Origin: an uncultured Planctomycetia bacterium
Lineage (GTDB): Bacteria; Omnitrophota; Gorgyraeia; Duberdicusellales; 4484-171
DNA: 64,000 bases
Direction: 5' to 3'
Assembly (NCBI GenBank): GCA_964489445.1
Contig: CAZAYU010000001.1
Span: forward strand, 442,480 to 506,479
Shown: piece after piece, positions 1 through 64,000 of the stretch
Layout: each line of letters starts with the position of its first letter
Position numbering within the stretch: position 1 is the stretch's first letter
The notes under the pieces: model-generated
Databases searched by the model: none
Told to the model about the DNA's origin: nothing
What the model saw: only the letters and a program-made list of their open reading frames with translations
Made by a program: the position numbers and the translations under genes

Positions 1-85
1 TTTTTTTATTATTATCCGGCAAACAAAGGATTAACAGAGCTAAGCTGATTCCGGCTCCAATTAACGCCCATAAAAGTATTATCAT
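1..85 (-). CDS. Partial hypothetical membrane protein; the N-terminus lies in the window and the gene runs off the left edge
   Basis: Minus-strand ATG near 85 followed by a hydrophobic N-terminus (MIILLWALIGAGISLALLILCLPDNNKK). There is no strong SD. Confidence 0.2.
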   Translation of the reverse strand, partial: MIILLWALIGAGISLALLILCLPDNNKK

Positions 86-111
86 ACTATCACGTCAGAG
101 TTTACTAGATA

Positions 112-810
112 TTAATAGACATGAACACTATTTTTACTTCGTTCCTTTACTAAATAATGCTTAATTAACGGGCTTAAAAATGTATAGGCAAGAAAAAATA
201 ACCAAATAGTTATAATCGGAATAATAAAGCATAGCAATAAAATTAATATAAACCCGGGTAAATAGCGAACCGTCAATATTTTATCTTGTTTGAAAGAAGG
301 ATATTTAATGTTTGAAACCATTAAAAAAGCTAAGATTAAAGGGAAGAATAAGACAACACTTGTTATTAAATTAGAATTGTTTTTTTGAAAAACTAAAATA
401 GTTAGGGCTATCATGCTTCCGGCAGCTGTAATCGGTAGCCCTTTAAAAAAATCATTTGGTTTTTCTGCCGCTGATGCATTAAATCTGGCAAGCCGCCAAA
501 CTCCACAGAAAAGATATATCAGCATAAACGCTAAAGCAAGATTGCGCGCTGACTGATAATTAAGCATATACATAAGAACAAGCGGGGCAACGCCAAAAGA
601 AATTACATCCGATAAGGAATCTAAATTTTTGCCTAGGCTTGAACTTATTTTAAACTTTCGGGCAATTTTTCCGTCAAAAATATCTAGGCTTGCCGCAATT
701 ATAATTGCCCAAGCAGCAAAAACATATTGCCCGCTTATCGCAGAAGTAATTGCCATGACTCCACAAAAAAGATTGCTTAAAGTTACAATATTGCACAACA
801 CAATCATCAA
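112..810 (-). CDS. pssA: CDP-diacylglycerol--serine O-phosphatidyltransferase, a CDP-alcohol phosphatidyltransferase (phosphatidylserine synthase)
   Basis: Carries the CDP-OH phosphatidyltransferase motif DIFDGKIARKFKISSSLGKNLDSLSDVISFG (DG..AR...G...D...D). It is a multi-TM protein of 232 aa. Confidence 0.75.
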   Translation of the reverse strand: MMIVLCNIVTLSNLFCGVMAITSAISGQYVFAAWAIIIAASLDIFDGKIARKFKISSSLGKNLDSLSDVISFGVAPLVLMYMLNYQSARNLALAFMLIYLFCGVWRLARFNASAAEKPNDFFKGLPITAAGSMIALTILVFQKNNSNLITSVVLFFPLILAFLMVSNIKYPSFKQDKILTVRYLPGFILILLLCFIIPIITIWLFFLAYTFLSPLIKHYLVKERSKNSVHVY

Positions 811-832
811 AACTACCTTTTAAAGCTAGACC

Positions 833-942
833 TACTTAAGTAATTGAGACATGCCGTAAGCTGCTCCTGCTGACAAAGCAGCAGCTAGAAGCCCACAACC
901 CTGTATAAATAAAATTGAAGACATTAATAAAATAATTAGCAT
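833..942 (-). CDS. Small putative lipoprotein or secreted peptide of 35 aa, absent from the ORF track
   Basis: A strong SD (GGAGG) sits 11 nt upstream of the ATG. The product MLIILLMSSILFIQGCGLLAAALSAGAAYGMSQLLK has a lipobox-like LFIQGC. Confidence 0.3.
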
Positions 943-1174
943 TCTCTTCAAAATTCCTCCTTTTATAAAAAACTGTCTTATTATACCATTCAACTTAAGC
1001 GGAAGCAAAAAATATAAATTCTTTTCTTTCTCAGTGCCATTGGCTAAGATTATCTTCTATAGCTAATTTCGAACTGTAAATATAACCCTTCTGCACCTAT
1101 CCCCAAATTAAACGATACTATAGTTAGCTTGCTTGACAACTAAACAGAAATTCATACTGAAGTTTCAGCCTAGC

Positions 1175-2554
1175 TTAAAAAGGTATAGGCAAGAAATAAG
1201 CATGGACTTTAACAGCTAGCGTTCCTATTCTTATAGACCATAGAATCGAAATAATTACGAACAAGTTTAAACATATAAGCCCGGTTCTTTTCAAAAATAA
1301 AGGAAGCATTAGCAATCTCCCTTTAAGCTTGGACAAAAAATTCGCACTTAACAAGCATAAGGCCGGATAAGCTGGGAGGATATACCTATTGTCGGGACCT
1401 GTCATTCTATCCAATGAAGTAAAAACTGTTACGAGCACAAAAAAAGATAAAAACCAAATTATTAGCAAAAAATTATTTAACGACTTTTCTTTCATAAAAG
1501 AAAAAACTATATAAAAATAACCGAATATTAGCATGGGATTTTGATAGGGTATATCTATTAAATATGTATACCATGGTCTATTATTTATCCATTTAAAAAA
1601 CGAGTGAACATCCTCTATGCCTAACGCTGAAGGGTTGTAGAAAAATGTACCATAGTGTTTAAAAACTTGGAAATACCATGAAAATACAATTATTACTATA
1701 ATACTAAAAAACAATACCAGTTTTTTTAAATTTAAAAAATCATATTTTCGATAATCAGACAAATGGACCATTCCACAGCGTAACATAATATACACAAGCA
1801 CAATATTAAATAAAACTATCAATGCATTATTTTTAGTAAGTAGACCTAAAGCACAAGTTACTGCTGAAAGATAAAAAAACAATGATGTTTTTTTTCTCAA
1901 GAATAAGTAAAAAAACCATAATGTTAATGTAGTCAGCAACCCAAGCAATGTATCCGCCCAAATTCTATGCGAAGCCAATATATCAATGGGACTAACTAGC
2001 ATAAATAAAGCAGCATAAAAAGCTACTGATTCAGAAAATAGATAGTTCCCTAAAAAATATACAGCAAGTACGGTCAAGATACTTAATAAAAATGGTACAA
2101 CAACTGCATAAAGCTGTTTCTTAACAACTTCAAAAGAAGAAACATGCTTATCTCCTCGATCTCGTAGGCTTAAAACATAATCCTTTTCTGCACAACACAA
2201 CAGATGAGAAAGGCTTAGTAATTGCGGAAATAATGGTGGTGAAAAATAAAAAATCTGATCATCTAGTTTAAATCCATCACGATTTCTTTCCTTTAAGAGT
2301 CTTCCCTTCTTATCTTTTGATAAACTTAGAAAGAGAAATCCATTATTTTTGTAATATTCTATACCCTGTAAATTATATTCTTTTAATCCCTTATTATTTT
2401 CAATTTTTAAGGCCAAACCAAGATAGCTTTTTTCATCTCCAGATGCATTAAAAGTAACTTTACCTTCCCAAAAAGTAGTTACACGAAGAGCTAATGTCAG
2501 AAACAAAATAAAAAGTAAACAAAATATCTTTTTCATGCTTTTTATTGCACCCAC
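1175..2554 (-). CDS. GT-C fold membrane glycosyltransferase, ArnT/PMT-like (PF13231-type)
   Basis: An N-terminal TM segment is followed by a DE-containing loop (SGDEKSYLGLALK). The multi-TM core AFYAALFMLVSPIDILASHRIWADTLLGLL is typical of GT39/GT83-like enzymes. Confidence 0.5.
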   Translation of the reverse strand: MGAIKSMKKIFCLLFILFLTLALRVTTFWEGKVTFNASGDEKSYLGLALKIENNKGLKEYNLQGIEYYKNNGFLFLSLSKDKKGRLLKERNRDGFKLDDQIFYFSPPLFPQLLSLSHLLCCAEKDYVLSLRDRGDKHVSSFEVVKKQLYAVVVPFLLSILTVLAVYFLGNYLFSESVAFYAALFMLVSPIDILASHRIWADTLLGLLTTLTLWFFYLFLRKKTSLFFYLSAVTCALGLLTKNNALIVLFNIVLVYIMLRCGMVHLSDYRKYDFLNLKKLVLFFSIIVIIVFSWYFQVFKHYGTFFYNPSALGIEDVHSFFKWINNRPWYTYLIDIPYQNPMLIFGYFYIVFSFMKEKSLNNFLLIIWFLSFFVLVTVFTSLDRMTGPDNRYILPAYPALCLLSANFLSKLKGRLLMLPLFLKRTGLICLNLFVIISILWSIRIGTLAVKVHAYFLPIPF

Positions 2555-2780
2555 AATAATAAACTACCCCTCTTGAAGAGTTACTTTACAAATTTAATCT
2601 TTTTTTATTTTTATAAATATAACATCTTGCTCTAAACAAATAACACTCTCAGCTGATACTTTCTTCAATAAAAATATTATATACTGATTTCAAAAATAGC
2701 CAATATTTAGTAAATCGTTTTATCTGCACCGAATAAACACACTGAAATAACTAGCATTCATACTATGCACGAATTAATTA

Positions 2781-2828
2781 AAAATAAAAAAACCCTACAA
2801 TCGTTTAAAATCGTAGGGTTTCCAGGTT
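2781..2828 (-). terminator. Rho-independent terminator downstream of tRNA-fMet
   Basis: In minus-sense the sequence is CCCTACGATTT-TAAAC-GATTGTAGGG followed by T9ATTTT, giving a stem of about 10 bp (with G-U pairs) and then a U-run. Confidence 0.55.
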
Positions 2829-2835
2829 ATTCTTA

Positions 2836-2909
2836 TTGCGGGGAGAAGATTTGAACTTCTGACCTCAAGGTTATGAGCCTTGCGAGCTACCTGGCTGCTC
2901 CACCCCGCG
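2836..2909 (-). tRNA. tRNA-Met (CAU), with initiator-type (fMet) features
   Basis: Reverse complement reads CGCGGGGTGGAGCAGCCAGGTAGCTCGCAAGGCTCATAACCTTGAGGTCAGAAGTTCAAATCTTCTCCCCGCA with a CAT anticodon. It has the C1.A72 mismatch and A11:U24, and is close to E. coli tRNA-fMet. CCA is not encoded. Confidence 0.85.
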
Positions 2910-2979
2910 ATACAATATTAAGTACACTAATAAGTTATTATATTTTCGACTTTAATTTGAATTGTATTCTAACAACTTA

Positions 2980-4558
<1,579 letters not shown>

Positions 4559-4602
4559 TTAATTTTTTTCTTTGCCTTTTATTATTTAAATTACAGTATT
4601 AA

Positions 4603-5151
4603 TCACTTTTTATTTTTTTTACAACTTTCACATTCTGCCTTTTTTCTATACAGCCCGATAATTTTTGCTTCAGCAATTATATGACCTTGCATTGCCTCCA
4701 CAACTTCCTTTTTATTCGCTCCTTGACTTAGAGAAAGGATCTCTCCTATAGCGTAAAGCTTAAAAGAATATCTATGTACTCCTCCCTGTTTAGGGCAAGG
4801 TCCGCGGTAACATTCTTTACCAAAATCATTAATACCTTTTATAACCCCTAAAGACTCAAGTTCTGTACCGCTGATCGCCTCTTTGATTCCGGAAATATTA
4901 ACCGGAATATTAAATAACAGCCAATGAGTCCAAATATTATACGGAGCATCAGAATCATCGCAAATAAGGACAAGACTTTTTGCATTAGAAGGAATACTAT
5001 CCCAATGTAGCGGTGGCGAGAAATCTTGTGCATCACATGTATAACGGTCAGGAATATAGCCTTTGCTTTCAAATACCTCACTCTTAATATCAAAAGCAAA
5101 ACTATTACCCACTAAAAACAATCCCGCCAAAACAAAAAACAATATCTTCAT
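4603..5151 (-). CDS. YbhB/YbcL family PEBP-like (Raf kinase inhibitor-like) protein, secreted
   Basis: Signal peptide followed by PEBP motifs (DFSPPLHW, LVLICDDSDAP, GGVHRYSFKLYA). Confidence 0.7.
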   Translation of the reverse strand: MKILFFVLAGLFLVGNSFAFDIKSEVFESKGYIPDRYTCDAQDFSPPLHWDSIPSNAKSLVLICDDSDAPYNIWTHWLLFNIPVNISGIKEAISGTELESLGVIKGINDFGKECYRGPCPKQGGVHRYSFKLYAIGEILSLSQGANKKEVVEAMQGHIIAEAKIIGLYRKKAECESCKKNKK

Positions 5152-5203
5152 TTTTTCTCCTGTTTTGTGAAATTACCTATTTGCTTTTTCCTTATTAACA
5201 AGA

Positions 5204-6388
5204 TTAATAAAGCCCGCTTTTAAAAACTTTTTGCAATATTTTTTTATCTACGGTCAAAGCAAATCTTATAAACCCCTCACCATATTTTCCAAAACCTACA
5301 CCCGGAGTAGCCACAATATTTTTTTTAGTAAGCAAATGCTCTGTAAGTTTTAAAGAAGACCCAAAGCAAGAAGGAATTCTAGCCCAAACATAAAATGTAG
5401 AGCTGGCATAGATATCTTTAAAACCATTTTCTTTCAAATTTCTCACAAAGAAATCTCTTCTTTCCTTAAATATTTTTCTTAACTCGCAAACATACTGCTG
5501 TTCGTTCTCTAAAGCAGCCACCCCTGCTTCTTGCACTGCTTGGAAAACACCTGAATCAATATTTCCTTTTACTTTTAAAAGTGTTTTTATTAAGTTCTTG
5601 TTTCCTGCTGCCCAACCAACCCTAAAACCAGTCATGCAAAATGTTTTAGAAAGTGAATGAAACTCAATTGCCACTTCTTTAGCTCCATTTACTTCAAGTA
5701 TGCTATGAGGCTTATCTTTAAAGTATATTTCTGAATAAGCATTATCATAGGCAATAATGATACCGTATTTTACACAAAATTTAACTACATCTTCCATAAA
5801 CCGCAAGGAAGCTAGTGAGGTGGTCGGATTGTTAGGGTAATTTAAATAAATTATTTTTGCTTTGTTGCGCACTGAAACAGGAATTTTGTTTAATTCCGGT
5901 AAAAACAAATTCGTTTCTAAAAGAGGCATCTCATAAATTTTTGCTCCGGAAAAAATAGCCGCACCGCGATACCCTGGATATCCAGGAGAAGGAATAATGA
6001 CATAATCACCGGGGTTAACAAATCCTAAAGGAAAGTGCACTAGCCCCTCTTTCGAGCCGATCAACGGCAAAATTTCTTCGTTCTCATTTAAAATGACCTT
6101 AAATCTCTTTTGGGACCATTTTTTTATTGATTTTCGAAATCCTAAGTGTCCTTGGTCTAAAGCATACTTCTGATTTTCTTTCTTTTTCGCTGCAGAAAAT
6201 AAAACTTTGCATACATTTGAAGGAGTAAGAATATCCGGATCCCCAATACTTAAATCAATGAATTTAACACCTTTGCTTTTAAGCTTTGACTTTGTTTTAT
6301 CAATTTCTGCAAATAAATAAGGTGGCAATTTTTTTAAACGCTCTGATATTTCAAAATTACTCATGTTTATCCTTTTTTTTATTTTCAA
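5204..6388 (-). CDS. dapL: LL-diaminopimelate aminotransferase (class I aminotransferase)
   Basis: The N-terminus LKKLPPYLFAEIDKTKSKL is typical of DapL. It has a PLP-aminotransferase fold and sits inside the dapB/dapA/dapF/lysA cluster. Confidence 0.65.
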   Translation of the reverse strand: MKIKKRINMSNFEISERLKKLPPYLFAEIDKTKSKLKSKGVKFIDLSIGDPDILTPSNVCKVLFSAAKKKENQKYALDQGHLGFRKSIKKWSQKRFKVILNENEEILPLIGSKEGLVHFPLGFVNPGDYVIIPSPGYPGYRGAAIFSGAKIYEMPLLETNLFLPELNKIPVSVRNKAKIIYLNYPNNPTTSLASLRFMEDVVKFCVKYGIIIAYDNAYSEIYFKDKPHSILEVNGAKEVAIEFHSLSKTFCMTGFRVGWAAGNKNLIKTLLKVKGNIDSGVFQAVQEAGVAALENEQQYVCELRKIFKERRDFFVRNLKENGFKDIYASSTFYVWARIPSCFGSSLKLTEHLLTKKNIVATPGVGFGKYGEGFIRFALTVDKKILQKVFKSGLY

Positions 6389-7097
6389 ATAAAATATCGT
6401 CCATTGAAAATAATCCCGATTTTTTACTCACCACCCACCTAGCACCTAATAAAGCACCTTGGGCAAAAATATCTCTGGTTTTCGCACTGTGGCTTAATTC
6501 AATTCTATCCACCGCACTTTCTAATATAACTTTGTGATCTCCGACAATCTCATCTTCTCTAACCGCAGTTATTTCTTCTTGTTTAATATTATATCCCTCT
6601 TGATTCAAAATCTCAGCAATCATTTTAGCCGTACCCGAAGGAGAATCTTTTTTATGAATATGATGGGCTTCCCAGACATCTGCCTTGTACCCTTTTAAAA
6701 CACCAGCCGCTTGGCTAATCAGCCTAAACAACAGGTTAACCCCAATGCTCATATTCGGCGAAAAAACTATCGGTATTTTGTTCGCGGCTTCTTTAAGGCT
6801 TAACTTCTCACTTTCCTCTAATCCCGTCATACCCACAACAAAAGGTTTTTGGTAACCAAGCACAATGGAAAGATGATCCTTCAAAGCAAAAGAAGAACTA
6901 AAATCGATGATGCAATCACATTCGTTAATTTTTCGATAATCATCAGTTATTTTAACTTTTTCGATTAACCGGCCGATATCTGGATGCGCTTTACACTCAA
7001 AACCAAAAACTACTTCCAAAGCACCATCTTTCTCCGCCAGATTAATTATTCTCTGGCCCATCCTTCCTCTTGCCCCGATTACACCGATTCTAATCAT
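6357..7097 (-). CDS. dapB: 4-hydroxy-tetrahydrodipicolinate reductase
   Basis: MIRIGVIGARGRMGQRII.. gives an NAD(P)-binding N-terminus, and the C-terminal domain is DapB-like. Confidence 0.9.
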   Translation of the reverse strand: MIRIGVIGARGRMGQRIINLAEKDGALEVVFGFECKAHPDIGRLIEKVKITDDYRKINECDCIIDFSSSFALKDHLSIVLGYQKPFVVGMTGLEESEKLSLKEAANKIPIVFSPNMSIGVNLLFRLISQAAGVLKGYKADVWEAHHIHKKDSPSGTAKMIAEILNQEGYNIKQEEITAVREDEIVGDHKVILESAVDRIELSHSAKTRDIFAQGALLGARWVVSKKSGLFSMDDILFENKKKDKHE

Positions 7098-7114
7098 TAT
7101 CTTTCTTTAATACT

Positions 7115-8008
7115 TTAAGAAATTAATTTATACTTTTTTAAAACTTCTTTTAACTTCAAATAATTCTCTTTGCTTAACTCACAAAGAGGTAATCTTAAAT
7201 TAAATTTAATTAGACCCATAAGATTTAGCGCGGTTTTTACCGGTATCGGATTAGTTTCTACAAATAAAATCTTAATTATATCATAAAGGTATAATTGCAA
7301 TTTCTTCGCTTCTTGAAAATTTCCATCTAAAAAGCTTGTAACTAAATCATGACTTTCTTTGGGGGTAATATTTGCAACTACCGAAATTGCCCCTGCGCCC
7401 CCCACAGACATTATCGGAAGATTAATTTCATCGGCTCCGGAAAATAGCAAAAACTGATCATCAACTAAAGTCATAATCTTGGTCACCTGATCTAACGACC
7501 CACTAGCCTCTTTAATTCCCACAATATTTTGACAATCTTTATACAGTCTTGCAGTTGTTTCGGGAAGAATATTACTACCGGTTCGCGAAGGAACATTATA
7601 AATAATCACGGGAATATCCACACTGTCGGCTATTTTCTTAAAGTGCCGGTATAGTCCTTCTTGGGTAGGCTTATTATAGTATGGGGTAATAACCAAAGCA
7701 TAATCAGCACCTACTTTCTTAGCATGCTCAACCAAGTCTAATGCTTCTTTGGTTGAATTAGAGCCACATCCAGCAATAACCGGAATTCTTTTATTAACCT
7801 CTTCTACGGCAAGTTCTATAAGCTTCTTGTGTTCCTGGTGGGTTAGTGTAGCGCTTTCCCCCGTTGTTCCGCAAGTTAGAATTCCATCGGTACAATTATC
7901 AATGTGCCAATTAATCAAGGAACGAAATTCTTTCTCATCAATTAAATTATTATCATCGAAAGGTGTAACTAAAGCAACAATACTGCCTTTAAGCATAATT
8001 TCCTCCAT
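7115..8008 (-). CDS. dapA: 4-hydroxy-tetrahydrodipicolinate synthase
   Basis: GSIVALVTPFDDNN...GILTCGTTGESATLTHQEH matches the DapA/NAL family. Confidence 0.9.
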   Translation of the reverse strand: MEEIMLKGSIVALVTPFDDNNLIDEKEFRSLINWHIDNCTDGILTCGTTGESATLTHQEHKKLIELAVEEVNKRIPVIAGCGSNSTKEALDLVEHAKKVGADYALVITPYYNKPTQEGLYRHFKKIADSVDIPVIIYNVPSRTGSNILPETTARLYKDCQNIVGIKEASGSLDQVTKIMTLVDDQFLLFSGADEINLPIMSVGGAGAISVVANITPKESHDLVTSFLDGNFQEAKKLQLYLYDIIKILFVETNPIPVKTALNLMGLIKFNLRLPLCELSKENYLKLKEVLKKYKLIS

Positions 8009-8052
8009 TTTTGATAAATATTAATCACCCATTAAAAAGTCAAATATTTATT

Positions 8053-8952
8053 TTACACAGAATATGTTAAATCTCCTTCACAGACTAGATAAGCTTTCCC
8101 TTCTAACCAGATATCATCTATCTTATTATTTTGCCGATTTAAATACACTTTTAAAGTTTCTCCGCTTTTTACCTTAACTTTGATTGCTTCTTTACCAGAA
8201 AAAGTCAATGGCCTTAGCTTACAACTTGAAATCACCGCCCCCGCCACTGAACCAGTACCACAGGCTAACGTTTCCGCCTCAACGCCCCTCTCATAGGTTC
8301 TGATTTTAATTACATTGCTTTTTCCAATCTCGACAAAATCAACATTTGTTCCTGCAGGTTTAAATTTCCCGTTTAGTCTTATCGCTTTCCCAATGTTATT
8401 GACATCGATAATATCTAGGTTCTCTACAAACACTACCACATGCGGAACGCCAGTATTTACAAAATCAACACGAATGTTTTTCCCAAAAATCTTCAGCGGG
8501 ATTCTAAGCTTCAGGTTAAACGGATCAGTCATATTGATCCGAACCTCTGCAAAATTTCCTTGTGCGTTGATTGCTGTCTTCGTTAAGCTTATTCGAGACG
8601 TAATTAGCCCTGCTTTAGTTTCAAAGCTCATGCTGTTAATTTTTGCTTTTTTGCTATTTAGCTTAGCCCAAAGCCCCGCACACCTTGCCCCGTTGCCACA
8701 CATTTCTGCCTCTGAGCCATCAGGATTAAATATTCTCATCTTAAACAATGCCTGTTTTGAAGGTTCAATAACCAACAAGCCATCAGCGCCAATGCTAATC
8801 TTTCGTTGACAATATTTCCTGGCTATGCTCTTATACGCTGCTGTTTGCGCTGACTGCTTACCAGAAAACAAGCGAGCTGCAAGGTCTGATCTTTTGATTA
8901 AAATAAAATCATTGCCGGAAGCTTGTAATTTACAGAAATGTATTTTCTTCAT
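8053..8952 (-). CDS. dapF: Diaminopimelate epimerase
   Basis: FCKLQASGNDFILI is present, with catalytic Cys motifs GNGARC and ACGTGS. Confidence 0.9.
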   Translation of the reverse strand: MKKIHFCKLQASGNDFILIKRSDLAARLFSGKQSAQTAAYKSIARKYCQRKISIGADGLLVIEPSKQALFKMRIFNPDGSEAEMCGNGARCAGLWAKLNSKKAKINSMSFETKAGLITSRISLTKTAINAQGNFAEVRINMTDPFNLKLRIPLKIFGKNIRVDFVNTGVPHVVVFVENLDIIDVNNIGKAIRLNGKFKPAGTNVDFVEIGKSNVIKIRTYERGVEAETLACGTGSVAGAVISSCKLRPLTFSGKEAIKVKVKSGETLKVYLNRQNNKIDDIWLEGKAYLVCEGDLTYSV

Positions 8953-8981
8953 ATTTTATACCTTTCGCTAGCTATTTGTTG

Positions 8982-10244
8982 TTATACAATTACTTCATTT
9001 TTAATTAAGTCGTTTAACGTTTCCCTCTTGCGTACTAAAAAAGCTTTATTCTTTTTAACTAACACCTCTGCTGAACGCACTCTTGAATTATAATTAGAGC
9101 TCATTGCAAACCCATACGCACCTGCTCCTAGTACTGCTATGTAATCACCTTCTCCTACATCTAATTTTCTATTTTTTCCTAAAAAATCTCCGCTTTCGCA
9201 AACCGGGCCCACCACATCAGCTTCCTTCTGCGCTATTTGCTTGGCAGATTTACAATTTGGTAGCTTTTTTAAAGAAATTATCTTATGATAAGCCCCATAT
9301 AAGGAAGGCCTAGCTAAATCATTCATTGCTGCGTCAACAATAATAAACTTTTTTTGAGCCTGTTCTTTTAAATAAATAACCTTTGTTACTAAAATTCCGG
9401 CATTCCCCACAATAAATCTGCCAGGCTCTAAAATAATCTTTAGACAATGCTGTTTAAGCAACGGCAACACTTTATGTGCAAACTCTTCAGGAGTCTGCGG
9501 TTTTTCTTTATCGTACATAATCCCCAGTCCTCCGCCGATATTTAAATATTTAAGTGTAATTTTCTTTTTCTTTAACTCAGAAATAAAATTATTAGCTATT
9601 TTAATTGCTTTAATAAATGGTGCACTCTCAGTTATTTGTGAGCCAATATGTATATGCAATCCTGATAAGTTTAGATTAGGATAATTATTACGATTTAGAA
9701 AAATATCTCTAGCTGTATCTCGATCAATGCCAAATTTATTTTCTTTTTTCCCGGTTGTAATATATGCATGAGTTTTCGGGCTGACATCCGGATTAAACCT
9801 TAGCGCTACATCTACTTTTCTGGCTAATTTTCCAGCAATCAGGTTTATCCTATTAAGCTCCGCCGGAGACTCAACATTAAACATCAATATTCCGTTGCAT
9901 ATTGCCTCTTCTATCTCTTTGCTAGTCTTTCCCACTGAAGCATAAACTACTTTTTTTAAAGGACATTTAATTTTTTTCGCTCGGTACAACTCTCCACCAG
10001 AAACAATATCCAGCCCCGAACCCTCTTTTACCAGCATTTTTAATATAGAAAGATTGGAATTAGCTTTTACCGAATAACAAATTAGCGGTTTGATAAGATG
10101 AAACGCTTTTTTTAATTTCCTAAAATGTTCTACAATTGTTTTCGCACTATAAATATAGAGGGGAGTTTGATACCTGCGAGCTAGATATTCAACCTTAACC
10201 TCTTCACAATAGAAATCCCCTTTCTTAAACTGAAAGTAATCCAT
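8982..10244 (-). CDS. lysA: Diaminopimelate decarboxylase
   Basis: A PLP-dependent Orn/DAP/Arg decarboxylase fold of 420 aa with an LysA-like C-terminus (CESGDFLG). Confidence 0.9.
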   Translation of the reverse strand: MDYFQFKKGDFYCEEVKVEYLARRYQTPLYIYSAKTIVEHFRKLKKAFHLIKPLICYSVKANSNLSILKMLVKEGSGLDIVSGGELYRAKKIKCPLKKVVYASVGKTSKEIEEAICNGILMFNVESPAELNRINLIAGKLARKVDVALRFNPDVSPKTHAYITTGKKENKFGIDRDTARDIFLNRNNYPNLNLSGLHIHIGSQITESAPFIKAIKIANNFISELKKKKITLKYLNIGGGLGIMYDKEKPQTPEEFAHKVLPLLKQHCLKIILEPGRFIVGNAGILVTKVIYLKEQAQKKFIIVDAAMNDLARPSLYGAYHKIISLKKLPNCKSAKQIAQKEADVVGPVCESGDFLGKNRKLDVGEGDYIAVLGAGAYGFAMSSNYNSRVRSAEVLVKKNKAFLVRKRETLNDLIKNEVIV

Positions 10245-10251
10245 ATCTGAT

Positions 10252-11667
10252 TTATTTATTTAGCACAGAATTAATTGAAAGGTCGGTTTTATCTTGGAAT
10301 AAATCTTTCCTGCTACCAGGTAAAGATGTCTTCGAGGATACCGCATATTCAGGATTCATAATTTTTAGTATCATTTTCTGGTTTAATTTGCTATGAAAAC
10401 TTTTTAAAGATTTTTCCGGCATTTCCTTTATCTTTATTTGGCTATCTTCCGAAAATCTAACCAAACGCCCAATAGCATTATGCGCTTCTTTAAATGCAAC
10501 GCCTTGATGCACTAAAAATTCCACTAACTCTGTAGCATATAGCTCTTCATCCTCTAAAACAGCATGGATTTTCTTTTTATTAAGTTTCATACCCTTAATA
10601 AATTGGGCCATAATCTTTAATTCTTCTTTTATAGTCTCCGCAGAAGAAAATAACGGTTCTTTATCTAATTGCATATCACGATTGTAAGTAAGCGGTAGCC
10701 CTTTCATGGTAGTCAACACTGACATTAAATTTCCGTATACTTTTCCGGTATTTCCCCTCACCAGCTCTAAAAAGTCGGGATTTTTTTTATGGGGCATCAG
10801 CGATGACCCCGTACAAAACTGCTCAGGTAAATCAAAAAATCCAAATTCCTTGGTAGAATAAAGAATAAAATCCTCAGCCATTCTCGATAAATGCATTTGA
10901 GCAATCGAAAGCATACTTAAAAACTCAATAACAAAATCCCGAGAAGACACATTATCTAAAGAATTCCTGACTGTTTCTGACTTAGAATGTTTAAACTGAA
11001 ATTTAGTAGTTCCTAAAAACTTCTTTATTGCCTCGCTATACGCTGATTTTGGTATCGCACTCCCAGCTAACGCTCCTGAGCCAACATAAATAAATGATTT
11101 TTTTAAAAAACTATCGATACGCTCAAAATCCCTCTCTAACATACAAAAAAATGCTCCGGTATAACTCGAAAAAGAAACTACTTGTGCTCTTTGTGTGTGT
11201 GTATATCCAGGAAGAAAAACATCATGATACCTGGCTCCAAAATGATTTAATTCTGCTAAAATTATATTGAGTAACCCCAATATGTATATTCCTTCTTTAT
11301 AGCAATACCATTTCTCATCAAAAGCAACCTGATCATTCCTAGAACGTAAAGTATGTAGTTTAAGAGATAACTTTCCTACTTTTTTCTCTACTCTATTTTG
11401 AATTTCAGTGTGAATATCTTCAGAGTTAGGATTAAATTTAAATTTTTCGCTTTGCACCTCCTTAAAAATATCATTCAAGGCACCAATTAATTTACGCGCA
11501 TCTAAAGCGTTTATAATCTTAGCCTCCTTTAAGGCGATTACATGAATAATCGAATGATAAATATCGTATTCTGCTAATTTATAATCATAATGTATAGATT
11601 TTTGAAAGTGAAAAAAATCATTGTCTATTTTTTCTTTGAATCTTCCGCCCCAAAGTTTCTTAGCCAT
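10252..11667 (-). CDS. argH: Argininosuccinate lyase
   Basis: MAKKLWGGRFKE is present, along with the fumarate-lyase signature GSSLMPHKKNPD. Confidence 0.9.
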   Translation of the reverse strand: MAKKLWGGRFKEKIDNDFFHFQKSIHYDYKLAEYDIYHSIIHVIALKEAKIINALDARKLIGALNDIFKEVQSEKFKFNPNSEDIHTEIQNRVEKKVGKLSLKLHTLRSRNDQVAFDEKWYCYKEGIYILGLLNIILAELNHFGARYHDVFLPGYTHTQRAQVVSFSSYTGAFFCMLERDFERIDSFLKKSFIYVGSGALAGSAIPKSAYSEAIKKFLGTTKFQFKHSKSETVRNSLDNVSSRDFVIEFLSMLSIAQMHLSRMAEDFILYSTKEFGFFDLPEQFCTGSSLMPHKKNPDFLELVRGNTGKVYGNLMSVLTTMKGLPLTYNRDMQLDKEPLFSSAETIKEELKIMAQFIKGMKLNKKKIHAVLEDEELYATELVEFLVHQGVAFKEAHNAIGRLVRFSEDSQIKIKEMPEKSLKSFHSKLNQKMILKIMNPEYAVSSKTSLPGSRKDLFQDKTDLSINSVLNK

Positions 11668-11736
11668 TACAACCTCGTTTTTTTGTAAGCCCTTAGCCTC
11701 GTTACCTGTTTAAGGAAAGGACCTTTTTCTAAATCA

Positions 11737-12903
11737 TTAAAGTGTAAAAGGCATTCCCCAAATATTAATAAATCCGCTGGCCCAATCTCGATTAAAATCA
11801 TCCTTACTTCCATAGGTAGCCAGTCTTTGCTGGTATAAGGAATTTGGAGAATTCCGCTTAGCAATAATAATATTTCCCTTATATAATTTTAAAGTAATCT
11901 TACCACAGACTCTTTTTTGAATTTCTGCTGTAAAAGCGTCTAGTGACCTCTTAAAAACAGAAAACCACAGCCCTTCATAGACTAAGCGTGCATATTTTAA
12001 AGAAGCTATCTTCTTAAAATAAAGTGTTTCTTTATCCAACACTAAGCCCTCCAACTCCCTTAAAGCCGTATGTAGAATCCAAGCTGCCGGAGCTTCATAA
12101 ATTTCTCTTGATTTTATTCCTACAACCCGATCTTCAACCAAATCTGTTCGGCCAATACAATTATCCCCACCAATTTTATTTAATTTTTCGATTATCTCCA
12201 CAAAATCTAAAGATTTGTTATTTAAACTTACCGGCTTGCCTTTATCAAACTCGATTACTACACGCTTAAAGCTGTCAGCGGCTTTATCTAAACTCTTTGT
12301 AAGCAAAAAAGCCTGCTCTTGAGGTTCATTTTCTAAATTTTCTAAAGCACCAGATTCAATGCTTACTCCCCAAATATTTTTATCAATACTGTAAATCTTT
12401 TTTTCAGTAGTTTCGACTGGTATTTTATGTTTTTTTGCGTAAGCAATTTCTGAAAGTCTAGAAGTCAAATGCCATTCTCTCAGAGGAGCAATTATTTTTA
12501 ATTTTGGATTTAGGGCTTTAACGGCCACTTCAATTCTGACCTGATCGTTACCTTTAGCTGTGCAACCATGGGCAATATATTCCGCTTTTTCTTTTTCAGC
12601 TATATCCACCAAATGCTTAGCAATTAATGGTCTTCCTAATGCTGTAGCTAAAATATACTTATCTTCATAAACAGCACCTGCTTTTAGCGAAGGTAAAATA
12701 TACTCTAAAGCAAATTCTTTTCTTAAATCTTTAATGTATAATTTAGACCCGCTTAATGCTACTTTTTTCTTCAACTCTAAGGGAGAAAATTCACTACCTA
12801 AATCAGCCGAAAAGCAAATGACTTTATAACCCTTTGCTTTGAGCCAATGAAGACAGCAGGAAGTATCTAGTCCACCTGAATAAGCTAAAATTACTTTTTT
12901 CAT
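11737..12903 (-). CDS. argG: Argininosuccinate synthase
   Basis: MKKVILAYSGGLDTSCCLHWL provides the PP-loop, and the protein is 388 aa. Confidence 0.9.
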   Translation of the reverse strand: MKKVILAYSGGLDTSCCLHWLKAKGYKVICFSADLGSEFSPLELKKKVALSGSKLYIKDLRKEFALEYILPSLKAGAVYEDKYILATALGRPLIAKHLVDIAEKEKAEYIAHGCTAKGNDQVRIEVAVKALNPKLKIIAPLREWHLTSRLSEIAYAKKHKIPVETTEKKIYSIDKNIWGVSIESGALENLENEPQEQAFLLTKSLDKAADSFKRVVIEFDKGKPVSLNNKSLDFVEIIEKLNKIGGDNCIGRTDLVEDRVVGIKSREIYEAPAAWILHTALRELEGLVLDKETLYFKKIASLKYARLVYEGLWFSVFKRSLDAFTAEIQKRVCGKITLKLYKGNIIIAKRNSPNSLYQQRLATYGSKDDFNRDWASGFINIWGMPFTL

Positions 12904-13835
12904 TTATTTAAAAGATAATATAGTATAGCTTTGGCAGTATGCAAGCGATTCTCCGCCTGTTGAAAAACTGCTGACTGACTACCATCAATAACCGAATCAG
13001 TAATCTCCTCCCCCCGATGTGCAGGAAGACAATGCAATACTAAACAATTTTTATTAGCGTTCTTTAAGATTGTATCATCTATTCGAAATTTTTTAAAAGC
13101 TTTTTTTCGGCTAGCTGCTTCTTTTTCCTTTCCCATCGAAACCCAAACATCGGTATAAAGCACATCAGCTCTTTTAGTCGCTTCCTTAACAGAAGTACTG
13201 AAATCAATCACAGCCTTGCTATTAGATGCCTGCTTTTTGGCTGATTTTAAAATACTCAAACTCGGCGAATACTTAGCTGGAGAAGCCACAGTTAATTTTC
13301 CTCCTAAAATAGAAAAAGCATTAATCAGAGAAACACATACATTGTTTCCATCACCAATATACGTTACTTTTAATTTTTTTAAATCTCCTCTCAGCTCTTT
13401 AATAGTGAGAATATCCGCTAAAACCTGGCTGGGATGTAATAAATCACTCAACCCATTAACTACCGGTATACCTGAAGCATTTTTAAATTCCAAGATAGTT
13501 TTGTGGAAAAAGGTACGCAGGACAGCTAAATCCAGATAGCCGGAAAGGGTACGAGCGACATCGGAAACTTTTTCTCTCTTTCCTATTTTTACTTCTTCCG
13601 GAGCATAATAGACTGCTTTAGCCCCCAGCTGCAAAGCACCTAAATAAAAAGCTGTTTTAGTGCGCAAGGACGCCTTTTCGAATAATAAACCTACTGCTTT
13701 TCCACTTAATGATTTATCATAGCTTAAAGGATTTTTTTTTAATTTTAAAGCTAGTTGAATTAATCCATTAATTTCACTTGCTGAAAAATCTTTTAAAGAA
13801 ATAAAGTGTCTCATGTTATTATTCTTTTTAACCAT
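12900..13835 (-). CDS. argF: Ornithine carbamoyltransferase, with a divergent carbamoyl-phosphate motif
   Basis: HPSQVLAD, DVWVSMG and HCLPAHRGEE are present, but the canonical STRTR reads SLRTK. Confidence 0.75.
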   Translation of the reverse strand: MVKKNNNMRHFISLKDFSASEINGLIQLALKLKKNPLSYDKSLSGKAVGLLFEKASLRTKTAFYLGALQLGAKAVYYAPEEVKIGKREKVSDVARTLSGYLDLAVLRTFFHKTILEFKNASGIPVVNGLSDLLHPSQVLADILTIKELRGDLKKLKVTYIGDGNNVCVSLINAFSILGGKLTVASPAKYSPSLSILKSAKKQASNSKAVIDFSTSVKEATKRADVLYTDVWVSMGKEKEAASRKKAFKKFRIDDTILKNANKNCLVLHCLPAHRGEEITDSVIDGSQSAVFQQAENRLHTAKAILYYLLNK

Positions 13836-15003
13836 TCAATACTTTCCCAAGTATATCTAACCCCTGGTCTAATTCTTTTTGGCTTACATTCAAGGCCGGC
13901 ATAATTCTTACGATAGTCTGGTGAGTAGAATTTACAACTAGCCCTCTTTTTAAACAGTTTATAAATACTGGATATGAATCAGTATCTAGCTCCAGCCCAA
14001 TCATTAGCCCTTTTCCTCTAACATCTTTAATGACCGAATTTTTTTTCTTAAGATCTTTCAATCTTTTAATTAAATAGTTGCTCTGTTTCTTAACATTGTC
14101 TAATATTTTTTCTTCTTTTATCGCTTTAAAAGTCTCTCCGGAGGCGATACTAGCTAAAGGAGAGCCACCAAAAGTTGAAGCATGCATGCCGGGTGAAACC
14201 AAACAAGAAATATTTTCACCAGCCACTATCGCAGAAATCGGAAAACCAGCACCTAGACCTTTAGACAAAACTAGAATATCCGGGGTCACTCCATAATGTT
14301 GATAACAGAATAATTTTCCGGTTCGGCCCATACCAGTTTGGACTTCATCAACTATAAATAATAAATCGTTCTTCCGACAATAATCTTTTACATCCTTTAT
14401 GTATTTTTTATCCGCAACATTTACCCCTCCTTCACCTTGAATAAGTTCCAGTAAAACTGCTACGGTTTTTTTGCTGCAGCGACGTTTAAAATCTATAAAA
14501 TCATTAAATCTTGCTTCTTTAAACCCAGGAACAACCGGCCTAAAAGGCATTTTATACTTGCTTTGCCCGGTTGCTGAAAGCGCCGCAAAAGTTCTTCCGT
14601 GAAAGGAATTACTCATAGCTACCACTTCATAACGAACACCTTTACCGTAAAGTCGACTAAATTTAATAGCGCCTTCTACTGCTTCAGCTCCAGAGTTAGC
14701 AAAGAATACTTTACCCGGAAAGCTAAGTTCAGTAATTTTTTTTGCCAGAAAAGCCTGTTCTTTAAAAAACAGGTTATTAGGAAGATGAATTAGTTTCTTA
14801 GCCTGTTTTCCTATTGCCTGGGCTACTTTAGGATGACAATGCCCCAAAATAGAAACTCCCCAGCCGGGAAAAAGATCCAGATACCGCTTGCCTTTATCAT
14901 CCCAGAGAAAACTTCCCTTACCCCTTACAAATACCGGGCCCACTCTAGTATAAGTATTTAAAGAATACTTTTTGAATATCTTTTGTATATTTTCTTTTTC
15001 CAT
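13828..15003 (-). CDS. argD: Acetylornithine aminotransferase (class III aminotransferase)
   Basis: A class III PLP aminotransferase of 391 aa located in the arg operon. Confidence 0.85.
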   Translation of the reverse strand: MEKENIQKIFKKYSLNTYTRVGPVFVRGKGSFLWDDKGKRYLDLFPGWGVSILGHCHPKVAQAIGKQAKKLIHLPNNLFFKEQAFLAKKITELSFPGKVFFANSGAEAVEGAIKFSRLYGKGVRYEVVAMSNSFHGRTFAALSATGQSKYKMPFRPVVPGFKEARFNDFIDFKRRCSKKTVAVLLELIQGEGGVNVADKKYIKDVKDYCRKNDLLFIVDEVQTGMGRTGKLFCYQHYGVTPDILVLSKGLGAGFPISAIVAGENISCLVSPGMHASTFGGSPLASIASGETFKAIKEEKILDNVKKQSNYLIKRLKDLKKKNSVIKDVRGKGLMIGLELDTDSYPVFINCLKRGLVVNSTHQTIVRIMPALNVSQKELDQGLDILGKVLNG

Positions 15004-15076
15004 CTATTCTCTACTCCGAACGTCTGCTACCATCTTCTTCTATCCTCTATCTTCTATTTCCTCAATCTCAACCTTT
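15004..15076 (-). repeat. Purine-rich (sense-strand) GAAGATGG-type leader repeat between argB and argD
   Basis: Sense strand reads GAGGAAATAGAAGATAGAGGATAGAAGAAGATGGTAGCAGACG. It is related to the leader repeats at 29.6, 45.2, 59.9 and 62.5 kb. Confidence 0.35.
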
Positions 15077-15928
15077 CTACTTGACAATTTCGGTGCTAAT
15101 ACCCGTATCAGTAAATATTTCCAATAATAGAGCGTGCGGAATCTTAGCATCAACAATATGTGCTTTATTTACTCCAGACTCAATTGCCTGAGCAGCAGCA
15201 CGAACTTTAGGAATCATGCCCGCATCAATAGTTTTCCCTTCAATTAACTCTTCCGCCTCTTTAGCGGTCATTGTCGAAATCAAAGAATCCTCATTGCGGG
15301 GATCACGCATCACCCCTAAAATATTTGTTAATAGTACTAATTTTTCTGCTTTCATTTGTGAAGCTAAAAAAAATGCTACTTCATCAGCATTAATATTAAA
15401 ATTGAACCCGTCTTCGGAGTATCCCATCGGGCAAATTACCGGAACTGACTCTTTAAGTAAATCATCAAGCTTGCTTCGATTAAAATCCACGATATCCCCC
15501 ACAAAGCCCAAATCAATTTTACTTTTCTTTTTTACTGTCTTCAGTATGCTTTCTCTTCCTTTAAATCCCACCGCTTTAACTCCATGGCCATTGATTTCCT
15601 TGACTATCAAATCATTAAGCTTATCTAATTCACTTTCTACTACCTTTAGAGTAAATGCATCAGTAACTCTTATTCCATCTATAAATTCTGACTTGATTTT
15701 ATGTTCTCTAAGTTCTTCAGTTATATTTGGCCCTCCGCCGTGAACAATAATCGGCCTTATCCCAGCAAATCTCAAGAAAGCAATATCTTCTAAGACACAC
15801 TTACGAATTCTTTCTTCGCCTAAAATTGACCCCCCGTATTTAATGATAAATACTTTTTTATGGAACTTTTTTATATAAGGTAAGGCCTCTATTAATACAT
15901 CTGCCTTCTTTATCGCTTCATCCACCAT
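15077..15928 (-). CDS. argB: Acetylglutamate kinase
   Basis: VFIIKYGGS marks the amino-acid kinase family, and the protein is 283 aa. Confidence 0.9.
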   Translation of the reverse strand: MVDEAIKKADVLIEALPYIKKFHKKVFIIKYGGSILGEERIRKCVLEDIAFLRFAGIRPIIVHGGGPNITEELREHKIKSEFIDGIRVTDAFTLKVVESELDKLNDLIVKEINGHGVKAVGFKGRESILKTVKKKSKIDLGFVGDIVDFNRSKLDDLLKESVPVICPMGYSEDGFNFNINADEVAFFLASQMKAEKLVLLTNILGVMRDPRNEDSLISTMTAKEAEELIEGKTIDAGMIPKVRAAAQAIESGVNKAHIVDAKIPHALLLEIFTDTGISTEIVK

Positions 15929-15940
15929 TTAAGCACTCCT

Positions 15941-17035
15941 TTAGCTATACTCAGCATTAATCTTAACATATTTTGGTGTTAAGTCAGAAGTATACACTGT
16001 CCAACAGTATTTACCTCTCTTTAAGTCTATTGTTATAGTCACATTTTTTTTCTTTAACGACGTTGATTGGATGACAATGTTTTCGTCAACCTTTATCCCG
16101 GATTGCCCCAGTGCCGAGATAATTCTCCCCCAATTTGAATTAGCGCCATATAAAGCGCACTTAAACAGCAATGAATTAGCCAAAGAAAAACCAGCTTTTT
16201 TTGCCTCATTGACGCTCTTTGCCCCTTTAATCCGAAGTTCAATGAATTTGCTTGCTCCTTCAGCATCTTTGACAATCATTTTTGCTAGTTTTAAACAATT
16301 CTTTTTTAATTCTTCAGCAAACAAAGATACTTGCTTCGAAGATCCAAGAGGAACCTTCCCACTAGTCATAAATAAAGCCATATCATTTGTGCTTGTACAT
16401 CCATCTACACTTATTGAGTTAAAGCTTTCCTCTACTGCCTGTTTAGCAATCTGTTTAAAGACTTTTACCGGCAGCTTTACATCAGTAAGAATAAATCCTA
16501 ACATGGTAGCCATATTAGGATAAATCATTCCAGCTCCTTTGGCGAACCCAGATATAGTTACCTTGTTATTACTTACTCCAACTTGAGAAAAGGAAACTTT
16601 CTTAAATGTATCCGTAGTAAGGATGCTAGAAGCAAAATTATCCACATTTGTTTTTAGCCCCTTTATCAGAATCGGTAAATTGCTTATTATCTTATTTTTA
16701 GGCAATTTCTTCCCAATAATGCCTGTTGAAGAAATGAGAATGTTTTCTGGCTTAACATCCAGCTCTTTCGCTAAATGAATAACAATATTTTCCGTATCCT
16801 TTAAACCACTTGTATGCGAATAACAATTAGCATTACCACTGTTAACCAAAACTGCTTTTATTCGATTATTTATATTTTTCTTGCACAAAGTAACCGAATA
16901 AGAAGGATTTACATTGGCAGTAAAAGAAGCTTGCGCCTTGGCAAAGTCTGGACAAAAAATCAATCCTAAATCTAATTTTTTTCTTTTGATCCCACAATGA
17001 ATGCCCGAAACTAAAAATCCTTTTGGTAAATGCAT
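15941..17035 (-). CDS. argJ: Bifunctional ornithine acetyltransferase / N-acetylglutamate synthase
   Basis: ArgJ family member with the autoproteolytic ATML site (PNMATMLGFILTD). Confidence 0.9.
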   Translation of the reverse strand: MHLPKGFLVSGIHCGIKRKKLDLGLIFCPDFAKAQASFTANVNPSYSVTLCKKNINNRIKAVLVNSGNANCYSHTSGLKDTENIVIHLAKELDVKPENILISSTGIIGKKLPKNKIISNLPILIKGLKTNVDNFASSILTTDTFKKVSFSQVGVSNNKVTISGFAKGAGMIYPNMATMLGFILTDVKLPVKVFKQIAKQAVEESFNSISVDGCTSTNDMALFMTSGKVPLGSSKQVSLFAEELKKNCLKLAKMIVKDAEGASKFIELRIKGAKSVNEAKKAGFSLANSLLFKCALYGANSNWGRIISALGQSGIKVDENIVIQSTSLKKKNVTITIDLKRGKYCWTVYTSDLTPKYVKINAEYS

Positions 17036-17061
17036 TCTTCTCCCTTTTAAAAAAATACTAC

Positions 17062-18087
17062 TTACTGCAATCCTGTAGTTTGATCACATCCCAACATAAT
17101 ATTCATATTTTCCACAGCTTGTCCTGCAGCTCCCTTAATAAGATTATCAATACAGGAAACAACCACAGCCTGTTTTCCGTTTTCATTTAATTCAAATCCA
17201 ATATCACAATAATTACTTCCCACAACCTCTTTTAGCTTTGGCAAATTATTTTTAATTCTAACAAAAGGACAATTTCTGTAGTGCTTTTGATAGAGATCAA
17301 ACAATTGACTACTCTTAACTTTCTTTTTAAACCAAACATAAATTGTTGAATATATCCCCGCATCAATGCCAACAACATGAGGCGTAAATGAAATGTCTAC
17401 TTCTTTCTGCGTTTTGGCTTTTAAAATATTAACCGCCTCAGGTACATGCTGATGCGTAAATGGTTTATACGCCCAGATATTATTAGAAACGTTAATATAG
17501 TGATAGTCAATAATCGCTTTTTTCCCAGCTCCAGTAATTGATGACTTTGAGTCAATAACTACTTTTAATTCAATAAGCCCTTCCTTCAATAAAGGAAAAA
17601 GCGGTAAAATCATCGACGTAGGATAACAACCGGGATTAGCAACTAGTTGGGCCTTACCAATTGCTACTTTGTATAATTCCGGCAATCCATAAACAGCTTT
17701 TTTTAAATTTTTCTTATCTTCATGTAAAGCGCGATAGTATTTCTTATACTCTTCTGAATCCTGTAAACGATAATCAGCAGAAAGGTCAACTACCTTTTTC
17801 TTTGCTTTTAGCAAATAAGGAACAAACTTCATAGAAACAGTATGTGGTAATGATAAAAACAAAAAATCACATTTTTTAAGTGATTTCTCAATGCTTAGAG
17901 GCTCACACTTTAAATTAGTCTTATTGCTAAAACAAGCAAATAAATCACTGTAATAAACCGGCTTTTCAGTGCGAGACGCTAAATAACATACTTCTACATT
18001 AGGATGCTTAATTAAAATATCTACCAGCTTCTCCCCGGTAAATCCAGTAGCCCCTAACACCCCCACTCTCGTCTTTTTCTTCACCAT
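17062..18087 (-). CDS. argC: N-acetyl-gamma-glutamyl-phosphate reductase
   Basis: VGVLGATGFTGEKL is present. The true start is probably the ATG at 18087, which has a GGAG SD, and the track's TTG extension to 18111 is unlikely. Confidence 0.9.
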   Translation of the reverse strand: MVKKKTRVGVLGATGFTGEKLVDILIKHPNVEVCYLASRTEKPVYYSDLFACFSNKTNLKCEPLSIEKSLKKCDFLFLSLPHTVSMKFVPYLLKAKKKVVDLSADYRLQDSEEYKKYYRALHEDKKNLKKAVYGLPELYKVAIGKAQLVANPGCYPTSMILPLFPLLKEGLIELKVVIDSKSSITGAGKKAIIDYHYINVSNNIWAYKPFTHQHVPEAVNILKAKTQKEVDISFTPHVVGIDAGIYSTIYVWFKKKVKSSQLFDLYQKHYRNCPFVRIKNNLPKLKEVVGSNYCDIGFELNENGKQAVVVSCIDNLIKGAAGQAVENMNIMLGCDQTTGLQ

Positions 18088-18143
18088 ATTTCTCCAATTC
18101 ACAAACAGCAAAAATCACTAATTGTCTTTACTAGCAAAAGATT

Positions 18144-18172
18144 ATCATAAACTAAAACAGCCTACCAGTCAA
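18144..18172 (-). promoter_or_regulatory. Candidate sigma70 promoter for the arg-lys operon
   Basis: On the minus-sense strand TTGACT, a 17-nt spacer and TATGAT lie about 55-85 nt upstream of the argC ATG. Confidence 0.35.
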
Positions 18173-18258
18173 CATAATTAACCAATCATGCTGGTTTTCA
18201 CCTTTCTGAGGCTGGATTACTCTAATTGTCTAATTATTTTAGAAAATCAGCAAGTTAA

Positions 18259-18606
18259 TTACGAGCAAAATTCTATAGTATCCCCGATTTCTACATTTAA
18301 CTTCGCTAATTTAAGGGCGGGAAACTCAATAGTAAAAGCCGCATTCAGGCAAAAAACACAACGCCCAGGATAAACTGAATGGCAAATTCTGGTTACCCGC
18401 ATCTTTTTATCTAAAAACAAGATATCAATAGGAAAACGCATAAAAAAAGTATGAATTGAAGGCGCATTAATAAAAATAAGCGCACCTTGCTCATCCATAG
18501 ATTTTTTAAACATTAACCCTTTAAGCCGTAAAAAAAAACTATTAGCTGTTTTGGCCGACTTGCTTAATACTGTTGCTTTATTCTTATTCTTTATGATTTG
18601 GATCAT
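18259..18606 (-). CDS. DUF192 (COG1430) domain protein
   Basis: A 115-aa protein with a DUF192-like core (GLMF...ALIF...PSIHTFFMRFPIDILFLD). Confidence 0.65.
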   Translation of the reverse strand: MIQIIKNKNKATVLSKSAKTANSFFLRLKGLMFKKSMDEQGALIFINAPSIHTFFMRFPIDILFLDKKMRVTRICHSVYPGRCVFCLNAAFTIEFPALKLAKLNVEIGDTIEFCS

Positions 18607-19001
18607 TTTATCCTAGCCATTACCGCTTCCGGAATAATTTGTGGACGAAAATCACAACAAATACATGCAATTTGTGTTACAGCAGAAACTAGAATAATAT
18701 CTTGCCGCTTAACTTCCTGAAAAAAATCTAGCGAAGCATTTTTAAGCTTGACTATTTTAGTTGTTACAGAAATCTGCTCGCCATAACGTGCCGGAGATTT
18801 AAAATTCACTTCAATCTTTCTTACAGCAAACAATGTATTATTTTCGGATAGCTGCTTAATATCTACACCTTTATCCGAAAAATATTCGGTTCGCGCTTCC
18901 TCAAAATACTTGAAATAATTAGCATAATAGACAACTCCTCCGCAATCAGTGTCGTGATAATATATCTTTTTGTCAATTTTATGCATCATCTCTCCTTTCA
19001 A
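18603..19001 (-). CDS. Acyl-CoA thioesterase of the YbgC/4HBT family
   Basis: IYYHDTDCGGVVYYANYFKYFEEARTEYF shows the hotdog-fold YbgC-like signature. Confidence 0.75.
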   Translation of the reverse strand: MKGEMMHKIDKKIYYHDTDCGGVVYYANYFKYFEEARTEYFSDKGVDIKQLSENNTLFAVRKIEVNFKSPARYGEQISVTTKIVKLKNASLDFFQEVKRQDIILVSAVTQIACICCDFRPQIIPEAVMARIK

Positions 19002-19043
19002 TGGCTCCTAAACTACTTTCTACTGAAATATTATACTTTAAAA

Positions 19044-19229
19044 TCATAAACGAAAAAAGAAATTAATAAATGGGCTGTCAAACTTCCGAAGCGACTTTTT
19101 ATAGTAATTACCTAAATAAATTAAAAATGCCCCACCCAAAATTAATACAAACGCAACTATTAAAGACAATAACGGCGGATAAATCGCAATTAAAATTCCG
19201 GAAAGAACAAGAATAATTCCGATAACCAT
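19044..19229 (-). CDS. Small two-TM membrane protein
   Basis: A GGGGAGG SD lies 5 nt upstream of the ATG. The protein has two hydrophobic helices and is the first gene of a mini-operon with the thioesterase and DUF192 genes. Confidence 0.4.
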   Translation of the reverse strand: MVIGIILVLSGILIAIYPPLLSLIVAFVLILGGAFLIYLGNYYKKSLRKFDSPFINFFFRL

Positions 19230-19412
19230 CAATACCTCCCCGCTTAATGTTTTGTTTTAATAAAATAAACCCTGACTGTTTTTCAAATAATTTTCTTAAT
19301 CCGATAAGTCCCATCAATAGTTTACCACGCAATGAGAAAAAAACGCTAAAAATACCCTAGCATTATTAAAAAATATTTAATTTTCACCTGACTTTTCTTT
19401 ATTTTGCTTTTA

Positions 19413-20060
19413 TTATTTTTTACTGGTTAAGAAATTATCCATATCGTCCGGCAAATCTATCTTCAAATTTACTGTTTCTCCACTTACCGGATGTAAAAAA
19501 CTCAAAGAATAAGCATGCAACGCCAAACGTTTGAATTTAACATCAAAATCCCTTCGAAATGCATACTTACTTTCTCCTAATATCGGATGCCCAATTTTTG
19601 CCAAATGAATCCTTAACTGATTGGTTCTTCCGGTTAACGGCTCTAGGTCAACAATGCTATAGCCTTTGTATTCTTCAATTACCTTATACTTTGTTTTAGC
19701 ATCCTTGGCTTTTTCACCGAATTTTTTTCCTTCGCTATCAATTATCTCGCAATCGATAACTCCTTTTTTTTTGTTTATATTCCCCCGGACAAACGCGATA
19801 TATCTTTTTTTAATAACCCGATCTCTAAACTGTTGGGTAATCTTTTTTTGTGTTTGTTTGTCTTTGGCATAGATAACTAATCCAGTAGTTTCCTTATCCA
19901 AGCGATGACAAGGAAAAACTTTTTCACCTTTTTTTCTTTCTAGCAACGAGGTTAATGTATTCTTTACTGTCTTTCGACATCCGCAAGCTAAAATCTTAAC
20001 CCTTTTGTCTAAGACAATCAAATACTCATCATCAAATATAGTTTGAAATGCTTCTTTCAC
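19413..20060 (-). CDS. RluA-family pseudouridine synthase
   Basis: Catalytic motif HRLDKETTGLVIYAKD is present, and the protein is 215 aa. Confidence 0.85.
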   Translation of the reverse strand: MKEAFQTIFDDEYLIVLDKRVKILACGCRKTVKNTLTSLLERKKGEKVFPCHRLDKETTGLVIYAKDKQTQKKITQQFRDRVIKKRYIAFVRGNINKKKGVIDCEIIDSEGKKFGEKAKDAKTKYKVIEEYKGYSIVDLEPLTGRTNQLRIHLAKIGHPILGESKYAFRRDFDVKFKRLALHAYSLSFLHPVSGETVNLKIDLPDDMDNFLTSKK

Positions 20061-20079
20061 TTGTAATTAATTTTAAAAC

Positions 20080-21957
20080 TTATGATTTCACTAAACGCTT
20101 AATTTCCTCAATTTTTTCTTGCGCTGCATCTTCACCTCTTTTTACAAATTCTTTGATTCTGCCAAACTCCGTCCATCCCAGCCCTTCAAGATTCGGATGA
20201 ATAATTACATCTGCTGCTTTCAGTGCCTGACTGATAAATTGATACTGCATAGTTTCAATGCTACCAAAAATAAAATCAAATACATGAAAACTTTTTCTTC
20301 TTTTGTGCTCCCTTAATGCTTCAGTTTGAGAAAGAGTAATATCACAAGCAATAATCTTGTGTATCCCATATTTTAAGAGAACCTCTGCCGGAAGCGGCTC
20401 TAAGATGCCTCCGTCTAAAAAAATATCTTGTTTAAATTTTACCGGTTCAAAAATTCCCGGAAAAGCACAACTAGCCGCAACAGCTTTATACACTAACCCA
20501 GTTTCCAAAATAACTGTTTTTCGTTTAAAAAAACTAAACGCCGCAATTTTAAATGTATGGTTTAAATCTTGAAAAGTTAAATTTTTAAATACACTTTTAA
20601 ATATACCTTCCAGATGCTTGGCTTTAATAATCCCTTTAAACGGAATGGAAAACCCCAGTGCTGAAAACCTTCCTATTTTTTTACCTAAATCACCGGCTTT
20701 TTTCTCAATATCCGAAGAACTAAACCCGCAAGCCCATAATGCACCAATAACTGCTCCCATGCTTGTACCGGAAATAGCATCTACTTCGATGCCCTCACGT
20801 TCAAAAACTCGCAAAATTCCAATATGCGAAAATCCATATGCTGCCCCGCTTCCTAACGAAACGCCTAAAGATACTCCTCCGGTTTCTCGGGCAATTCTTC
20901 TTAACGCATTGGAATAAGTCTCTGATAAGGATCCGGGTAAAGTCGCATAGATATATTTGTTTGCTATTACTTTTTGATTAGAAAGAAAATGGTGTTTTCT
21001 CTTGTCATCTTTGATTGCTATTAATTGAATTTTTTCTTCACCTGTAGCATCAACTTTTTCAATGTGGATTATCAACTCTTCAGCCATCTTAGACTGCTTA
21101 AGTTCAGGAATAAATATTAGATGTATAATGTCAGCTGGTAAAATAAATTTATTAGAAAACCGATAAACTAAATCATGGGAAATATTGTATAGAATGAAAT
21201 GATAGCTTTCTGAGAGAAAATTCAAAAGAGAGAGAAAATTATCATTACAACCTGCACTTAGGACAAGCTGGTCAACTTCATTGTTGTTTACATAATCAAA
21301 CAGTGTTTCTTCGGAGAATTTTTCTAGCTTTAGAACATTGCCTTCGTTATTAGAGCTTTGCTGGATATTGAAATTTTTTTTGTTATTACCTTGCAAAGAA
21401 AAAAGAACTTGAACACAGATAATTTTTTTCTTAGTTTGTTTTTTTAATTCTATCGCCAAATTAAACAAATATCCGGATTTATTTTCGCTAGATAAATCAA
21501 TAACTCCGATTTTTTTAGACTGGAATATTCTCTTTGGCTTAAACCTTGCCTTTACTCTTTGGGAAAGGATCTTGGAAATATCCAAAGAAATCAAAGGATT
21601 TTTTTTGAGAAATTTTTTAAACTCGCTGTTTTTAACACGCAAAACAAGCGAACTTTCAATAGACCGAGCAGTTACTGAGTGTGGCTCGTCAGTAAATAAA
21701 GAAATAATTCCGAAACAAGTCCCCCGCTTAATAATCTCTATGCCTTCTTCCTGCCCTTTAACTTTGATAGAAACCCCCACTCTGCCTTTCAGTAATAAAT
21801 AGAAATAATCCGGAGCATCGCCTTCCTGATATATAGTTTCCACATTTTTATACTCTTTAATTTCACAAATATTAATTAAAGAGCGTAATTGCCAGTGCCC
21901 TAGTTTGCTAAACGGCGGGCTATTACCCAAAATAAAGCTTATTTCTTTTTTATCCAT
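20080..21957 (-). CDS. Cyclic-nucleotide-binding domain + patatin-like phospholipase (NTE-like)
   Basis: An N-terminal cNMP-binding fold (FYLLLKGRVGV...GTCFGIISLF) is joined to a C-terminal patatin domain with the oxyanion GSGAAYG, GTSMG (GxSxG) and DGG. Confidence 0.8.
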   Translation of the reverse strand: MDKKEISFILGNSPPFSKLGHWQLRSLINICEIKEYKNVETIYQEGDAPDYFYLLLKGRVGVSIKVKGQEEGIEIIKRGTCFGIISLFTDEPHSVTARSIESSLVLRVKNSEFKKFLKKNPLISLDISKILSQRVKARFKPKRIFQSKKIGVIDLSSENKSGYLFNLAIELKKQTKKKIICVQVLFSLQGNNKKNFNIQQSSNNEGNVLKLEKFSEETLFDYVNNNEVDQLVLSAGCNDNFLSLLNFLSESYHFILYNISHDLVYRFSNKFILPADIIHLIFIPELKQSKMAEELIIHIEKVDATGEEKIQLIAIKDDKRKHHFLSNQKVIANKYIYATLPGSLSETYSNALRRIARETGGVSLGVSLGSGAAYGFSHIGILRVFEREGIEVDAISGTSMGAVIGALWACGFSSSDIEKKAGDLGKKIGRFSALGFSIPFKGIIKAKHLEGIFKSVFKNLTFQDLNHTFKIAAFSFFKRKTVILETGLVYKAVAASCAFPGIFEPVKFKQDIFLDGGILEPLPAEVLLKYGIHKIIACDITLSQTEALREHKRRKSFHVFDFIFGSIETMQYQFISQALKAADVIIHPNLEGLGWTEFGRIKEFVKRGEDAAQEKIEEIKRLVKS

Positions 21958-22061
21958 AAATTTATAATTAAAAATAAATTAGTATTACATATGTAGTATT
22001 TATTATTAGGTATATAGCATCGAGTATTGCGTACAATTGCTAAAACATAAAAACAGATCTT

Positions 22062-22125
22062 TTCTTTCTAAACCTCACCCTTAACCTTTCTTCTTCTCTT
22101 CTACTTTTTCCTTTAACCTTTAACC
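22062..22125 (-). repeat. Pyrimidine-rich (plus-strand) tract upstream of the patatin gene
   Basis: The region is CT-rich with repeated aacctt motifs. It shows weaker similarity to the leader repeat family. Confidence 0.25.
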
Positions 22126-23355
22126 TTTATCATTTTCTTCCTGCCCAACATCCACCGTATTCTCTTTACATATTTTAGCATAAGTAAACGCAAACTTTCG
22201 TATTTTTCTTTCCATAGTTTGATAATCTACATCTAGCAACCCGAACCTATGTTTAAAACCTTTATCCCATTCGAAATTATCCAATAACGACCACCAAAAA
22301 TATCCTCTGATATCAGCTCCTTTTTCCCTTGCTTTGACTAAGCTTTTTATGTGACTAATTAAGAAATCTTCGTAATAACCTTCTTCTTTCTCCGCTGTTC
22401 CGTTTTCCGTAACAATAATCGGCAGCTTAAATTTGCTTACTGCTGTAAGCACTTTAAGAAAACCTTGTGAATAAACATTCCAGCCAAGATGGTTCACTCT
22501 TTCCGGAGCATTTTGATAATTACAGCTTTCGCCCCACAAACCTTTCGATTTAACATACTCCTTGCAATAATAATTTACTCCGATAAAGTCCAAACTCCGA
22601 CGCCGACAAAGATAGTCAACCATCCAAAAATTAAAAGATTTATTGCGTAAAAAAGCAGAAAAGGAATTAGCCAAAAAATTACCTTCCGGGCAACCAGAAA
22701 ACACTCGAAAATGTTTAGCTAAAGAAATCTGCGGTTTAGCCAAAGACCCTTGATAAATGCTATTTATTTCTTGATATCCAACAAGATAAGCATTCAATAT
22801 ATTTTTTAAAGCTTTCCGGGCATCTACTAATGATTTTTTTCCCGGAGGCCAGATGCCAGATAAAAAACCGTTATAAATATAAACTAATGGCTCATTAAAA
22901 ATAAGCCAAGTATCGACTTTATCTTTCAAAGACCCAACTATTGTCTTTAGATAAGTAATAAAATAATCAACACTCTTAGGGCCAAGCCAGCCTCCTTCAC
23001 CCATAAACCAAAGTGGATTAGTGAAATGATGCAAAGTAACCACGGGCTTGATGCCTTGCTCCAGTAAACAATCTATAACTTTTTGATAATGAGCTATTTC
23101 TTGCTCTGAGACAATATTGCTGGCAGGATAAATTCGAGGCCACTCTACAGACAGCCTTACTGATTTAAGATTAAGTTCTCTGGCTAACTTGAAATCTTTT
23201 TCAAACAAATTGTAGTGATCACAAGCTCGCCCTGCTTCCTCTAACTTCTTCTCTTTTTCCCAGCTAAACCAATCCGAATTAAAATTACCTCCTTCGCATT
23301 GATATCCTGAAAGAGACGCACCCCATAAAAAAGAGGAAGGAAATTTAATCTGCAT
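22120..23355 (-). CDS. Glycoside hydrolase family 1 beta-glucosidase (no signal peptide)
   Basis: FLWGASLSGYQCEG, the acid/base LIFNEPL and the nucleophile IVTENG are all present. Confidence 0.85.
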   Translation of the reverse strand: MQIKFPSSFLWGASLSGYQCEGGNFNSDWFSWEKEKKLEEAGRACDHYNLFEKDFKLARELNLKSVRLSVEWPRIYPASNIVSEQEIAHYQKVIDCLLEQGIKPVVTLHHFTNPLWFMGEGGWLGPKSVDYFITYLKTIVGSLKDKVDTWLIFNEPLVYIYNGFLSGIWPPGKKSLVDARKALKNILNAYLVGYQEINSIYQGSLAKPQISLAKHFRVFSGCPEGNFLANSFSAFLRNKSFNFWMVDYLCRRRSLDFIGVNYYCKEYVKSKGLWGESCNYQNAPERVNHLGWNVYSQGFLKVLTAVSKFKLPIIVTENGTAEKEEGYYEDFLISHIKSLVKAREKGADIRGYFWWSLLDNFEWDKGFKHRFGLLDVDYQTMERKIRKFAFTYAKICKENTVDVGQEENDKG

Positions 23356-23415
23356 ACACTTAAAATTAGAAATTTTATTTTAGTCAATTAGCAAAAGCGC
23401 ATTTTTTATCGACCT

Positions 23416-23811
23416 TTAATCAGCAAGAGCTTCTAGAGCTGCATCGTTGTTGTTAGAAGAAAATATAATTATCGATGATTTTCCCGGTTCTGCGGTTGTG
23501 CCATATATATAATTAAGATCAATTTCGCGCGCCTTAAGTTTGGCAACAAGCATCGCAAGCTGTCCGATTTCATCCGGCAAATTTACAATAATTACTTCTT
23601 TTTCTTCAATATTCCCTAGCCCCTTAAGAGCCTCTTTAATCTTACTATTATCGGAAGTCACTAACCTGAAAAAAGCTTTGCTGTCTGCTGCCCAAGCAGA
23701 AACACTTTTAATATTTACTCCGCTACCAGTAATTGCTCCGGCTACTTCGGCTAATTTACCGGTTTTATTTTCAGTTCCAATAAGCATCTCGATAGCTTTT
23801 TCTCCCTGCAT
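23416..23811 (-). CDS. Tandem ACT-domain small protein
   Basis: Two repeats of about 65 aa each carry an ACT-like G-x-G ligand-binding loop. The protein is 131 aa. Confidence 0.45.
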   Translation of the reverse strand: MQGEKAIEMLIGTENKTGKLAEVAGAITGSGVNIKSVSAWAADSKAFFRLVTSDNSKIKEALKGLGNIEEKEVIIVNLPDEIGQLAMLVAKLKAREIDLNYIYGTTAEPGKSSIIIFSSNNNDAALEALAD

Positions 23812-24016
23812 GTTTTCCTCCTTTTTGAAGCTATACTTATAATCTTATTAAATTCTATAGCAAAATATTAATTGTTCAAGCCATTTGTTCATTTCATAAA
23901 CTACGATCATCCCAGTACAAAGTCTATTCTTTCTATTTTTATTTCGCCTGAACAAAAATAATAAATAAGAATAATCTGGTTTATATTTTAAAATTTTATG
24001 ATACTATACTTAGCAT

Positions 24017-25969
24017 ATGAAAACTTACAAGTTATCCCCCTTTTTTTCTGATGCAGAAATAGACTACAACGAAAATTTAAATCCTCAGCAATTACAGGTA
24101 GTAACAGAGTCTGAAGGGCCTTCTTTAGTCCTTGCCGGAGCCGGAAGCGGAAAAACAAGAGTTTTAATCTACCGGTTGGCTTATCTTCTCAAAAAAGGAA
24201 TTTTACCTAGAAATATACTTCTGGTTACTTTTACTAATCGAGCAGCTAACGAGATGCTTTATCGTGCAGAAACACTTCTTAAATCAACGCTTACAAACCT
24301 CTGGGCTGGAACATTTCATCACATCGGCAATATCACGTTAAGAAGGGAGGCGCGTAGTTTAGGATATTCTTCTAGCTTTACTATCCTTGACAAAGAAGAC
24401 GCTAAAGATTTAATTTCTGATTGCCTTCAAGAACTAGGTGTTAACAAAAAAGATAAACTGCTTCCTAAAAAAGAAGTTATTTACAATCTAAACAGTTTAG
24501 CATCCAGCTCTCAAAAGCCAGTAGAAAAAATAATTAGCCAATCATACTCTAAGCTTGAAGAGTACACCTCCTTAATAAAAAAAACATTAATTCTTTATAT
24601 ACGCAAGAAACAAGAAACCAATGTTATGGACTTTGGCGATCTTCTCACTAATTGGTTAAAAATATTACAAAATGAAGAAACTCGAAAAAAATACGCAGAT
24701 AACTTTCAGTATCTTCTTGTCGATGAATATCAAGACACCAATAAACTGCAATTTGAAATATTAAAACTGCTTGCTTCCGAAAATAAAAATATTTTAGCTG
24801 TAGGCGACGATGCTCAATCAATATATTCTTTCCGGGCTGCGGAAATAAACAATATTCTAAATTTTCCTAAAACATTTTCCGGAACAAAAATTTATAAATT
24901 ACAAACAAATTACCGCTCCAGCCCACAAATTCTCTCACTGGCTAACGAGATCATAAAACATAATGTCAATCAATTCCCTAAAGTTTTAAAGGCTGTCAAA
25001 GCATCCGGAGAAATGCCTTACATTGTAAAAACAAAAGATGTCTATCAGCAAGCTAGATTCATCGGGCAAAGAGTATTAGAGCTAAATTCTGAAGGAATTC
25101 CTCTAAAGGAAACTGCTATTCTTTTTCGTTCACGCTTCCAAGCATTGGAATTGGAAATGGAATTGTTCAAAAGAAATATTCCGTATATCGTAAGGGGAGG
25201 TTTAAGATTTTTTGAACAAGCCCACATAAAAGACGTACTCTCATATTTAAAAATAATCATCAACCCACAAGATGAGCTTGCATTTAAGCGGGCAATTTGC
25301 TTACATAAAGGAATAGGCAGAGGCTATTCTCATAAAATATGGAAAAAACTAATTAAAGAAAAAAAGTGTTCATCCCAAGTAGGAGAATCGCTGCCTACCC
25401 GACAACGAAAAGGATTTGAAGATTTTTTTCCTCTTTTTGAAAGCTTAAAAACACTGAAACATCCAGAACTTTGTCTTCGGGAAATTTTAAAAACATATCA
25501 TGATTACTGCTATCTTTCTTTTGATAACGCTGATGAACGCTTTCTCGACTTAGAAGAATTAGCCAAAATGGCTTCTAGCTATTCTACATTAAAGACTTTT
25601 CTCCTCGACTTAGGATCGTTTGAAGAATTCAAGGGTGGAACTACTTTAAGCGGAGCACAAAAAGACGAAGCATTGGTGCTCTCCACTATTCATCAGGCAA
25701 AAGGTCTTGAATGGGAAGCAGTATTTATTATTGGCTTCTGTGACTATGATTTTCCGCATCCTAAAGCCCTAAACTCCGAAGGGGCCCTTGAAGAAGAAAG
25801 AAGACTTTTTTATGTAGCAGCTACGCGCAGCAAATCTATCCTGCATATCACTTATCCGCAGATGAAGTACACTTTTAAAAACGGATTAGTTATCACCCGG
25901 CCCTCGATGTTTTTTTATGAGCTTCCCCCACACACTTACGAAGAAATCCAGATTGAAGAAGGATTTTAA
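24017..25969 (+). CDS. ATP-dependent DNA helicase of the UvrD/PcrA/Rep family
   Basis: Walker A LVLAGAGSGKTRVL is present with UvrD helicase motifs through to the C-terminus, over 650 aa. Confidence 0.85.
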   Translation: MKTYKLSPFFSDAEIDYNENLNPQQLQVVTESEGPSLVLAGAGSGKTRVLIYRLAYLLKKGILPRNILLVTFTNRAANEMLYRAETLLKSTLTNLWAGTFHHIGNITLRREARSLGYSSSFTILDKEDAKDLISDCLQELGVNKKDKLLPKKEVIYNLNSLASSSQKPVEKIISQSYSKLEEYTSLIKKTLILYIRKKQETNVMDFGDLLTNWLKILQNEETRKKYADNFQYLLVDEYQDTNKLQFEILKLLASENKNILAVGDDAQSIYSFRAAEINNILNFPKTFSGTKIYKLQTNYRSSPQILSLANEIIKHNVNQFPKVLKAVKASGEMPYIVKTKDVYQQARFIGQRVLELNSEGIPLKETAILFRSRFQALELEMELFKRNIPYIVRGGLRFFEQAHIKDVLSYLKIIINPQDELAFKRAICLHKGIGRGYSHKIWKKLIKEKKCSSQVGESLPTRQRKGFEDFFPLFESLKTLKHPELCLREILKTYHDYCYLSFDNADERFLDLEELAKMASSYSTLKTFLLDLGSFEEFKGGTTLSGAQKDEALVLSTIHQAKGLEWEAVFIIGFCDYDFPHPKALNSEGALEEERRLFYVAATRSKSILHITYPQMKYTFKNGLVITRPSMFFYELPPHTYEEIQIEEGF

Positions 25970-26006
25970 TACTTCCGGTTGGCAATAATAAAGTTCCACT
26001 AATTTA

Positions 26007-26468
26007 TTACGTAGAATAAAAATCTAGCCAAAAATCAGAATCGTCTATATCAAAAACTAATTCTAATTGTAAATCAGCCACCGCACTTTGAAAATTACTT
26101 CTTTGGATGGTAAACGGTACAACCAATACTCCCAGTAAAATAATTATTGATACAAATGCTAACTGTACCGGATAGGACACCCTAAGGCGCAAGCTTTTAT
26201 TAATTGCATTGCAAGCTGTCTTAACGCGTGAAAACAAATCATCACGAACCCCACCCATTGCTTCCACCTTTTTAGCAATATCGACAATATCACGACTATC
26301 AATATTCAAAGGTTTTCGATCAATGTCAAAAAGCATCTCTTCCAAGGCACTATACTGCTTCCGGCACACTGAACATTGTTTAATATGTATCTTGAGCATT
26401 TCTTGGCGAACACTTTCTGAATCTTTATAGTGCAAAAGAATTAATTCATCCTTACTCGGACAATTCAT
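26007..26468 (-). CDS. Anti-sigma factor of the zf-HC2 type, membrane-anchored
   Basis: The probable start is MNCPSKDEL. It has the H..C..C zinc motif (HIKQCSVCRK) and one TM segment, and it overlaps the end of the upstream ECF sigma gene. Confidence 0.6.
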   Translation of the reverse strand: MNCPSKDELILLHYKDSESVRQEMLKIHIKQCSVCRKQYSALEEMLFDIDRKPLNIDSRDIVDIAKKVEAMGGVRDDLFSRVKTACNAINKSLRLRVSYPVQLAFVSIIILLGVLVVPFTIQRSNFQSAVADLQLELVFDIDDSDFWLDFYST

Positions 26469-27015
26469 GTTGCGCCTCCTGTCTTTTTCTAATATTATCA
26501 ACCGCTCTTTCTAGGTGAGTTTTCACGCTGCTAGCTGAACACTTTAAGATTTCGGCAATCTCTTTAATTTTAAATCCTTGATAATGTTTTAAGATAAACA
26601 CATTTTTTTGTCTTAAAGGCAAACCCGATACAATTTTTTCTATTAAACGTTTTTTATCTCTTACTAATACTTCTTCCCTTAAGTCAGGATTTTTCCGAAA
26701 ATCTTCAGTGTAACGAATTTTCAAATTATAATTTCTGTTTCTTCTTCTTAATGAATCTATTGAAGAATTCATTGTCACTCGATATATCCAGCTGGAAAAC
26801 TTAGCTTCTCGTCTAAAAAAATGTAATTTTTTATATAAAATTAAAAGAACTGACTGTAAAACATCTTTGGCACTTTCTAAATTACCCGTATAGCGATAAG
26901 CGATATTTACAATATCTTGCCCGATTAAAACCGCCAACTCCGTAAACGACTCGCTATTTCCTTTTCGGAAGCTATCTGCGAGCTTATTTATTGTTTCCTC
27001 TTTATGGACAAGCAT
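26452..27015 (-). CDS. RNA polymerase sigma-70 factor, ECF subfamily
   Basis: Carries sigma-70 regions 2 and 4 and an ECF-type region 2 (WIYRVTMN), and is 187 aa. Confidence 0.85.
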   Translation of the reverse strand: MLVHKEETINKLADSFRKGNSESFTELAVLIGQDIVNIAYRYTGNLESAKDVLQSVLLILYKKLHFFRREAKFSSWIYRVTMNSSIDSLRRRNRNYNLKIRYTEDFRKNPDLREEVLVRDKKRLIEKIVSGLPLRQKNVFILKHYQGFKIKEIAEILKCSASSVKTHLERAVDNIRKRQEAQHELSE

Positions 27016-27069
27016 ACACTAATTCTACCTTAAATATCCCTCCCGGCAATCAAACAAATCATTTATGAC

Positions 27070-27834
27070 TTATTTCTCTTCCTCATTCTCAAGCGTACCG
27101 ATTAACTCTTGATAAGCATCCGGATTCTCTTCCTTAAGCCATCTTAATTTTTCCTTTAAGTATTCCGGTTTAAGTTTTTTAAGCTTATTAAATTTTCCTG
27201 GATAACGCTTTTTCCCCTTAACTACTCTTTGTCCAAGTTCGTCTTTCGCGCTTTGAATAACCTCGGTATACTCTTGAGGGTTATCTTCGCGAAGCTTTGC
27301 TAATTCATCATATTTTGCTTTTATCGCTTTACTTAAATATTTCTGATATTTTTCTCTTAGCGCAACAATCTTTTTCTGCTGTGACTTAGAAAGAGTTTCA
27401 AAAATTAACCCTTTTTGCAATTTACCATTATTTTTCCTTTGAGGCATCTTAGTCAGCTGCGCTTTACATTCAGCCATATTTTTCTGGAAATGTTTATTTT
27501 TCCTTGATCTTCTTCTTTTCTTTTGCAAACTACTTTGAGCCTCTATCAACACTTCCTTAAACTCTAAAGGGTTCTCATCTCTCATCCTTAGTAACTCTTC
27601 CTTTCTTTGCCTAAGTTTAATCCCCAAAACTTCTTTGAATTTTTCTCTGTCTTCTACTTTTAACACCATAATTTCTGATATTTCTTCCTCTGACAAAGTT
27701 TCTAGAACTAAAACGGCTATCCGCCGCTTATTATTCATAGCCTCGTTATTTTCGGCAAAACAATGACCAATCAACACAAAACAAACCCCCCACACCACTA
27801 ATAAGTTGAATGCTACCTTTTTCATTTCAAACAC
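27070..27834 (-). CDS. Secreted lysine/glutamate-rich protein with three internal 'ENP..Y.E.I' repeats
   Basis: Signal peptide ending ..HCFA. The repeats are RDENPLEFKEVLIEAQ, REDNPQEYTEVIQSAKDE and KEENPDAYQELIGTLENE. It is the first gene of the ECF sigma operon. Confidence 0.5.
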   Translation of the reverse strand: MFEMKKVAFNLLVVWGVCFVLIGHCFAENNEAMNNKRRIAVLVLETLSEEEISEIMVLKVEDREKFKEVLGIKLRQRKEELLRMRDENPLEFKEVLIEAQSSLQKKRRRSRKNKHFQKNMAECKAQLTKMPQRKNNGKLQKGLIFETLSKSQQKKIVALREKYQKYLSKAIKAKYDELAKLREDNPQEYTEVIQSAKDELGQRVVKGKKRYPGKFNKLKKLKPEYLKEKLRWLKEENPDAYQELIGTLENEEEK

Positions 27835-27889
27835 CTCCTGTTTATTTTAAATAAATCACCAATTATTGCCCTTTTCCTCTCCTATACAA

Positions 27890-27918
27890 TTAGACGCTGC
27901 ATTTATAAAAAAAGTTGA
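27890..27918 (-). promoter_or_regulatory. Candidate ECF-type promoter (AAC-N16-CGTC) for the secreted-protein / sigma / anti-sigma operon
   Basis: The minus-sense strand reads TCAACTT, then a 16-nt spacer, then CGTCTAA. This lies about 55 nt upstream of the ATG, with a GGAGG SD. Confidence 0.35.
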
Positions 27919-28041
27919 CACAGCTCTTAAAATATTATTTAATACCCACAGAAAGATAGTCGAGGTAATAATAGATGCTACTCATCAATCAACCTTAGAT
28001 ATAAACAATTACTCGGCAAACAAAGAATAGACAAACTTAGG

Positions 28042-28512
28042 ATGCAAATGGATTATTCAAAAAAACTGATTGCTATTTTAAAAAAGAAAAAACTTTCCTT
28101 ATCTTTTGCTGAATCATGCAGCGGTGGCTATGTTTCTTTTTTAATTACTAAAGTTCCCGGATGTTCAGAAGTATTTAAGGGATCAGCTGTTGTTTATTCA
28201 TTAGATACAAAAAATGCATTATTTAAATTACCCAAAGCACTCTTAAAAAAAAGCCAAGGAGTCTCCAGGAAAGTTTCCAGTCTGCTAGCTGAAAAAGTAA
28301 AAATAACATTCAACAGTTCTGTTGGTGCGTCTATAGTTGGTTTTGCCGGCCCTAAAACAAAAAAAGGAGTAAAAGCTGGAACTGTATATCTGGCAGTAAG
28401 CTTTAACCAAAAAACATTTATTAAAAAAATAATTATTCCTGGCTCTCGCGATGCTGTACGCAGAAAAGCAAGCCAAATACTAATTGAGATGGTTTATAAT
28501 ACACTTGTTTAG
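28042..28512 (+). CDS. CinA C-terminal domain protein (nicotinamide-nucleotide amidase PncC-like)
   Basis: LSFAESCSGG motif is present. The protein is 156 aa and is followed by thpR, as in cinA-ligT arrangements. Confidence 0.8.
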   Translation: MQMDYSKKLIAILKKKKLSLSFAESCSGGYVSFLITKVPGCSEVFKGSAVVYSLDTKNALFKLPKALLKKSQGVSRKVSSLLAEKVKITFNSSVGASIVGFAGPKTKKGVKAGTVYLAVSFNQKTFIKKIIIPGSRDAVRRKASQILIEMVYNTLV

Positions 28513-28594
28513 TCTAAAGAAGATGCACCCAAAATAAAACTACTGCTATTAAAAAACATAGACTTTTTAGTATATACTGCATATTTACAACCCA

Positions 28595-29152
28595 ATGTTA
28601 CCAATGAGATTATTTATTGCCATTAACTTACCCTCTAAGATAAAGGAAAAAATTGCCTTCATTCAAAATACTTTACGAGATTGTAAATTAAACGCTAAGT
28701 GGGTTAACCCACCAAATATCCATCTAACTCTTAAATTCTTAGGAAGTATTCCGAAAAGAAAAGTTCCAAAAATAAAAGAAGCGCTAGATAACACAGCTAT
28801 TAAATTTAAAGTTTTTGACTTAGCGTTAAGTGGCTTTGGTTTTTTCCCCAACGATAGGCAACCACGAATTTTTTTTATAAATACCGAAAAAGAAATAATA
28901 TTAGAGGATATCTACAAAAACTTAGAAGATAAATTAGAAGCTATTGGCTTCCAGAAACAGGCAAAATTTTCATCCCATATTACTTTAGCCCGCTTAAAAA
29001 CCACACAAAATATTAAGCAGTTTCAAGATAAGATAAAGAACATTTCGTTTGGTGAAACTTTTCTTGTGCAGAATATTGCTTTATATAAAAGCGTATTAAC
29101 TAAAGAAGGGCCAATTTACGAAATAATCGAAAGAAGCAGATTAACAGCCTGA
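28595..29152 (+). CDS. thpR: RNA 2',3'-cyclic phosphodiesterase (2H phosphoesterase LigT/ThpR)
   Basis: Two H-x-T/S-x motifs, HLTLKFLG and HITLARL, are present. Confidence 0.8.
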   Translation: MLPMRLFIAINLPSKIKEKIAFIQNTLRDCKLNAKWVNPPNIHLTLKFLGSIPKRKVPKIKEALDNTAIKFKVFDLALSGFGFFPNDRQPRIFFINTEKEIILEDIYKNLEDKLEAIGFQKQAKFSSHITLARLKTTQNIKQFQDKIKNISFGETFLVQNIALYKSVLTKEGPIYEIIERSRLTA

Positions 29153-29589
29153 ATAATACCCAAAGCATAAATTCCGGCTATTAAATCATCGCCAACAATT
29201 CCTAATGAACCGTGCAATTCTTCAATTTTATTAGCCGGAGGGATCTTGATCATATCCAGCATTCTAAATAAAAAAAATCCGCAGATTATAAATTCTAATC
29301 TCCGGGGAATAAATAAAAAAGTAACTAACATTCCAGAAAAATCATCAATTACAATTTTCTTACAATCCTTTACCCCATATAGCTTCTCTGCTTTTCCGGA
29401 TACCAGAAAAGCAACAACCAAAGACACTAATGTAATAATTAAAAAATAAAATTGACTCTTTACAAGCAAAAAAACCAATAATGCCACCACACAAGAAGCT
29501 GTTCCCGGCATCATCGGAAAATATCCTACCCCAGACAACGTTGCCAATATTAATATAGCTTTATCTCTCAAACTGTTATTTTTTTTCAT
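29116..29589 (-). CDS. pgpA: Phosphatidylglycerophosphatase A
   Basis: LSGVGYFPMMPGTASCVVALLVF matches the PgpA family. The 3' end overlaps thpR convergently. Confidence 0.8.
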   Translation of the reverse strand: MKKNNSLRDKAILILATLSGVGYFPMMPGTASCVVALLVFLLVKSQFYFLIITLVSLVVAFLVSGKAEKLYGVKDCKKIVIDDFSGMLVTFLFIPRRLEFIICGFFLFRMLDMIKIPPANKIEELHGSLGIVGDDLIAGIYALGIIQAVNLLLSIIS

Positions 29590-29730
29590 TACCCCTCGTT
29601 ATTGGTTAAATAATTAGTAGTTTTTATGATTAAAGATTACAAGATAAGAAATAATCATATCGTCTATCTTCCATCATCTATCGTCCATCGTTTTTTCACT
29701 TACCCCTTAATCCTTATCTCTTAATCCTAC
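29590..29730 (-). repeat. Purine-rich leader repeat carrying GATGGACGA / GATGATGGAAGATAG motifs, upstream of pgpA
   Basis: Minus-sense strand reads CGATGGACGATAGATGATGGAAGATAGACGATATG. It belongs to the same family as the 45.2, 59.9 and 62.5 kb leaders. Confidence 0.4.
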
Positions 29731-29770
29731 ATTATCCATCTTCCACCTTGAAGGTGGCAATTGGTTTTTC
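29731..29770 (-). repeat. 40-nt palindromic-core repeat, copy A, between pgsA and pgpA
   Basis: Sequence ATTATCCATCTTCCACCTTGAAGGTGGCAATTGGTTTTTC. It differs from copies B and C only by two single-T indels and contains the palindrome CCACCTTGAAGGTGG. Confidence 0.6.
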
Positions 29771-29774
29771 CAAT

Positions 29775-30341
29775 TTAAAACGTTCGAATTGACCGACGAT
29801 TTGCCCAGAAATAATAAATTCCAGAGTATAAAGTTATAGCCACGATGTACCACATCAAAATCGGAATAAGTGTTTGTTGCAAAAAATAAACTGCCCGGCT
29901 TCCAGGAAAAATCCTAGACAAAATAAGTGAAATTAGAATCATAAAAGCTCCAATAATCTGAGAAAGAGTCTTATGCTTTCCCAAGCTTCTTGCTTCTAAA
30001 ACTACTCCCTTATTTAGGCTATACAATCGCAACCCAGTAACTACAAATTCTCTGAGCATTATCACACTGACCATCCAGGCATTAATAATTCCTAATTGCA
30101 AAAAAGCACAAAACACCCCGATGATTAATATCTTATCAGCAATCGGATCTAAAAGCTTCCCTAAGTCCGAAGTTAAGTTATGCTTTCTAGCTAAAAATCC
30201 ATCAAAAAAGTCAGTTACCGAAGCAAGCGAAAAAACTACAAGAGCTAGTATAGTCGATAAAAAACTATTCTTTATAATCAGTCCAATACAGATAAATGCT
30301 AGTAATATTCGTAAAATAGTCAGCTTATTAGGAGTATTCAT
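29775..30341 (-). CDS. pgsA: CDP-diacylglycerol--glycerol-3-phosphate 3-phosphatidyltransferase
   Basis: DFFDGFLARKHNLTSDLGKLLDPIADK motif is present, and the protein is 188 aa. Confidence 0.85.
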   Translation of the reverse strand: MNTPNKLTILRILLAFICIGLIIKNSFLSTILALVVFSLASVTDFFDGFLARKHNLTSDLGKLLDPIADKILIIGVFCAFLQLGIINAWMVSVIMLREFVVTGLRLYSLNKGVVLEARSLGKHKTLSQIIGAFMILISLILSRIFPGSRAVYFLQQTLIPILMWYIVAITLYSGIYYFWANRRSIRTF

Positions 30342-30460
30342 ATTTACTTAATTAGTTAAATATTTAGTTTTTTACTATACATACACTATGAAATTCAAAA
30401 ACCAGATAACAAAAGACAATTATTTGCTTCTTATTCTTCCTCTATTATTCATATTTTTCA

Positions 30461-31732
30461 CTACTCGGCAATTAAATCATACTCCATCGCCTCAGTAATT
30501 TTTACTTTGTAAAAATTTCCCAGTTTTAGTCCTTTGCGTTTTATAAAAACTTCGCCATCGACATCTAAAGCATCATGCTCGGTTCTTCCGATAAACATCC
30601 CGCTCTCCTTACATTCAACTAAAACATTGATATCTTTACCAACAAAACGGCTATTTAATTTTTGCGATATCTTTTTTTGCTGTACCATTATTTGCCTAAA
30701 GCGTCTTTGTTTAGTGCTAAAATGCACCTGTCCGGGAAAATTAAAAGCTTTTGTGCCTTCTTCACGAGAATAAATAAATACACCCAAACGTTGAAATTCT
30801 ACCTGTTTTAAAAAAGTTAACAACTCTTGAAACTGCTCTTCGCTTTCACCAGGAAACCCAACAATTACTGATGTTCTTATCGCACAACCAGGAATACTTT
30901 TCCTTATCTTCTTAATTAGCTCAACAATATCCTGTTTAGTTGTGCCCCGATTCATCTTTTTAAGAATTTTATCATTTATATGCTGAATAGGCAAATCAAT
31001 ATATTTACATATTCGTCTTTCCTTGGCTATTAGCCCAATTAAAGAGTCGGAAAAATGTTTAGGATGAGCGTATATTAATCTTATCCAAGGTATATTCTTA
31101 GTTTCTCTTAAAATTTGTTTCAATAAACTTGGCAAGTTACAATTACCACTTAATTCCTTTCCCCAGGCAGTAATATCCTGGCCAATAATATTTAATTCTT
31201 TTATCCCTGTTTTATCTAAAGCTTTTACTTCTTTAATTACCTCTTTAGCTGGTCTGGTACTTATCGACCCTTTAATTAGCGGAATTGCGCAAAAACTACA
31301 ATTGTTCATGCACCCTTCACAGATTTTTAAAAATTCAATAAACGGAAGAGACATTTTTTTTCTTGCCGAAGCTTGAGTAGAAAAATCAACAAGCATCTGC
31401 CATCTATCAACCTCTGGGAATGATTTTTCCAACTCTTTTTGGTAACGCTTCACTAAGCATCCAAAGACTAATATTTCTTTAACTCTACCTTTTCTTTTTA
31501 AACGAATTGCCTCTTCAATAGCCGCTAACGATTCTTCTTTTGCTGCTTTAATAAACCCACATGTATTTATCGCCAAAAGGCTGTAAACTTCTTTCCCTTT
31601 TCCGTTAATTTCTGCATCTTGAGAAAAATAGCGGTATCCCTGCGACGATAATTTATAAGCGATAACTTCCGAATCATAGTTATTCCGAAAGCATCCTAAA
31701 GAAACAATAGAAAATGTCTTTTTCTTTCCCAT
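30461..31732 (-). CDS. rimO: Radical-SAM methylthiotransferase of the MiaB/RimO family, probably RimO
   Basis: An MTTase N-domain, the radical SAM motif CEGCMNNCSFC and a TRAM domain are present. The length of 423 aa fits RimO. Confidence 0.7.
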   Translation of the reverse strand: MGKKKTFSIVSLGCFRNNYDSEVIAYKLSSQGYRYFSQDAEINGKGKEVYSLLAINTCGFIKAAKEESLAAIEEAIRLKRKGRVKEILVFGCLVKRYQKELEKSFPEVDRWQMLVDFSTQASARKKMSLPFIEFLKICEGCMNNCSFCAIPLIKGSISTRPAKEVIKEVKALDKTGIKELNIIGQDITAWGKELSGNCNLPSLLKQILRETKNIPWIRLIYAHPKHFSDSLIGLIAKERRICKYIDLPIQHINDKILKKMNRGTTKQDIVELIKKIRKSIPGCAIRTSVIVGFPGESEEQFQELLTFLKQVEFQRLGVFIYSREEGTKAFNFPGQVHFSTKQRRFRQIMVQQKKISQKLNSRFVGKDINVLVECKESGMFIGRTEHDALDVDGEVFIKRKGLKLGNFYKVKITEAMEYDLIAE

Positions 31733-31789
31733 ATTTGTTTATCAAATTTTTTATTTGCAACTTCTGATTATAAATTTTTTTGGCTGGAT

Positions 31790-32539
31790 CTATTTGTCTA
31801 CTGAAATTCCCGAAGACGTAATTTTGAGACTTTTAATTGGTTTCGGTGTAGAAGCAAGCTTAGGGATCGACTTTCCGTTTACCTCTAAGTCTATCGCTGA
31901 ACCGTCATTAATTTTTAATTCTATCTCTTTATCTCCAAGCCACGTTTCAATATCACCTTGATGCAAAAAACCTTTGAATGCCACTTTTCCATCAGAGAAT
32001 ACACTTAAGTAACACTCCTTTTTAGCACTAACAATAACTGATATTCCCTGCTCTTCATCTATTGCCAAAGAAGGAATTGGTTTATTTATTTGTTCTACTT
32101 TTTCGACCGGTTTCTTCTTAAAGAATAAGGAAATCTTACTTACTAAAAATCTAGTCGCACTTAAAAAACTCCAAAGCAAAATTATCCCCAGCAAAATAAC
32201 GACCGCTTTTCTTTTAGTCTCTGGAGAAATCTTGCCCCATGATTTAACTATTACTTTAAAAAATTTTTTGTTACGGTCTGATTTTATTTTTTTAGGTTTA
32301 GATTCTAAAAATGAAACCTGGGCTATTTCTTCTAATGAATTTTCTAAATCGATATTTAAAAACTTTGCGTAGATTCTTAAAAATCCTTTGATGTAAGCAG
32401 GATTAATATTCTCGAGCATGCCTTCCTCAATATCTTTAATAACTGAAGGGTAAAGTTTTGTTTTTTCGACTGTGTATTCAAGGCTATAGCCTAACTCCTT
32501 GCGCTTATCTTTTATTTTTTGGCAAATTTCACCGATCAC
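31790..32539 (-). CDS. RodZ-like HTH (XRE) domain membrane protein
   Basis: An N-terminal HTH is followed by a basic linker, a single TM segment (VVILLGIILLWSFL) and a C-terminal periplasmic domain. Confidence 0.5.
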   Translation of the reverse strand: MIGEICQKIKDKRKELGYSLEYTVEKTKLYPSVIKDIEEGMLENINPAYIKGFLRIYAKFLNIDLENSLEEIAQVSFLESKPKKIKSDRNKKFFKVIVKSWGKISPETKRKAVVILLGIILLWSFLSATRFLVSKISLFFKKKPVEKVEQINKPIPSLAIDEEQGISVIVSAKKECYLSVFSDGKVAFKGFLHQGDIETWLGDKEIELKINDGSAIDLEVNGKSIPKLASTPKPIKSLKITSSGISVDK

Positions 32540-34752
32540 TCTAACCCCCTTTCAGCTAAAAATCCTTGCGGATCTACTAATATCTCCCGAGCTTTGCTAC
32601 CACAAAAAGGACCAACGATATCTGCCTGCTCCATTAAATCCAATAATCGAGCTGCACGAGTATATCCTACTCGCATTCGTCGTTGCAAAAGCGACGCAGA
32701 AGCCTGACGAGTATTCAGAATTATTTTAACTGCGTCATCAAACAATTCATCACTTCCCATATCTAATAATTGTTTTTTCTCTCCCTCAGCAATTGCTTTT
32801 TCGTATACCGGGCCACCTTGCTCTCTAGCAAAATTAGCGAGAGATTCAATATCTTCATCATCAATGTATGAACCCTGAGCCCGAATAAGCTTAATCGCTC
32901 CTGGTTTCAAAAACAACAAATCACCTTTCCCTAAAAGCTTTTCAGCTCCCATAACATCTAAAACAGTACGAGAATCAACTTTAGAAGCAACCTTAAAAGA
33001 TATTCTAGCCGGAAAATTCGCTTTAATTACTCCAGTAATTACATCTACTGAAGGACGCTGAGTTGCTAAGACAAGATGAATACCTACCGCACGCGAAAGC
33101 TGAGCTAACCGCTGAATAGTAGTCTCAATGCTATCCCTGGCAACTATCATTAAATCAGCTAGTTCATCAACGATAATCACAATGTAAGGCATTTTGTTGC
33201 CTTTTCCATTATACAAACTAATATTACGACATCCAGCAGCGGCTAGAATTTTATACCTTCTTCCCATTTCTTCTGCCGCCCAATTTAAAGCAAAAAACGC
33301 CTTCTTTGAATCAGAAATAATCGGATGAATTAAATGCGGAATGCCAGCAAAAGAAGCAAGCTCAACCATCTTAGGATCAACCATAATAAATTGAACTTCA
33401 TCCGGTTTAGCCTTAAAAAGTATCGAAGAAATTAAAGAATTAACACACACTGTTTTTCCCGCTCCAGTAGCTCCAGCAATTAACAAATGAGGCATATCAC
33501 CTAAATCAGCAACAACAGGATTTCCGGAAACATCTTTTCCGATAATAACTGTAAGCTTTGATTTCGGCTCGGTGAACACTTTCTCTTCCAGGACCTCTCT
33601 TAAAAAAACCATTTGTTTTATCGAATTAGGAATTTCTACCCCTATTGTGCCTCTGCCGGGAATCGGAGCAACCACTCTTACTAAGGATGACTTCATTGAC
33701 AAAGCAATGTCATCCGCCAACGAAGAAATTCTATTTATTTTAGTTCCGGATTGCGGCTCCAGCTCATACATTGTCACTACTGGCCCTTTTTGAACACGAA
33801 CTACTTTTGCTTCTACACCAAAATCAGCAAGAGCATTCTCTAGCTGTTTAATTTTCCCTTCTATATTCTCCTTAGTTTCCTTTTGGTCGGAAAAAGGAGG
33901 AATCTTCACAATAGAAGAATTCGGTATCTTATAATTACGCGAATCAAACGGATGAGCTGGTTTAGCTTCTAGGTCATTTATCTTTTCTTTAGCCTGCTCC
34001 TTACTAATTGCCTGCTCCTTAAAGGAATCTAAGGGAAGCTCACTGTTGTTTTTCGGAGAATGATTAAATTTAGGTGCGTACACCTTAATTTCCGGTTTCA
34101 ATTCTTTTAAATTTTTACGAGAGTTTCCTTTAATTTCTTTCTGTTTTCTTGTAAGCCCAAGACTCTGAGTTTCAACATTCTTTCTTTCTTTTCTATCCTT
34201 GATAAACTCGATAGATCTAAAGAATAAAGATTTTACTCCACGAAAAGAATCAACAAAGAAGAAACCAAAAAATAAAACCGCATTGACCATCATCAACAAT
34301 AAAAAAGTGATAAATGCTCCATACACTCCTAAATATTTCTTAAAAAATTCGGAAAGAAAAAAACCAAGCCCTCCAGCCTGAAACATCTCTACGTCTCCAG
34401 CAGAAGCACGAAATAAACTTATAAATCCAGAAAGAAAAACCATAAAAAGTAAAAAAGACAAAACATTGATCACTTTACTTTTAGATAGTCCACAAAATCT
34501 TAAAAGCCCTAGCTTTCCCAGCCCACTGAATAATAAGAAAAATGGTATAAAATAAGCTGCCCATCCAAACATAAAAAATAGAAAGAATGCTAAATGAGCC
34601 CCTCCCACACCAATTAAATTAGATACACCTGGGGAAAATCCTGAGGCAAGGAAAGGTATGTCTTCGGGGTTATAGGAAATTAAGCTTAGAAATGTTAAAA
34701 GAGAGGTAAGAAAAAAAACGATACTCTCAAGAAGTAAAGAGAGGCGCTTCAT
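32536..34752 (-). CDS. ftsK: DNA translocase FtsK
   Basis: N-terminal TM segments are followed by a linker, the motor domain (Walker A GATGAGKT) and the C-terminal gamma winged helix. Confidence 0.9.
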   Translation of the reverse strand: MKRLSLLLESIVFFLTSLLTFLSLISYNPEDIPFLASGFSPGVSNLIGVGGAHLAFFLFFMFGWAAYFIPFFLLFSGLGKLGLLRFCGLSKSKVINVLSFLLFMVFLSGFISLFRASAGDVEMFQAGGLGFFLSEFFKKYLGVYGAFITFLLLMMVNAVLFFGFFFVDSFRGVKSLFFRSIEFIKDRKERKNVETQSLGLTRKQKEIKGNSRKNLKELKPEIKVYAPKFNHSPKNNSELPLDSFKEQAISKEQAKEKINDLEAKPAHPFDSRNYKIPNSSIVKIPPFSDQKETKENIEGKIKQLENALADFGVEAKVVRVQKGPVVTMYELEPQSGTKINRISSLADDIALSMKSSLVRVVAPIPGRGTIGVEIPNSIKQMVFLREVLEEKVFTEPKSKLTVIIGKDVSGNPVVADLGDMPHLLIAGATGAGKTVCVNSLISSILFKAKPDEVQFIMVDPKMVELASFAGIPHLIHPIISDSKKAFFALNWAAEEMGRRYKILAAAGCRNISLYNGKGNKMPYIVIIVDELADLMIVARDSIETTIQRLAQLSRAVGIHLVLATQRPSVDVITGVIKANFPARISFKVASKVDSRTVLDVMGAEKLLGKGDLLFLKPGAIKLIRAQGSYIDDEDIESLANFAREQGGPVYEKAIAEGEKKQLLDMGSDELFDDAVKIILNTRQASASLLQRRMRVGYTRAARLLDLMEQADIVGPFCGSKAREILVDPQGFLAERGLE

Positions 34753-34761
34753 TTTAATATA

Positions 34762-36894
34762 TTAGGTATTGCTTCCACCTTCTTCTGCAGACACAGAATT
34801 AGACTCACCAGATATATTGGCCTGTTTTAGGCTAAGTCGAATTTTTCCCTGAGGATCAATGCCGATTACTTTAGCGCGAAGCATATCACCCTCTTTTAAG
34901 AATGCATTCACGTCTTTTACGAATCCTTCGGCTAATTCTGAAACATGAACTAATCCGCTTTTACCCGGAGCAATCTCACAAAAAGCGCCAAAACTAACTA
35001 TCCGCTCTACTCGAACTTCATATATCTGACCAATTTCAACGTCTTTAACCAAATTCATTATTTGCTTTACTGCACATTCTAAGCCTTCTGTTGTCTCTCC
35101 GGCTACAGAAACTACGCTTGTTTCATCATCAATATCAATGTTAACATTATTTTCTCTTTGTATTCTTTTGATTATTTTACCACCCGGGCCAATAATTGCT
35201 CCGATTTTATCCGGATTAACTGCAAATGATTTAATTTTAGGAGCATAGTCTGAAAGAGCTTCTCGAGATGAGCTAATCGCTTCTTTCATTTTATCCAAAA
35301 TAAATAATCTTGCTTCTTTACCACGAATTAAAGTCTCCTCAATAATTTGAAAAGTCAATCCGTCAATCTTGGTATCCAGCTGAATAGCAGTTATCCCTTG
35401 CCTTGTTCCCGCTATCTTAAAATCCATATCACCATAATGATCTTCTGCACCGGCAATATCAGTAAGAATTTTGTATTTCTCTCCGCCGGTAACTAAACCA
35501 ATGGCGATGCCGGCTACCGGTTCTTTTAAGGGAACTCCTGCATCCATTAGTGATAAAGACCCTGCACAAACAGTAGCCATCGACGAAGAACCATTTGATT
35601 CTAATATTTCGGAAACTATTCTAATCGTATAAGGAAAATCTTCTTTAGATGGAATTACTGACAAAAGAGCTTTTTCTGCTAAAGCCCCATGGCCGATATC
35701 CCTTCGAGAAGGGCCACGCATAAATTTTACTTCTCCCACGCTAAACGGAGGAAAACTGTAATGAAGCGTAAAATGTTTATAACTTTTCCCTTCCAAGGAC
35801 TCAATAGCTTGCTCGTCAGAGCTTGCTCCTAGGGTCACTACTGATAAAGACTGTGTTTGCCCCCGCGTAAAAACAGCTGATCCGTGAGTCCGTGGTAAAA
35901 CACCAACCATACAATCTAAAGATCGAATATCCGAAATACCACGCCCATCAGGACGTTTTTCGTCTTCTAAGATTTTTCTCCGCAATACTTCTTCTCCAAG
36001 TAAATCAAAAACAGCTTTAATCTTTCTTTCGGTAATTTCTGAATCTTCAGTAATTATTTTCTCAGATACCTCAGCTATTAAGTTTTCTTTGGCTTGATTC
36101 TTTTCTTCTTTTCCAGAAAGCTGGTAAATTTCTTCTAATTTTGCTCCCACTAAAGGTTTAACTTGATTAATCAATTCTTCGTCTATCTTTTTTAAGGGAA
36201 CTTCTTTTTTTTCTTTTCCTTCTTTTGTCTTTAGTTCTTCTTGAAGGTTAATTATCTTATTAATAAAGGGATGGGCAAACTTTATAGCTTCTAAAACCTC
36301 TTGCTCCTCTATTCCGGTAAGCTCACCCTCAAGCATTACTATTTTTTCACCGGTTCCCACCACTACTAAATCCATAGTTGAATTGTTTCTTTGTTCATAA
36401 GTAGGATTAATCGTTAATTCTCCGTTAACTTTAGAAACTCGAACAGCTCCCACCGGATTCTTAAACGGAATATCAGAAATAATTAACGCACAGCTTGCAG
36501 CGTTAATCGCTAAAACATCAGGATCATTCTCTCCATCGCTAGATAAAACCATAGCGACAACCTGAACTTCATTAGTCATCCCTTGAGGAAAAAGCGGACG
36601 TAGCGGACGATCAATCAGGCGCGCGGTAAGAATTTCTTTATCTCTAGGCCTTCCTTCTTTTTTGAAAAAACCACCAGGAATCTTACCCATTGAATAGGTT
36701 TTCTCCTGATACTCAACCATCAGCGGAAAGAAATCTCTCTCTACTAGAGAATTACCAGACATACAAGCAGTAACCAGCACCATGGTGTCTCCGTAAGAAA
36801 TACAAACACTGCCATTAGCCTGCTTGGCCCATTGCCCTGTAGAAAAAGTAAGCTTACTTTTTCCTAAATCGGAAATAGATAAAGAATTAGCCAT
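34762..36894 (-). CDS. pnp: Polyribonucleotide nucleotidyltransferase (PNPase)
   Basis: Two RNase PH domains plus KH and S1 domains span 710 aa, and the gene lies downstream of rpsO. Confidence 0.95.
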   Translation of the reverse strand: MANSLSISDLGKSKLTFSTGQWAKQANGSVCISYGDTMVLVTACMSGNSLVERDFFPLMVEYQEKTYSMGKIPGGFFKKEGRPRDKEILTARLIDRPLRPLFPQGMTNEVQVVAMVLSSDGENDPDVLAINAASCALIISDIPFKNPVGAVRVSKVNGELTINPTYEQRNNSTMDLVVVGTGEKIVMLEGELTGIEEQEVLEAIKFAHPFINKIINLQEELKTKEGKEKKEVPLKKIDEELINQVKPLVGAKLEEIYQLSGKEEKNQAKENLIAEVSEKIITEDSEITERKIKAVFDLLGEEVLRRKILEDEKRPDGRGISDIRSLDCMVGVLPRTHGSAVFTRGQTQSLSVVTLGASSDEQAIESLEGKSYKHFTLHYSFPPFSVGEVKFMRGPSRRDIGHGALAEKALLSVIPSKEDFPYTIRIVSEILESNGSSSMATVCAGSLSLMDAGVPLKEPVAGIAIGLVTGGEKYKILTDIAGAEDHYGDMDFKIAGTRQGITAIQLDTKIDGLTFQIIEETLIRGKEARLFILDKMKEAISSSREALSDYAPKIKSFAVNPDKIGAIIGPGGKIIKRIQRENNVNIDIDDETSVVSVAGETTEGLECAVKQIMNLVKDVEIGQIYEVRVERIVSFGAFCEIAPGKSGLVHVSELAEGFVKDVNAFLKEGDMLRAKVIGIDPQGKIRLSLKQANISGESNSVSAEEGGSNT

Positions 36895-36897
36895 ATG

Positions 36898-37161
36898 TTA
36901 TTTTATACCGAGTTCTTTGGCGACTTCTGCGAAACCTTGAGAATCCTTTTCCTTAAAGTAGGTGACGAGACGCCGACGCCGGCCAACAAGAATCAGAAGG
37001 CCACGGCGAGAATTAAAATCTTTCTTATGTATCTTTAAATGCTCAGTAAGATAGGTTATCCTGTCAGTAAGCAAAGCAATTTGGACAGCTGCTGAGCCAG
37101 TATCCTCAATATGCTCTTTGAATTTTTCGATAATTTCTTTTTTCTTTGCCTTACTTACCAT
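36898..37161 (-). CDS. rpsO: 30S ribosomal protein S15
   Basis: An 87-aa protein with S15 motifs (GSAAVQIALLTDRITYLTEHLK, LVGRRRRLL). Confidence 0.95.
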   Translation of the reverse strand: MVSKAKKKEIIEKFKEHIEDTGSAAVQIALLTDRITYLTEHLKIHKKDFNSRRGLLILVGRRRRLVTYFKEKDSQGFAEVAKELGIK

Positions 37162-37280
37162 GATTTGTATATATAATACTACGCTTATTCAATCTGTCAA
37201 CACCCTTTAAATAATTTGGATTACCCAAAAACAAGGCGTGGTTTACTTAATAGTCACTCTTTATCCTTAAAGCAAAAGAT

Positions 37281-37308
37281 ATTATAACAGGATATTAGGA
37301 AAGGTCAA
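37281..37308 (-). promoter_or_regulatory. Candidate sigma70 promoter for rpsO-pnp, with a leader of about 110 nt
   Basis: The minus-sense strand reads TTGACC, then a 16-nt spacer, then TATAAT. A second TTGACA-17-TATTAT lies nearer the ATG. Confidence 0.35.
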
Positions 37309-37377
37309 TATCAATAAAAAATATTTATTTTTACCTTAATTCCTATCTTTTAAATAGAAATTTCCAGAATCAATCGC

Positions 37378-38685
37378 TTATAAAAGATACATATCCTCTG
37401 CCTCTTTTAGCAAGTGCTCCCGAAATTTAGGATGAGCAATGCTAATAATTGCCAACGCCCTTTCTTTGGTTGATTTTCCTTTTAAATTAACTACGCCATA
37501 TTCAGTAACCAAATAATGAGTGTCAGCCCGAGGAGTAGTTATCACCGCACCCTCTTTAAAGCGCGGAACTATCCGAGATATTTCTCCTCCCTTAGCTGTA
37601 GAATAAAAAGCTAATATAGACTTTCCACCTGGAGAATCAAATGCCCCACGGACAAAATCAAGCTGACCACCGGTACCGCTAAACGTACTTCCGTCTAAAG
37701 ATTCTGCATTAGCCTGCCCCAATAAATCAATCTCTAGAACTGAATTAATTGAAACCATATTATTATTCTTAGCAATTACTGCCGGCAAACAAACATAAGA
37801 AGCAGAATAACTTTCCATGCTTGGATTGTTATTCATAAAATCATACATCTTTTTAGTTCCTCCGGCTGTTGTATACACATGCTTCATAGGATGTAACTTT
37901 TTCTTACGTCCGGTAATTACTCCTTTTTTTATTAAATCAATCATCCCATCTGTTAGCAGCTCAGTATGAATTCCTAAATCCTTATGCTTTGTAAGATAAC
38001 GTGTAACCGCATTAGGTAGTCCTCCTATTCCCAGCTGAATGGTTGCACCATTGGGAATCATCTCTGCCAAACAAGGGCCGATAATTTCATCTTCCGGTTT
38101 AGGTTGAGGTGGTTTTAATTCTAAAAGCGGAACATGATTTTCAACTACCGCATCTACTTCAGAAATATGCAAAAGAGATTCGCCGAAAACGCGCGGCATA
38201 TTTTCATTTACTTCTACAATGAGCCTTCGGCAATGTCTAGCTGCAGTAGAAGTGGCATCGTTAGCCGTACCAAAGGTAAAATAACCATAATCATCCATTG
38301 GAGATACAGTAGTAACTGCTGTATCTATTTCCATAAAATCCTTGCACATCCTCGGAACCTGATGAAGATAAGACGGTACATAGTAATTAAGCCCTGTCCT
38401 AACTAACCCTCTCTCCGCACTTCCAACAAACCAAGAATAGCCTTCAATACAATCACATAGTCCTGGATCAAACACTGTTTTCATGGCGTGTTCTAAAGGA
38501 AGAAATGCATAAATTTTAATCTTCTTCAAATTACCTTCCCTGGCTCGGTTAGCAATAGCTTCTAATAAAGCCGGAGGCTGAGCAACACTCATTCCACAAA
38601 CAACAGTTTCTCCATTATTAATTCCAGATACAGCTTTTGAGGGAGAAGTTAATTTTTTCTGATATTCAGAAACAAAAAAGCTCAT
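37378..38685 (-). CDS. Acetyl-CoA hydrolase/transferase family protein (4-hydroxybutyrate / short-chain acyl-CoA:acetate CoA-transferase-like)
   Basis: A 435-aa AcetylCoA_hydro/transferase fold is present on the basis of overall similarity. Confidence 0.75.
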   Translation of the reverse strand: MSFFVSEYQKKLTSPSKAVSGINNGETVVCGMSVAQPPALLEAIANRAREGNLKKIKIYAFLPLEHAMKTVFDPGLCDCIEGYSWFVGSAERGLVRTGLNYYVPSYLHQVPRMCKDFMEIDTAVTTVSPMDDYGYFTFGTANDATSTAARHCRRLIVEVNENMPRVFGESLLHISEVDAVVENHVPLLELKPPQPKPEDEIIGPCLAEMIPNGATIQLGIGGLPNAVTRYLTKHKDLGIHTELLTDGMIDLIKKGVITGRKKKLHPMKHVYTTAGGTKKMYDFMNNNPSMESYSASYVCLPAVIAKNNNMVSINSVLEIDLLGQANAESLDGSTFSGTGGQLDFVRGAFDSPGGKSILAFYSTAKGGEISRIVPRFKEGAVITTPRADTHYLVTEYGVVNLKGKSTKERALAIISIAHPKFREHLLKEAEDMYLL

Positions 38686-38722
38686 AATTTTACTCCTTTA
38701 TTCTAAAAGCAGTGCCTGCTAA

Positions 38723-38941
38723 TTACTCTTTTTTTTCAGAAATATTTTCAAATTCTTTAACGATCTTTTTAACTTCTAGCTCTGTTGACTCAATCTTCTC
38801 CCGGCAAATCCTTATTAGCTCTACTGCCCGTTTTGTTTTTACCGACACCTCATCAACTCCGGTTTTTTCTGATTCTAAGCCCTCTAATATTTCGTTCAAC
38901 TCTTCAATTGCTTCAGTATATTTTACCTCTTTTTTTGCCAT
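38723..38941 (-). CDS. xseB: Exodeoxyribonuclease VII small subunit
   Basis: MAKKEVKYTEAIEELNEILEGLESEKTGVDE... is a 72-aa protein that starts at the internal ATG with SD AAGGAGG. The upstream 25 codons in the ORF track are a spurious read-through of repeat B. Confidence 0.75.
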   Translation of the reverse strand: MAKKEVKYTEAIEELNEILEGLESEKTGVDEVSVKTKRAVELIRICREKIESTELEVKKIVKEFENISEKKE

Positions 38942-38959
38942 TTTTTCCTCCTTAATGAG

Positions 38960-38999
38960 ATTATTCCATCTTCCACCTTGAAGGTGGCAATTTGGTTTT
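38960..38999 (-). repeat. 40-nt palindromic-core repeat, copy B, 18 nt upstream of the xseB start
   Basis: Sequence ATTATTCCATCTTCCACCTTGAAGGTGGCAATTTGGTTTT, identical over 40 nt to copy C. Confidence 0.65.
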
Positions 39000-39031
39000 C
39001 CCCTTGCGAATAGCATTTTTATTATTAAATT

Positions 39032-40006
39032 CTACCGCAAAAGATTTAGAATAACTTTTATCATCATACTTTTTTCCTTTGGCCGGCTAGAAGCAATCAT
39101 CAGCGTAAGCCCCACCAAAGCATTATCATCGATAATCTTGCGGCCATCTTTTCCATATAGAATACCGCATTTCTCTAGAAAACAAACAAATAAAGCAGCA
39201 GCTATACGTTTATTCCCGTCGACAAAGCTATGATTTTTAACTACAAAATACAATAAATGTGCTGCTTTCTCCTGAATCGTAGAATATACATCGACTCCCC
39301 TAAAAGTCTGATAAATTGCCCCTATCGAACTTTTAAAACTGCTATCTTTTTCTTGGCCTACAAGATCTGAATCATTAAACTTTTCTTTCAATACATTAAT
39401 AATCGCTTTAGCTTTTTCATAAGTAAAATTGTATTTAAAGTGTTTGACTCCCTTGGGAACTTTTAAACGCTCGTGATCATAATCATCAAGGATACCTAAA
39501 GCACGTGTATAATCAGATATCACCCGAATAATGCCCTTCGCTTCGTTAGATAAACCAACAAACGATTCAACATTTTTGATCAGTGCTATGGCTTTTTGTA
39601 ATTCTTCGTATTTATCAGCACTTTTAGCAAGACGTTTCTCATTGATTGTATATCCGTCAACTAAATGCTTGCGTAACATATTAGTCGCCCAAATACGAAA
39701 TTGAGTACCCCTCTTGGAATTAACGCGATAACCAACAGAAATAATCATATCTAGGTTATAAAATTGTATTTTATATGTCTTTCCATCTGAAGCAGTATGT
39801 GCAAATTTTGCACATACTGAATTCTCATGTAATTCCTTTGTTTTAAACACATTATGTATATGTTTCGTTATAACGCTTCGCTCAACATTGAATAAAACAG
39901 CTATATGTTTTTGACTAAGCCAGACAGTTTCAGCCTTTAATCGGACTTCGACATTATGCTTGTATAGAATTACTTGCCCTCTGGAACTTTCTTTTTCTTT
40001 CACCAT
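39032..40006 (-). CDS. RhuM-family N-terminal domain fused to a Fic/Doc-fold domain (Doc-type motif HxFxDGNKR)
   Basis: The N-terminus matches the RhuM family (ILYKHNVEVRL...NSVCAKFAHTASDGKTYKIQFYNLDMIISVGYRVNSKRGTQFRIWAT). The C-terminal part carries HSFVDGNKRIAAALF. Confidence 0.7.
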   Translation of the reverse strand: MVKEKESSRGQVILYKHNVEVRLKAETVWLSQKHIAVLFNVERSVITKHIHNVFKTKELHENSVCAKFAHTASDGKTYKIQFYNLDMIISVGYRVNSKRGTQFRIWATNMLRKHLVDGYTINEKRLAKSADKYEELQKAIALIKNVESFVGLSNEAKGIIRVISDYTRALGILDDYDHERLKVPKGVKHFKYNFTYEKAKAIINVLKEKFNDSDLVGQEKDSSFKSSIGAIYQTFRGVDVYSTIQEKAAHLLYFVVKNHSFVDGNKRIAAALFVCFLEKCGILYGKDGRKIIDDNALVGLTLMIASSRPKEKSMMIKVILNLLR

Positions 40007-40067
40007 AATACTTTTTTACTCACCCACGCTAAATTTTATGTTTTTCGTCAGAAAAACATCTAGTCGA

Positions 40068-40107
40068 ATTATTCCATCTTCCACCTTGAAGGTGGCAATT
40101 TGGTTTT
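40068..40107 (-). repeat. 40-nt palindromic-core repeat, copy C, 5 nt downstream of the xseA stop
   Basis: Sequence ATTATTCCATCTTCCACCTTGAAGGTGGCAATTTGGTTTT, a direct repeat of copy B lying 1108 bp away. Confidence 0.65.
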
Positions 40108-40112
40108 TCTTC

Positions 40113-41450
40113 TTATGCACTTTGCTTTCTTTCTACTGTCGACTCTACGTTCCCCTTATAAAAAACAGTGGTCAGTCGGTCTCCTTTTTCAATATCCTTG
40201 ATTGAAGCCACTGCTTTTTTCCCTTTAAGGGTAATCGAGTAGCCTCTTTTCAACACATTAACCGGATCTAATATTTTTATTTTCCCCTCTAAATATTCAA
40301 GGTGCTCTCGACAATGTTGGGGCAATTTAGTTACTGTCGAGGTTAACTTTTCCCAGCTTCTTTTGAGGAAATCTTTTTCATCTTTTAGAATGATATTTAC
40401 ACAAGCAACGATCTTATGCTTTTTTTCTAAAATTTCTTCGCGATGAATCCGAAAAAAACGAAAAGAAGCCGATTCAATCTTTACTGTTAAATTTTCTAAA
40501 TGTTTCTTTTTATTCATCAGTAACCCCTGAGCGTTACTTACTATTTTTTCTTCCAGATAGTTTAAATTTTCCGACACCTCTCTGATTATCTCTACTAAAA
40601 ACTGCCCAGCTTTTGTGGGAGTCTTGCAAACGGTGTGCGCAACTAAATCAGTAATTGTTGTATTAATCTCATGGCCTAAAGCAGAAATAACCGGTAACTT
40701 AGATGCAGCTATGCTTTCTGCTATTTTTTGACTATCAAAATAGCTTAAATCAGCAGTTGATCCGCCTCCGCGAGTTATAACAATAACATCTATCTTTTCC
40801 TTTGCTTCATCATTAAAATACCCCAAAGCCCCCATAACATCTTTCTCCACAAGATTACCCTGCATATGGCAATTACAAGCTAACACCTTAAAACTAAATC
40901 CACTTATCTTAAGTTCATTAGTAAAATCATGATACGCTGCCGATGAAGAGGAAGTTATCAATCCCACTCTCAACGGTAATTGTGGAATCACCAACTGCTT
41001 ATTTTTTTCTAAAAGGCCTTTTCTTTTAAGCTCCTCAATTATTTTTTGCCGGCTTTGGGCCATTTTCCCTAGAGTGTATACCGGATCAATATCTGAGACA
41101 ATCAAGCTAAAATTACCATTCTTAGGATATAAATCCACATCACACAATAATTTAACTTCAATATCATTACGTAGTTCTAATCCGGACGCGGATTCTTTAA
41201 GCCGCTTTAAAATCTGAAATTTTCGGCCTTGAAAAATTGCGGCACTTACTTTAGCTAAAACTTGATCAGCATCTGGATCTTTCTGAACGAAATTAAAATA
41301 AATGTGTTTGCGATCTCTGCTCATCCGCAAATCCTGAATCTCCCCGCACACCCAGACACTGCTAGAAAACTTATCTTTTATCAGTTTTCTGACTGTTGTG
41401 TTTAGCTCTAATACCGTATAAACTTTATTAATTTCAAAAAGACTATCCAC
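40113..41450 (-). CDS. xseA: Exodeoxyribonuclease VII large subunit
   Basis: An N-terminal OB fold (VWVCGEIQDL) precedes the ExoVII large-subunit catalytic region, over 445 aa. Confidence 0.85.
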   Translation of the reverse strand: MDSLFEINKVYTVLELNTTVRKLIKDKFSSSVWVCGEIQDLRMSRDRKHIYFNFVQKDPDADQVLAKVSAAIFQGRKFQILKRLKESASGLELRNDIEVKLLCDVDLYPKNGNFSLIVSDIDPVYTLGKMAQSRQKIIEELKRKGLLEKNKQLVIPQLPLRVGLITSSSSAAYHDFTNELKISGFSFKVLACNCHMQGNLVEKDVMGALGYFNDEAKEKIDVIVITRGGGSTADLSYFDSQKIAESIAASKLPVISALGHEINTTITDLVAHTVCKTPTKAGQFLVEIIREVSENLNYLEEKIVSNAQGLLMNKKKHLENLTVKIESASFRFFRIHREEILEKKHKIVACVNIILKDEKDFLKRSWEKLTSTVTKLPQHCREHLEYLEGKIKILDPVNVLKRGYSITLKGKKAVASIKDIEKGDRLTTVFYKGNVESTVERKQSA

Positions 41451-42684
41451 GGCTATCCTCTAAAAAACTACTTACCGGATAAAATTTTATTTTCAGCAAA
41501 GCCGCAAATAACAAAAGTGCCGCCAGAGAAAGAAGCGAATACACATCGACTGCATCTTTTACACCCTGAATAAACAATTCATCCGGCCAACTTATTAAAA
41601 TCCCGGAAATTCCCACCATAGCCCAAACTAATTTATCTTTATGTTGAACCTTAAACAAATAATAAAAACAAACCATGTAAGAAAAAGTTAAAAACACAAA
41701 CGAATGAATCCAGCCATTCGGATTAAACAATCCGGCACAAACAAATAACAAGCCATAGTCAATGACTCGCGTAAAATTATCACCTTTTTTGTATTTTGAT
41801 GAAGGGCAAAGCGTTAAAAGATAAAGAAAAACAAATGCTGAGCCAACCAAAAATCCTAAATGAAATTTACTCAAATTTAAAATATTAATGCTAGATTCGG
41901 TAAAATTAGAAAAATAGCGCAATATTAGCGCTACCAGAGATTGATTAGCATGAGTAGACATTGAACCAAAGTCTAAAGATGTTTTGCAGAGAAAAGGAAT
42001 GAATGATTTCTGTAAAGATAAGTTATAGTCAAAACTTAAGAAAAAAGCCGGTAAAATCACAAGCACAAACAATGATAAGCAAAAATAAAACACAACTTTA
42101 AACTTCTTCTTAAATAAAAAATAAGGAATAAATATTATTGACATATACTTAACTAACACAGAAAATGCCAAAGCTAAACTTCCCGTAAACCGCTTTCGCC
42201 TCTGAAACAGATAAAGAGCAAATGCTAGCATGCTCATCATAAGGATATTAACCTGACCCTCATCAAAATTCTGCGCAAATATCCTTAGTGTAAACAAAAA
42301 TGATAAAAAATATACCCAGTTTTTCCTTCTATTATTGAATGGCCGGACAAACACTATCCGCGAAGACCAGTAGAAAAATAAAAGGATCAAAATAAAATTA
42401 AGGGTATACCAAATAATTGCCGCAGAATTCTCATTTAAAAAGCCTAAGGGATAAAATATTAATCCAACAATCGGCGGGTATTTAAAATTGGCTATTCCGT
42501 CACGACGATAAGCTTGATCATCATAGATATTACCTCTTTCGGCTAATACTTGCGCTGTATAATGATAAACATGAAAATCAGCAAACTGCCGCTTAGGCAT
42601 TTTATACTGATACCGCCCTAAAAATGCGATGAATATAAAAATAATTACAAAACAACGTACCTTATGTTTACCAATTCTTCTCAT
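41443..42684 (-). CDS. GT87/DUF2029-family polyprenol-phosphate-sugar dependent membrane glycosyltransferase
   Basis: A multi-TM protein with the DUF2029-like motif ADFHVYHYTAQVL. It is adjacent to a DPM1-like polyprenyl-phosphate sugar synthase gene. Confidence 0.55.
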   Translation of the reverse strand: MRRIGKHKVRCFVIIFIFIAFLGRYQYKMPKRQFADFHVYHYTAQVLAERGNIYDDQAYRRDGIANFKYPPIVGLIFYPLGFLNENSAAIIWYTLNFILILLFFYWSSRIVFVRPFNNRRKNWVYFLSFLFTLRIFAQNFDEGQVNILMMSMLAFALYLFQRRKRFTGSLALAFSVLVKYMSIIFIPYFLFKKKFKVVFYFCLSLFVLVILPAFFLSFDYNLSLQKSFIPFLCKTSLDFGSMSTHANQSLVALILRYFSNFTESSINILNLSKFHLGFLVGSAFVFLYLLTLCPSSKYKKGDNFTRVIDYGLLFVCAGLFNPNGWIHSFVFLTFSYMVCFYYLFKVQHKDKLVWAMVGISGILISWPDELFIQGVKDAVDVYSLLSLAALLLFAALLKIKFYPVSSFLEDSRG

Positions 42685-42686
42685 TT

Positions 42687-43391
42687 CTATACTCCTTTTT
42701 CTTTTATTCTTTTATGCATGTAAGCTATATCACCTAAGGTAGTAAAAATATGGGAAATCCGCACAGTACTTTTCCCGGCCTGTCGCGAAAAATGTTTTAC
42801 TCCAATTTGTTTAAGTTTAAATCCTTTCAGCATTGCCTTAATTAAAAGCTCCGTATCAATGAAAAAATTATCCCGCTCAATACTTAAGCTATGCAGGCAT
42901 TCTCTCTTGAATAGCTTAAAAGAACAATCAATATCTTTAACTTTCAAGCCAAACACCAAACGAATAAGTTTATTATAACAACGAGCGGTAAATTTACGAA
43001 TTATAGAGTCTTGCCTATCTTTCCTGTACCCAATAACATAATCAACATCTTTTATTGCCTCAACAAACTTAATTATCTCTTGAATATCAAATTGATTGTC
43101 AGCATCAGTATAAAAGATCAACTGTTTGTTTGATGAAAATAAACCGGTCCTTAACGCGGCGCCGTAACCTTTATTTGTTTTATGCTTTAGTACCCGCAAT
43201 GAATCTGCTAATTTATTTTTTATTTCCTGACAAACTTGATAGGTATCGTCACAACTTCCATCATCGACAACAATAATTTCAAAGTCTTCAAAATTATTTT
43301 TTAAAAAATTAAATGTTTTGCTAACTAAACACTTAATATTTTTCTGCTCATTGTAAGCAGGAAAAACTACAGCTATGCTTTCTTGTATCAT
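42687..43391 (-). CDS. GT2 polyprenyl-phosphate sugar synthase (dolichol-phosphate mannosyltransferase-like)
   Basis: VVFPAYNEQKNI...IIVVDDGSCDDT...YGAALRTG...YTDADNQFD shows the DPM1/ArnC-like GT2 signature. Confidence 0.8.
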   Translation of the reverse strand: MIQESIAVVFPAYNEQKNIKCLVSKTFNFLKNNFEDFEIIVVDDGSCDDTYQVCQEIKNKLADSLRVLKHKTNKGYGAALRTGLFSSNKQLIFYTDADNQFDIQEIIKFVEAIKDVDYVIGYRKDRQDSIIRKFTARCYNKLIRLVFGLKVKDIDCSFKLFKRECLHSLSIERDNFFIDTELLIKAMLKGFKLKQIGVKHFSRQAGKSTVRISHIFTTLGDIAYMHKRIKEKGV

Positions 43392-44350
43392 CTGTTTTTA
43401 TTTCCTGCTTGTCTGCTAAAGTCCACAATGCTAGGAACTCTATTTAAAAAACTATCTAAATTATTTTCTTCAACTACCAAGCTTTCAGTATTAAAAGGAC
43501 CCCAACGAACAGGGTTAGTGGTTTTAAACAACCCCACCACCGGCAGTTTCAATAAACTAGCTAAATGCAAGGGTCCAGAATCAAGCCCAATAAATACCTG
43601 ACAATATTTTTTAAAAAACGTCGCCAACTCAGGCAAACTTAAATTTCCGGTAATATCATCCACCAACAGCTGACTTGCCAACATTTTAGCTTCCGGTTTT
43701 TCCTCTTGTGAGCCGATAATAACTATTTTCTGTTGAAAATTTGTTTTAATTTCCCTAATTAACTTTTGCCAAAATACAATATCAATTTTTTTTAACCTGT
43801 CTGAGGTAAACGGATGGATCACAAATAGCTTTTCGTCTTTGTCTAAATTAAGCCCTATCTTACCTTCCAGACAATTGCTCGCATCAATGTTCAAATCAAC
43901 ATCAAGTATATCTGTCTTATTGCAAATTAACTTTAACAAATCTATATTATACTCTACTTCATGCTTTGCTTCAGAAAATTTTTCATCCTTTATCTTACGA
44001 TTAAGACAAAATCCCCATTTTCTCTGATACCCGACTCTTAGCTTAACTCCAGCTAAAAAAGAAGCTAAATGAAACTCTTTCTTAGGATTTAACGCTACCA
44101 CTGTATCAATGTTTTCCGCTGTAAATAACTTTGCCAACCTGAATGAGCCTTGATAGCCAGAAAAAACATTCATTTTGTATTCCAAGAAATAATCAATAAA
44201 ATCAATATTCTTTACTAGCTCTAAATTATTTCTCTTTGCTAAAAGATAGATTTGGCTTTTGGGAAAATTTAATCTTGCCAGCTTAATCGCCGGAAGGCTT
44301 AACAGGAATTCACCAAAACGATCAGAGCGAATAAATAGAATTTTCTTCAT
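43388..44350 (-). CDS. GT9 ADP-heptose:LPS heptosyltransferase-like
   Basis: MKKILFIRSDRFGEFLLSLPAI at the N-terminus and a GT9 C-terminal domain (LDSGPLHLASLL). Confidence 0.75.
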   Translation of the reverse strand: MKKILFIRSDRFGEFLLSLPAIKLARLNFPKSQIYLLAKRNNLELVKNIDFIDYFLEYKMNVFSGYQGSFRLAKLFTAENIDTVVALNPKKEFHLASFLAGVKLRVGYQRKWGFCLNRKIKDEKFSEAKHEVEYNIDLLKLICNKTDILDVDLNIDASNCLEGKIGLNLDKDEKLFVIHPFTSDRLKKIDIVFWQKLIREIKTNFQQKIVIIGSQEEKPEAKMLASQLLVDDITGNLSLPELATFFKKYCQVFIGLDSGPLHLASLLKLPVVGLFKTTNPVRWGPFNTESLVVEENNLDSFLNRVPSIVDFSRQAGNKNR

Positions 44351-44352
44351 AA

Positions 44353-45198
44353 TTACACCACTATCGGCACCTTTGGCCTTAAAAAAGTTTTATAGCGTAA
44401 ACGAAACCAAAAAAAAGGACTCCACCAATATTTTTGTTTAATCAATTTTAAATCTTTGCTGCTTAGATGATGATTCATCGCAATATCCCGCATAGTTTGA
44501 GGAACAGTGCCAAAATAAACAGGAAACTGAAACAAGTTTCCAAACTGATATTCTAATTTTTGCTCATTATCGCTTAAATTGGCATAACCTAGCTCCTTGG
44601 CATTCTTCCGGCGCTGGGACATTATTTTCGGATTATTCACCCACCCATAATGATAAATAAAACAGGGAGTCTTAATTGTCTTAATCGGAGTATCATCTTT
44701 TCGCCTAAAACCCCAAGCGCCGCTGTAAGCTTTAATATTTCCATTATTCCGGACAATCCGGTCTTGTTTTTGAAACCAAGGAGGATCAACCCTGTAACGG
44801 TAAAAGCTTCCGTAAAAATGCATCCACTTAAAGCGAAAACCTTCTATTTTTTCATCTTTGAGATATTTACGCATATATTTTTCCAACCGTGGTAAATCAC
44901 GCTCATGCACCACTTCATCGGTTTGAATATAAAATGCCCAGTCTCCGCGACATTCAGCCAAGGCTTGGTTTGTGGCCTGGCTAAGCATCTCTTCGCCTAA
45001 GGAATCATCCCATTTACTTTGAATTATTTTTATTTTCGGGCTATCAATCGACTCTATTAATTTTAATGTTTCATCTTCTGACTCTCCGACATTAACAATA
45101 AGTTCATCACAAATCGGCAATATTGACAGGATTGCTTCTTTGGCCGGATAATTAAACTTAATCGCATTTCTAACTATAGTAAATCCACTGATTTTCAT
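44353..45198 (-). CDS. GT2-family glycosyltransferase of the WaaE-like subtype
   Basis: FTIVRNAIKF..ICDELIVNVGESEDETL parallels the IVKNEE...ADEIIVVDSGSTD pattern. Confidence 0.5.
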   Translation of the reverse strand: MKISGFTIVRNAIKFNYPAKEAILSILPICDELIVNVGESEDETLKLIESIDSPKIKIIQSKWDDSLGEEMLSQATNQALAECRGDWAFYIQTDEVVHERDLPRLEKYMRKYLKDEKIEGFRFKWMHFYGSFYRYRVDPPWFQKQDRIVRNNGNIKAYSGAWGFRRKDDTPIKTIKTPCFIYHYGWVNNPKIMSQRRKNAKELGYANLSDNEQKLEYQFGNLFQFPVYFGTVPQTMRDIAMNHHLSSKDLKLIKQKYWWSPFFWFRLRYKTFLRPKVPIVV

Positions 45199-45240
45199 TT
45201 GATTATTATTTGATAACAGAATCGTTTCACCATTTTGATT

Positions 45241-45362
45241 CTCTTTTTATTTTTTCCTCTTCATCCTTCTCCCATCCTCTATCCTCCATCTCATTCTCCA
45301 TCTTCCTTCTTCCTTCTTCCATTCTCCATCATCCCTCGTCCATCTTCCGTCGTCCATCTTTC
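45241..45362 (-). repeat. Purine-rich leader repeat with the GATGGACGAGGGATGATGGAGAATGGAAGAAGG core
   Basis: The minus-sense strand contains two GATGGACGA(C/G)GG units. It spans the intergenic region upstream of the GT2 gene and the 3' tail of the GT4-GT26 ORF. Confidence 0.45.
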
Positions 45363-47378
45363 CCTAATCAGCTGTCTAGCCAGCAAATAAATAAATAAGG
45401 TATTGCTAACAACATAACGCTTCCAAAGACGTCTTGGTTCCTGAGATAAACGAAACAGCCATTCTAGCCCAAACGCCTGCATCCATTTCGGAGCTCGGAG
45501 AAGCGCACCAGCAATAAAATCAAATGCCGCACCCACAGTAATAATTACTGCCGGTATTTTATCTTTATGCTCAAAAGCCCAGATTTCCTGTTTAGGACAG
45601 CCAATGCCGATGAATAAAATATTTATTCCGGAATCAATTATCTTGCTTATAACATCTTTATCTTCAGCCTCATTCATCAACCGAAACGGTGGACTAAATA
45701 AATAAGCAATATCTAATCCAGGAAATTTAAGTTTCAAATTATTAGCCATTAACTTTAAAACTTTAGGTGTTGCTCCATAAAACCCAACTTTCAAATTTAG
45801 TTGTTCAGCCTTTTTACAAATTAACGGAGTTAAGTCTGGACCAGATACTTTTTGCGCATCTTTTAAACCTAAAAGTTTTAATGCCCAGACCAAAGCCATT
45901 CCATCGCAAGTTGCCAGTTCTGATGAATTAACGATTTTTTTAAAATAATCATCTCTGGCAGCCAAAGTTAATACATAAGCATTTTCAATACAGACAAAAC
46001 TTCCACTTTTTCTCTTAGACAGTTTAACTATTCTATTTACCGTATCTTGATAAGTAGTGTTATCAATACGCACTCCGGATAAATAACGATAAGTATCAGA
46101 ATTATTGTTAGCTACCAAACCTACCTGCTGATGTTTACTAATTAAATCCGTTGCTAAAACAACATATGCCTTAACTTGTGCTTCCATAGAAAAATTACTT
46201 AAAGCAAATTCTCTAGCTTCTTCTGAAAATTCTTTCTGCTTTTGCGAGTTGCTCAAAATATTCCTCAATGCTTCTTCAGCTTCTTTGCTGTTAGAAACCA
46301 CATATCCACTCTTTCCTTCTACTAAAGCCTCTCGGCAGCCTCCGGAATCCAGAGTCACAATCGGAATCCCACAGGCAGAGGCCTCAACTAAAGTATTCGG
46401 TAGATTATCGGCCTTACTTAAAGAAAGATAAACGTCGGCGGCGTTATAGCAAGCGGCTAAAATCTTTTCATCCTGGGTAAAGCCAACCTTAATAATTTTT
46501 ACGCCGGCAATTTTTGTAAATTCTTCGCCTCGATACCCGACAACCAAAACGGTTAAAGGAAAGTTTACTTTTTCCTTTAAATTTTTTATAACCTCCCAAG
46601 ACTCTCTCGCCCCTTTTCGCTGATCGTTTAGCTTAAAAGAAGACAACATGATGACTTTTTCTGATTTCCCAATCCCAAAAATGCTTCGCGCCGATTCCGT
46701 TAATCCCGGTTTAAATACAGATAAATTAACGGCTGTGGGTATTAATTCGCAGCGAAAATCACAAGTCAAAGGCGACTTCTCAACTATTTCTTTAAGCCAT
46801 TTTGAAGGAGAAACAAATACTAATTTATCTTTTAACCGTTGATATATTTTTTGCTTTCGCAGCCACAGAAAATGAGTGGTATCGAAAAATAATTCCGGAT
46901 AATCGTAAAGACGCGGACATTTTCCACAGCCCGTTTCCCATTTTTCGCACTCGTAAGAATAAGCGCAGTGCCCGGTTACCGCCCACATATCCGGAAGCCG
47001 CCAAATCAAAGGCGCTTTTTGCGAAAGAAAGGGTAAAATTCCTATCGATATATACCACCAGTGCAGGTTGCGTAAAATGATAATGTCGTTCCAATCATTA
47101 ACTAATTTTGAGCGGCGTAAGAAAAAAGAAGACGGATAACCAAAAGACTGCAATCCGAAAGCATTAAAGAATTTTCCGAACAAAGCATTAGGTAAATAGC
47201 CGAATTTTCCCGGCAGGATTGACGAACTATCATTTCCGGAATGTTCTTTTAAAGCGCATAAGGTATGGCTTGCGTATCCGGATTCCAATAACGCCTGATG
47301 CAGGCGGAAAGACTCTATGGAAGCTCCCCAGCGAATATCGGAAGCGTTAATGTGCAGAAAATTAATTTCTCTTAGCAT
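45291..47378 (-). CDS. Bifunctional glycosyltransferase with an N-terminal GT4 domain and a C-terminal GT26 (WecB/TagA/CpsF) domain
   Basis: The GT4 N-terminus is LHINASDIRWGAS and its E-x7-E region is GIPIVTLDSGGCREALVEGKSGYVV. The C-terminus has GT26 motifs (FYGATPKVL...GIGCPKQEIW). The last 25 or so codons run into a repeat and may not be translated. Confidence 0.75.
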   Translation of the reverse strand: MLREINFLHINASDIRWGASIESFRLHQALLESGYASHTLCALKEHSGNDSSSILPGKFGYLPNALFGKFFNAFGLQSFGYPSSFFLRRSKLVNDWNDIIILRNLHWWYISIGILPFLSQKAPLIWRLPDMWAVTGHCAYSYECEKWETGCGKCPRLYDYPELFFDTTHFLWLRKQKIYQRLKDKLVFVSPSKWLKEIVEKSPLTCDFRCELIPTAVNLSVFKPGLTESARSIFGIGKSEKVIMLSSFKLNDQRKGARESWEVIKNLKEKVNFPLTVLVVGYRGEEFTKIAGVKIIKVGFTQDEKILAACYNAADVYLSLSKADNLPNTLVEASACGIPIVTLDSGGCREALVEGKSGYVVSNSKEAEEALRNILSNSQKQKEFSEEAREFALSNFSMEAQVKAYVVLATDLISKHQQVGLVANNNSDTYRYLSGVRIDNTTYQDTVNRIVKLSKRKSGSFVCIENAYVLTLAARDDYFKKIVNSSELATCDGMALVWALKLLGLKDAQKVSGPDLTPLICKKAEQLNLKVGFYGATPKVLKLMANNLKLKFPGLDIAYLFSPPFRLMNEAEDKDVISKIIDSGINILFIGIGCPKQEIWAFEHKDKIPAVIITVGAAFDFIAGALLRAPKWMQAFGLEWLFRLSQEPRRLWKRYVVSNTLFIYLLARQLIRERWTTEDGRGMMENGRRKKEDGE

Positions 47379-47396
47379 TTTTTAATATTTTTGATA

Positions 47397-47564
47397 TCAA
47401 ACAATCAAGATTTTATCTTCATCGATAAAATCTTCTTTTCCTGACAATATAAATTTCATCGTTGCCTTTTCATCTTGTTCATAACGATGCTCGAGAAGAT
47501 CAAAATAATACCTATCTGCTCCGCCTCTTAGGTGATGAAACTTATTAACATTTAATACTTTCAT
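47397..47564 (-). pseudogene. N-terminal remnant of a GT4 glycosyltransferase gene
   Basis: A 55-codon ORF MKVLNVNKFHHLRGGADRYYFDL.. matches the canonical GT4 N-terminus (MKILHVNKFYYPxGGAE) and then terminates. It lies 18 nt upstream of the GT4-GT26 gene. Confidence 0.3.
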
Positions 47565-47598
47565 TAATCTCGCCTAGAAGTAACTACTCCGCATATAT

Positions 47599-49299
47599 TT
47601 AAAAATTCCTGTTTAAATAATCACTATCCTTACTATTTAAAACCCAATTAGAAAATTCCTTAAGATCATCAGCTTTTTTTAACTCATTAAGATTACTTAC
47701 AACGGGATATAAATTATGATCCAATGGATGCGTCCCTTTATTCTTATAATTAAACTCTGCCCGGAAACTATTCATTATCCAAGGCCGAAGTATAAATGCG
47801 GTATAAGCATGTTTTTTTGCCCACAAAGTTTGCTTCTCTGTCAACAAAGGAAACTCATGAATATGAGAAAGATTTTTTAGATACTCATCTTTGGAGACAG
47901 AATCTACAGTAAATCCCAATCCAGAATATCTACCAGTTCCTGCAGTAAATACCGGCTTTCCAAAGCAAGGCAACTCCATCCCGGTTGTTCCTCTTACTGT
48001 AATTCCATAATCAACAAAGTTGAATAAAGATAAAGTGCTGATATCGGTATCCGGCAACAATATTTTAACGTGCGAAGATAACTTGCCTATTTTTTCCCGA
48101 ATAACCATAATTTCCCGCAACTCACCAGTTAAATTGTCCCGATTTCGTTTCCAGATATTCGCAGGATGAAGTTTAATAATCCAATTTAAATTTTTATTGC
48201 TGCAAGCTGCCTTCAGTGTTTCCACAAACCAATCTTCATAATCTTGAAATAAATCATCACCATAAAACAGATTAGCATCCCAAAGCACATGTGAAAAAAT
48301 AATCGCTGTTCTTTTATTGGTGTCTAGCTCTAACTTTCCAATTATCTCGTCCTTGCTTTTGTTAACAGCCTCAAGCTGATTTCTCTTGCTTAAAAACCAC
48401 TTTCCCCCGTAACGATTACCAAATTCTTCCTGAAGAAAATCTTCATGCTTCTTCGTCCATTCAATTTCTTTTATGCGGTCAAAAGTAGACTTAGACAATG
48501 AATTAGGGTGAAGCCCTTTGGATTCAGAATTAAACCGCTTAAATATTAGTGAATCATCACGCAATGGCTGAACAAATTGGACAATATCTTTCCTGTGTAA
48601 AAACGATAAATCAAATATCGCACCATAAGCATGATCATTAGCCTCATTAAACAAAACACAGTCCGGATTTATATTTTTTATCATTTTCTCTGCAGCATAT
48701 ATCGACTTTATTTGATTTTTCAAATAATACTCTAACTGATAAGAATCTTGTTTATTTGAAAAATCCGGAGTTCTGTGCATTCTTCTAGCCATACGACTTA
48801 ATACTTGCTGCCCCAACCGACATTGTTTAAATTGCCACCCTTTAACCTTCTGGAAAGTAAGGTTATTTAAGGGAAAATTTCTTAAATCCTTCTTGCAGTC
48901 AAATTTATCAAATTGTTTCAAATAATCTTCAAAATAGATAAAATTATTAATCCCAAAAAGCTTAAAATATTTTCGGGGCCAGAAAAAATGCTTCCAGGTC
49001 AATACAACTATTTCTGCTCCGGCAAGCTGCAAAGCCTTACCCAGCATTGCTTCAGTTTTAACTTGATATAAAAAATGCGTAAGACTAACAATTAATATCT
49101 TTTTGTTGGAATAATCTTGAGTCTTGTTTTTTAGAAAACAAAGACCTTTTTTTGCCCTTTGATAATCAGAGGCTATTTGGAAAAAATGCGCAAGATTTTG
49201 ATGATTACGCAATAAATAAACAAATGGAAATATAGATGCAATTTTTTCGGCTATTTCTATTTTTTTCATTAAAATAGATCTCCTGTCTTTAGCAAACAC
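47599..49299 (-). CDS. Hypothetical GT-B-like protein with an 'HP' motif, either a KpsS/KpsC/LpsZ-like capsule synthesis protein or a candidate sialyltransferase
   Basis: IIKLHPANIW and a downstream GTTGMELPCFGKPVFTAG resemble HP-motif families (Capsule_synth / GT38-52-80 sialyltransferases / TagF-like). It is next to the neuBCA genes. Confidence 0.3.
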   Translation of the reverse strand: MFAKDRRSILMKKIEIAEKIASIFPFVYLLRNHQNLAHFFQIASDYQRAKKGLCFLKNKTQDYSNKKILIVSLTHFLYQVKTEAMLGKALQLAGAEIVVLTWKHFFWPRKYFKLFGINNFIYFEDYLKQFDKFDCKKDLRNFPLNNLTFQKVKGWQFKQCRLGQQVLSRMARRMHRTPDFSNKQDSYQLEYYLKNQIKSIYAAEKMIKNINPDCVLFNEANDHAYGAIFDLSFLHRKDIVQFVQPLRDDSLIFKRFNSESKGLHPNSLSKSTFDRIKEIEWTKKHEDFLQEEFGNRYGGKWFLSKRNQLEAVNKSKDEIIGKLELDTNKRTAIIFSHVLWDANLFYGDDLFQDYEDWFVETLKAACSNKNLNWIIKLHPANIWKRNRDNLTGELREIMVIREKIGKLSSHVKILLPDTDISTLSLFNFVDYGITVRGTTGMELPCFGKPVFTAGTGRYSGLGFTVDSVSKDEYLKNLSHIHEFPLLTEKQTLWAKKHAYTAFILRPWIMNSFRAEFNYKNKGTHPLDHNLYPVVSNLNELKKADDLKEFSNWVLNSKDSDYLNRNF

Positions 49300-50340
49300 T
49301 TACCGCTGACGATTGATTTTTTCTAGCAACAACGTTGCTTGGAGTCCGTCTTCTATCGTTGGGCTATCTTTGCTGATATTTCCTAGAATAGCATTGATAA
49401 ATCGTGAATCTACACGATAAAAAAGCGAAGACATTCTTTTGCTTTCATTTTTATTGGTAATTGATAAAACTTGTGCCTTTGTATTCTCTTGGCAATGTAA
49501 ACTTAAGGTAAAGGGGCCAGCAGAAGAGCCCGGATTAAAATTTTCAACTCGTAATGTTCCTTTACTTCCAAAAGCCGTTAATGAATAGCCTAGAGCCGGC
49601 ATAGTCACATTAGAAAGATGAACAGAAACAACAGTTCCATTAGAAAGCTTAAAAAGAATAGTTGCCACTTCTTCACCCGTAACTTTACGATTCTTTTTCC
49701 CTTCTTTCCTTCGATTAACAAATATCTTTTTATCAACACTCAGTATTTTAGGTGCTGGTGAATCATAGAATAAATAATCAAGTACATGCACACCATAATT
49801 CTGGATAATGCCTCCCCCTAATTCATTTTGGTTTTTCCACCCAAAAGATATCTGATGATTAAGGCGACTGGAAAGAATCCACTCAAGACGAATAAAATGG
49901 ACTACTCCACATTGTTTTTTAGAAATCTGCTTCTTGAATTCCAAAATTTGGGGAATTAAGCGATAACAAAAATTAACCATTCCCACACAATGAGATTTTT
50001 TCCATGCCCTCTGAACTTTTCGGGCATCATTTGAATTTAAACTAAGCGGTTTTTCACATAAAACGTGTTTTTTATTTTTAAAAGCCGAAATCGCTATTGA
50101 AGCTTGAGCAGAAGGAGTAACTGCTATAATCACTGCATCAATTTTTGATGATTCCAACATCTCATCAATAGAACTATAATGTTTAATGCCTGTTTTTTGG
50201 GCAATTAGTGCAGATTTTTTAACATCACAATCAGCAATGCCTGCTATTGCTACCATAGGAATCATGCGCAAAGCTTCAATATGAATCTTACCCGCTGTCC
50301 CGGCTCCAATAATCCCCACCTGTATTTTTCTTTTTCCCAT
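49300..50340 (-). CDS. Gfo/Idh/MocA-family NAD(P)-dependent oxidoreductase
   Basis: The N-terminal Rossmann fold is IQVGIIGAGTAGKIHIEAL, followed by EKPLSLNSNDA. Confidence 0.85.
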   Translation of the reverse strand: MGKRKIQVGIIGAGTAGKIHIEALRMIPMVAIAGIADCDVKKSALIAQKTGIKHYSSIDEMLESSKIDAVIIAVTPSAQASIAISAFKNKKHVLCEKPLSLNSNDARKVQRAWKKSHCVGMVNFCYRLIPQILEFKKQISKKQCGVVHFIRLEWILSSRLNHQISFGWKNQNELGGGIIQNYGVHVLDYLFYDSPAPKILSVDKKIFVNRRKEGKKNRKVTGEEVATILFKLSNGTVVSVHLSNVTMPALGYSLTAFGSKGTLRVENFNPGSSAGPFTLSLHCQENTKAQVLSITNKNESKRMSSLFYRVDSRFINAILGNISKDSPTIEDGLQATLLLEKINRQR

Positions 50341-50358
50341 ATAATTATTTAGTAAGTC

Positions 50359-51621
50359 TTAAAATTTAATTTTTTTAATTTCATCAATTAATAAATCCCC
50401 GGCTACATCAGGAGAGAATGATTTACTATACTCCTCAAATGCATTAGCCGCCACCGAAGATGATAATTGCTTATCTTCATAAACTTTTTTCATGCAACTA
50501 ATAAAATCATTTGCTGTCTTACCTAAAAAGCATGTCTTGTTGTTTACCAAACAAGGATTCCCCAAAGAAGTATTTTTATGTGCAATTACCGGAGCACCTA
50601 AAGACATTGCGGTAACAATTCTACTCCGATTTCCTACTGGAACATCAATCGGAACAATAACTGCATGACACTTGTTTATTAAGCTTACAATATCTTCCAC
50701 AAAGCCCAGATATTTAATTTCCGGCTTATCAATTATTTTCTTCTCTGCCCATTTTGGCAATTTAAGCAAACCGGACAAATATATTTGGAAATTGCCTGCC
50801 CCCCATAACTGTATTAAGCCAAAATACACTTTATCCAAGAAAAAATGTAGTGCTGAACGTGAACCAAGAGCAGATAAATTACCAAAAAACAAGAATGAAG
50901 GCTTTGGGTCTGTCTTCCTGTTTATACAAAATTTATATTCATTTGGCCAAGGATACGGTAAATATAACGAATCAATTTTAAGCCGAGATAATATTGATTC
51001 TGAAGATTTTGAAGAAACTACAACCAAAGAACATCCTGAAAGATTACGTACATAAAATAACTTGCTTAACTGGGATACTATCCAGGCAACAGGTAAAAAA
51101 AACAATTTAATAAAGCTTTCTTTTGTTGCATAAAGCGCATGATACCATAAAGTCTGAAAATTTAAATCACCTAGCCAACAAACTCGCGGGCAAAAAATAT
51201 ATTTTTCTAGCGTAGTGTTAGCAGAGATATCAAAGGAAAAAGATAAATCAGGATTAAACTGATTAATTTTTTTTACAATTTCTCTCGGCAAAACACATAA
51301 AGAAACCCCTAGCTTCTTTTTTAGCTTAGAAATTCTACCAGGGCAGAAACTTAAGACGTGAAACTTGCCTGCTTCTTCAAACTCATCACAATAAACCTTT
51401 AGTCTATCCTTACATTCCTCTTTATCTTCCAAAATCAAGAGATGGATAATATTAAATCCAGAATCTTTTAATTTCTGTATGTAGTAATAGAAAAGAACAA
51501 CACTAGCCCCAAATTTTTTTTGAGGTATTGCACCAAAGCTACAAACGACCAGTCGTTTTCCTTGGATATTATTACCTGCCATATGCTTAGCCAAGTATTT
51601 CAATCTCCAGTAGCGGAACAA
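50359..51621 (-). CDS. GT-B fold glycosyltransferase (divergent GT4-like)
   Basis: The C-terminal region IVPIDVPVGNRSRIVTAMSLGAPVIA resembles the GT4 EX7E region. The protein is 420 aa. Confidence 0.45.
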   Translation of the reverse strand: MFRYWRLKYLAKHMAGNNIQGKRLVVCSFGAIPQKKFGASVVLFYYYIQKLKDSGFNIIHLLILEDKEECKDRLKVYCDEFEEAGKFHVLSFCPGRISKLKKKLGVSLCVLPREIVKKINQFNPDLSFSFDISANTTLEKYIFCPRVCWLGDLNFQTLWYHALYATKESFIKLFFLPVAWIVSQLSKLFYVRNLSGCSLVVVSSKSSESILSRLKIDSLYLPYPWPNEYKFCINRKTDPKPSFLFFGNLSALGSRSALHFFLDKVYFGLIQLWGAGNFQIYLSGLLKLPKWAEKKIIDKPEIKYLGFVEDIVSLINKCHAVIVPIDVPVGNRSRIVTAMSLGAPVIAHKNTSLGNPCLVNNKTCFLGKTANDFISCMKKVYEDKQLSSSVAANAFEEYSKSFSPDVAGDLLIDEIKKIKF

Positions 51622-52846
51622 TTATTTTTGAACGTAGGCCTCGTTCACGTAATTTTTTAATTATTGGCAAGGCATAATGCCATGATAGCATTAAAACATA
51701 ATCCGGCTGCTCTTTTAGCATTAAGGACTCATCTACAACTGGTATATGGGTATTAGGTGTATACATTCCTAATTTTAGGCAAGTTGATTGTTCAGCTATA
51801 TATGGTAATAGATCGCTGGTTACCCCACAATAATGTAATAAAGTAGCAGATCGCCCCGGACAACCGGCCCCGACAACTCTTTTGTTCTCATTGTTAAGCT
51901 GAACCAATAATGATCTAATTTTCTGACATGATTTTTTAACACGTTCAGCAAATTTATCATAAGTAGAATCATCATAGGCTCCGCTTTCGTCTTCAAGTTT
52001 TATAAGCTTACTTACACTTTCTGATACTCGGTGGTTGATGCCTTTTTTAGCATATACCCTGATAGAACCACCATAATTAGGAATACGCTCAACATCAATA
52101 AGCGTAAACCCATGGTCAGTAAAAAATTTAACTAATGGTTTAATAAGATAATAGCGTAAATGTTCGTGATAGATTGAATCATATTGAAGAGTTTTTAAAA
52201 TATCTAGCTGGTAGTGCGATTCGCTGATAAAAATGCCCCCTTCTTCTAATAAATGATTAATACCTTTAGTTAAGCCGGAAAAATCATTCACATGAGCAAA
52301 AACATTAGCAGCAGTTACCAAAGATGCCTTGCCATGAGTATCTGTTATCTTGTGGGCTGTCGGTAACGAAAAAAACTCTTTTAGTGTTTCAATTCCATTA
52401 GCATTAGCAATGTCGGCAATATCTGTTGCCTCCACACCAAGCACTCTCATTCCCATGTTTTTAAAGCCTTCAAGAATAGTTCCATCGTTAGATCCAACAT
52501 CAACAACAAAAGAATTTTTTGGTAAACCAAGCTTATCAACCATATGAGAGGAAATTCCGTGTAAATTATTTCTTAGTGTTTCAGTAATGCCACTACGATA
52601 AGGATACTCGGGGTAAAATAATTCTCTCGTATCAACTGCGTAATCTATCTGCACTAATCCACAGTCACGACACCTCACCAAATTAAGCGGATAGCTTTTC
52701 TCTGGCTTTTTTAACATATCTTTAGTAAGGAGTGAATCACAAGGAGCAAAAAAACCCATATTAATTACTTGTTGAAGATTTTTTGAACTGCAGATCTGAC
52801 AATAATCTATATGCCCAAGCGGTATATCTTCTTTCTCTTTATTCAT
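51587..52846 (-). CDS. Sugar C-methyltransferase-family SAM enzyme with a Zn-ribbon N-domain, a class I methyltransferase core and a C-methyltransferase C-terminal domain (TylCIII/NovU-like architecture)
   Basis: N-terminal CQICSS...CRDCGLVQ, a methyltransferase core VVDVGSNDG and the hallmark DSIYHEHLRYY. The protein is 419 aa. Confidence 0.65.
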   Translation of the reverse strand: MNKEKEDIPLGHIDYCQICSSKNLQQVINMGFFAPCDSLLTKDMLKKPEKSYPLNLVRCRDCGLVQIDYAVDTRELFYPEYPYRSGITETLRNNLHGISSHMVDKLGLPKNSFVVDVGSNDGTILEGFKNMGMRVLGVEATDIADIANANGIETLKEFFSLPTAHKITDTHGKASLVTAANVFAHVNDFSGLTKGINHLLEEGGIFISESHYQLDILKTLQYDSIYHEHLRYYLIKPLVKFFTDHGFTLIDVERIPNYGGSIRVYAKKGINHRVSESVSKLIKLEDESGAYDDSTYDKFAERVKKSCQKIRSLLVQLNNENKRVVGAGCPGRSATLLHYCGVTSDLLPYIAEQSTCLKLGMYTPNTHIPVVDESLMLKEQPDYVLMLSWHYALPIIKKLRERGLRSKIIVPLLEIEILG

Positions 52847-53574
52847 AGCTCCTCCTTAACATAACCGGTAAATATAAATGCCTTCGCCTCATTTGTTTCG
52901 ATAAATTTCTCAAATCTAAGTTCCGGATTTTTATTACAAAATTCAGCAAAAGCTCTTCGTTCTCCTTTTTCTGGGTCAGCACAAAAACAATTCCAATCAT
53001 CAAAAACAATAATTGTTCCTTTCTGTAAGAAATCTTTAATAAAACCTAAAACCGGAACTGTCGATGCATACAGATCACAATCAATATAAATAACTGCTGC
53101 TTTTTTCGGTAATAACCTTTGCTTTAACTCTGGGGTTAGTGAAACATCGTAAAACCCCTTAACGGTATTTAGCCTATTCTTGGGAATTCCATGTTTTCTG
53201 GCAATCCGAATAAAATCATTCTCAGAAGTCTTTAATTTTCCTTTTTCCCAAATCTTTTGTTTGTCTATATCACTTATCTCCGGTAATCCTTCAAAAGAAT
53301 CAAAAGCAATATACGTCCAATCAAACAAGTGTCGAAAACAATTGTATGCCTGGCGAATGGTATTTGCTTCATGGCAACCAAACTCAAAATAATACCCTTC
53401 AATCGGACGATTAATATGGCAAAACCTAGCTATACTTAAAAAAATATACTTACGCTGGTCTTGTCCAAATCTAAAATATTCTTTTCTAATCCATCTATAT
53501 CTTTTAGAGACATAGCTTAAAAGAAAGCGCGCTACACGCTTATTTTTTTCTGATAATCTAAATAATTGCTTCAT
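52843..53574 (-). CDS. TylF/MycF-family (macrocin O-methyltransferase-like) SAM-dependent sugar O-methyltransferase
   Basis: FEFGCHEANT..DSFEGLP..IDCDLYASTVPVLGFIKDFLQKGTIIVFDDW matches the PF05711 pattern. Confidence 0.65.
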   Translation of the reverse strand: MKQLFRLSEKNKRVARFLLSYVSKRYRWIRKEYFRFGQDQRKYIFLSIARFCHINRPIEGYYFEFGCHEANTIRQAYNCFRHLFDWTYIAFDSFEGLPEISDIDKQKIWEKGKLKTSENDFIRIARKHGIPKNRLNTVKGFYDVSLTPELKQRLLPKKAAVIYIDCDLYASTVPVLGFIKDFLQKGTIIVFDDWNCFCADPEKGERRAFAEFCNKNPELRFEKFIETNEAKAFIFTGYVKEEL

Positions 53575-54269
53575 TTTTCTAAAATATACTTAGCAAAGTT
53601 AAAATCAAACTCATCATCAATATCAATGCTTTCCTGTTTTTTCATAACATAAGCTAAAATTTTTTCTCCGTAAGTGCTATTCTTAACGCAAAGACATTCA
53701 TTAGTAAATGCTAACACCGCCGGACCATTACGTCCATAAAATAAAGGCTTTTTTTGACGAATATTATTCGTTTCATTAAATTTTAGAAAAGGCTTTAGGT
53801 GCTTACCTTCGAGCTGCATTACTGAATAAGGATTAAAACTATGCGGGACATCAACTACACTAACAACCGAATCCGCCCCTGAAGCCATCAATGCCTCTAG
53901 CGCTTCATCAATGTGTTGAGTGGTCCTAAAAGGAGAAGTTGGTTGAAGTAATATTATTAAATCAGGAACATATTTTTCTTTTTCTTTTAAAAACAAAGCT
54001 GCGTGCTTTATTACCGCCAACATCGATGTGTCATCCTCAGCTAAATTTTGCGGCCGGATAAACGGTACATCTACTTTTTGCTTTTGACAATAAGTCATGA
54101 TTTCCTGATCATCACTGGAAAGAATAAGTCTGGTAATTAGTTTGCTGTTTACTGCAGCATTAATTGTGTATTGGATTAATGGAATTCCGCCTAAAAAAGA
54201 GATATTTTTTCTTGGAACACCCTTTGAATTGCCCCGAGCAGGAATTATTCCTAAAATTTCTTTTCCCAT
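53571..54269 (-). CDS. neuA: Acylneuraminate cytidylyltransferase (CMP-sialic acid / nonulosonic acid synthetase)
   Basis: GIIPARGNSKGVPRKN, the CMP-NeuAc/CMP-Kdo synthetase signature, in a 232-aa protein. Confidence 0.8.
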   Translation of the reverse strand: MGKEILGIIPARGNSKGVPRKNISFLGGIPLIQYTINAAVNSKLITRLILSSDDQEIMTYCQKQKVDVPFIRPQNLAEDDTSMLAVIKHAALFLKEKEKYVPDLIILLQPTSPFRTTQHIDEALEALMASGADSVVSVVDVPHSFNPYSVMQLEGKHLKPFLKFNETNNIRQKKPLFYGRNGPAVLAFTNECLCVKNSTYGEKILAYVMKKQESIDIDDEFDFNFAKYILEK

Positions 54270-54273
54270 AAAA

Positions 54274-55464
54274 TTAATAATTAAGCTTTTTCTGCAGTGA
54301 GACAGCTGTTAAATCTAACTCGGAGATAATTTTTGCAATTTTTTCCCCGGCACCTCCGTCACCATAAATATAATCTGGTTCGTATTTACCAACTTTAAGC
54401 TGTTTTTTGATCGCACAGATAATTTCATCTTTGTTATACCCAACATCAAACACATTACTTCCTCTTGCTCTTCCCTGCTGCCGACTGCCGATATTAACAG
54501 CTCCAACTCCAATAATCGCGCCCTCCCGAATTGCACTACTAGAATTACCAACAACACAAGCACAAATATCCATCAATTTTATATATACTTCTACCGGAAG
54601 ATTTTTGAAAAGATGTAACCATTGATCAGGCTTATACCTTTCACGAAATGTTCTGATCTCTTTGGATATTTCATCTGAGCCGGCATCAGCATTAGGCCAA
54701 AGCAAAATCGTAGGCATTCCAAGCTCAAGTAGAGCCATTAAAGTTTCCTTCATATGTTTGCGATTATTCCCATACTCAGTTGTTACCGGATGTTGAGACA
54801 CAAGCAAAAACTTTTCCTTATTTAAATCAAATCTTCCACCGATTCCTTTATATTTAGGCCAAAAACTTTCCTGATCTACGCCTTCACCCTTTCGATTTTC
54901 ATCGATAAGTTTTCTAACTAAATCTATTCTCGGGCAACCAGTAACAAACACATTTTTCGGATTTTCACCCATTTTAATAATTCTTTCTGCTGCTTTCTTG
55001 TTAGCTGCAAAATGAATATGTGAAAATTTCGTAACCGCATGCCGAATACTTTCATCAATGGTTCCAGAAACCTCACCTCCCATCGTATGGGCAAGATGAA
55101 TATTCATATAGGTAGCAGTCGAAGCTGTAGCCAAAGTTTCAAAACGATCACCAACAGTAATAACTATATCCGGCCGATGATTCATGAATATTCCGGATAA
55201 TTCAATCATTCCTAAACCAGTAGACATAGCCATAGTCTGAGGATTCTCTCCTTCCACTAGAATATAAAACTTCTCGGTAATTCGAAAACCATCACTTTCT
55301 ATCAAATCAACAACACGCCCGTATCTATCCAGTAAAGCTGAAGCTCCCACAAAAACTAAAAGTTCAAGGGTATCGTTGCGTTTTATAATTTCCTGCATTA
55401 CAGATTTTATGCTAGCGTAATTAGCCCGGCTACCGACAACTACTCCTACTTTTATTTTTTTCAT
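54274..55464 (-). CDS. neuC: UDP-N-acetylglucosamine 2-epimerase (hydrolysing), NeuC family
   Basis: A 396-aa protein with VGSRANYASIKSV, HRPDIVITVGDRFETLA and HTMGGEVSG motifs of NeuC-type epimerases. Confidence 0.8.
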   Translation of the reverse strand: MKKIKVGVVVGSRANYASIKSVMQEIIKRNDTLELLVFVGASALLDRYGRVVDLIESDGFRITEKFYILVEGENPQTMAMSTGLGMIELSGIFMNHRPDIVITVGDRFETLATASTATYMNIHLAHTMGGEVSGTIDESIRHAVTKFSHIHFAANKKAAERIIKMGENPKNVFVTGCPRIDLVRKLIDENRKGEGVDQESFWPKYKGIGGRFDLNKEKFLLVSQHPVTTEYGNNRKHMKETLMALLELGMPTILLWPNADAGSDEISKEIRTFRERYKPDQWLHLFKNLPVEVYIKLMDICACVVGNSSSAIREGAIIGVGAVNIGSRQQGRARGSNVFDVGYNKDEIICAIKKQLKVGKYEPDYIYGDGGAGEKIAKIISELDLTAVSLQKKLNY

Positions 55465-56480
55465 TCTTCTAGCATCTCCTCTTGTATTTTTATATTCACA
55501 TCAATATCCATCTTGACTTTACGACTCAGTAAATCCTTATATTTGTCAGCTCTTATTCCATCTCCAGGCTTTTTAAATGCCAGCATATTAGCGCTTAGCA
55601 CTGAACCACTTTTAATTTGCTGATTAGATACAATACTTTTTTCAAAAATAACTTTCATACTCTGAAGCTTTTTGGCCAACATATCCTTGTCTACGTCATT
55701 AGCCAACGCTAACTCTAAGCTTCTGATTTCTTTAATAAAATCAGCCAACCTTGAAGGAACTAAAGAATGCTCAGAATCAGAACCAGCAATATCTTTTTCT
55801 AAGGTAAAATGCCTCTCAATAACCTCTGCCCCTAAAACAACTGCAGCTATTGAAGCAGTGTTGTCTAATGTATGATCAGAAAAACCCACAGCAAGACCAA
55901 ATCTTTTTTTCATTTCAGACAAAACGTTTAAACCTACTTCTTGCATCGGACAAGGGTAAACCGATGAACACTGTAAAATCGTAATATCCCGGCAGCCTCC
56001 TGCTCTTAGCGTTTGAACCGCATTTTCCAATTCCTTCCAGCTACTCATCCCTGAAGAAAGTAATACTGGCTTACCCAAAGAAGATACTTTTTCTAATAAT
56101 GATAAATTAGTTACTTCTCCTGAAGGTATCTTATGCTTTTTAATGGCAATATTTTCCAGTAAATCAACAGCTTCATTAGAAAACACTGACGCCATAAACT
56201 CTATTTTACATTCTTTTTCTGCATAATTTTTTAGTATTTTCCACTGCTCGACATCAAAAGACGTCCTTTCGAAATATTGTTTGCGGCTTTCCGATTTAAA
56301 ATAAGGCGGATTAGGAGCTTCCGGCAAGCTTTCAGCATCAAAAATATGCACCTGAAATTTTACGGCATCTGCCCCACAAGAAGCAGCCTGAGCAATGAAT
56401 TCTTTTGCCAAATCTAAAGAACCATCATGAAGATTTCCTACTTCAGCAATAATAAAGGTTTTCTTTTTCCTGTTATTCAA
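55461..56480 (-). CDS. neuB: N-acetylneuraminate (nonulosonic acid) synthase
   Basis: FIIAEVGNLHDGSLDLAKEFI begins the NeuB TIM barrel, followed by a C-terminal SAF domain, in 339 aa. Confidence 0.85.
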   Translation of the reverse strand: MNNRKKKTFIIAEVGNLHDGSLDLAKEFIAQAASCGADAVKFQVHIFDAESLPEAPNPPYFKSESRKQYFERTSFDVEQWKILKNYAEKECKIEFMASVFSNEAVDLLENIAIKKHKIPSGEVTNLSLLEKVSSLGKPVLLSSGMSSWKELENAVQTLRAGGCRDITILQCSSVYPCPMQEVGLNVLSEMKKRFGLAVGFSDHTLDNTASIAAVVLGAEVIERHFTLEKDIAGSDSEHSLVPSRLADFIKEIRSLELALANDVDKDMLAKKLQSMKVIFEKSIVSNQQIKSGSVLSANMLAFKKPGDGIRADKYKDLLSRKVKMDIDVNIKIQEEMLEE

Positions 56481-56497
56481 ATTTCACCCACCTGTAA

Positions 56498-57910
56498 TCA
56501 ACGATAATGCTTCTTTAAAGCCCCTCTTATGATACCTTTCAAATCAAAACACCAAAATGCAATAATAGCCAACCCTGTAAAAATAGCACACTTAAAACTA
56601 AAGGGCAATAAATAAATCTTAAAAGTAATCAGTCCAATAAGTACCACTAAAGAGACCCAAAAAGATATTCTCTCAAATGAAATACACCCCAATTTTATTG
56701 CATAAATTCTTCTGACTAAACGAGTACTAAAAAAATAAAGAATAATAGAAATTGCGGCTCCAACCATCCCAAAAACCCTTACAAATAAAATAGTTAACCC
56801 GCAAAATAATAACCCAGGAATTACTTCACTAAAAAAAACAATCTTATTCTTTTTTTTAGCTAAAAGATACTGCAAATAAGGAACACCAAAAAAATAAACC
56901 ATAATCAATATAAACCATAACGACACTATTGGAGCAGCCGAAATGAATTTACCATGAGTTAAAATACCAATAACTTCCGGAGAAAATAAGCATACCGCCA
57001 CACCAGCTATCCCTAAAAATCCAGTCCAATTATTAAATATTTCTTTCATTTTTATCATCTTTTGCCTATCACCAACAGAAGCAGCTTCAACGATTTCTGG
57101 TGAATAAGAATTAGAAAAAGCCTTAAACACCATTAAAAACATCCGGCGATAGTATAAAGAATGGCTATAAATACCTAAGCTAGCTAGCCCCGACCACCTC
57201 TCAATAAACAATCTCCCTAAAGAATTAGGAATAATTTCCAAAATGTTAACCGGAATCGTTGGAAGTCCTCTTTTTATTATTTCTTTTATCCATTTTATCT
57301 TAATTGAAAAGATACTATATTTACGAATATAAAATACCGAAAACAAAAACCCTCCGAAAGCTGCACCTAAATACATCAACACTAACGAAATCGTCTTAAG
57401 ATCAAACACCAATAAAGCTATTAATAAAACAGACAGCCGACTAACAATTTGAATAATTTCATACGCAGCATAAGCTTGACCTTTCTTTTGTAGAACAATA
57501 ACATAGGAAACAATTTCTCCCACTGAATTAAACCACTCAGCAATTAAGAACAACCAAAGAAATAGCAAAAACTCACCTTGATAAGAACTAACCCAAAGCG
57601 GAAGAAACCAAAAACCAGAAATACCGATAACCAGCACCCAAAATGCACGAAGCAATATCCCAAAAATAATAATCGTAGATATTAATTCTTTTCTTTCTTC
57701 TGGACTAACTTTATAATAATTTCCGGCTAACACCCAAAACACTCCGGTTGAAGAAAGGGGTACTATCAACCCAGAAAAAACAGTAATAATCCCCACAATA
57801 CCAAAATCTTCAGGATTTAAGTAATAGGTAGAGACCGGAATAATCACAAACAACCCAACAATTCCGGTTAAAACAGAAGGAGAAAGATAATAAAAAAAAT
57901 TCTTTCTCAT
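56498..57910 (-). CDS. Polysaccharide flippase (Wzx-like, MOP superfamily)
   Basis: A 470-aa protein with about 12-14 TM segments and a Wzx-like N-terminus. Confidence 0.6.
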   Translation of the reverse strand: MRKNFFYYLSPSVLTGIVGLFVIIPVSTYYLNPEDFGIVGIITVFSGLIVPLSSTGVFWVLAGNYYKVSPEERKELISTIIIFGILLRAFWVLVIGISGFWFLPLWVSSYQGEFLLFLWLFLIAEWFNSVGEIVSYVIVLQKKGQAYAAYEIIQIVSRLSVLLIALLVFDLKTISLVLMYLGAAFGGFLFSVFYIRKYSIFSIKIKWIKEIIKRGLPTIPVNILEIIPNSLGRLFIERWSGLASLGIYSHSLYYRRMFLMVFKAFSNSYSPEIVEAASVGDRQKMIKMKEIFNNWTGFLGIAGVAVCLFSPEVIGILTHGKFISAAPIVSLWFILIMVYFFGVPYLQYLLAKKKNKIVFFSEVIPGLLFCGLTILFVRVFGMVGAAISIILYFFSTRLVRRIYAIKLGCISFERISFWVSLVVLIGLITFKIYLLPFSFKCAIFTGLAIIAFWCFDLKGIIRGALKKHYR

Positions 57911-57917
57911 TATTGGC

Positions 57918-58631
57918 TTATTTTACCGCCTCAACATAAAGAGTCTCAATTTCTCGTTCGGCAAGTTCAATCTTATCAATATCAGGAATCTGGCTATCTA
58001 GTCTCTTCTTTTTTTTGACTTGGCTAAAACCGCTGATTTCTAATATATGCTTTAATGACTCAAAATCATAAAACCATTCATGTGTTCTTCCACAATCATA
58101 AGCTTTAGCCATGAATATTTCTCCGGGAGTAGCTGCTTTATCGTAAACACAAAACTTTTTAATCAAAGGATTTTCAAAGAAATTACGATTATTGTTTGCA
58201 TAATTTTCTGCATACAAACGAAGATTTGGACAGCTAATCCAAATTATTCCCCCTTGCTTCATAACCCGAAAAGCTTCTTGAAAAAAAATAATACTTTTAT
58301 TTAAATCTAAATGCTCAATAAAATGGCTCCCGGCAATAGACTGGATAGATTCTGCTGCAAACGGCCATTTTTTAATTAAATTAAAATTCAAAACTAGAAT
58401 ATCATTTATTTTTTTTACCCGGCCATACTCTTCATATTTCTCATTTTTTATATTCAACCAACCGCTTATCAAATTCTTCCCGCAACCTACATGAAGCTTG
58501 TCGACATTTAGATTAAGAATGCTTTTCGCTAAAAAATATTTATTAATACGAGTATACCGAAGCAATAGGTAAGAAAAAATAAGCCTTAGCGCCCCTTTAA
58601 ATTTAAAAAATATTTTTTCGCACTTACTCAA
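57918..58631 (-). CDS. Class I SAM-dependent methyltransferase (Methyltransf_11-like)
   Basis: Motif I is LHVGCGKN and post-motif-I is GGIIWISCPN, in a 237-aa protein. Confidence 0.6.
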   Translation of the reverse strand: MSKCEKIFFKFKGALRLIFSYLLLRYTRINKYFLAKSILNLNVDKLHVGCGKNLISGWLNIKNEKYEEYGRVKKINDILVLNFNLIKKWPFAAESIQSIAGSHFIEHLDLNKSIIFFQEAFRVMKQGGIIWISCPNLRLYAENYANNNRNFFENPLIKKFCVYDKAATPGEIFMAKAYDCGRTHEWFYDFESLKHILEISGFSQVKKKKRLDSQIPDIDKIELAEREIETLYVEAVK

Positions 58632-59879
58632 TTATTCCCCTTCCTTCTGCAAATCTGTACAAGATACAAATATAGCAACAAAAGAAATAAGCAACCAGAA
58701 TAAAATTGATAGCTTAAGCGAATAAAGCTGAGTATCAAAAAACATTTGGACACAAAATGCTGATGAAGCAGAAATTGTCCCTAACAATAAAATATCAAAT
58801 TTTTTAATTATCATTTTTATACTTCTTCCAAATACTAACCCCAGAAACCATAAAAAAGAAACAAACCCTAAAAGACCGGTTTCAGCTAAAATTTGCAGAT
58901 AACAATTGTGTGCATATAGCGGTTGTAATCCATAATCAGTTATATGATTCATAAACAATCCTAAGCCCCGTCCATTCAAAGGATAATCTTTAAACATTAA
59001 AACTGCCCCTTTCCATATCCCAAATCTTCCTCCGTCGGCTCTTTCAATCAGCTCCAATATATTTTCTCTCAAGAATGGAATACTTATTCCAGCTACTAGA
59101 CAAATTAATAAAAAAAACAAAAATCCAAATTTTATTCTTCTACCTGGAAATAAAAAAGCAAACACTATTAGCCCGATAGATAATGAAAGCAGGCCAGCCC
59201 GAGAATTTACTAAAAAAATATTAATCACCAACAATAAAAATAAAACATACACGCCAAATCTTACCCAAGATTTTTTTATTCTCAGTAGCACCGAGCAGCT
59301 TAACAAAAATATTACTGATAAGTAAGTAGAAAAATTATTGAAGTGGCTGAAACTAGCAGTTACCCCTAAAAAATCATTTGCTCCTTTTAGTTCAAAACCT
59401 CTTAAAAAATCTATTCCTACTATATATTGATAAATACCATCAACAGATACTAAAAAAGCTGAAGCTAAGAAAACATAAATTAAATATTTTACTTTTTGTT
59501 TATTTAAAAATATTTGAGCAAGATAAAAAAGAGCTACTCCCTCTCCCCACTTTGAAACCCAGGCTCTTAAACTTTTCCCTAAAAGATCACCACTGGAAAA
59601 AAAAGAAAATCCAATACATAAATAAAAAATTAATAGCGCCAAATTTACCCTATTGTTAAAAAAGGCTCTTATATCCTTGCCTGATGGTCTTTCAATGGCA
59701 AACCGGATAAGAAAGCAAAGAAGTATAAATCCAAAACAAGTTTCAATCGTTGCGCCGGATATCGGAAGAAAAAAAACCAAAACCCCAAAAAAGAAAACCG
59801 CCGCTTTATTGACTATACTTATAATTTTATCTTTCAATTTATGCACCCTTTTTTTCTCTTCGTCCTTTCCTCTCATCAT
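58632..59879 (-). CDS. O-antigen ligase / polymerase-like membrane protein (Wzy_C family)
   Basis: A 415-aa multi-TM protein with a periplasmic loop between TM segments, typical of the WaaL/Wzy family. Confidence 0.5.
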   Translation of the reverse strand: MMRGKDEEKKRVHKLKDKIISIVNKAAVFFFGVLVFFLPISGATIETCFGFILLCFLIRFAIERPSGKDIRAFFNNRVNLALLIFYLCIGFSFFSSGDLLGKSLRAWVSKWGEGVALFYLAQIFLNKQKVKYLIYVFLASAFLVSVDGIYQYIVGIDFLRGFELKGANDFLGVTASFSHFNNFSTYLSVIFLLSCSVLLRIKKSWVRFGVYVLFLLLVINIFLVNSRAGLLSLSIGLIVFAFLFPGRRIKFGFLFFLLICLVAGISIPFLRENILELIERADGGRFGIWKGAVLMFKDYPLNGRGLGLFMNHITDYGLQPLYAHNCYLQILAETGLLGFVSFLWFLGLVFGRSIKMIIKKFDILLLGTISASSAFCVQMFFDTQLYSLKLSILFWLLISFVAIFVSCTDLQKEGE

Positions 59880-60026
59880 CCTTCCTCCATTCTCCCCCTT
59901 CTAAGCCTCAACCTCATCCTTAACCTTTATTTTTCTCTTCTATTTCCATTTATTTTTCCTTGAACCTTTATCCTTTAACCTTCTTCTCCTATCGTCCTTC
60001 TTCCATTCTCCCTCGTCCATCGTTCT
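59880..60026 (-). repeat. Purine-rich leader repeat (GATGGACGAGGGAGAATGGAAGAAGGACG) upstream of the ligase/polymerase gene
   Basis: Belongs to the same repeat family as the 45.2 and 62.5 kb leaders. Confidence 0.45.
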
Positions 60027-61427
60027 TTAATACGCTCCTTTTCTCTTTAGCACCGCAGGTATTGTCCAAAGCATAATCTGTAAATCCAAGCGAAAAGACC
60101 AATTATTAATATACCATAAATCCCATTTAACCCATCTTCTAAATGTTAAATCACTTCTTCCTCTAACTTGAGAAAGTCCGGTCATTCCTGGGCGAATTGC
60201 CAAACGAGACATCTGCTCGCAAGCGTATTGACCTACTTCTCCAGAAGTAGGCGGCCGGGGCCCCACCAAACTCATATCTCCTTTTAACACGTTAAATAAC
60301 TGCGGTAGCTCATCTAGGCTCAAAACCCTCAAGTATCGACCGATTCGAGTAATTCGAGGATCTTTTTTAACCTTAAAAATAATTCCATCCTTTACTTCAT
60401 TCTTACTCAACAATCCTTTTTTTAATTCCTCGGCGTTTTTGACCATTGAACGAAATTTATAGAAATCAAATTCCTTTCCTTTTAACCCGGCACGCTTTTG
60501 AATATAAAATACACTTCCCTCTGAATCAAATTTAATTAATAACGCGATAACAATAAATAACGGAAAAAACACAATCAACAACAATAAAGAGATTAAAAAA
60601 TCAAATACTCTCTTTGCAATAAATTCGGAAGGATGGTGTTTCTTTTCTTTGTAAGAAATAAGCGGAATAAACCCTAAATAATTTATATCTAACACCGGTA
60701 ATGACTCTTCGAAGTCCTGAGGCACCACTTTTAGTCCTAAGTGCATTTTCTTCACTTCTTTAATTAACCCTGACACCGGCTGCCTTTCTTCGGAAGACAC
60801 GATAATAACTTCATCAACGAAAAACTTCTTAGCTATTTTAGTAAAATCATTTATTTTACCCAGCACTTTAAACTTATTTATTGGTTCTGTTGTTTGATCA
60901 TCTAAGAACCCCACCACTTTTAACCCTCTGAATGGATTCTTAATGATTTCTTCAAGAATAATCTTTCCCATGCTGCCTGCTCCAACAATCAACACATTGA
61001 TATTATGAAATCCCTTAGAAATCAACCGTCTTAGAACCAGTCGCTTTATAATCCGAAAACTACACAAGGTCAAACAAAGCATTAAAAAATTTCCGAAAAA
61101 TACAGACCGGGAAAAAAACTTATATTTAGAAAAGAAAATTACTGCAGCAATTAAGATTCCGGTATAAAAAACGCTAAGTACCACTTTCAATATTTCCTCA
61201 GAAATACTTAAGGAGCGATCAGTTGTGTATAAATTTTTATTCCGAAAAGAAACCCCGATAAAAAAAGCCCAAAGAATAAATATAAACAAGTAGCTAACCG
61301 GATTAGGTAAAACTCCTCCGGAAAAAAATCGATACCGAAACACAAACGGAAGATAGAAACTAACAGCCATTAAAATTAAATCCATTGTGATATATAATGG
61401 ATATATTTTGTTAAATGATTTATTCAT
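60027..61427 (-). CDS. Initiating polyprenyl-phosphate hexose-1-phosphate transferase (WbaP/PssY-like)
   Basis: N-terminal TM segments, a Rossmann domain (NVLIVGAGSMGK) and the C-terminal bacterial sugar transferase domain (DELPQLFNVLKGDMSLVGPRP). Confidence 0.85.
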   Translation of the reverse strand: MNKSFNKIYPLYITMDLILMAVSFYLPFVFRYRFFSGGVLPNPVSYLFIFILWAFFIGVSFRNKNLYTTDRSLSISEEILKVVLSVFYTGILIAAVIFFSKYKFFSRSVFFGNFLMLCLTLCSFRIIKRLVLRRLISKGFHNINVLIVGAGSMGKIILEEIIKNPFRGLKVVGFLDDQTTEPINKFKVLGKINDFTKIAKKFFVDEVIIVSSEERQPVSGLIKEVKKMHLGLKVVPQDFEESLPVLDINYLGFIPLISYKEKKHHPSEFIAKRVFDFLISLLLLIVFFPLFIVIALLIKFDSEGSVFYIQKRAGLKGKEFDFYKFRSMVKNAEELKKGLLSKNEVKDGIIFKVKKDPRITRIGRYLRVLSLDELPQLFNVLKGDMSLVGPRPPTSGEVGQYACEQMSRLAIRPGMTGLSQVRGRSDLTFRRWVKWDLWYINNWSFRLDLQIMLWTIPAVLKRKGAY

Positions 61428-61434
61428 GTAAACA

Positions 61435-62493
61435 TTAAGCCTTTATTTTTTGCTTGGTGCAGATTTCATCAACAATTTGATGGATATTATAAGCATACTC
61501 CCATTGAGGATAATCTTGTTTGAATTTATTAACGTTCGATATGTACCAGATATGGTCACCTTTACGGTTTTGTTCGGAATAATGGATATTTGCTTTTTTG
61601 CTGAATGCTGCCTCAAAGCAGATCACTGCTTCATTCATTGAAATATTAGAATACCGGCTTCCTCCGATATTATACACCTCGCCACAGCGAGGATGCTGAT
61701 AAAAATGCCAAAACGCATTTACTAAATCAAAAGAGTGGATATTATCACGTAACTGTTTCCCCTTATAGCCATAGATGTTATAAGCTCGCTCTTGCGCTAC
61801 GCACTTAGCTAAATAAGCTAAAAATCCATGGAGTTCAGCCCCTTTATGCATCGGTCCAGTCATACACCCTCCGCGAAAACTAACTGTTTTAAGATCAAAG
61901 TATTTTCCGTATTCCTGGACTAAAATATCCGCTGCCACTTTAGAAGCTCCAAATAAACTGTGTAAGCAATTGTCTATCGACATGCTTTCATCTATGCCAT
62001 TGTAAAAAGTATGCTCTTCGGGAAGCTCCCAACGAGTTTCAAGCTCAATTAACGGAAGCTGATTTGGCTTATCACCATAAACTTTATTAGTCGAAGTAAA
62101 AATAAATACTCCATCAGGCGAATATTTACGAAAATTCTCTAATAAATTCAAAGTTCCGTTAGCATTAACTTCAAAATCAGTAAACGGTTCTCTAGCCGCC
62201 CAATCATGAGAAGGCTGTGCTGCAGTATGAATAATTAAGTCAAAATTAAACTCTTTAAATATTTTTTCAATATCTGACTTATTGCGAATATCACAAGAAT
62301 AATGATTATACTTATCCTTAAATCCTTGTTTTAAACTATCAATTATTTCTTTAGTGCTGGCTTCTTGTCCAAAAAAATAAGCCCTTAAATCATTATCTAT
62401 GCCAATAACTTGAAATTCTTTATCAATGAAAAACTTTACCGCTTCTGAACCAATCAACCCCCCAGAACCGGTGACCAACACTGTTTTTTCCAT
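61435..62493 (-). CDS. NAD-dependent sugar-nucleotide epimerase/dehydratase (extended SDR)
   Basis: [13 protein letters not shown] is present, along with the YxxxK catalytic region ([11 protein letters not shown]). Confidence 0.75.
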
Positions 62494-62620
62494 TTTATTC
62501 CCTTTAACCTTTATCCCTCATCCTTCTCCCTTCATCTTTCATCTATCATCCCTCGTCCATCATCTTTCTTCCTTCGTCTTTCTCCCGCCTTTTCCCTTTT
62601 TCTACTTCACCCAACCTTAA
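62494..62620 (-). repeat. Purine-rich leader repeat (GATGATGGACGAGGGATGATAGATGAAAGATGAAGGGAGAAGGATGAGGG) upstream of the epimerase gene
   Basis: Belongs to the same repeat family, and the minus-sense strand carries several ARGGATG motifs. Confidence 0.45.
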
Positions 62621-62663
62621 CCAATATAACGGTTAGAATAAATACTATTTATTGCTCGTTAGC

Positions 62664-63437
62664 TTAAAATTTAGTTTTAACGTAGTCTTCGAAAAGTAAT
62701 ATTTTCTTTGAATCGTTCGGTTTAACAATAAAAGGCAAAAGATCTTTAGATAGCTGTTCAAAATTAAGACCCCTGCACTTATCTAATAATTTTTGTTTAA
62801 GGTCGAAAGAATCATTTATGTTAATTTTCTGTTTCAAATATTCCATATCCGGCAATGTCTTTGCGTGCAAAAAAACTATATCAAAAAAATCTCTTCCCAT
62901 CGGACGCTTCCGAGTAAAAACAGCAAGTATCTTTTGAGAAAGCAACAAATCACCAGGAACACAAAGAATACGAGTAAAAACTTCAAACTTATTTATCAAT
63001 ATTTTCTCCGGATTATATTTATAATCCTGTGGCTCTGCGTCCAATTGAATAACTAATTTAGCATCTTTGTGTCCTGTAATGCCTGCCTGTTTAAGAATAT
63101 CCGAAAATTTAAAATGGCATACATAAGCCCCTTTAAATGTTGTTTTTATTTCAAGCTTATACCCTTCAAGCTCAAGCCTTTTTTTTATTACTCCTGCAAG
63201 TTCAAGAAAATCATCTTTAGACATTGCTAAATTATCAAAATCCAAGTCTTCAGAAAATCTGGTATTACCATGAACGATCTTAATCGCAGTACCGCCCATA
63301 AAAATTAGCTTATCAAGATACTTTGAATCATAAATAATTTCTAATATTTTATACTGTAGGTACTCCCGTAGAATATTTTTTTTGAACGATTTAAGATTAT
63401 CGGGATAAAATTCGCTAAGCTGTTCGATATTAATCAT
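62664..63437 (-). CDS. AbiEii/AbiGii-family nucleotidyltransferase toxin of a type IV TA system
   Basis: LIFMGGTAIKIVHGNTRFSEDLDFD matches the AbiEii/DUF1814 signature (GGTAL...RFSEDLDF). Confidence 0.75.
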   Translation of the reverse strand: MINIEQLSEFYPDNLKSFKKNILREYLQYKILEIIYDSKYLDKLIFMGGTAIKIVHGNTRFSEDLDFDNLAMSKDDFLELAGVIKKRLELEGYKLEIKTTFKGAYVCHFKFSDILKQAGITGHKDAKLVIQLDAEPQDYKYNPEKILINKFEVFTRILCVPGDLLLSQKILAVFTRKRPMGRDFFDIVFLHAKTLPDMEYLKQKININDSFDLKQKLLDKCRGLNFEQLSKDLLPFIVKPNDSKKILLFEDYVKTKF

Positions 63438-64000
63438 TTTTTAAATATTTTATTAGCTTGTCCATTCTGGCTGATAATCTTTTTTGCCCAAACCTTTTAA
63501 GATAACTACTCATCTTTTGTTTATCTATGTTTTCCCAGAATATTTCTCTGTTAAGCCGTAGCTCTAAAAAGTCTTTTTTTGTCTCATAACGAGGATTTAA
63601 ATATAAAAAATCGAGTATCGCTTTTTCAAAATCAGCTATCTTATAGATACCTTTATTATCCTTAACTATCTTATACCCAAAAAATAACTCCGGCTTAACC
63701 GCCTGATAATAAAACCGGCCTATTTTAGTGCTAAACTGATATTTTCGCTTTGTAGAAATAGATGTAACAGCGTAAACACTCTCAGGAATTAGATTATAAT
63801 GGGATAGGGCCATTTCAAGAGATACATATGAAGGTGTATATATGCGATTAGCAATACAATAAAGAATGCTGTCATTAATTTTAGTACCCTTAAAGACATA
63901 GTATCCTTTAACTATTTTTTGAATATATCCATTATCCTGCCATTCATTCAACCTTCTTCGGTAAAAATTAGCATCAAGCTGTTTAATATCCGAAAGAGAA
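63430..64000 (-). CDS. AbiEi-family antitoxin / transcriptional regulator, partial with its N-terminus beyond the window
   Basis: The reading frame stays open to the window edge. RRRLNEWQDNGYIQKIVKGYYVF matches the AbiEi N-terminal wHTH motif (L..L...G.L.R..RG.Y). It overlaps the AbiEii gene by 8 nt. Confidence 0.6.
   Translation of the reverse strand, partial: SLSDIKQLDANFYRRRLNEWQDNGYIQKIVKGYYVFKGTKINDSILYCIANRIYTPSYVSLEMALSHYNLIPESVYAVTSISTKRKYQFSTKIGRFYYQAVKPELFFGYKIVKDNKGIYKIADFEKAILDFLYLNPRYETKKDFLELRLNREIFWENIDKQKMSSYLKRFGQKRLSARMDKLIKYLKND

Follow-up and report, generated by a model that had tools for sequence, protein, structure and literature searches.

Can a single gene without a recombinase of its own use a short repeated element to move into and out of an operon for DNA repair? 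The question is raised by the xseA–xseB locus of an uncultured Omnitrophota bacterium of Ace Lake, Antarctica, within a 64-kb stretch of DNA that we analysed as a whole (the window). A first-pass annotation had described one gene (39032–40006) between the co-oriented xseA and xseB, flanked by direct repeats identical over 40 nt, and had proposed that this gene was gained site-specifically at the repeat. Our analysis bears out the layout: the xseA–xseB operon does contain a cassette of one gene, without a recombinase, between two copies of a hairpin element.

Organization of the locus and its cargo gene

All three genes lie on the minus strand and each was confirmed by Pfam, with xseA (exonuclease VII large subunit, 40113–41450; PF02601 and PF13742) as the upstream flank, xseB (exonuclease VII small subunit, 38723–38941; PF02609) as the downstream flank, and between them a cargo gene of 324 aa with RhuM and Fic/Doc domains, assigned by Pfam and PADLOC. 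The element that brackets the cargo gene, hereafter R, is the 40-mer ATTATTCCATCTTCCACCTTGAAGGTGGCAATTTGGTTTT in plus-strand reading and AAAACCAAATTGCCACCTTCAAGGTGGAAGATGGAATAAT in the sense of the genes. Two exact copies are present in the window, at 38960–38999 and 40068–40107, with a start-to-start distance of 1108 nt; the identity ends sharply at 40 nt, the neighbouring bases differing on both sides. Shuffling the window 100 times with its dinucleotides preserved gave no such match.

On the sense strand, the end of xseA (GCA TAA) is followed by GAAGA, the left (attL-like) copy of R (40068–40107), a 61-nt leader, the cargo ORF, a 32-nt tail, the right (attR-like) copy of R (38960–38999), CTCATTAAGGAGGAAAAA and the ATG of xseB. 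The left copy begins 5 nt past the xseA stop, and the right copy stands 32 nt past the cargo stop and 18 nt ahead of the xseB ATG; with the right copy followed by the AAGGAGG ribosome-binding site, xseB has the same upstream context as in the empty allele described below. Leader, ORF and tail make up a cassette body of 1068 nt (39000–40067, minus strand). Within the leader, 8 nt after the left R, we read and folded a palindrome with perfect 9-bp arms (ATGTTTTTC-TGAC-GAAAAACAT, 40038–40059, minus strand), which may act as an operator or an RNA hairpin for the cargo gene. Comparison of leader and tail with the other fetched loci by blastn-short returned chance matches only. A 27-nt repeat pair elsewhere in the window (172–198 and 1173–1199) was considered as a second cassette and dropped, both copies being inside coding sequences.

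Relatives of XseA carry the annotation Candidatus Omnitrophota; outside the population, the closest reaches only 62% identity. In two relatives (60–62% XseA identity) the gene order is xseA-xseB-rpsO-pnp with no cassette, the spacer between xseA and xseB measuring 2 nt in one and 102 nt in the other; the 102-nt spacer contains two REP-like units of the GTAG-plus-GC-hairpin type. The adjacency of xseA and xseB in these relatives identifies the cargo gene as a derived insertion, and so upholds the earlier view that the cassette interrupts an ancestral gene order.

The cargo protein combines an N-terminal RhuM domain (PF13310, 2.8e-25) with a Fic/Doc domain (PF02661, 2.8e-11), both above cut-offs, and carries the Doc-type motif HSFVDGNKR. 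PADLOC profile PDC-S23 matches it over its full length (E = 4e-127, residues 17–323 of the 327-position model), and this full-length match, the two domains and the catalytic motif together place it in RhuM-Doc/PDC-S23; TIGR01550 DOC_P1 scores 36.5 bits, slightly below its cut-off. RhuM-DOC fusions have been predicted as toxins in defence loci (PMC3710099). The class is typical of mobile defence or toxin genes, and we regard the cargo as a candidate single-gene anti-phage or toxin protein.

Homologues of the cargo number more than 8000 at 65–84% identity, in many phyla and contexts, and around the closest of them (79–84% identity) no comparable flanking repeats were found. A foreign base composition was looked for and dismissed: GC3 (0.277 versus a host value of 0.290 ± 0.027), third-position GC skew (0.22 versus 0.32 ± 0.13) and GC content all fall inside the host distribution, so recent acquisition of the cargo from a donor of different composition can be discounted. 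The sense strand of the leader has no sigma-70-like consensus promoter and, given the co-orientation of the gene with its operon, transcription by operon read-through is likely.

A probable empty site and population variants

We compared the window with JGI samples, which are interface and lower-zone metagenomes of Ace Lake (Antarctica) from 2013–2014 assembled with metaSPAdes (PMC7416419). One contig of the same population, the 2258-nt L004 (IMG 3300024048, Ace Lake interface, 21 August 2014), runs from the xseA stop through one copy of R into xseB. Its junction reads xseA...GCATAAGAAGA-[one R]-CTCATTAAGGAGGAAAAAATG-xseB or, at closer resolution, xseA-TAA-GAAGA-[one R]-CTCATTAAGGAGGAAAAA-ATG xseB. 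Aligned with the window, L004 matches at 100% across 40409–40068 (342 nt, xseA side) and 38999–37044 (1956 nt, xseB side), skipping 39000–40067 plus one R. By its sequence, L004 is the site to be expected before or after a reciprocal recombination at R, and it answers, with one contig, the suggestion of the first-pass annotation that related genomes or metagenome bins be compared for an empty junction with a single repeat.

The occupied allele is found in at least nine distinct contigs, with five similar ones, from independent metaSPAdes and MEGAHIT assemblies, whereas the empty allele is one short metaSPAdes contig. The smallest k in JGI metaSPAdes assemblies, which we take to be 33, is shorter than the 40-nt R. 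Low coverage at this k could cause the R-cassette-R loop to be traversed zero times, resulting in a false empty site. However, no contig below 2 kb with a complete cargo protein is present in sample 3300024048; a collapsed loop usually leaves one, which mildly favours a real empty allele. We consider the empty allele in L004 to be probably real, with an appreciable chance that it is not.

The main alternative is that the insertion is old and fixed with no ongoing mobility, that R is a regulatory or mRNA-stabilizing intergenic hairpin (REP-like) whose presence after xseA and again after the cargo gene is a coincidence or the result of one duplication, and that the empty contig is an assembly artefact. 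The ratio of one empty contig to at least nine occupied ones speaks for it, as do the use of metaSPAdes with an R shorter than typical mid-range k values, the fully host-like composition of the cargo and the REP-like hairpins in the same xseA–xseB spacer of a relative. Against it, two copies placed independently would hardly share exactly 40 nt with sharp ends, given the indels in other members of the family, the L004 junction is base-perfect for one R, and the small cargo contig that a collapsed loop usually leaves is missing from the sample. Taking these together with the RNA-level points raised in the next section, we judge a fixed insertion to be unlikely.

Other contigs reveal variation at and around the cassette. 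Several of them end at R (L053 and L012 start at its bases 1 and 2, respectively, and L009 ends at its base 40), and the ends of Logan contigs carry exactly k-1 = 30 nt of R. We did not retain these ends as proof of heterogeneity, as they are ambiguous and fit repeat nodes at k = 31 (Logan) or k = 39 (MEGAHIT). In L001 the central base of the palindrome in the right R is flipped. L003 represents a second cassette haplotype, with nine SNPs, all transitions, in 39008–39142 compared with one SNP in 5.2 kb of flank. This cluster could be taken as proof of independent insertions, an argument weakened by a comparable cluster of five SNPs inside xseA in L002, and the clusters in both contigs probably mark ordinary homologous imports.

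The haplotypes suggest that the cassette is older than the clonal frame. Host-like cargo composition and the second haplotype together indicate that the cassette is an old member of the gene pool of this lineage. Owing to its identity with the dominant haplotype, the empty allele is more readily seen as a recent precise loss than as a surviving ancestral state. A presence/absence polymorphism of the cassette in a natural Omnitrophota population is plausible as far as assembled contigs can tell.

Fold and distribution of R

At the heart of R is a 15-nt near-palindrome, CCACCTTGAAGGTGG, with 7-nt arms around a central base, which occurs three times in the window versus 0.04 expected. This agrees with the palindrome noted in the first-pass annotation. 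R folds into an imperfect hairpin on either strand, where a 6-bp core stem (CCACCU/AGGUGG) closes a 3-nt loop and is extended by outer pairs of 2 bp (UU/AA) and 3 bp (CCA/UGG), to give CCA..UU.CCACCU-UCA-AGGUGG.AA..UGG in sense reading.

The third palindrome belongs to a solo R at about 29731–29769 (minus strand), which begins 5 nt past the stop of a pgsA-like gene, upstream of pgpA, and differs from R by two single-T deletions. No gene is inserted there, as had been reported, and each of 10 contigs compared shows the site unchanged. Scanning JGI metagenome contigs for an exact 22-mer brought up one further locus, represented by L022 and L023 from two Ace Lake samples, where the neighbours of R are an AsnC-like gene and an aminotransferase gene and the two contigs agree at their R site; the scan missed contigs overlapping the window, and the resulting copy count is a lower bound. 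All copies, in the window and in L022/L023, are co-oriented with the flanking genes, and at two loci R follows a stop codon by 5 nt. The 5' 'GG' flank of the solo copies is that of the cassette-borne side of the right R.

Wider searches gave little else. An nhmmer profile built from four copies brought up nothing further, not even diverged copies, in the window and the fetched loci, and the 20-mer core of R matched only GC-rich coding sequence of unrelated bacteria among GTDB-representative genomes. Rfam returned nothing at R or in the cassette at gathering or permissive thresholds. Among viral contigs there was no match to the R core and no relative of the cargo was found; no phage or plasmid bearing R, and no attP-bearing phage, came to light. 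A second cassette was not seen at the other R sites (pgsA/pgpA in 10 contigs; L022 and L023). The first-pass annotation had allowed that the repeat might prove to be an abundant genome-wide element. With three copies in the window, one further metagenome locus and no diverged copies, R instead appears, on the window and the metagenome scan, to be a low-copy, orientation-specific intergenic element rather than a genome-wide REP-like repeat.

Two conventional identities for R were also considered and set aside. R is not the 3' end of a tRNA or tmRNA: the sole Rfam tRNA of the window is at 2836–2909, and the best local alignment between R and this tRNA scores 8. Nor is it an intrinsic terminator of these genes, as the sense strand has no U-tract and only the antisense (plus) strand is terminator-like. 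The last point counts against the fixed-insertion explanation as well, although the constant orientation of R, and the 5-nt distance from a stop codon that it keeps at two loci, would fit the RNA-level role that this explanation assigns to it. The GC skew of the whole window is about -0.2 on the plus strand, which places all copies of R, with the genes, on G-rich lagging-strand-template sequence. Such placement is compatible with a single-strand mechanism without being diagnostic of one.

Proposed recombination at R and comparison with known systems

The reading that we prefer, and to which we give fair though far from complete credence, is that an R-carrying RhuM-Doc cassette joined a resident solo R between xseA and xseB by a Campbell-type exchange. 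The target would have been a single R, with the xseA stop on one side and the ribosome-binding site of xseB on the other. The 1068-nt cassette would bring its own R of roughly 40 nt, presumably as a circular R+cassette intermediate, and one reciprocal exchange within R would generate xseA-R-cassette-R-xseB with two identical copies, keeping the immediate contexts of both xseA and xseB. The reverse exchange between the copies would remove the cassette precisely and leave one R.

As to what would drive the exchange, we found no recombinase, transposase or integron integrase among about 50 ORFs of the window, in line with the earlier report of no integrase. The search covered ORFs of at least 140 aa that were scanned or had precomputed Pfam annotation; two plus-strand ORFs (LigT and CinA) were annotated solely from precomputed Pfam, and two minus-strand ORFs (47599–49299 and 57918–58631) had no Pfam match. 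The window encodes arginine and lysine biosynthesis, envelope and O-antigen genes, FtsK, PNPase and similar housekeeping functions. The idea of site-specific gain at the repeat thus stands in part: L004 has the form of a recombination product at a pre-existing repeat, but no recombinase was found in the window, and the exchange may have been homologous rather than site-specific. Of the possible catalysts, a trans-acting site-specific recombinase that recognizes the palindromic core is a serious but tentative candidate, RecA-dependent recombination between the identical 40-nt copies is a possibility of somewhat lower standing, and an HUH/Y1 single-strand hairpin enzyme is improbable.

A bolder proposal is an undescribed, integron-independent cassette system of Omnitrophota, for which R would be the attachment site and in which a tyrosine, serine or HUH recombinase would shuttle small promoterless defence or toxin genes, each with one hairpin element of roughly 40 nt, in trans among solo R landing pads after stop codons in core operons. 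The solo copies of R at pgsA/pgpA and in L022 would then be unoccupied or vacated sites. We think it doubtful that such a system exists.

Considerably less credible is transfer by an HUH/Y1 enzyme (RAYT or IS200/IS605 TnpA-like) in trans that would cut beside each R hairpin, always at the same position, on the lagging-strand template and excise or insert a single-stranded R+cassette circle. R is an imperfect extragenic palindrome of the size of a REP or an IS200 end, with all copies on the same strand, which is G-rich, has the leading-strand sequence and so serves as lagging-strand template; GTAG-type REP-like units occupy the xseA–xseB spacer of a relative; and, in another organism, one 82%-identical cargo homologue adjoins a weak Y1_Tnp gene. 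However, neither a Y1 nor a RAYT gene was seen in the 64-kb window, the GTAG tetranucleotide that marks canonical REPs is missing from R, the low copy number of R is unlike that of REP or REPIN populations, and insertion of IS200/IS605 leaves an empty site without a hairpin, whereas the empty site here retains one.

That R is an attC at which an integron integrase encoded elsewhere inserted the gene, to give a CALIN-like mini-array, is highly improbable: for all that the cassette is a single, apparently promoterless, co-oriented ORF of about 1 kb with a hairpin-forming repeat behind it, and that the cassettes of chromosomal integrons often carry toxin and defence genes, neither intI nor attI was found in the window, a housekeeping operon rather than an array surrounds the site, and R itself does not qualify. 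An attC measures 57–141 nt and has inverted cores R'' (RYYYAAC) and R' (GTTRRRY), an L''/L' pair and extrahelical bases. R is 40 nt long, its fold is a 6-bp stem with 2-bp and 3-bp outer pairs, and neither strand, flanks included, contains RYYYAAC or GTTRRRY (the nearest motif is GGTTTTC), so the earlier suggestion of an attC-like site fails on length and core motifs.

If reads confirm the empty allele, this locus would be a clean natural case of a recombinase-less single-gene defence or toxin cassette entering and leaving a core DNA-repair operon via a 40-nt hairpin, in a candidate phylum without genetics. It would extend the integron logic of a cassette plus a folded recombination site to a different type of site and lineage, and would offer R as a concrete sequence with which to seek the responsible enzyme. 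If not, the locus would amount to an accessory gene inserted and fixed, beside an intergenic hairpin that was duplicated, and be of local interest only.

The dif site is 28 bp, with two 11-bp Xer arms around a 6-bp spacer (...ATAA-N6-TTATG...). As a dif site of the IMEX/Xer kind, R can be discounted: this pattern is absent from R and its flanks, and R occurs at no fewer than three loci whereas dif is a single terminus site. A MITE or DDE transposon can likewise be set aside, the cassette ends (TCGACTAGATG... and ...TTCGCAAGGGG) not being inverted repeats and the duplication being 40 nt compared with 2–15 bp.

With REP/BIME elements and their RAYTs, and with IS200/IS605-derived elements, R shares a short imperfect palindrome placed between co-directional genes on a constant strand. 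Canonical REPs occur as tens to hundreds of palindromes with a 5' GTAG, the RAYT gene being flanked by REPs. R is unlike them in being very low-copy (three copies in 64 kb and one further metagenome locus), in lacking GTAG and in having no RAYT nearby, with no Y1_Tnp in the window. REPs that frame and carry a protein-coding cassette and show a precise empty site are not known.

The minimal mobile elements of Neisseria and its repeat-bounded intergenic mosaics (dRS3/NIME) resemble the locus at the population level. In both cases two conserved housekeeping genes enclose an accessory gene that is present in some members of a population and absent from others, short repeated intergenic elements are involved, and spread is probably by homologous recombination in the flanks. 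They differ in that the Neisseria elements are defined by homology of the flanking genes and not by a duplicated 40-nt element, and no evidence of alternative cargos was found at the xseA–xseB site.

Also close are the integron cassettes (including CALINs) and the integrase-mobilized islets and satellites, such as tRNA-targeting islands and degenerate tycheposons. With the former the cassette shares a co-oriented single-ORF unit of about 1 kb, without its own recombinase and probably served by an upstream promoter, which ends in a hairpin-forming recombination element and carries toxin/defence-type cargo. It differs in that R is without the R''/L''/L'/R' architecture and the GTTRRRY core, that intI and attI are absent from the window (no Phage_integrase-family match was found among its approximately 50 ORFs or in the precomputed Pfam of neighbouring genes), that the cassette stands alone in a core operon, and that its flanking elements are fully identical, whereas those of integrons share a 7-bp core only. 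With integrase-mobilized islets it shares direct repeats that duplicate the target core, an empty site that keeps one copy and a target context restored after insertion. The direct repeats and one-copy empty site of an att-type integrative element are both present at the locus (the latter in the single contig L004), and no cognate recombinase for R was found in the cassette or elsewhere in the 64-kb window. Unlike in such islets, the target is an intergenic hairpin and not a tRNA or tmRNA 3' end, and the cassette is only 1.1 kb with one gene and no integrase within it or within 64 kb. Functionally the cassette resembles an integron cassette or an att-flanked islet, yet, judged on the window, it does not show the full set of features that defines either.

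Placement of R among intergenic repeats

The 40-nt imperfect-hairpin element R has a solo copy between pgsA and pgpA, and there it adjoins a 35-nt box, TTTCACTTACCCCTTAATCCTTATCTCTTAATCCT, on the + strand at 29694–29728. In L022, a metagenome contig that likewise holds a solo R, copies of this box with ~90% identity flank R on either side (5966–6000 and about 6093–6127). On the strength of these two arrangements, R is one module in a mosaic of intergenic repeats. At the xseA–xseB site only a short remnant of the box, ATTAAGG, follows R.

The 3′ half of R (GGTGGAAGATGGAA) is similar to the motif of a set of long, purine-only, GGA-rich tracts with rough ~7-nt periodicity (GATGGAA/GACGAGG...), whose sense strand is minus (22073–22114, 29655–29696, 45233–45341, 59844–59903, 59979–60018 and 62556–62612). 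Several minus-strand genes, the majority in the envelope and O-antigen cluster, have these tracts in their 5′ leaders, and the largest tract packs up to 13 GGA motifs into 109 nt. The tracts might act in the leader or in translation, or serve as sites to which proteins bind. Within the O-antigen gene cluster, an AbiEii/AbiEi-like toxin-antitoxin or abortive-infection pair (62664–63951) has diverged tract copies (65–89% identity) on either side, at 5159–5270 and 6841–6940 of the compared contig L058. With this pair, a repeated intergenic element may have taken up a second defence module; an empty allele was not seen among 8 contigs. Nearly all genes of the window lie on the minus strand, and the + strand shows an unusually uniform and strong GC skew of about −0.2 over the whole window, which together place the window within a single replichore.

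Sequence variation and reading frame at the xseA–xseB junction

One 390-kb contig (ERZ27316330 k141_427330, represented by L001, L006 and L049) carries a flipped base, C>G in sense orientation, at the centre of the right R palindrome (corresponding to window 38980), and an additional SNP lies 3 nt downstream of right R (equivalent to 38957). The flipped centre could reflect a point mutation or a small inversion of the hairpin loop. Two SNP clusters were also observed among the compared contigs: in L003/L052 the 3′ end of the cassette carries nine transitions packed into 135 nt (window 39008–39142), and in L002 five SNPs fall within 68 nt of xseA (40697–40764). Outside both clusters background identity is ~99.95%, a pattern suggesting that short segments were imported by recombination from a diverged lineage that likewise carries the cassette.

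In the empty allele (L004 298–360), the xseA stop, the 63-nt R-containing spacer and xseB share one frame that no internal stop interrupts. The occupied allele (window 38942–39016) has an ATG at 39016, in the cassette tail, that starts a 97-aa ORF crossing R into xseB, and the JGI gene caller annotated this ORF as XseB.

The operon region in relatives and the cargo homologue

An acetyl-CoA hydrolase/transferase gene (37378–38685) lies between xseB and rpsO and is missing at that position in both relatives examined, each of which reads xseB-rpsO-pnp; after the cassette, it is a further insertion specific to this lineage in that operon region. P0003, an 82%-identical homologue of the cargo protein from another organism, adjoins a weak Y1_Tnp (IS200/RAYT-like) gene (L024 4993–5523), and this region holds GTAGGGGCGGCC... 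inverted repeats. In L042, the locus of an Omnitrophota relative with 60% XseA identity, the xseA–xseB spacer contains two tandem REP-like units (3850–3930): TTGTAGGG, a 9-bp GC-rich hairpin and CTCTAAAAA. The xseA–xseB spacer draws palindromic elements in another Omnitrophota lineage too.

Follow-up and report, generated by a model that had tools for sequence, protein, structure and literature searches.

A RhuM-Doc fusion gene, a candidate one-protein toxin or defence gene, in the xseA-xseB spacer of an uncultured Omnitrophota bacterium

We found that a single gene lying between xseA and xseB of an uncultured, environmental Omnitrophota bacterium encodes an N-terminal RhuM module, a linker and a complete Doc-type Fic domain, and that this gene arrived in a recent 1108-bp insertion of which an otherwise identical empty site exists. 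We lean, by a modest degree, towards reading the protein as a one-protein toxin or abortive-infection defence that would be cytoplasmic and self-contained. The window is the whole stretch of DNA that was analysed, with a length of 64 kb, and all coordinates refer to it.

Domain organization and predicted fold of the RhuM-Doc protein

The gene and its parts are as follows.

39032..40006, minus strand: RhuM-N/Doc fusion gene (ORF with ATG start, 324 aa; assigned by profile to PADLOC candidate family PDC-S23)
39617..39991, minus strand: RhuM-N module (about residues 6-130, from BLASTP to Salmonella RhuM and the AlphaFold model)
39434..39616, minus strand: helical linker (residues 131-191; helices 123-146 and 154-174)
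39035..39433, minus strand: Doc-fold Fic domain (residues 192-324, from Foldseek, PHROG and PDB matches)
39206..39232, minus strand: catalytic motif H259-S-F-V-D-G-N-K266-R267, Doc type HxFx(D/N)(A/G)NKR, read in the sequence

The original prediction had quoted two peptides as RhuM and Doc signatures, and both are present in the ORF: NSVCAKFAHTAS...FRIWAT spans residues 62-108 and HSFVDGNKRIAAALF spans residues 259-273. The same protein is found, identical, on 14 contigs and its context is alike in all of them. When the two Pfam profiles named in that prediction were searched, both scored over their cut-offs. The RhuM assignment stands for part of the family model: Virulence_RhuM (PF13310) matches residues 63-148 well above cut-off (89.5 bits against 33.7, E 2.8e-25), but the match takes in the N-terminal module only, model positions 1-92 of 252, whereas canonical RhuM proteins match positions 1-250. 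Compared with RhuM of Salmonella SPI-3 (STM3755), the N-terminal module is homologous, with 38% identity across residues 6-170 by BLASTP. Canonical RhuM proteins and the PDC-S05 single-gene systems differ from the protein described here in their C-terminal half, which is replaced by the Doc domain, and the RhuM-N module is also found joined to other C-termini. In the AlphaFold model, the RhuM-N module is predicted to be winged-helix-like (strands 11-22, helices 32-38 and 43-55, a beta-hairpin at 65-83 and helices 85-117), with pLDDT of 85-94 across residues 30-110, and Foldseek returned weak matches only (E of at least 0.06) to TFIIE/TFE, MarR/SlyA and PadR winged helices. The module is presumably a winged-helix-like, nucleic-acid-binding one, as judged from this model.

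The C-terminal part belongs to the Fic/DOC superfamily, as had been proposed. Fic (PF02661) scores 44.6 bits, where the gathering threshold is 24 (E 2.8e-11), and aligns residues 194-277 with positions 2-93 of its 93-position profile; the structure prediction places residues 192-324 inside the Fic/Doc fold, with pLDDT of about 80-90 for this domain. The top PDB chains found by Foldseek are P1 Doc 3k33_A and 3dd7_A (probability 1.00, target TM-score 0.69-0.74, rmsd 3.1-3.5); P1 Doc chain 3kh2_A is also among the best matches, and the target TM-score across the three chains is 0.64-0.74. The domain is further matched by PHROG 577, 'Doc-like toxin' (E 9e-16), and by PDB 9vzc, 'Death-on-curing family protein' (E 1.4e-6). 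The NCBIfam profile TIGR01550 (DOC_P1) reached 36.5 bits, just under its cut-off of 38.65, with profile positions 35-89 of 122 aligned.

The motif was also read correctly as Doc-type rather than AMPylating. It is HSFVDGNKR in this protein, HSF[VI]DGNKR in 119 of 120 aligned homologs and RSFVDGNKR in the remaining one, so that Lys and not Gly stands ahead of Arg in 120/120. According to PMC6529018, which cites Castro-Roa 2013 and Cruz 2014, this position separates Doc kinases from AMPylases with HPFx[DE]GNGR. The protein has both the Doc-subfamily motif and an all-helical Doc-like fold; the Doc motif alone does not identify a target. With P1 Phd/Doc it shares the fold and the HxFxDGNKR motif type; it differs in having no Phd-type antitoxin gene and in carrying its Doc domain behind roughly 190 residues of RhuM-N module and linker. 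In the linker, residues Y166, A169, L173 and D177 are invariant in the homolog alignment, and the linker is a candidate cis-inhibitory or coupling element.

A single-gene insertion at a dispersed 40-nt repeat

The insertion and its surroundings comprise the following features, of which the repeats and the unique part have no strand.

38723..38941, minus strand: xseB, exodeoxyribonuclease VII small subunit (downstream flank; Pfam Exonuc_VII_S)
38960..38999: 40-nt direct repeat, right copy (xseB side), 100% identical to the left copy
39000..40067: unique part of the insertion, 1068 bp (the inserted unit with one repeat copy is 1108 bp)
40068..40107: 40-nt direct repeat, left copy (xseA side), containing the hairpin core CCACCTT(C/G)AAGGTGG
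40113..41450, minus strand: xseA, exodeoxyribonuclease VII large subunit (upstream flank; Pfam tRNA_anti_2 and Exonuc_VII_L)
29730..29772: third repeat copy, slightly diverged, just downstream of a CDP-alcohol phosphatidyltransferase gene

The direct repeats around the insertion are perfect over 40 nt where shuffles expect 0 matches, and we found one contig (L014) on which the same site is empty. On this contig the order is xseA stop, 5 nt, a single repeat copy, 18 nt and xseB ATG, and its flanks (342 + 1956 nt) match the window at 100% identity. In two relatives (L111 and L112) xseA is followed directly by xseB. Together, the empty-site contig and the direct xseA-xseB order of the relatives indicate that the 1108 bp were inserted recently, and the empty-site contig shows that the gene is, as the original prediction had it, the only cargo of the repeat-flanked insertion. 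The ribosome-binding site of xseB was left intact by the repeat duplication. Unique sequence on either side of the ORF is short, 61 nt upstream and 32 nt downstream, which is too little for another gene on the same strand; the insert holds a single ORF, and the earlier statement that no Phd-like antitoxin ORF is present was borne out. The locus offers a clean natural case in which one toxin-like gene has been gained or lost while the genome is otherwise identical.

The third copy of the repeat, at 29730..29772, shows that the 40-nt element belongs to a dispersed family; the insertion did not create it as a target-site duplication. The same metagenome has a fourth copy on a different contig (L021/L022). 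A scan with the 22-nt repeat core gave no match in the genome contigs and one further site only in the metagenome, on two contigs. Most likely, recombination at the dispersed 40-nt element put the gene in the xseA-xseB spacer. A scan of the 61-nt upstream spacer found no promoter-like site, which makes co-transcription of the gene with xseA and xseB probable; the repeat hairpin is terminator-like on the non-coding strand only, and Rfam gave no family at E ≤ 1 in positions 38600-40300.

This arrangement resembles integron cassettes and Campbell-type insertions in that a lone gene has no promoter-like site in its upstream spacer and a hairpin site stands on both sides when the site is occupied and in one copy when it is empty. 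It is unlike integron cassettes in that the window has no integrase or attI and the homolog loci have no such repeat. An integron cassette is not indicated, given the absence of a flanking repeat at the homologs, the nature of the element as a dispersed intergenic repeat and the fact that no integrase or attI was identified in the window. Integron attC sites are far longer than the 40-nt repeat. Around four homologs (L015, L018, L019 and L020) there are no flanking direct repeats of at least 11 nt, and the hairpin core of the repeat is absent from every homolog locus, so the family as a whole does not use this repeat as a cassette site. In the loci of the closest homologs, DNA similarity stops no more than about 11 nt from either end of the ORF, and no conserved mobile-element backbone is therefore present. 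The window has no match to a Y1 transposase; a RAYT/IS200-like Y1 transposase adjoins the homolog in L015.

The neighbours of the gene here (xseA, xseB, glycosyltransferases, rpsO and pnp) are housekeeping genes, there are no restriction-modification (R-M; hsd) genes within the 64-kb window, and this copy lies outside any defence island. Such genes move as bare ORFs into housekeeping operons, and in such places, away from defence islands, a search based on islands would overlook them.

Family context, proposed function and alternatives

The profile that best describes the whole protein is PADLOC PDLC04965 (PDC-S23), in which residues 17-323 align with profile positions 17-323 of 327 (E 4.1e-127); PDLC04963 (E 5.9e-119) and PDLC04964 (E 3.7e-110) each cover nearly the whole protein and profile as well. 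By these profile matches the protein is a full-length member of PDC-S23, and we found no difference from PDC-S23 at the protein level; the difference is in the context, an xseA-xseB operon here in place of embedding in a defence system. The pair of RhuM and Fic Pfam domains is present in all of the 120 best database matches, and plasmid homologs bear the NCBI family name 'virulence protein RhuM/Fic/DOC family protein'. Members occur in at least 532 species of many phyla, including free-living bacteria, and are also carried by plasmids and by viral contigs. Identity to the best homologs is 82-84%, whereas the host XseA matches nothing above 62%; together with the wide spread and the plasmid and viral copies, this indicates that the gene was acquired horizontally by the Omnitrophota host.

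The family itself is not new. It is large and named, and Anantharaman et al. (2013) described RhuM-like proteins that stand in for DOC toxins at R-M/PrrC loci and that are frequently fused with DOC; the original prediction therefore overstated the novelty, and the protein adds one member to a very large named candidate defence family. Our literature search found no paper that mentions PDC-S23.

To describe the gene neighbourhoods, we sampled 82 homologous loci. Type I R-M subunits lie within 4 genes in 13 of the 82 (16%), several homologs sit between hsd genes, and HsdS, HsdM and HsdR are the only neighbour families found in more than 3 loci; otherwise the gene is alone. PDC systems, PDC-S23 among them, are candidates defined by 'guilt-by-embedding' in RM, BREX and DISARM loci. 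The earlier reading of the gene as toxin or defence cargo agrees with this independent classification and with the 13 loci among type I R-M subunits. In addition, T7 and T5 plated about 1000-fold less efficiently on E. coli carrying the RhuM-domain system PDC-S05. No conserved small neighbour that could be an antitoxin was found in the 82 loci, a minority of which have unrelated small ORFs or HTH genes. A type II toxin-antitoxin system of the Phd/Doc type was rejected on the grounds that no adjacent, co-transcribed antitoxin gene is present.

If the protein is a one-protein toxin or defence, the N-module and linker would keep its Doc domain inactive in cis in the resting state, a step that we propose because no antitoxin gene exists. 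The RhuM-N module would sense a phage- or stress-derived cue and release the Doc domain, which would then move phosphate from ATP onto a translation factor, so that protein synthesis stops. P1 Doc, the prototype, acts on EF-Tu. Toxicity, kinase chemistry, target, autoinhibition and trigger are what we infer for this protein, and the autoinhibition in cis is a conjecture, since the full-length AlphaFold model (pTM 0.49, linker pLDDT 47-67) is unreliable in its inter-domain arrangement. Because the RhuM-Doc family is widespread (at least 532 species), highly conserved and without an antitoxin, it is a good model for the silencing of single-chain Doc toxins.

Several observations weigh against a defence reading: the housekeeping neighbours of this copy, the 16% linkage to R-M genes and the TIGR01550 score below its cut-off. 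BifA (SeseC_01334), the one studied RhuM + Fic protein, weighs in the same direction, as it is reported to be a host-cell effector that, once released, enters endothelial cells, where it increases the phosphorylation of moesin, perhaps by an indirect route. [quoted passage not shown]

The gene could also be a selfish addiction or stabilization module, in which a toxin is checked by a cis element (a palindrome or hairpin) or by the N-domain and is kept since its loss is costly, with no anti-phage role. This would fit the solitary position of the gene in housekeeping contexts at most loci, the plasmid copies that adjoin partition and transposon genes, the strongly conserved nucleic-acid element inside the gene (see below) and the description of Doc, in PDB titles, as the toxin of the P1 plasmid-addiction system. 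However, an empty-site allele coexists with the occupied one and its flanks are identical across the 2.3 kb compared, so the gene was gained or lost without obvious lethality. The enrichment in R-M operons and the anti-phage activity of the RhuM-only PDC-S05 favour defence, and we consider addiction unlikely.

We regard it as improbable that the protein is a non-toxic regulator, that is, a winged-helix DNA binder whose Doc-type domain reversibly modifies a host protein or itself, for example in DNA-damage or translation control, and which lies in the exonuclease VII operon fortuitously. The N-module is predicted to resemble a winged-helix DNA binder, co-transcription with xseA and xseB is probable, and the homolog in one locus (L052) has a neighbour with LexA domains upstream. 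Yet presence and absence differ within one population, the phyletic spread is patchy at high identity and the gene is carried on plasmids and viral contigs, all of which is typical of accessory conflict genes and not of core regulators, and its neighbours differ at nearly every locus.

An AMPylating or other NMP-transferring Fic enzyme is quite unlikely. Pfam gives the general Fic/DOC family only, the weaker Foldseek matches include FICD/HYPE and IbpA Fic2, and a defence role has been validated for SoFic, a standalone AMPylase (Millman et al., 2022), with EF-Tu listed as its AMPylation target in the abstract of a 2026 preprint. Like the RhuM-Doc protein, SoFic is a single-gene Fic-fold protein, but it has a Gly-type motif and no RhuM-N module. 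The Lys ahead of Arg in every aligned homolog and the Doc proteins that head both the sequence and the structure matches argue against AMPylation, and at no aligned position do more than 2 of 120 family members have the inhibitory motif of AMPylating Fic proteins, (S/T)xxxE(G/N).

BifA of Streptococcus equi subsp. zooepidemicus is described as having the two Pfam domains found here, and its activity requires the Fic histidine (H247A). A similar role for the RhuM-Doc protein, as a secreted virulence effector, is highly improbable: the host is an uncultured environmental Omnitrophota bacterium, the N-terminus is hydrophilic and lacks a signal-peptide-like stretch, and the family is spread among free-living bacteria of many phyla.

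A palindrome inside the RhuM-N coding region

Within the coding sequence of the RhuM-N module we found the following element, which has no strand.

39793..39819: intragenic 27-nt perfect palindrome, CAGTATGTGCAAA-A-TTTGCACATACTG, encoding residues 63-72 (SVCAKFAHTA)

The palindrome lies at the exact start of the Pfam RhuM model match. Among 65 distinct homologs, the palindrome is paired in 89.3% of cells, where shuffles give 63.6%; its covariation score of 0.71 compares with 0.225 for shuffles and was reached by 0 of 500 of them. Stem pairs 2-11 are 96.4% Watson-Crick, and the fold energy of the palindrome as RNA is -20.4 kcal/mol (z -4.9). The palindromic structure is kept across phyla and viral contigs, while the sequence and the encoded peptide vary together, and Salmonella rhuM carries the same intragenic palindrome with 12-bp arms. 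Further copies of the palindrome arms near the genes, as promoter operators, were not found; the few matches with one mismatch are non-palindromic and are attributed to chance. Our literature search found no paper joining RhuM with a palindrome, inverted repeat, stem-loop or hairpin, and the palindrome inside the RhuM-N coding region seems to be undescribed so far.

It is conceivable, at a little short of even chances, that all RhuM-N genes (the RhuM-Doc fusion, Salmonella rhuM and phage-borne genes) carry a selected 27-nt palindrome at codons of about 63-72, perhaps as an undescribed cis-element that controls the expression or activation of antitoxin-less toxin or defence genes. The covarying palindrome is a testable candidate for the missing control element, which may extend to every RhuM-family gene, those of pathogens included. 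A hairpin in mRNA or ssDNA is one form in which it could act, a symmetric DNA site for the protein's own winged helix another. The lambda O protein, which binds sites inside its own gene, is a parallel for such a self-binding palindrome. The mismatches in the stem comprise 11 G.U as compared to 6 A.C, a split compatible with either an RNA or a DNA element.

Domain architecture of the RhuM-Doc protein

We found that the two peptides quoted in the original prediction both lie in the product of a single ORF:

39032..40006, minus strand: RhuM-Doc gene, ORF of 324 aa

The proposed N-terminal RhuM match is recovered by Pfam (Virulence_RhuM, PF13310, E 2.8e-25, residues 63-148), and so is the Fic/Doc C-terminus (Fic/DOC, PF02661, E 2.8e-11, residues 194-277), with both scores exceeding the curated Pfam cut-offs. 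The RhuM call is above its cut-off but partial, covering profile positions 1-92 of 252 only, whereas canonical RhuM proteins (Salmonella, Wolbachia phage WO, Streptococcus satellite) match the whole Pfam model. By BLASTP, the protein is 38% identical to the founding RhuM, Salmonella STM3755, over residues 6-170, and the two are unrelated beyond residue 170. Because this similarity is N-terminal only and canonical RhuM proteins fill the whole model, we take the protein, from its sequence, to be a RhuM-N module fused to Doc and not a full RhuM. One GenBank record labels Salmonella rhuM (STM3755; locus L109, 1480-2502) 'toxin-antitoxin system, toxin component, Fic family'; the RhuM model is the only one that Pfam recognises in STM3755, and BLASTP finds its C-terminal half without similarity to the Doc domain.

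To the C-terminal part, the NCBIfam P1-Doc model TIGR01550 aligns at residues 230-282 with 36.5 bits, just below its cut-off of 38.65, and the protein matches PHROG 577 'Doc-like toxin' (E 9e-16). We aligned 120 database homologs with 64-84% identity to the protein and found that H259 is nearly invariant (119/120) and that S260, F261, D263, G264, N265, K266 and R267 are invariant; the Doc-type motif that had been read from the sequence is thus borne out, as HSF[VI]DGNKR in 119 homologs and RSFVDGNKR in the remaining one. A full-length AlphaFold2 model built from this alignment (mean pLDDT 73, pTM 0.49) is confident at residues 30-110 (pLDDT 85-91) and most of 190-324 (about 77-90), and poor for the linker and residues 1-24. 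The closest solved structures are the phage P1 Doc chains 3k33_A, 3dd7_A and 3kh2_A (probability 1.00, TM-score on target 0.64-0.74, rmsd 3.1-4.6 A), and the sole solved relative by sequence is 9vzc, a 'Death-on-curing family protein'. Together these matches indicate that the C-terminal 130 residues are, as modelled, a complete Doc-type Fic domain. A helical segment joins the two modules; in its second helix (154-174), Y166, A169 and L173 are invariant across the 120 homologs, with D177 just after the helix.

Insertion between xseA and xseB

The gene had been described as the cargo of a repeat-flanked insertion, and a perfect direct repeat of 40 nt does flank it, at 38960-38999 and 40068-40107; no such match arose in shuffled sequence. 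Between the repeats, non-coding sequence amounts to just 61 nt before the ORF and 32 nt after it, so that the RhuM-Doc gene is the sole cargo and an antitoxin-sized ORF has no room on its strand, in agreement with the earlier claim that no Phd-like antitoxin ORF precedes the gene. The order xseA, RhuM-Doc gene, xseB is seen in all 14 contigs encoding the identical protein. A contig from a sister metagenome (L014, JGI 3300024048) confirms that a single gene was inserted: it is without a gene between xseA and xseB and reads xseA stop, 5 nt, a single repeat copy, 18 nt, xseB start, with flanks of 342 nt and 1956 nt that are 100% identical to the window. The two nearest relatives examined (L111 and L112) have xseB, rpsO and pnp immediately behind xseA, which makes the occupied state the derived one. 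Several assemblies (L004, L007 and L009) are broken at or inside the repeat, as expected if occupied and empty alleles coexist, which suggests that both alleles, or several strains, are present together in the metagenome samples. Contig ends at or inside the repeat are seen in L003, L004, L006, L007 and L009; the end of L004 coincides exactly with the repeat end, L007 begins one base inside the repeat and L009 breaks off after 30 nt of it.

All named XseA relatives of the host, the best only 62% identical, come from Omnitrophota, and the host is on this sequence evidence an Omnitrophota bacterium. RhuM-Doc protein relatives reach 82-84% identity, whereas none of the host XseA exceeds 62%; the accessory gene is far closer to its relatives in other lineages than the housekeeping gene is, as would fit a recent horizontal transfer. 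GC content of the inserted gene is host-like, nucleotide homology to the homolog loci stops at the ORF borders, and no flanking repeats were found around homologs elsewhere.

The 40-nt repeat was not created by the insertion, because further copies exist away from it: the third is at 29730-29772, on the downstream side of a different gene, and the fourth is on a separate contig (L021) of the same metagenome. Most simply, incoming DNA would have brought along its own copy of a dispersed element, and this copy would have recombined with the one already present between xseA and xseB; no recombinase was identified for the insertion. The 40-nt hairpin repeat is itself part of a larger dispersed intergenic repeat (window 29690-29775; L021 5960-6140), with a second motif (…CACTTACCCCTTAATCCTTATCTCTTAATCCT) beside the copy at 29.7 kb and on both sides of the L021 copy, and this larger repeat looks like a REP- or MITE-like family of the host genome. 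The duplication leaves the xseB ribosome-binding site intact. A promoter scan found no promoter-like site in the 61-nt upstream spacer, and the gene is therefore probably read through from xseA. An acetyl-CoA hydrolase/transferase gene (37378-38685, minus strand) separates xseB from rpsO; since L111 and L112 have rpsO and pnp directly after xseB, this gene too was probably inserted into the operon region in a lineage-specific way.

Family, neighbourhoods and proposed function

Among the PADLOC phage-defence candidate families, PDC-S23 HMMs match almost the whole RhuM-Doc protein (E 4e-127), and matches to PDC-S05 (RhuM) HMMs are restricted to its N-terminal part. A protein database search returned at least 8000 matches; both Pfam domains are shared by all of the best 120, and several are named 'virulence protein RhuM/Fic/DOC family protein' by NCBI. 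Scanning one genome per species, we found relatives in at least 532 species, from phyla that include Omnitrophota, Planctomycetota, Bacteroidota, Desulfobacterota, Verrucomicrobiota, Patescibacteria, Actinomycetota, Bacillota and Pseudomonadota; full-length relatives are also present on 16 plasmids. The RhuM-N module alone is found in 516 viral contigs and in Streptococcus satellites and phage WO, and it occurs with other C-terminal domains. Within this large family, which is named and had already been flagged as a defence candidate, the RhuM-Doc protein is an unexceptional member.

ORF calling at 82 homologous loci, followed by clustering of every neighbour up to four genes away, gave HsdS (10 loci), HsdR (7) and HsdM (7) as the sole families shared by more than three loci. 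A type I R-M subunit is nearby in 13 of the 82 loci, and several RhuM-Doc genes lie between hsd genes. No conserved small partner gene was found within four genes among the 82 loci. In a minority of them the homolog is followed by unrelated small ORFs or by an HTH gene; a small HTH gene follows or overlaps the RhuM-Doc 3' end at L018 1126-1338 (Xre-type HTH_3) and L024 6938-7213 (winged-helix HTH_43, Vibrio plasmid), is absent in the window, and may act as a regulator or an antitoxin in part of the family. In other loci the homolog is solo amid housekeeping genes, for example between pyrR and pyrB in an Omnitrophota chromosome or upstream of an ATP synthase operon. In one homolog locus (L015), a Y1 (IS200/RAYT-like) transposase gene (5993-6523, minus strand) lies 23 nt from an 82%-identical homolog on the opposite strand; no counterpart was found in the window. 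The literature agrees with this picture of R-M association and defence candidacy. In R-M/PrrC loci, RhuM-like proteins hold the DOC toxin position; they are frequently found as fusions with DOC, and a toxin role was proposed for them (Anantharaman et al., 2013; PMC3710099). The PDC systems, including PDC-S23, are 145 untested candidates from 'guilt-by-embedding' in R-M, BREX and DISARM (bioRxiv 10.1101/2024.01.29.577857), and one RhuM-domain PDC-S05 system lowers T7 and T5 plating about 1000-fold (bioRxiv 10.1101/2024.09.26.614923).

Both the observation and the interpretation of the original prediction stand, with the toxin or defence role itself a proposed one. We cautiously favour a single-chain toxin or abortive-infection protein, a cis-silenced Doc that would phosphorylate a translation factor, because the Doc site is conserved and intact, there is no antitoxin gene, the RhuM-N part is modular and embedding in R-M loci is recurrent. 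What is shown is the parts list; from it we infer that the protein is toxic, which chemistry and target it has, and how it is autoinhibited and triggered. In this scheme the Doc domain would be held silent by the RhuM-N module and linker until a cue and, once released, would phosphorylate a translation factor, EF-Tu being the prototype Doc target.

We consider a selfish addiction module and a non-toxic regulator equally improbable, an AMPylase less plausible still and a secreted effector very unlikely. The N-terminal part, modelled separately, has two short strands, a helix-turn-helix (32-38, 43-55), a beta-hairpin (65-71, 77-83) and long helices, and calling it 'winged-helix-like' is reasonable but not proven because its Foldseek resemblances to winged-helix DNA binders (TFIIE/TFE, MarR/SlyA, PadR) are weak (E >= 0.06). 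After the Doc chains, FICD/HYPE and IbpA Fic2 are the next structural matches to the full-length model, at far lower quality. The inhibitory motif of AMPylating Fic proteins, (S/T)xxxE(G/N), is absent from the family, with at most 2 of the 120 homologs having it at any aligned position. BifA of S. equi, for which a RhuM plus Fic architecture is described, requires its Fic histidine; the work on it dealt with a host-cell effector, and direct phosphorylation by BifA was not shown (PMC6529018).

A palindrome inside the RhuM-N coding region

For follow-up, the main value lies above all in a covarying intragenic palindrome, and also in the within-population insertion polymorphism. Nucleotide comparison revealed a short inverted self-match at the same place in every homolog, which in the window is:

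39793-39819: perfect palindrome CAGTATGTGCAAA-A-TTTGCACATACTG, 27 nt with 13-nt arms, coding for residues 63-72

It is the sole long palindrome within the gene, and no extra copies were found near the gene. Equivalents lie at the same codons in comparison loci L015-L110 and L113-L192. The palindrome persists over 71 homologous loci even as its sequence and coded peptide vary together (SVCAKFAHTA, SVVAKNATTA, SVCSILEHTA, ATIRKFRIVQ, ATTEESSVVQ, SVVKECLTTA), and mean complementarity is 11.3 of 13 positions compared to 8.3 expected from synonymous re-encoding of the same peptides, with p <= 0.05 in 62 of the 71. When 65 distinct sequences are aligned without gaps, 89.3% of cells are paired as compared to 63.6% in shuffles and 25-38% with the partner slid, double-sided changes are seen in 11 of the 13 pairs, and the covariation score of 0.71 (vs 0.225) was reached by 0 of 500 shuffles. 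Stem pairs 2-11 are 96.4% Watson-Crick; mismatches comprise 11 G.T and 6 A.C, counts that do not decide between RNA and DNA. Folded as RNA, the hairpin has -20.4 kcal/mol (z -4.9).

Salmonella rhuM has a palindrome with 12-bp arms, Streptococcus satellite and Bacteroides plasmid genes have a near-perfect one, and in phage WO it is degenerate; an independent set of 22 distinct viral-contig sequences has a mean of 11.5 of 13. Compensatory changes on both arms are seen across phyla, plasmids, Salmonella rhuM and viral contigs with varying peptides. Rfam gave no match to the palindrome, and a literature search found no paper pairing RhuM with such a feature. Because of its pairing, its covariation and its cross-phylum retention while the peptide varies, nucleotide-level selection for a hairpin or symmetric site at this position is well supported. 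Candidate roles are to limit, as an mRNA element, how much is made of a toxin that lacks an antitoxin; to serve as a symmetric DNA site for the protein's own winged helix; and to form a structure that is recognised in recombination or replication. Quasi-palindromes can undergo template-switch 'correction', as is known from work on replication errors; such correction could help maintain the perfection of the palindrome and would not explain its retention across phyla.

Follow-up and report, generated by a model that had tools for sequence, protein, structure and literature searches.

Purine-rich leaders in an Omnitrophota-like genome are degenerate heptanucleotide tandem arrays

Introduction

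When several genes of one genome are preceded by the same purine-rich stretch, is that stretch a regulatory signal, or is it a kind of sequence that the genome produces and tolerates? The question is raised by a stretch of 64,000 nucleotides (the whole of the DNA that was analysed, referred to here as the window), in which an earlier note had singled out three intergenic leaders upstream of polysaccharide genes. These were credited with a common core of about 25 nt, and post-transcriptional control by CsrA/RsmA, a mobile short repeat and remnants of duplication were offered as possible explanations. The window has a G+C content of 34.7% with a strong skew on its + strand (21% C, 14% G), and its long ORFs lie almost all on the - strand. 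Its ArgD protein is 64-71% identical to proteins named Candidatus Omnitrophota or Omnitrophica, and the related loci considered below come from Omnitrophota MAGs.

The organising principle of these stretches, missed by the earlier note, is a tandem periodicity of seven nucleotides. The leaders are parts of degenerate heptanucleotide tandem repeats with the unit GGANGAN or, more broadly, RGAYGAN. What looked like a conserved leader core consists of two adjacent units of such arrays and is not a stand-alone motif. Here we describe the arrays, compare them with one another and with those of relatives and more distant genomes, and weigh what they may do.

Heptanucleotide Periodicity

The array that lies upstream of the GT2 gene (array d) reads GATGGAC GACGGAA GATGGAC GAGGGAT GATGGAG AATGGAA GAAGGAA GAAGGAA GATGGAG and continues in the same manner. 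Tandem Repeats Finder (TRF) reports periods of 7, 14 and 28 for it (45259-45365), and a period of 7 or 14 at 15039, 22110, 29658, 29705, 59958 and 62513. When the window was scanned for matches with itself at lags from 3 to 15, only lags 7 and 14 gave an extended signal, if one 53-nt stretch at lag 6 is set aside. Successive GGAs are most often 7 nt apart (16 of 41 distances), with additional peaks at 14 and 28. Tracts of at least 85% purine are confined to the - strand, and the long ones coincide exactly with the arrays. Within the arrays the GGANGAN/RGAYGAN units decay into A-rich GGAAGAA and GGTTAAA variants. A 7-nt unit repeated head to tail, dispersal over mainly intergenic loci and changes of length by whole units, the features that mark the heptanucleotide class of tandem repeats, are all found here.

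Genomic Positions of the Arrays

Six arrays are found in the window and a seventh lies just past its right end, each of them about 70-200 nt long (Table 1).

Table 1. Heptanucleotide arrays and copies of the core word, with window coordinates.
Feature	Position	Strand	Setting	Composition
Array a	15023-15076 (15.0 kb)	-	fills the argB-argD spacer	short, degenerate; GGATAGA-type units plus GAAGATGG
Array b	22058-22137 (22.1 kb)	-	3' end of the GH1 gene and just past it; upstream of the patatin/cNMP gene	GGTTAAA x 2.9, perfect copies; module of about 85 nt in common with array e
Array c	29644-29749 (29.7 kb)	-	spacer between pgsA (CDP-alcohol phosphatidyltransferase) and pgpA	
Array c, sub-array	29658-29691	-		GACGATA-type
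Array c, sub-array	29705-29728	-		TTAAGG-type
Array c, core variant (two mismatches)	29677-29689	-		GATGGACGATAGA
Array d	45243-45366 (45.3 kb)	-	between the GT1/WecG-fusion gene and the GT2 gene	about 17 degenerate heptads
Array d, exact core	45332-45344	-		GATGGACGAGGGA
Array d, one-mismatch copy of the core	45346-45358	-	14 nt upstream of the exact core	GATGGACGACGGA
Array e	59880-60028 (59.9 kb)	-	between the stop codon of the Bac_transf sugar transferase gene and the Wzy_C (O-antigen-ligase-like) gene	
Array e, exact core	60009-60021	-	5 nt past the stop codon of the upstream gene	GATGGACGAGGGA
Array f	62485-62620 (62.5 kb)	-	between the AbiEii toxin gene and the NAD-dependent epimerase gene	
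Array f, exact core	62549-62561	-		GATGGACGAGGGA
Two-mismatch copy of the core	62514-62526			
Seventh array	just beyond the right end of the window (about 190-370 nt)		between another Wzy_C gene and the AbiEi gene	

Co-directional genes flank each of the seven, and five begin inside the 3' end of the upstream gene or at most 5 nt from it. At the other side, arrays a, e and f extend to the next start codon, array f reaching that of the epimerase gene (AAAGGGAATAAAATG), whereas b, c and d stop 50-100 nt short of it. Array c follows directly on one copy of a 40-nt hairpin element. The description of the stretch at 45.3 kb as an intergenic leader holds only in part, since the last 76 nt of the predicted upstream ORF of 695 amino acids belong to array d (45291-45366), and the stop codon of this ORF (45291-45293), which follows the tail RERWTTEDGRGMMENGRRKKEDGE, is encoded by the array itself. 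The purine-rich tract of array e likewise continues to about position 59830, within the predicted 5' end of the Wzy_C ORF.

Array d is situated in a long stretch of genes for LPS and polysaccharides (heptosyltransferase, GT87, Wzy_C, Bac_transf, epimerase, NeuB and others). The association proves incidental, given that arrays also occur between argB and argD, between pgsA and pgpA, and between the GH1 and patatin genes. A number of spacers in the extended polysaccharide cluster are free of arrays, and the frequency of arrays in the polysaccharide part of the window is not above that elsewhere. The earlier note had also pointed to related units ahead of pgpA, ahead of argD and within the 40-nt palindromic element; such units are indeed present at the first two sites and next to the palindrome.

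The Shared Core and Its Statistics

All three strings on which the idea of a common core was built were found in place on the - (sense) strand. The sharing itself stands. The length of about 25 nt does not, as the exact core present in all three arrays is the 13-nt word GATGGACGAGGGA. This word occurs three times in the window, each time on the - strand, which is far above chance; with up to two mismatches allowed there are seven matches against 0.55 expected, a number attained in none of 100 shuffles. Arrays d and e have 13 + 14 nt in common, split by an exact 7-nt indel, while d and f have 17 nt in common.

How much the common word means depends on the null model. A 13-nt word common to d, e and f appeared in none of 2000 simulations that kept composition or first-order Markov statistics and in one of 2000 under a heptad position-weight model, against 2.75% of simulations in which the observed heptads were drawn at random. 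From these results it follows that the sharing is real but is largely explained by a small common vocabulary of heptads.

Kinship among Arrays and Variation within the Species

Beyond the vocabulary, some arrays have longer segments in common. In their heads, d and e agree completely, GATGGACGAGGGA[TGATGGA]GAATGGAAGAAGGA, except for one exact 7-nt unit that is present in d only, so that the head of e equals that of d minus one heptad. The middle of e is homologous to array b, with which it has a module of about 85 nt in common; no simulation out of 400 gave an alignment score as high as the observed 81.5, whether the null was a heptad vocabulary or a second-order Markov model. The pairwise alignments of d with e, d with f and e with f exceed the Markov null (p = 0.003-0.022) and are only marginal against the vocabulary null (p = 0.03-0.14). 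Homology of these three arrays beyond their common vocabulary is accordingly marginal, and it is clear-cut for the pair b and e alone. Finally, a stretch of 26 identical nucleotides, GACGAAGGAAGAAAGATGATGGACGA, is common to array f and to the seventh array in its short allele, the two copies standing on either side of the AbiEi/AbiEii cassette. On the strength of the module in b and e and of this 26-nt match, some segments have been copied between loci, with the remaining similarity due to common vocabulary. The suggestion that the leaders are remnants of duplication is in part borne out by these two segments.

Contigs of the same species, the longest of 509 kb, were found in several metagenome assemblies. 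Array d is identical in six same-species contigs, e in five and f in six, and in the contigs sampled no strain variation was seen at these arrays. Variation was found solely at the seventh array, which has three alleles: two differ by an indel of 21 nt, or three heptads, and the third is shorter and linked to a different Wzy_C variant. An arrangement lacking AbiE, as excision between f and the seventh array would leave behind, is absent from the 18 contigs searched. Since the same-species contigs are invariant and the units imperfect, present-day slippage at d, e and f must be slow. These comparisons go some way towards showing that the arrays change in 7-nt steps and that segments have been copied from one locus to another.

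Turnover at the Same Junctions in Relatives

At orthologous junctions of relatives, the motif is either missing or replaced by other heptamers. In Omnitrophota relatives with 65-71% ArgD identity and the same order of the arg operon, the spacer between argB and argD is only 4-30 nt long and free of repeats. One such relative has an unrelated hairpin-like insert in this spacer. In the closest relative found (76% ArgD identity), the spacer holds an array of AAGGTT and AAGTTNT units, and the next spacer an array of ACTCAAT. Other relatives contain heptad arrays of very different sequence, such as AAAATTN (locus L007) and GTATATA/GTATGTG (locus L019). Over 196 kb of Omnitrophota loci, including the window, 12 of the 13 tandem arrays with at least 2.8 copies have a period of 7, 14 or 28. 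From the loci of these relatives we therefore conclude that the propensity to form 7-nt arrays is a trait of the lineage, while the motif at a given junction is not conserved. Judged by such sequence comparisons, the arrays turn over quickly between relatives.

Tests for Regulatory Signals

As RNA, the arrays are predicted to have no structure. Their minimum free energies are -5.5 (d), -3.8 (e) and 0 (f) kcal/mol over 130-150 nt, with z-scores near zero, against -24 to -30 kcal/mol for ordinary spacers of the window of equal length. Hairpins that present GGA in their loops do not appear in the folds of d, e and f. No G3 motif occurs in any array, and folding with quadruplex energies adds nothing, which leaves the arrays without predicted G-quadruplexes. 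Promoter-like or terminator-like sites were likewise not found inside the arrays. A search of the window with Rfam 15 returned only a tRNA at the gathering threshold and nothing at the arrays at E<=5; among the metagenomic arrays described below it returned only tRNAs and one sub-threshold match. The latter, in L087, scores 22.5 bits with an archaeal snoRNA model whose gathering score is 55 (E=0.13).

The ARGGATG sequences that had been read as matches to the CsrA consensus number 20 in the window, where 15.1 +/- 3.7 are expected, and are not enriched. A tblastn search that covered the window and 727 kb of sequence, and of the genome only a part, gave no match to csrA. With the consensus unenriched, no GGA hairpins and no conservation of the motif at orthologous junctions, the CsrA/RsmA reading finds no footing in the arrays. 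The idea of a mobile short repeat in the sense of a MITE is not supported either: the arrays have no defined ends and no terminal inverted repeats, their lengths and ends differ at every locus, and no inverted-repeat pair was reported at them.

Shine-Dalgarno-like 4-mers reach 9-11 per 100 nt in d and e, seven to nine times the genome-wide 1.3. This density does not exceed that of shuffles of the same arrays, and in f it is lower. Every array has stop codons in all three frames. JUMPstart/ops is a short conserved element found in leaders of polysaccharide gene clusters; unlike such leaders, the window is without the exact ops sequence GGCGGTAG. Matches to it with one mismatch number 20, against 14.4 +/- 3.5 in shuffles, of which 6 in 100 reach 20, and the sole such match within an array is GGCGGGAG in array f.

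The arrays do have a preferred orientation. Among the heptad arrays, whatever their sequence, between co-directional long ORFs at all the loci analysed, the sense strand has more G than C in 33 of 47, the reverse is true of 12, and two are tied. In the window this sense-strand bias is inseparable from a leading-strand bias, because nearly all genes lie on one strand and the GC skew persists under a + strand gene.

Occurrence in Other Lineages and in Viral Contigs

The same heptads are found far beyond the window. A 20-mer that matches all three cores, GATGGACGAGGGAKRATRGA, occurs in 72 metagenome stretches with GC contents of 34-72%, of which about 12 are chance matches in coding sequence and one (L057) is array f of the window itself. 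At least three phased RGAYGAN units are present in 48 of the 72. A typical run reads GGACGAG GGACGAA GGACGAT AGACGAT GGATGAT, and in many cases the same heptads come next in inverted orientation (e.g. L040, L079 and L084). The contigs that bear the motif are full of further heptad arrays with other sequences; in 398 kb of them, 133 arrays have a period of 7, as against 32 with a period of 8 and 8 with a period of 6.

One of these contigs (L038, 387 kb) is assigned to Sedimentisphaerales, its radical-SAM protein being 87% identical to proteins so named. In relatives of this contig the 3' end of the same gene carries GGACGAN, GATGCTC or other heptads, and the C-termini of the proteins vary accordingly. 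Three tandem GGACGAN units were also found in 64 stretches of viral contigs. By these matches, arrays made of the same heptads are present in viral contigs and in other uncultivated bacteria, which include at least one member of Sedimentisphaerales (Planctomycetota). Heptads common to genomes of 34-72% GC and at least two phyla are not predicted by purely local slippage. The recurrence is a hint of selection for specific sequences, of a shared generating process or of horizontal spread, and it is the main fact left unexplained.

Relation to Known Heptanucleotide Repeats

Heptamers repeated in tandem have a history in bacteria. Mazel et al. are said to have described the STRR heptamers of cyanobacteria in 1990, with units reportedly of CCCCAGT, TTGGTCA and CAACAGT for STRR1-3. 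Like the LSSR/STRR repeats, the arrays of the window consist of tandem 7-nt units at many dispersed and mostly intergenic loci, several unrelated heptads are found in one genome, copy number changes in unit steps, and there is no established function. With units of GGANGAN or GGTTAAA they are analogues of STRR1-3 and not members. They also differ from LSSR/STRR in being much more degenerate, in forming mosaics of several heptad types and in residing in an uncultivated host of the PVC group. Among the long simple-sequence repeats of bacteria, those with heptanucleotide units are the commonest, and polymerase slippage was proposed as their origin, according to the account of Mrazek (2007) given in PMC4679880.

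Closer in placement are the G-rich GGGNATC heptamers of Xanthomonas and Nostoc, which lie between aligned ORFs near stop codons and on the sense strand (Rehm et al., 2015; PMC4692102). The two have in common G-rich heptamers in distant phyla, co-directional flanking genes, proximity to a stop codon and a G-rich sense strand. However, the GGGNATC repeats contain GGG tracts, occur preferentially as four units and fold into G-quadruplexes, whereas the arrays described here have GG tracts and no predicted quadruplexes. A further family, the TAACTGA direct repeats, is intergenic in marine Beggiatoaceae, cyanobacteria and Bacteroidetes, and CsrA, S1 and Csp have been discussed as its readers without proof (MacGregor, 2015; PMC4679880). 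Here too a heptamer family is found in tandem in several phyla, in the sense orientation and upstream of functionally unrelated genes. The TAACTGA repeats, however, comprise two to six perfect copies at the ribosome-binding site, while the arrays of the window are long, degenerate and anchored more to the upstream stop codon than to the downstream start. In Nostoc, heptamers near start codons affect the expression of a reporter, and no binding partner was identified (10.1101/2022.06.06.494920). With CsrA/RsmA sites and the CsrB-type sponge RNAs, finally, the arrays have in common multiple GGA motifs in an RNA leader, and they lack the hairpin presentation, the enrichment of the consensus, the promoter and terminator of their own and the conservation that would go with such a role.

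The arrays match the known class of heptanucleotide repeats in period, dispersal, placement and unit-step variation. They depart from it in the sequence of the unit, the degeneracy, the mosaic build, the lack of quadruplex potential and the host lineage. A non-exhaustive search of the literature found no earlier description of heptamer or tandem repeats in Omnitrophota or in Planctomycetes/Planctomycetota.

Origin and Possible Roles

The picture that we consider likely is one of heptanucleotide simple-sequence repeats that are driven by slippage and tolerated inside operons. Arrays would originate and lengthen through slippage during replication, or through unequal recombination, with a preference for 7 nt, and they would begin where insertions do no harm, just past a stop codon or over it. 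Those in sense orientation may persist because the expression of the operon is undisturbed there: their RNA would be free of structure and terminators, poor in C and hence a poor site for Rho loading, and provided with stops in three frames. Shine-Dalgarno-like words such as GGAG and AGGA are present by composition alone. We infer that the arrays are co-transcribed and neutral, and most of the doubt about the overall picture concerns this functional neutrality. We take the arrays to be simple-sequence DNA filtered by selection, with at most a non-specific effect on downstream translation. A dedicated regulatory site for polysaccharide genes is not supported.

The 7-nt register could instead belong to a reader. 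Ring-shaped RNA binders provide a precedent, HutP recognising NAG triplets every 7 nt and TRAP being likewise a ring-type binder of RNA, and so does the omega repressor of pSM19035, a ribbon-helix-helix protein that polymerises on direct and inverted 7-bp heptads. An oligomeric RNA or DNA binder of this kind, reading the heptads in register and setting the expression of the flanking genes, would fit the phasing of GGA at 7 nt, the sense-strand bias, the many metagenomic copies that join direct and inverted runs, and above all the RGAYGAN vocabulary that recurs in viral contigs and in unrelated genomes of very different GC content. It is nevertheless unlikely: no candidate for such a protein came to light, conservation of the arrays at orthologous junctions is lacking, the units in the window are highly degenerate, and many other heptads form arrays in the same genomes. 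Because of this degeneracy and this variety of heptads, a length-specific mutational process fits better than a single sequence-specific reader. A broader version, in which the RGAYGAN heptads constitute a sequence-specific system common to bacteria of the PVC group (Omnitrophota, Sedimentisphaerales) and their viruses, seems to us slightly less probable again. Were it true, the heptads would be laid down or read by a conserved factor working in a 7-nt register, for example a ring-shaped RNA binder or alternatively a polymerising DNA binder of the ribbon-helix-helix type, and the mosaic arrays at gene ends would amount to a hitherto undescribed level at which these uncultivated lineages control operons from within or organise their genomes.

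Translational, recombinational and CsrA roles are less likely than a sequence-specific reader or writer. An unstructured purine-rich spacer might retain terminating or free 30S subunits and pass them on to the next start codon, so that the downstream cistron is translated efficiently in spite of a long spacer, and a similar role has been proposed for the TAACTGA repeats and the Nostoc heptamers (PMC4679880; 10.1101/2022.06.06.494920). The predicted lack of structure, the dense Shine-Dalgarno-like words of d and e and the extension of a, e and f to a start codon agree with such a relay. However, that density is what base composition predicts, b, c and d end well before the start codon, and the short spacers of relatives suffice without any array, so we regard the relay as improbable. 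Arrays might also serve as contingency loci, shifting frames at gene ends in the manner of phase variation, or as sites of recombination that shuffle surface-polysaccharide cassettes. Four core-bearing arrays (d, e, f and the seventh) do lie in the polysaccharide region, some arrays overlap gene ends, the array between Wzy_C and AbiEi has its three alleles, one tied to a different Wzy_C variant, and the AbiE cassette is flanked by identical nucleotides. Switching would nonetheless be slow with imperfect units, and the contigs sampled show no variation in d, e and f; moreover, the overlaps touch only tails past the catalytic domains, the AbiE-less arrangement did not turn up, and arrays are no commoner near polysaccharide genes than elsewhere, all of which makes this role very doubtful. 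The idea favoured by the earlier note, CsrA/RsmA-type sites in the leaders of polysaccharide genes, has on its side that d, e and f each hold two occurrences of GGA words of the type AAGGATG or AGGGATG. It has against it the unenriched consensus, the absence of loop-presented GGA, of an Rfam match, of conservation and of csrA in the sequence searched, as well as the arrays that precede argD, pgpA and the patatin gene, and it is the explanation to which we give the least credence of all.

Significance

As a regulatory discovery the arrays matter little, the evidence being against a dedicated control element for polysaccharide genes. They do supply concrete sequences for binding or reporter tests. 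Moreover, the recurrence of their heptads across phyla, like that of the GGGNATC and TAACTGA repeats, keeps alive the question of why 7-nt units dominate the tandem repeats of bacteria. For the organisms themselves, the picture is one of Omnitrophota and Sedimentisphaerales genomes rich in fast-evolving mosaic arrays of heptads, which extend or rewrite the C-termini of proteins and inflate the spacers of operons and are therefore relevant to gene calling and strain typing.

Elements in Gene Spacers of the Window

Besides the heptad arrays, three copies of a 40-nt element (two identical, the third 85%) are found in the window, each located 20-45 nt after a stop codon, those of pgsA, a gene for 324 aa, and xseA. 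The element forms a CCACCU/AGGUGG hairpin, after which comes the heptad-like GAAGATGGA. A classical terminator was ruled out because the T-run is absent; the element may instead be REP-like or bound by a protein.

The window also holds two small reading frames. The TGA of a 12-codon ORF overlaps the ATG of the GT2 glycosyltransferase gene (ATGA), and the start of the latter lacks a Shine-Dalgarno sequence, an arrangement in which, judging from the sequence, translational coupling of the two would be possible. The other, beginning with MKVLNVNKFHHLRGGADRYYFDLLEH, resembles a GT4-type glycosyltransferase cut down to an N-terminal stub and is possibly a fragment of a gene; its spacer also contains a 31-nt imperfect inverted repeat.

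Features in the window and in related loci
Feature	Location	Strand	Remark
40-nt element AAAACCAAATTGCCACCTTCAAGGTGGAAGATGGAATAAT	window 29730-29769, 38960-38999, 40068-40107	-	three copies
12-codon ORF ATGGTGAAACGATTCTGTTATCAAATAATAATCAAATGA	window 45199-45237	-	before GT2 gene
Short ORF MKVLNVNKFHHLRGGADRYYFDLLEH...	window 47379-47598	-	55-aa gene call in L001 635-802
Inverted repeat arms	window 47387-47417 / 47424-47454
AbiEi/AbiEii toxin-antitoxin pair	window 62664-63951	-	within polysaccharide region
Seventh heptad array	L057 340-680; L092 9150-9390; L093 2720-3140		just beyond window's right end
~190-nt insert	L012 about 3120-3380		argB>argD spacer, another Omnitrophota MAG
GGATGAA GGATAAA GGAAGAA GGAAGAA run	L019 15665-15724		69%-identity relative
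Heptad mosaics at one gene's 3' end	L038 12060-12150; L098 2770-2830; L099 2790-3010		Sedimentisphaerales relatives

Heptad Arrays in Relatives and Around the AbiE Cassette

Among Omnitrophota relatives, one at 69% identity has a run of GGATGAA, GGATAAA and GGAAGAA heptads, the vocabulary of the arrays in the window, within the 3' part of a called lysA-like gene, where it is translated as KRMKDKGRRKK. At the argB>argD junction, where the window has a heptad array, another MAG instead carries a different kind of intergenic element, an insert whose long arms (GGTTAGGGTAACGAAGCCCGTATCG ... CGAAACGGGCATCGTAACCGTTACCC) are imperfectly complementary. In the Sedimentisphaerales loci, a conserved radical-SAM protein has its final 5-20 residues rewritten by mosaics in which unrelated heptad families (GAATTCG, GATGCTC, CGAAATN, CAGGTTA and AGACTNA) are combined.

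The seventh array, ~190-370 nt long, separates a second Wzy_C gene from AbiEi and contains a direct repeat of ~40 nt (AAAGGTTCAAGGATACCGRAAGAAGACTAAGGTT) with one copy at each end. Three alleles of it occur in the population, two of which differ by a 21-nt indel. The AbiEi/AbiEii pair is itself bracketed by two heptad arrays with 26 identical nt in common, as if the AbiE cassette had landed in a heptad array or had been duplicated together with one.
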